Notes under the pieces: generated by a model
What the model saw: only the letters and a program-made list of their open reading frames with translations
Databases searched by the model: none
Told to the model about the DNA's origin: nothing
Assembly: GCA_000004985.1 (NCBI GenBank)
Contig: GG739330.1
From: Naegleria gruberi
Lineage: Eukaryota
Length of the DNA stretch: 1,760 nucleotides
Strand: one strand, 5' to 3'
In this document: positions 1-1,760 of the stretch, piece by piece
Layout: each line of letters begins with the position of its first letter
Numbering within the stretch: position 1 is the first letter of the stretch
Position numbers and translations under genes: made by a program

Positions 1-7
1 TGAAATT

Positions 8-1276
8 ATGAAAATATTTTCCAAGCATTATCAAAGTGAAATTGAAAAACAAGGCACCAGTTCATTTGTGGGAAGTGAATCCAAAACTTTCGAAACTGAT
101 GGAAGAACGTATGAGGAAGATAATAGTGACCTAGATGAAGAATACTATTCAGATTATTCTTATGATATTCCTCCCCATCAAAATGTTGTTGTGGAACAAT
201 GGAATACTAAAATTTACGATAATCTTGGAGTCACTGACTTTAGTGACGATGAATACGAGGAGGGATTAGATTTCAAGCAATTAGGCCACATTTTTAAAAA
301 CTTGGAAAATGAAGCAAATAATCCCCTCAAAAGAAAGAGATTTGATCCATTGACATTCGAAGATTATTCACAAAATTTCATTGAAAATAGATTGAAAAAT
401 ACGATTGCATCTTTTGAATCCAATACATGGGATTACGACCTCAAGCAGGAGTTTGAAGGAGAGTTGACAGAAAATATTCCAGCCATTAAAATTCTTGCAA
501 GAGAAGGTGTTAAAAAGAGAAAATTGGAAAATCAGTCAACTGAGCCATCTGAAAATGATTTGGCAGACAACGACATTTTAACAACCAGATATGATTCATG
601 TATTATGGAAAAGAAGCCTGTGAACCGAACAATAGATGAAGCTTCAAGTGATTACTTTCTTTATGATTCATTTCAATTGCCAAATGCCAAAATGTTACTT
701 CAACAAGCTGCTGAGAATTTCTCTTCACAACTTTTCAAATATTCTAATTCTTACGCTCAACTTTGCCGTGGAACGTGTGCAACAGAAGAGGGTGATTTAA
801 TTAGAACACGAAGTGTTTTATTTTCAACTTTATTATTTAGACATGAATTACAATGGATTAATTTGAATTTCAGAGCACAATTCGAATCTATTTTGCAAGA
901 ATATGTTGATACAACTCGATTACAGAACGAGGTCTTGGAATCAATTAATAGATTTGAGTATATTGAAACAAATGAAGATGAGGATGATGAATTTATTGAT
1001 AACATTTCTTCATGCTCATCTGACAGTATGGTTTCGAATGCTTGCCAACTTAAAATGATTCTGAAATCAAATGAGGAAACAATTTTCGCCGATAATACCT
1101 GCATCTCTTGCAAGACCCTTGCCGATTACAAAGAAATGAATCCTGAATTGATTTGCACAACTGGAGATGGTTTTCCAACCATTATAGAATCACACCAATC
1201 TTACGATTATGAAATTAAATTCACAGAGAGCAGAGAAGAAGCAATTCATTGGATGAATGGCAAGTTATTCAATTAA
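8..1276 (+). CDS. Hypothetical acidic, probably nuclear protein (422 aa). Has two basic NLS-like motifs, Asp/Glu/Tyr-rich tracts and a C-terminal Cys/His cluster. Family not recognised.
   Basis: Uninterrupted 1269-nt ORF in AT-rich DNA, where random frames close within about 60 nt. Yeast-like codon bias (AGA Arg, TTA/TTG Leu, GAA Glu). ATG at 8 has A at -3 (gaaATTatg). The frame stays open over the two codons upstream to the window edge, so the true start could lie further 5'. Stop TAA at 1274-1276. No in-frame CTG codons. Confidence 0.8.
   Translation: MKIFSKHYQSEIEKQGTSSFVGSESKTFETDGRTYEEDNSDLDEEYYSDYSYDIPPHQNVVVEQWNTKIYDNLGVTDFSDDEYEEGLDFKQLGHIFKNLENEANNPLKRKRFDPLTFEDYSQNFIENRLKNTIASFESNTWDYDLKQEFEGELTENIPAIKILAREGVKKRKLENQSTEPSENDLADNDILTTRYDSCIMEKKPVNRTIDEASSDYFLYDSFQLPNAKMLLQQAAENFSSQLFKYSNSYAQLCRGTCATEEGDLIRTRSVLFSTLLFRHELQWINLNFRAQFESILQEYVDTTRLQNEVLESINRFEYIETNEDEDDEFIDNISSCSSDSMVSNACQLKMILKSNEETIFADNTCISCKTLADYKEMNPELICTTGDGFPTIIESHQSYDYEIKFTESREEAIHWMNGKLFN
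329..340 (+). other. Basic cluster PLKRKRF, a monopartite NLS-like motif (aa 108-111)
   Basis: Codons aaa aga aag aga read in frame, preceded by Pro-Leu. Matches the K-K/R-x-K/R consensus. Confidence 0.5.
512..523 (+). other. Second basic cluster GVKKRKLEN, NLS-like (aa 169-172)
   Basis: Codons aaa aag aga aaa in frame. Together with the first motif this suggests nuclear targeting. Confidence 0.5.
971..991 (+). other. Acidic tract NEDEDDEF (aa 322-328)
   Basis: Run of gaa/gat/gag codons. The opposite strand reads as poly-Ser, which generates the spurious antisense ORF. Confidence 0.8.
1100..1195 (+). other. Cys/His cluster C365-x2-C368-x14-C383-x12-H396, possible small zinc-binding module
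   Basis: tgc at 1100-1102, 1109-1111 and 1154-1156, cac at 1193-1195, all in frame. Further Cys at aa 336/346 and His at aa 414. The spacing is compatible with a zinc ribbon or treble clef but matches no specific family. Confidence 0.3.
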
Positions 1277-1284
1277 GGACTTTA

Positions 1285-1760
1285 TTAATCTGCAAATCCA
1301 GAACCTCCATGGCTTGAGGAGCCACCTCCACCACCACCACCTCCTCCTCCAAAATCATTCGAAGTGGTATAATTGGTATCATTGAAAGAGGAATAATTAC
1401 CACCACTCCCATCACCACCATTTCCTCCACCACCTCCACCTTTTCTATTCCTCAAAACACAAAATAATATCAGACCTGTAAGGAGGAAAGTTCCACCAAT
1501 TACACTAAGGATAATGGCTGCATTGATGGCACTTTGGTCAATTAGGCATTTATCGTATTGGTTGGAATTGGTACGAAAGGTTACGGATGGGGTGTATTGA
1601 GAAATGAGATTTGATTTCTGATAGAAAATGGAATATTGTTGATTGGAATTGAGTGTGAGAATTCCATTGCTGTCAGGAGTTGGAGGATTTGAGAAATCAA
1701 TAGTGGAATCAAAGATGAATGTGGAATTTAGATTTAAAATCTTGTAATTATCCTTGTACT
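1285..1760 (-). CDS. 3'-terminal part of a type I single-pass membrane protein. Ser/Thr/Asn-rich ectodomain, one TM helix, RNRK, Gly-rich cytoplasmic tail. Partial: the N-terminus lies beyond 1760.
   Basis: Hand translation of the minus strand, codons phased with + positions 1288-1290, 1291-1293 and so on. There are 158 consecutive sense codons from 1758 down to 1288 with no stop, in AT-rich DNA. It ends with tandem stops TAA-TAA (+ strand tta at 1285-1287 and 1282-1284). Translation N->C: ...YKDNYKILNLNSTFIFDSTIDFSNPPTPDSNGILTLNSNQQYSIFYQKSNLISQYTPSVTFRTNSNQYDKCLIDQSAINAAIILSVIGGTFLLTGLILFCVLRNRKGGGGGGNGGDGSGGNYSSFNDTNYTTSNDFGGGGGGGGGGSSSHGGSGFAD*. No in-window Met, which explains its absence from the ORF track. 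Confidence 0.75.
   Translation of the reverse strand, partial: YKDNYKILNLNSTFIFDSTIDFSNPPTPDSNGILTLNSNQQYSIFYQKSNLISQYTPSVTFRTNSNQYDKCLIDQSAINAAIILSVIGGTFLLTGLILFCVLRNRKGGGGGGNGGDGSGGNYSSFNDTNYTTSNDFGGGGGGGGGGSSSHGGSGFAD
1321..1350 (-). repeat. Perfect trinucleotide microsatellite (CCN)10 on +, (GGN)10 on -, encoding Gly10 in the cytoplasmic tail
   Basis: + strand reads gcc acc tcc acc acc acc acc tcc tcc tcc. In the minus-gene frame every triplet is a Gly codon (GGC GGT GGA ...). Confidence 0.9.
1402..1440 (-). repeat. Second, imperfect Gly-codon tract (GGGGGGNGGDGSG) in the same tail
   Basis: + strand reads acc acc act ccc atc acc acc att tcc tcc acc acc tcc acc. It is C-rich low-complexity in the same frame as the Gly10 run. 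Confidence 0.8.
1453..1530 (-). other. Transmembrane helix-coding segment (AINAAIILSVIGGTFLLTGLILFCVL) of the minus-strand gene
   Basis: Twenty-six consecutive hydrophobic or small residues. Positive-inside RNRK follows immediately on the C-terminal side (1441-1452). The preceding domain is polar Ser/Thr/Asn-rich, consistent with type I topology. Small-xxx-small spacing (AxxxA, AxxxS, SxxxG) occurs within the helix. Confidence 0.7.

What the first reader, a model, noticed from the sequence alone, without database searches (positions are those of the whole stretch)
1274..1287. Convergent genes with stop codons only 8 bp apart, so the 3' ends must overlap
The + ORF stops at 1274-1276 (TAA). The minus ORF stops at 1285-1287, with a second tandem stop at 1282-1284. 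Only 1277-1284 lies between the first stop of each gene, and 1277-1281 if the second tandem stop is counted. Any 3' UTR and poly(A) site for each gene must therefore sit inside the other gene's coding sequence. The minus strand reads GAT TAA TAA AGT, placing an AATAAA-like element on its own stop codons. The + gene's downstream sequence runs straight into the C-rich Gly-codon tract, which has no AT-rich terminator character. This predicts antisense-overlapping transcripts and possible transcriptional interference or mutually exclusive expression. Alternatively the genome is unusually compact.
Basis: seen in the sequence. Interest (0 to 1): 0.5.

Follow-up and report, generated by a model that had tools for sequence, protein, structure and literature searches.

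The report
Tail-to-tail Naegleria genes, stop-codon poly(A) signal
Two real genes of the amoeba Naegleria gruberi face each other with stop codons only 8 bases apart, and one carries its AAUAAA poly(A) signal on its own stop codons, so their mRNA ends almost certainly overlap by a few dozen bases; this is a tight but ordinary case of a layout already described for this compact genome.

Summary
The + TAA is at 1274-1276, the minus TAA TAA at 1287-1282, and 8 nt lie between the first stops. The window is a whole 1760-bp scaffold of Naegleria gruberi.

- **+ ORF:** it is the annotated NAEGRDRAFT_54959, the 3' part of a longer gene.
- **Minus ORF:** it is unannotated on this scaffold. It is 100% identical to the C-terminal 157 aa of NAEGRDRAFT_73530, a 304-aa signal-peptide/TM/Gly-tail protein.
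- **Adjacency:** 73530 sits on a 290-kb scaffold and carries the locus tag next to NAEGRDRAFT_73529, a 98%-identical copy of the + gene. The pair is therefore real, not an assembly chimera.
- **Native stop:** paralogues end in the same ...SGFA[DN]-stop.

The minus "tandem stop" contains an exact AATAAA (1286-1281). Published direct RNA-seq shows that N. gruberi uses AAUAAA and has a median 3' UTR of 39 nt. In 11-13% of its genes AAUAAA overlaps the stop codon, and those genes have a median 3' UTR of 22 nt.

From these figures I predict minus cleavage at about 1261-1271, inside the last + codons. The + gene has no canonical signal downstream, so its mRNA must end inside the minus CDS. The overlap is inferred, not measured, and interference is untested. 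This is a new instance of a known kind, of low interest.

The parts
2..1276 (+). 3' part of the coding sequence of NAEGRDRAFT_54959 (XP_002668095.1, annotated from ATG 8). The frame is open from base 2 and continues upstream off the scaffold. It is an orphan 'predicted protein' with no Pfam domain in this part.
   Evidence: The 98%-identical copy P0002 (NAEGRDRAFT_73529) extends 458 aa upstream and reads ...DEIMKIFSKHY across window 2-30.
1274..1276 (+). TAA stop codon of the + gene. It is embedded in AATTAA (1271-1276), a one-mismatch variant of AATAAA.
1277..1284 (.). The whole spacer between the first stop codons, 8 nt (GGACTTTA on +). Its last 3 nt are the second minus-strand stop and its last 4 nt belong to the minus AATAAA.
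1282..1287 (-). Tandem stop codons TAA TAA of the minus gene (1287-1285 and 1284-1282).
   Evidence: The position is native because paralogues end with the same ...GGSGFA[DN] followed by a stop.
1281..1286 (-). Exact AATAAA hexamer overlapping the stop codons. It is a predicted 'dual-use' stop/poly(A) signal of the minus gene.
   Evidence: for the hexamer. PMC11529991 for AAUAAA being the N. gruberi signal and overlapping 11-13% of its stop codons. Use at this locus is inferred.
1261..1271 (-). Predicted cleavage/poly(A) zone of the minus mRNA, 15-20 nt from the hexamer (3' UTR of about 14-24 nt). It lies inside the last 2-5 codons plus stop of the + gene. A moderately U-rich stretch follows on the minus strand (T fraction 0.43 over 1262-1223).
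   Evidence: Inference (published distances; arithmetic and composition). Not measured.
1288..1758 (-). C-terminal 157 codons of a type I membrane protein, 100% identical to residues 148-304 of NAEGRDRAFT_73530 (XP_002671505.1). The segments are ectodomain 1531-1758, TM helix about 1453-1530, and RNRK plus Gly-rich cytoplasmic tail 1288-1452. The N-terminal 147 codons lie beyond the right end of the scaffold.
1284..1289 (+). ATTAAT, a one-mismatch variant of ATTAAA. Together with AATTAA at 1271-1276 it is the only A/U-rich hexamer available to the + gene near its stop. No canonical AATAAA or ATTAAA occurs on the + strand from 1220 to 1760.
   Evidence: Function is speculative.

Best explanation
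This is a genuine convergent (tail-to-tail) pair of protein-coding genes in the gene-dense nuclear genome of Naegleria gruberi. It sits on a short scaffold that duplicates, as an allelic or redundant copy, the NAEGRDRAFT_73529/73530 locus of a 290-kb scaffold.

The minus gene encodes a signal-peptide/TM/Gly-tail membrane protein. It ends in TAA TAA A, which creates an AAUAAA poly(A) signal on its own stop codons, a 'dual-use stop codon'. By the published distances, its mRNA should be cleaved about 15-20 nt further on, at about 1261-1271. That gives an ultrashort 3' UTR which is antisense to the last few codons of the + gene.

The + gene has only 8 nt before the minus stop and no canonical hexamer downstream. 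Its mRNA must therefore end inside the minus coding sequence. Most likely it uses a weak variant hexamer at or near its stop (AAUUAA 1271-1276 or AUUAAU 1284-1289) and is cleaved at about 1290-1315.

The mature mRNAs would then be complementary over roughly 20-55 nt. This is most simply a by-product of genome compaction plus ultrashort UTRs, not a dedicated regulatory device.

- **Shown:** the coordinates, the reality and orientation of both genes, the exact AATAAA, and the native position of the minus stop.
- **From the literature:** signal identity and distances in this species.
- **Inferred:** the actual cleavage sites, the expression of both genes, and the overlap.
For: - **Organism and + gene:** one search gives a 100% hit to N. 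gruberi XP_002668095.1 on a 1760-bp contig; one search gives the locus tags.
- **Minus gene:** one search gives 100% identity over all 157 aa to a 304-aa protein. One search identifies it as NAEGRDRAFT_73530 on the same 290,827-bp scaffold as NAEGRDRAFT_73529, with consecutive locus tags and UniProt accessions.
- **Coding signal:** 0 stops against 7-12 in the other frames, 1 of 5000 shuffles, third-position G of 5%.
- **Family:** members share the architecture and the C-terminal ...GGSGFA[DN]-stop.
- **Signal:** exact AATAAA at 1286-1281 over the stops, and no canonical hexamer on + after 1219.
- **Published N. gruberi direct RNA-seq (PMC11529991):** AAUAAA is the top signal, lies about 15-20 nt upstream of cleavage, the median 3' UTR is 39 nt, 11-13% of stop codons overlap AAUAAA, and those have a median 3' UTR of 22 nt.
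- **Arithmetic:** any 3' UTR of 15 nt or more on either side enters the other CDS.
- **Relatives:** environmental contigs also carry AATAAA or ATTAAA across stop codons.
- **Compactness:** 57.8% coding.
Against: - No transcript or 3'-end data for this locus were available, so expression of either gene and the real cleavage sites are unmeasured.
- Neither gene has the UGUA upstream element reported as enriched in N. gruberi; none was found within 1150-1420 on either strand.
- The + gene lacks any canonical signal, and its downstream sequence is U-poor (T fraction 0.125). Its 3' end could therefore lie much further into the minus gene than I propose.
- The annotated copy of the + gene on the large scaffold ends about 770 nt earlier (...KIL-QEKV). 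In that copy the annotated spacer is ordinary.
- The related family member in environmental contigs has a 134-bp spacer and an unrelated convergent neighbour. The tight arrangement is therefore not conserved in the family.
Confidence: 0.68

Rival explanations
1. The + mRNA has no usable poly(A) signal near its stop. It reads far into or through the minus gene, ending 120 to more than 480 nt downstream, for example after AAUAAU at 1392-1397 or beyond the scaffold. This would produce a long natural antisense transcript that could interfere with, or be processed together with, the membrane-protein mRNA. It is the reader's 'interference / mutually exclusive expression' scenario.
For: There is no AATAAA anywhere on the + strand of the window and no ATTAAA after 1219. 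The 40 nt downstream of a putative near-stop cleavage site are U-poor (T fraction 0.125), whereas U-rich downstream elements help define sites in N. gruberi. RNAi components are reported in Naegleria (PMC9928731).
Against: The median N. gruberi 3' UTR is only 39 nt. Absence of AATAAA over 484 nt is not significant; I estimate about 0.35 expected by chance. There are no expression data. Many eukaryotic genes use variant hexamers.
Confidence: 0.17
2. There is no functional overlap because the part of the + ORF next to the junction (about 510-1276) is not expressed coding sequence in the organism. On this view the gene really ends near window 509, as modelled for NAEGRDRAFT_73529, or this haplotype copy is a silent or pseudogenised allele. 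A normal spacer of about 770 nt would then exist.
For: The P0002 model ends ...KILQEKV where the window continues, and QEKV is the +1-shifted reading of window 498-509. The + protein has no homologues outside N. gruberi and no Pfam domain.
Against: The window frame stays open for 259 further codons in roughly 35% GC DNA. With a stop frequency of about 7% per codon, I estimate that probability at about 1e-8. The JGI annotation itself calls this ORF a gene on this scaffold. A simple 1-nt frameshift would not end at QEKV, because the shifted frame stays open for 23 more codons in the window. That points to a gap or a model artefact on the large scaffold rather than a real earlier stop.
Confidence: 0.12
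3. The juxtaposition is an assembly artefact: a chimeric small scaffold joining two unrelated gene ends.
For: It is a very short (1760-bp) unplaced scaffold of a draft assembly.
Against: The same two genes are on the same 290,827-bp scaffold and carry consecutive locus tags (73529, 73530) and consecutive UniProt accessions.
Confidence: 0.02
4. This is a prokaryote-style convergent gene pair sharing a bidirectional intrinsic terminator.
For: None beyond the short spacer.
Against: The sequence is from a eukaryote. There is no stable hairpin at the junction on either strand: z = -0.15 and +0.56 against shuffles.
Confidence: 0.01

Closest known systems
[quoted passage not shown]
   Same: The organism is the same (N. 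gruberi) and the hexamer is the same (AAUAAA). The configuration (UAAUAAA, the hexamer starting at the second base of the stop) falls within the window those authors used to define overlap, from 2 nt upstream to 5 nt downstream of the stop.
   Different: Use of this particular hexamer has not been measured. Here the resulting 3' UTR would lie partly inside a neighbouring gene's coding sequence, a consequence the paper does not discuss; its text has no hits for 'antisense', 'intergenic' or 'neighboring'.
Convergent gene pairs with overlapping mRNA 3' ends (tail-to-tail cis-natural antisense pairs), such as yeast 'mimRNA' duplexes (PMC6993858) and bidirectional termination zones in yeast (bioRxiv 10.1101/2022.11.02.514956)
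   Same: The orientation is convergent, and the inter-CDS distance is much shorter than the summed 3' UTR lengths, so complementary 3' ends are expected.
   Different: Yeast pairs that form duplexes have a median spacer of 155 bp, so the overlap lies within UTRs. Here the spacer is 8 nt, so each UTR must run into the partner's coding sequence. Duplex formation and any regulatory effect are untested here.
Overlapping transcription in compacted eukaryotic genomes: microsporidia and nucleomorphs (Williams et al. 2005 PNAS, known to me and cited in the reference lists of the papers)
   Same: Loss of intergenic space forces transcripts to end within neighbouring genes.
   Different: N. gruberi is only moderately compact (57.8% coding; I estimate about 1 kb of non-coding DNA per gene on average). 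This pair is a local extreme rather than the genome-wide rule.
DUF2207-type membrane proteins (Pfam PF09972 N-terminal domain, TM segment, Gly-rich C-terminus), considered as the family of the minus gene
   Same: The architecture matches: N-terminal beta-rich extracytoplasmic domain, TM helix and Gly-rich tail. There are weak hits to the PF09972 N-terminal domain in family members.
   Different: All hits are below Pfam's cut-off (best 24.1 against 24.4 bits, for the Lapot gusevi member; 13.8 bits for the N. gruberi paralogue; none for the protein itself).

Membership tests
Dual-use stop codon / poly(A) signal (N. gruberi class, PMC11529991) | The organism uses AAUAAA as its main poly(A) signal | tested here: met
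   The window is N. gruberi. Published direct RNA-seq shows AAUAAA as the top hexamer in this species.
Dual-use stop codon / poly(A) signal (N. gruberi class, PMC11529991) | The hexamer overlaps the stop codon (within 2 nt upstream to 5 nt downstream of it) | tested here: met
   Minus strand TAATAAA: stop at 1287-1285, AATAAA at 1286-1281.
Dual-use stop codon / poly(A) signal (N. gruberi class, PMC11529991) | The stop codon is the true end of the coding sequence | tested here: met
   There is 100% identity to the C-terminus of the annotated NAEGRDRAFT_73530. Paralogues and relatives end with the same ...SGFA[DN].
Dual-use stop codon / poly(A) signal (N. gruberi class, PMC11529991) | A mapped cleavage site gives an ultrashort 3' UTR (median 22 nt) | not testable with these tools
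   No transcript data could be reached. GEO GSE260731 would show it.
Convergent gene pair with overlapping 3' transcript ends (tail-to-tail cis-NAT) | Two real protein-coding genes on opposite strands, ends facing | tested here: met
Convergent gene pair with overlapping 3' transcript ends (tail-to-tail cis-NAT) | The inter-CDS distance is shorter than the sum of the 3' UTR lengths | tested here: met
   The spacer is 8 nt, against species medians of 22-39 nt per UTR. This uses species-level numbers, not this locus.
Convergent gene pair with overlapping 3' transcript ends (tail-to-tail cis-NAT) | Both genes are transcribed, in the same cells, with complementary 3' ends or an RNA duplex detected | not testable with these tools
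   No RNA data. No paper mentions either locus tag.
Convergent gene pair with overlapping 3' transcript ends (tail-to-tail cis-NAT) | The arrangement is conserved in related genomes (as for functional yeast pairs) | tested here: inconclusive
   Both genes are on the same second N. gruberi scaffold and carry consecutive locus tags. The + gene has no detectable relatives elsewhere. A family member of the minus gene in environmental contigs is convergent with an unrelated gene at 134 bp.
DUF2207 (PF09972) membrane proteins (minus gene) | The score to the PF09972 N-terminal domain is above the gathering threshold | tested here: not met
   P0003 has no hit, P0004 scores 13.8 bits and P0008 scores 24.1 bits, against a cut-off of 24.4.
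DUF2207 (PF09972) membrane proteins (minus gene) | Fold similarity of the ectodomain | tested here: inconclusive
   The AlphaFold2 model from a 4-sequence alignment has mean pLDDT 45.9. That is too poor for a fold search, so none was run.

The most novel reading that the evidence does not exclude
The 8-nt junction could be a shared, bidirectional 3'-end module. The minus gene would use its stop-embedded AAUAAA. The + gene, lacking any canonical signal, would either be cleaved at a weak variant or read antisense through the membrane-protein gene. The resulting complementary 3' ends, which include coding sequence of both genes, would form dsRNA in vivo and couple the expression of the two genes, either through RNAi (whose components Naegleria encodes) or through duplex-dependent protection. 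That would make this a coding-sequence-level sense/antisense switch rather than a passive result of compaction.
Probability: 0.08. Interest if true: 0.45.

Novelty: new member of a known kind. Interest (0 to 1): 0.17.

Why it matters
The locus is a clean, extreme example of what ultrashort 3' UTRs and stop-embedded poly(A) signals allow. Two eukaryotic genes are packed so closely that each mRNA must end inside the other's coding sequence.

It could serve as a test locus in three ways:
- to ask how the N. gruberi cleavage machinery chooses sites when no canonical signal is available, as for the + gene;
- to ask whether short coding-region antisense overlaps have any consequence;
- to flag an annotation inconsistency between two copies of the same locus in the N. 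gruberi draft assembly.

It does not change any current view. Both the signal type and overlapping convergent transcripts are already documented.

Tried and rejected
1. **Pfam scan of both window ORFs.** It gave nothing meaningful.
2. **Word-indexed protein search with the 157-aa minus fragment.** It found nothing, probably because poly-Gly words swamped the candidate list. The exhaustive HMMER search then found the exact match.
3. **Contig look-ups for P0001, P0002 and P0003.** None is on record. I could not obtain the 290-kb scaffold DNA, and the ...KIL-QEKV discrepancy stays open.
4. **Two metagenome scans, with the + protein and with the minus family.** Neither gave confirmed relatives.
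5. **Rfam and tRNA scans.** They gave only sub-threshold C/D-snoRNA-like hits inside the + CDS (27 bits against 60), treated as chance.
6. **RNA folding of the junction on both strands.** No structure exceeded shuffles, so I rejected a hairpin or terminator reading.
7. **Structure prediction of the minus protein.** Mean pLDDT was 45.9, so I ran no fold search.
8. **Literature search for the locus tags.** There were no hits. Searches for Naegleria-specific work on overlapping or convergent transcripts also found none.
9. **Conservation of the tight spacing in relatives of the minus gene.** The neighbour there is an unrelated repeat protein 134 bp away, so conservation of the arrangement is not supported.
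10. **The supplement of PMC11529991.** It is not held, so per-gene 3' UTR annotations could not be checked.
Full report
**1. Observation**

I read the whole window and rechecked the junction by script.
- The + frame ends ...AAG TTA TTC AAT TAA, with TAA at 1274-1276.
- The minus strand reads ...GGA TTT GCA GAT TAA TAA AGT CCT TAA TTG..., with TAA at 1287-1285 and a second in-frame TAA at 1284-1282.
- Eight bases (1277-1284) lie between the first stops, or five if the second stop is counted.
- The "AATAAA-like element" is an exact AATAAA at 1286-1281 on the minus strand.
- Downstream of the + stop the + strand is the antisense of GGN glycine codons. It is C-rich and T-poor, with a T fraction of 0.05-0.25 in 20-nt windows over 1287-1347.

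**2. What the sequence is**

The translated + ORF matches a Naegleria gruberi "predicted protein" at 100%. The contig that carries that protein is 1760 bp long, so the window is an entire small scaffold of the draft genome. The accessions are XP_002668095.1 / NAEGRDRAFT_54959.

A second N. gruberi protein, P0002 (NAEGRDRAFT_73529), is 625 aa long and lies on a 290,827-bp scaffold. It is identical at 159 of 163 residues to the first 163 residues of the annotated window protein, and it continues 458 aa further upstream. The window frame is open from base 2 and reads E-I-M-K-I-F, as P0002 does. The ATG at 8 is therefore an internal methionine, and the window holds only the 3' part of a longer gene. 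The upstream part of P0002 has sub-threshold ankyrin-repeat hits. The part in the window has no Pfam domain and no detectable relatives outside N. gruberi.

**3. Is the minus ORF a gene?**

- The frame is open for all 157 codons from 1758 to 1288 and runs off the right end.
- The other five frames of that region carry 7-12 stops each.
- Only 1 of 5000 shuffles of 1277-1760 reaches 157 open codons.
- Third-position G is 5%, in line with the A/T-ending codon preference of the + gene.
- It is the only frame that does not score clearly negative under the + gene's codon table.

A word-indexed search with the fragment found nothing. The exhaustive HMMER search then found a 304-aa protein that is 100% identical over all 157 residues, at its residues 148-304. 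This protein is NAEGRDRAFT_73530 / XP_002671505.1. It lies on the same 290,827-bp scaffold as NAEGRDRAFT_73529, with consecutive locus tags and consecutive UniProt accessions D2VWW6 and D2VWW7.

The two genes of the window are therefore on the same second assembled scaffold and carry adjacent locus tags. That rules out a chimeric scaffold and identifies the window as an allelic or redundant copy of that locus: 4 amino-acid differences in the + gene and none in the minus gene.

The protein has these parts:
- a signal peptide;
- a beta-rich ectodomain with N-glycosylation sequons;
- one TM helix, encoded at about 1453-1530;
- an RNRK stop-transfer motif;
- a Gly-rich tail, encoded at 1288-1452.

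Relatives share this architecture and end in the same ...GGGGGG-S-H-G-SGFA[D/N] followed by the stop. They are an N. gruberi paralogue (NAEGRDRAFT_67746, 43% identity), two environmental proteins and a Lapot gusevi transcript. The stop at 1287-1285 is therefore the native end of the coding sequence. Similarity to the DUF2207 N-terminal domain is only sub-threshold, so I do not file the protein there.

**4. How 3' ends are made in this organism**

A direct-RNA-sequencing study that included N. gruberi (PMC11529991) reports the following:
- AAUAAA is the top poly(A) hexamer.
[quoted passage not shown] - About 11-13% of stop codons overlap AAUAAA ("dual-use" stop codons).
- Those genes have a median 3' UTR of 22 nt.
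- UGUA upstream and U-rich sequence downstream are auxiliary elements.

The minus gene's TAATAAA fits this class exactly. The "tandem stop" is most simply the 3' half of the hexamer rather than a separate feature.

Applying the published distances puts the minus cleavage site at about 1261-1271. That is 6-16 nt inside the + gene counting its stop, or the last 2-5 codons. The 40 nt beyond that point are moderately U-rich on the minus strand (T fraction 0.43). No UGUA lies upstream.

**5. The + gene's 3' end**

The + strand has no AATAAA anywhere in the window, and its last ATTAAA (1214-1219) lies inside the CDS, 55 nt before the stop. Near the stop only variants exist:
- AATTAA at 1271-1276, over the stop itself;
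- ATTAAT at 1284-1289;
- AATAAT at 1392-1397.

The sequence downstream is U-poor (T fraction 0.125). Whichever site is used, any 3' UTR of 9 nt or more enters the minus gene's stop and coding sequence.
- With a UTR of 15-39 nt, the + mRNA would end at about 1291-1315 and the two mature mRNAs would be complementary over about 20-55 nt.
- If no nearby site works, the + transcript would run 120 to more than 480 nt antisense through the minus gene. I keep this as the main rival (about 0.17).

**6. Other readings tested**

- There is no RNA structure at the junction beyond shuffles on either strand (z = -0.15 and +0.56). There is no Rfam family above threshold and no tRNA.
It is partly echoed by the annotation of the other copy, because P0002 ends ...KIL-QEKV at the equivalent of window ~509. 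QEKV is the +1-shifted reading of window 498-509, but that shifted frame stays open for 23 more codons in the window. A simple frameshift therefore does not explain the model's end, and a gap or model artefact is more likely.
- The window frame itself stays open for 259 further codons, which I estimate at about 1e-8 by chance at a stop frequency of about 7% per codon.
- I could not obtain the large scaffold's DNA, so this remains open (rival, about 0.12).

**7. Conservation**

The + gene has no relatives to compare. A family member of the minus gene occurs on environmental contigs from three samples. It is also followed by a convergent gene, but that gene is an unrelated repeat protein 134 bp away. 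The tight spacing is therefore not a conserved property of the family.

In those contigs, stop codons again often carry the signal: CAA TAA A (AATAAA) at two called genes and GAT TAA A (ATTAAA) at the family member. This agrees with dual-use stops being common in this lineage.

**8. Comparison with what is known, and verdict**

Stop-embedded poly(A) signals are published for this very species. Convergent genes whose mRNA 3' ends overlap are well known in yeasts, where duplex-forming pairs have a median spacer of 155 bp (PMC6993858) and bidirectional termination zones have been described. They are also known in compacted genomes such as microsporidia and nucleomorphs (Williams et al. 2005, from my own knowledge; cited by the papers).

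N. gruberi is 57.8% coding with an average gene length of 1,677 bp (PMC9928731). That leaves roughly 1 kb of non-coding DNA per gene on average, by my estimate. An 8-nt spacer is therefore at the tight extreme for this genome, but the mechanism that permits it is documented.

What is slightly unusual here is that the overlap must include coding sequence of both genes, and that the + gene has no recognisable signal.

I rate this a new member of a known kind, with low interest (0.17). Interference or mutually exclusive expression is untested and not needed to explain the sequence.

Noticed in passing
window 494-509 (+), compared with P0002 residues 619-625: The annotated copy of the + gene on the 290-kb scaffold (NAEGRDRAFT_73529) ends ...KIL-QEKV. 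QEKV is the +1-shifted reading of window 498-509, while the window ORF continues for 259 codons. This points to a frameshift, a gap or a gene-model inconsistency between the two copies of the locus in the N. gruberi draft assembly.
   Followed up: partly
window 1-1760, both strands: AATAAA is absent from the + strand of the whole window, including the sense strand of the 1272-nt + CDS. It occurs four times on the minus strand (1286, 997, 834, 822). Apart from the one on the stop, both CDSs lack sense AATAAA, which fits the reported scarcity of this hexamer in N. gruberi coding sequences (about 1200 genome-wide, PMC11529991).
   Followed up: partly
window 1288-1758 (-); P0003, P0004, P0005, P0007, P0008: The minus gene belongs to a small uncharacterised eukaryotic family: signal peptide, beta-rich ectodomain, one TM helix and a Gly-rich tail ending in a conserved ...SGFA[DN]. 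Members occur in N. gruberi (two genes), environmental contigs and the rhizarian Lapot gusevi. Similarity to the mostly bacterial DUF2207 N-terminal domain is just below threshold (24.1 against 24.4 bits).
   Followed up: partly
L001 899-901, 1541-1543, 4219-4221; L004 3627-3629: In environmental contigs encoding relatives of the minus protein (GC about 0.39), several called genes have the poly(A) hexamer across the stop codon: CAA TAA A twice, GAT TAA A once and GAA TAA T once. This suggests dual-use stops are common in that organism too.
   Followed up: partly
L001 4356-6017 (-): The convergent neighbour of the family member P0005 is a long protein made of repeats of the type ...NDREVVLEAVKQNGCALKYAS... 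I recognised these as DUF4116-like from memory and did not scan them. It is unrelated to the window's + gene, and its stop lies 134 bp from the P0005 stop.
   Followed up: no
window 967-1073 (+): Three overlapping sub-threshold Rfam hits to C/D-box snoRNA families (best 27 bits against a gathering score of 60, E = 0.079) lie inside the acidic DEDDE-coding part of the + CDS. They are most likely chance.
   Followed up: no

What the first reader, a model, noticed from the sequence alone, without database searches (positions are those of the whole stretch)
1285..1760. Unlisted minus-strand gene fragment for a cell-surface-type membrane protein with a poly-Gly tail
The supplied ORF track misses it because no start codon lies in the window. 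Yet 158 codons are open in the minus frame (the partial codon at 1759-1760 is excluded). The product has a clear domain logic. A Ser/Thr/Asn-rich segment is the presumed O-mannosylated stalk, with one N-x-T sequon (NST). It is followed by a 26-residue TM helix, RNRK, and a roughly 50-residue tail made of Gly6 and Gly10 runs flanking an N/S/T/Y-rich stretch. This layout matches fungal wall-stress and osmosensor mucin-like proteins of the Mid2, Wsc and Opy2/Msb2 type. The very short, glycine-dominated tail is unusual for those families. It could be a flexible linker ending in a short C-terminal docking peptide (SSSHGGSGFAD).
Basis: partly seen in the sequence, partly recalled or inferred. Interest (0 to 1): 0.55.

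Follow-up and report, generated by a model that had tools for sequence, protein, structure and literature searches.

The report
Naegleria membrane protein gene, 3′ half
The open frame is real: it is the second half of an already annotated but unstudied gene of the amoeba Naegleria gruberi. The gene encodes a single-pass membrane protein with a folded outer domain, probably related to the bacterial DUF2207 family, and a conserved glycine-rich tail, so it is not a fungal-type mucin sensor.

Summary
Minus-strand bases 1285-1758 hold 157 sense codons plus TAA, open to the contig end (chance about 2e-4). They encode a β-rich segment, a 26-residue TM helix, RNRK, and a 51-residue tail with Gly6 and Gly10 runs.

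The window is an entire 1,760-bp scaffold of Naegleria gruberi. The fragment is 100% identical to residues 148-304 of XP_002671505.1 (NAEGRDRAFT_73530, 304 aa), a "predicted protein" on a 290-kb scaffold that supplies the Met and a signal peptide. So the gene is complete and already annotated elsewhere.

The family is tiny: one N. gruberi paralogue and two environmental sequences. All keep the Gly tracts and a C-terminal S-x-H-G-x-S-G-F-A-[DN] motif.

By sequence the nearest family is bacterial DUF2207. Pfam hits are sub-threshold but in register, HHalign scores 28.6 against at most 18.1 in controls, and BLASTP to a Clostridium member gives 35.8 bits. DUF2207 proteins also end in Gly-rich tails.

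The fungal Mid2/Wsc/Msb2 reading is not supported. Function is unknown. Interest is modest.

The parts
1285..1758 (-). 3′ part of the coding sequence (codons 148-304 plus stop) of the N. gruberi gene annotated elsewhere as NAEGRDRAFT_73530 / XP_002671505.1. Bases 1759-1760 are a partial codon at the scaffold end.
   Evidence: translation. (100% identity to P0003 residues 148-304).
1531..1758 (-). C-terminal half of the luminal/extracellular β-sandwich ectodomain (P0003 residues 148-223; five predicted β-strands).
   Evidence: strands E154-163, 169-175, 180-183, 189-198, 205-210; pLDDT 80-90. (Ost1/M1-N-domain-like fold).
1720..1728 (-). N-S-T glycosylation sequon (P0003 N158). All four family members have a sequon at this Asn or at the invariant Asn two residues before it.
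   Evidence: NLNST / NLTST / NISTT / NINTT.
1546..1548 (-). Conserved juxtamembrane cysteine (P0003 C218). The second conserved Cys, C45, lies outside the window.
   Evidence: invariant columns.
1453..1530 (-). Single transmembrane helix AINAAIILSVIGGTFLLTGLILFCVL.
   Evidence: Kyte-Doolittle 2.42. (helix 222-250 in the model).
1441..1452 (-). Basic stop-transfer cluster RNRK (positive-inside, so the tail is cytosolic).
   Evidence: P0004 has KGK at the same place.
1288..1440 (-). Disordered cytosolic tail of 51 residues, 47% Gly. It holds Gly6 (1423-1440), an N/S/T/Y/F-rich middle, and Gly10 (1321-1350).
   Evidence: (pLDDT below 35). (both Gly tracts conserved in P0004 and P0005). (only a weak imperfect CCA x6.7 repeat).
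1288..1320 (-). Conserved C-terminal peptide SSSHGGSGFAD (family motif S-x-H-G-x-S-G-F-A-[DN]).
   Evidence: S295, H297, G298, S300, G301, F302, A303 invariant.
1285..1287 (-). TAA stop codon, 8 nt from the stop of the convergent plus-strand gene.
2..1276 (+). Convergent neighbour gene (P0001, 'predicted protein'). It is not part of the finding and is itself truncated by the scaffold start.

Best explanation
Bases 1285-1758 (minus strand) are the 3′ half of a real, intron-free stretch of a Naegleria gruberi protein-coding gene. The window is a small redundant or allelic scaffold. The complete gene is annotated on a 290-kb scaffold as XP_002671505.1 (304 aa, 'predicted protein').

The protein is a type I single-pass membrane glycoprotein with these parts:
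- A cleavable signal peptide (…SSTA|KSY…).
- One β-sandwich ectodomain of about 185 residues.
- A conserved juxtamembrane Cys, one TM helix and a basic stop-transfer cluster.
- A disordered Gly-rich cytosolic tail ending in the conserved peptide S-x-H-G-x-S-G-F-A-[DN].

The ectodomain is most probably a very divergent homologue of the N-terminal extracytoplasmic domain of bacterial DUF2207 proteins. Its predicted fold is the one seen in each luminal domain of OST subunit Ost1/ribophorin I and in the N-domain of M1 aminopeptidases. The layout (ectodomain, TM, Gly-rich tail with a terminal aromatic residue) mirrors DUF2207, but in a minimal form without the DUF2207 middle and C-terminal multi-TM part.

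Inferred mechanism, not shown: the β-sandwich binds an extended ligand such as a peptide or glycopeptide chain on the luminal or extracellular side, as proposed for Ost1 and as the M1 N-domain does. The flexible Gly tail acts as a spacer that presents the conserved C-terminal peptide to a cytosolic partner.

Status of each step:
- Shown: gene identity, architecture, family conservation and fold class of the model.
- Inferred: signal-peptide cleavage, topology, glycosylation, DUF2207 homology (about 0.65) and ligand/partner binding (about 0.3).
For: Identity:
- the window's plus-strand ORF is an N. gruberi protein whose longest contig is 1760 bp.
- the fragment is 100% identical to P0003 (XP_002671505.1) residues 148-304, on the same 290,827-bp scaffold as the neighbour's twin, P0002.

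Real coding sequence:
- chance of the open frame is about 2e-4.
- a paralogue at 44% identity and environmental homologues conserve the ectodomain, TM helix, Gly tracts and C-terminal motif.

Architecture:
-: helix 2-19, fifteen β-strands over residues 28-210 at pLDDT about 75-90, helix 222-250, and a tail with pLDDT below 35.

Fold:
- Foldseek top five hits are all ribophorin I/Ost1 (7.8e-8 to 1.1e-6).

DUF2207 link:
- PF09972 is the top Pfam hit for P0004, P0007 and the L001 ORF, in the same register (E 0.05-0.07).
- HHalign of the family ectodomains against 10 verified DUF2207 ectodomains, with signal peptide, TM and tails removed, scores 28.6 (P 0.0013). Column-shuffled controls give 10.7±1.9 (max 18.1, 0 of 200 reach 28.6) and the reversed profile gives 13.3. 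The relaxed alignment is collinear over 1-194 / 4-216.
- BLASTP of P0003 against Clostridium DUF2207 gives 35.8 bits, 34% identity over 64 residues, starting at both mature N-termini. The best reversed control is 20.0 bits.
- DUF2207 proteins have an extracellular N-terminus, TM segments and Gly/Ser-rich C-termini ending …GGGGGGGGAF or …GGGW (PMC10457818 and its supplement).

Ost1 function:
- Ost1 has two similar β luminal domains and binds glycosylated peptides (PMC7226087).
Against: - No family member reaches Pfam's gathering score for PF09972 (13.8-14.2 bits against 24.4), and P0003 itself gives no hit.
- HHalign probability is only 18.5%. The confident part of the alignment is limited to about 50-60 N-terminal residues.
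- The Clostridium sequence was first noticed by eye. The 4x10 matrix corrects for this only in part.
- No solved DUF2207 structure exists by sequence and the AFDB libraries were unavailable. So it is untested whether DUF2207_N has the Ost1-like fold.
- The structure models rest on a 4-sequence alignment. Only one of five models of P0003 was confident (66.6 against 45-50), and the P0004 model is weaker (60.3) and shares the same alignment, so it is not independent.
- β-sandwich matches at 6-14% identity do not prove homology.
- The N-terminal 147 residues are known only from the other scaffold copy.
- There are no expression, localisation or functional data, and no paper mentions the gene.
Confidence: 0.6

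Rival explanations
1. Fungal-type wall-stress or osmosensor mucin (Mid2/Wsc/Msb2/Opy2-like). In this reading an O-mannosylated, extended Ser/Thr-rich stalk acts as a mechanical probe, anchored by one TM helix with a short signalling tail.
For: The topology is the same (signal peptide, ectodomain, one TM, short cytosolic tail). The ectodomain is moderately rich in S/T/N (28 of 76 residues in the window-encoded part).
Against: - The source is Naegleria gruberi (Heterolobosea), not a fungus.
- The 'stalk' is modelled as ordered β-strands (pLDDT 80-90) that form part of a globular β-sandwich matching Ost1/M1-N folds.
- Ser+Thr is only 24% and is interleaved with hydrophobic and aromatic residues in β-strand patterns.
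- Pfam shows no WSC or other sensor-family domain.
- The exhaustive HMMER search found no fungal relatives.
Confidence: 0.03
2. A divergent, single-domain paralogue of OST subunit Ost1/ribophorin I. It would work in the ER next to the oligosaccharyltransferase or translocon, holding nascent glycopeptides.
For: Ost1/RPN1 is the top structural match for both modelled paralogues. The topology is the same: signal peptide, luminal β domain, one TM and a cytosolic tail. Ost1 binds glycosylated peptides (PMC7226087).
Against: - Pfam gives no Ribophorin_I match even at E up to 10.
- A family profile finds no PDB sequence, Ost1/RPN1 included, at E up to 10.
- There is one luminal domain instead of Ost1's two.
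- Sequence signals point to DUF2207 instead.
- OST subunits are conserved across eukaryotes, whereas this family was found only in N. gruberi and one unidentified environmental eukaryote.
Confidence: 0.1
3. A lineage-specific orphan surface or endomembrane protein with a generic β-sandwich. Its resemblance to DUF2207 (N-terminal motif and Gly-rich tail) would be convergent or due to chance.
For: All DUF2207 sequence signals are below curated thresholds (HHalign probability 18.5%). The family has only four detectable members. Low-complexity Gly tails can arise independently, as shown by a weak CCA microsatellite signal in the Gly10 tract. Bacterial TPM/Psb32-like proteins, an unrelated fold, also carry Gly-rich C-terminal extensions.
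Against: Several independent features coincide. Three members pick the same Pfam family as top hit in the same register. The profile score is far above shuffled and reversed controls. The match starts at the mature N-terminus of both protein sets. The order of modules is the same, down to a Gly tail with a near-terminal aromatic residue.
Confidence: 0.25
4. Not a functional gene here. The 1,760-bp scaffold could be an assembly artefact or a degenerate duplicate, and the open frame only a relic.
For: The scaffold is tiny and duplicates part of a 290-kb scaffold. The neighbour gene differs from its twin at 4 of about 162 residues, and the two gene models diverge at ...IPAIKIL.
Against: The fragment is 100% identical in protein to the annotated gene over 157 codons, with an intact frame and stop. 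So even as a haplotig or duplicate it carries the same intact coding sequence.
Confidence: 0.02

Closest known systems
Bacterial/archaeal DUF2207 membrane proteins (Pfam PF09972 N-terminal domain; e.g. Streptococcus mutans SMU.243)
   Same: - A signal peptide is followed at once by a β-rich extracytoplasmic domain. That domain opens with the motif [KD]-S/x-Y-x-[IV] … E-x-x-x-Y-x-F-x-G-x-[FY]-x-x-x-x-R.
- A membrane span follows the domain.
- The C-terminus is a cytoplasmic Gly/Ser-rich tail with an aromatic residue at or near the end.
- PF09972 is the top Pfam hit for 3 of 5 family members.
- The HHalign score is far above controls, and BLASTP to a Clostridium member gives 35.8 bits.
   Different: - Scores are below Pfam's gathering threshold.
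- It is eukaryotic.
- It is about 300 aa rather than about 550-650 aa.
- It has one TM helix rather than several, and the whole DUF2207 cytoplasmic-loop/C-terminal membrane part is absent.
- The tail ends …SGFA[DN] rather than …GGAF or …GGW.
- The function of DUF2207 is itself unknown. The S. mutans mutant shows acid and oxidative stress and biofilm defects (PMC10457818).
Ost1 / ribophorin I (subunit 1 of eukaryotic oligosaccharyltransferase)
   Different: Identity is only 9-14%. There is no Pfam Ribophorin_I hit and no PDB hit with the family profile. It has one domain instead of two. It has a Gly-rich tail. Its phyletic distribution is narrow rather than pan-eukaryotic.
N-terminal β-domain of M1 zinc aminopeptidases / leukotriene A4 hydrolase / tricorn factor F3
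   Different: It has no catalytic domain attached. It is membrane-anchored by a C-terminal TM helix. Identity is 5-10%.
Bacterial TPM-domain (DUF477/Psb32-like) proteins with a Gly-rich C-terminal extension
   Same: [quoted passage not shown]
   Different: The ectodomain fold is different (from general knowledge, TPM is α/β). No sequence similarity was detected.
Fungal Mid2 / Wsc1-4 / Msb2 / Opy2 sensors
   Same: Only the generic type I single-pass layout is shared.
   Different: The taxon is different. The ectodomain is a folded β-sandwich rather than a mucin-like stalk. There is no WSC domain. No sequence or fold similarity was found.

Membership tests
DUF2207 (Pfam PF09972 N-terminal domain) | Match to the PF09972 HMM at or above the gathering score (24.4 bits) | tested here: not met
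   P0004 scores 13.8 bits (E 0.07), P0007 14.1 bits (0.055) and the L001 ORF 14.2 bits (0.053). P0003 and P0005 give no hit. PF09972 is the top hit in the same register (profile positions about 15-18 onward), but below threshold.
DUF2207 (Pfam PF09972 N-terminal domain) | Profile-level similarity of the ectodomain to verified DUF2207 ectodomains, beyond controls | tested here: inconclusive
   HHalign scores 28.6 (P 0.0013) but with probability 18.5%. None of 200 column-shuffled controls reaches it (max 18.1), and the reversed profile scores 13.3. BLASTP of P0003 against Clostridium gives 35.8 bits, against 20.0 for the best reversed control. The confident signal is confined to about 50-64 N-terminal residues.
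DUF2207 (Pfam PF09972 N-terminal domain) | Domain located directly after an N-terminal signal peptide or anchor, on the extracytoplasmic side, followed by membrane span(s) | tested here: met
   (signal-like helix 2-19, β domain 28-210, TM 222-250). The bacterial layout is described in PMC10457818.
DUF2207 (full-length architecture) | Large middle/C-terminal part with further TM helices (about 550-650 aa in total) | tested here: not met
   P0003 is 304 aa and P0004 is 297 aa. Each has one TM helix and ends 47-54 residues after it.
DUF2207 (full-length architecture) | Gly/Ser-rich cytoplasmic C-terminal tail ending in an aromatic residue | tested here: met
   The Naegleria tail is 47% Gly and ends …GGGGGGGGGGSSSHGGSGFAD. 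Bacterial tails end …GGGFSGGGGGGGGGAF or …GGGGGGGW. In Naegleria the aromatic residue is third from the end, not last.
Ost1 / ribophorin I (Pfam PF04597) | Sequence match to the Ribophorin_I family | tested here: not met
   No PF04597 hit at E up to 10 for any member. The family profile finds no PDB chain at E up to 10.
Ost1 / ribophorin I (Pfam PF04597) | Two tandem luminal β-sandwich domains followed by one TM helix | tested here: not met
   There is one domain of about 185 residues. Ost1 has two similar luminal domains (PMC7226087).
Ost1 / ribophorin I (Pfam PF04597) | Fold of the luminal domain | tested here: met
Ost1 / ribophorin I (Pfam PF04597) | Stoichiometric subunit of the OST complex in the ER | not testable with these tools
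   This needs co-purification or localisation experiments.
Fungal Mid2/Wsc/Msb2/Opy2 sensors | Extended, disordered, heavily Ser/Thr-rich (O-mannosylated) extracellular region | tested here: not met
   The window-encoded ectodomain part is 24% Ser+Thr and is modelled as five β-strands at pLDDT 80-90.
Fungal Mid2/Wsc/Msb2/Opy2 sensors | Family domains (e.g. the Cys-rich WSC domain) or detectable homology; fungal origin | tested here: not met
   No Pfam hit. There are no fungal hits among 1.84 billion representatives. The organism is Naegleria gruberi.
Syndecan / DUF4534 (weak Pfam hits to the fragment) | Pfam match above the gathering score | tested here: not met
   Syndecan scores 12.4 bits (cut-off 25.2) and DUF4534 15.7 bits (cut-off 29.2). 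Both matches run across the TM segment: 72-106 for Syndecan and 32-106 for DUF4534.

The most novel reading that the evidence does not exclude
The Naegleria family would be a minimal eukaryotic offshoot of bacterial DUF2207, possibly acquired by horizontal transfer. DUF2207_N, the Ost1/ribophorin I luminal domains and the M1-peptidase N-domain would be one ancient superfamily of membrane-proximal modules that bind peptides or glycopeptides. The Gly-rich tail with a terminal aromatic peptide, kept from bacteria to an amoeba, would then be a conserved functional device, for example a flexible tether that docks a cytosolic partner or drives self-assembly, rather than filler.
Probability: 0.15. 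Interest if true: 0.55.

Novelty: new variant of a known kind. Interest (0 to 1): 0.3.

Why it matters
As a gene call it changes little. The gene is already in GenBank as a hypothetical protein, and the window only holds a redundant copy of its 3′ half.

Two things have modest value. First, the fungal-sensor reading is corrected. Second, an orphan Naegleria protein family gets a testable placement:
- an Ost1-like β-sandwich ectodomain;
- a probable link to the widespread but functionally unknown bacterial DUF2207 family;
- a Gly-rich tail with a conserved end motif shared in style across domains of life.

A 300-aa single-pass version could be a simpler system for finding out what the DUF2207 ectodomain and Gly tail do.

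Tried and rejected
- Exact look-ups of P0001, P0002, P0003 and the window ORF to fetch flanking DNA all failed. I therefore could not align the window with the 290-kb scaffold at DNA level or read beyond base 1760.
- The word-index homology search with the fragment found nothing, although a 100% identical protein exists. The low-complexity query probably swamped the word candidates. The exhaustive HMMER search recovered the protein.
- The metagenome scan and the prokaryotic genome scan with family patterns found no relatives.
- The afdb50 and afdb_sample fold libraries were unavailable. A direct structural comparison with DUF2207 models was therefore impossible.
- No PDB chain belongs to DUF2207_N by sequence.
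- NCBIfam gave only noise.
- The weak Pfam hits of the fragment (DUF4534, Syndecan) cover the TM helix and were discarded.
- P0006, a repetitive 813-aa protein at E 5.6e-4, was judged spurious because it matches around the TM region in 11 repeats.
- There is no synteny between the window and the environmental contig L001. Its convergent neighbour is unrelated to P0001.
- Rfam, tRNA and tandem-repeat scans of the window found no RNA gene and only a weak CCA x6.7 repeat in the Gly10 tract.
- No paper mentions the gene identifiers.
- A GPI anchor was considered and rejected. The hydrophobic segment is followed by 55 hydrophilic residues rather than lying at the C-terminus.
Full report
**1. The observation**

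Reading the minus strand from base 1758 gives 157 sense codons followed by TAA at 1285-1287. The frame is open to the end of the sequence. It is the longest open stretch on that strand.

Only 0.02% of 5000 shuffles of 1277-1760 reach that length in any frame. The composition-based expectation is about 3e-5. GC3 is as low as in the neighbouring annotated gene. The ORF lister omits the frame because it runs off the end, and shows only a 56-aa TTG-started piece.

- a 76-residue N-terminal segment with one N-S-T sequon;
- a 26-residue hydrophobic helix (Kyte-Doolittle 2.42);
- RNRK;
- a 51-residue tail that is 47% Gly, with Gly6 and Gly10 flanking NYSSFNDTNYTTSNDF and ending SSSHGGSGFAD.

**2. Where it comes from**

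The plus-strand ORF is 100% identical to a 422-aa 'predicted protein' of Naegleria gruberi whose longest contig is 1760 bp. So the window is a whole small scaffold. A near-identical copy of that neighbour's first ~165 residues forms the C-terminus of a 625-aa protein on a 290,827-bp scaffold.

An exhaustive HMMER search of 1.84 billion representatives found a 304-aa protein whose residues 148-304 are 100% identical to the fragment. It is XP_002671505.1 / EFC38761.1 / NAEGRDRAFT_73530 / D2VWW7, on the same 290-kb scaffold. The window is therefore a redundant piece, either a haplotig or a duplicate, of an annotated locus. The 'missing' N-terminus is known: Met1, a hydrophobic signal-like segment, and …SSTA|KSY….

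An earlier word-index search had missed this protein. That was a tool limitation with low-complexity queries. I could not fetch the big scaffold's DNA.

**3. The family**

Only four proteins are detectable:
- P0003 itself.
- An N. gruberi paralogue, P0004 (XP_002676885.1, 297 aa, 44% identity).
- Two environmental sequences on eukaryote-like contigs of about 39% GC: P0005 on L001-L003 and P0007 on L004. L003 and L004 come from the same JGI metagenome sample, 3300002220.

The full-length members, P0003 and P0004, share the following features, and each partial environmental sequence shows those that fall within its length:
- a signal peptide and a mature N-terminus KSY…;
- an ectodomain of about 190 residues with invariant positions (YL.P.TP, N..T..FD, two Cys);
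- an N-glycosylation sequon at or two residues after an invariant Asn;
- one TM helix;
- a Gly run just after the membrane and a second Gly run;
- the terminal motif S-x-H-G-x-S-G-F-A-[DN].

The Gly tracts are therefore a selected protein feature. At DNA level the Gly10 tract is only a weak, imperfect CCA x6.7 repeat with mixed GGA/GGT/GGC codons.

**4. The ectodomain is folded**

AlphaFold2 on the 4-sequence alignment gives a β-sandwich of fifteen strands over residues 28-210 (pLDDT about 75-90). It is followed by a TM helix at 222-250 and a disordered tail. The window-encoded 'stalk' supplies the last five strands, at pLDDT 80-90.

Caveat: only one of the five models was confident. The paralogue's model is weaker (mean pLDDT 60.3) and uses the same alignment.

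Fold searches agree for both models.
- Foldseek's top five hits are all ribophorin I/Ost1 chains (7.8e-8 to 1.1e-6).

Ost1 has two such luminal β domains and is reported to bind glycosylated peptides (PMC7226087).

There is no sequence-level link to Ost1. No Pfam Ribophorin_I hit appears, and the family profile finds no PDB hit.

**5. The sequence link to DUF2207**

Three members have the DUF2207 N-terminal domain (PF09972) as their top Pfam hit, in the same register. All are below threshold (E 0.05-0.07, about 14 bits against a cut-off of 24.4).

To test this lead I took ten bacterial DUF2207 sequences from the supplement of PMC10457818. I removed signal peptides, TM helices and tails, and confirmed that all ten hit PF09972 (best E 1.3e-36).

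- HHalign of the Naegleria-family ectodomains against them scores 28.6 (P 0.0013, probability 18.5%) over the first 48 columns.
- Two hundred column-shuffled controls give 10.7±1.9 (max 18.1). The reversed profile gives 13.3. With relaxed settings the alignment is collinear across both domains.
- BLASTP of P0003 against the Clostridium protein gives 35.8 bits, 34% identity over 64 residues, starting at both mature N-termini.
- In the full 4x10 matrix the real hits cluster in that register. The best reversed control is 20.0 bits.

The bacterial proteins are described as having a large extracellular N-terminus, TM segments and a C-terminus rich in Gly and Ser. Their aligned C-termini read …GGGFSGGGGGGGGGAF or …GGGGGGGW, much like …GGGGGGGGGGSSSHGGSGFAD.

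I rate homology to DUF2207_N at about 0.65. The Naegleria proteins lack the long multi-TM middle and C-terminal part, so they are at most a minimal variant. Whether DUF2207_N itself has the Ost1-like fold could not be tested.

**6. Mechanism**

- Shown: a type I layout, a folded β-sandwich, a conserved glycosylation site, conserved Gly tracts and a conserved C-terminal peptide.
- Inferred from the positive-inside rule (RNRK; KGK in the paralogue): the tail is cytosolic.
- Inferred by analogy with Ost1 and M1 N-domains: the ectodomain binds an extended peptide or glycopeptide ligand. The disordered Gly tail would be a spacer that presents the conserved terminal peptide to a cytosolic partner.

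The function of DUF2207 itself is unknown. The S. mutans mutant is sensitive to acid and peroxide and defective in biofilm formation (PMC10457818). Bacterial TPM/Psb32-like proteins also carry Gly-rich C-terminal extensions, so the layout recurs without a known role.

**7.

The general claim is right: a cell-surface-type single-pass membrane protein with a poly-Gly tail and a C-terminal docking peptide. The specific one is not: fungal Mid2/Wsc/Msb2/Opy2-type mucin sensors with an O-mannosylated stalk. The taxon is wrong, the 'stalk' is folded, and neither domains nor homology support it.

**8. Verdict**

This is a real gene fragment, already annotated elsewhere as a hypothetical protein. It is best described as a minimal, eukaryotic, DUF2207-like or Ost1-fold type I membrane protein. 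Interest is modest (0.3).

The most novel reading still open is a cross-domain superfamily linking DUF2207, Ost1 and M1 N-domains, with a conserved functional Gly tail. It has perhaps 15% probability.

Noticed in passing
window 2-1276 (+): The annotated 422-aa neighbour (P0001, Met at base 8) is a truncated gene model. The frame is open from base 2, and the 'EI' before the Met matches the 625-aa P0002 (…EDEIMKIFSKHYQ…) on the large scaffold. The real gene is therefore probably about 880 aa. No Pfam domain was found.
   Followed up: partly
window ~499-520 (+): The two copies of the neighbour gene diverge at …IPAIKIL: AREGVKKRK in the window against QEKV-stop in P0002. This suggests a 1-nt indel or a mis-called intron in one assembly copy. 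The copies also differ at 4 of about 162 residues, whereas the minus-strand gene is 0 of 157 different.
   Followed up: no
window 1274-1287: The stop codons of the two convergent genes are only 8 nt apart (TAA at 1274-1276 on plus, TAA at 1285-1287 on minus). Their 3′ UTRs must overlap.
   Followed up: no
L001 3235-3420: The environmental homologue on L001 has in-frame stops directly upstream of 'VTSIESHTYL…'. No signal-peptide exon is visible in the ~130 bp separating it from the upstream gene. Its paralogue P0007 on L004 has an intact signal peptide. The explanation could be an intron, a mis-assembly or a pseudogene.
   Followed up: partly
L001 4356-5969 (-): The convergent neighbour of the environmental homologue is a 537-aa protein made of about 30-residue repeats (…ND[KR]E[FV]VL.AV..NG.AL.YAS.EL…). 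It is unrelated to the window's neighbour, so synteny is not conserved.
   Followed up: partly
tool behaviour: The word-index protein search returned no hit for the fragment, although a 100% identical protein is in that collection. The exhaustive HMMER search found it. Low-complexity (poly-Gly) queries seem to swamp the word candidates.
   Followed up: yes
window 1322-1341 and 1365-1384: There are weak tandem repeats: CCA x6.7 inside the Gly10 tract, and a 9-nt unit TGGTATAAT x2.2. The 9-nt unit encodes the duplicated 'N-Y-[ST]' pattern (NYSS…NYTT) in the middle of the tail.
   Followed up: no
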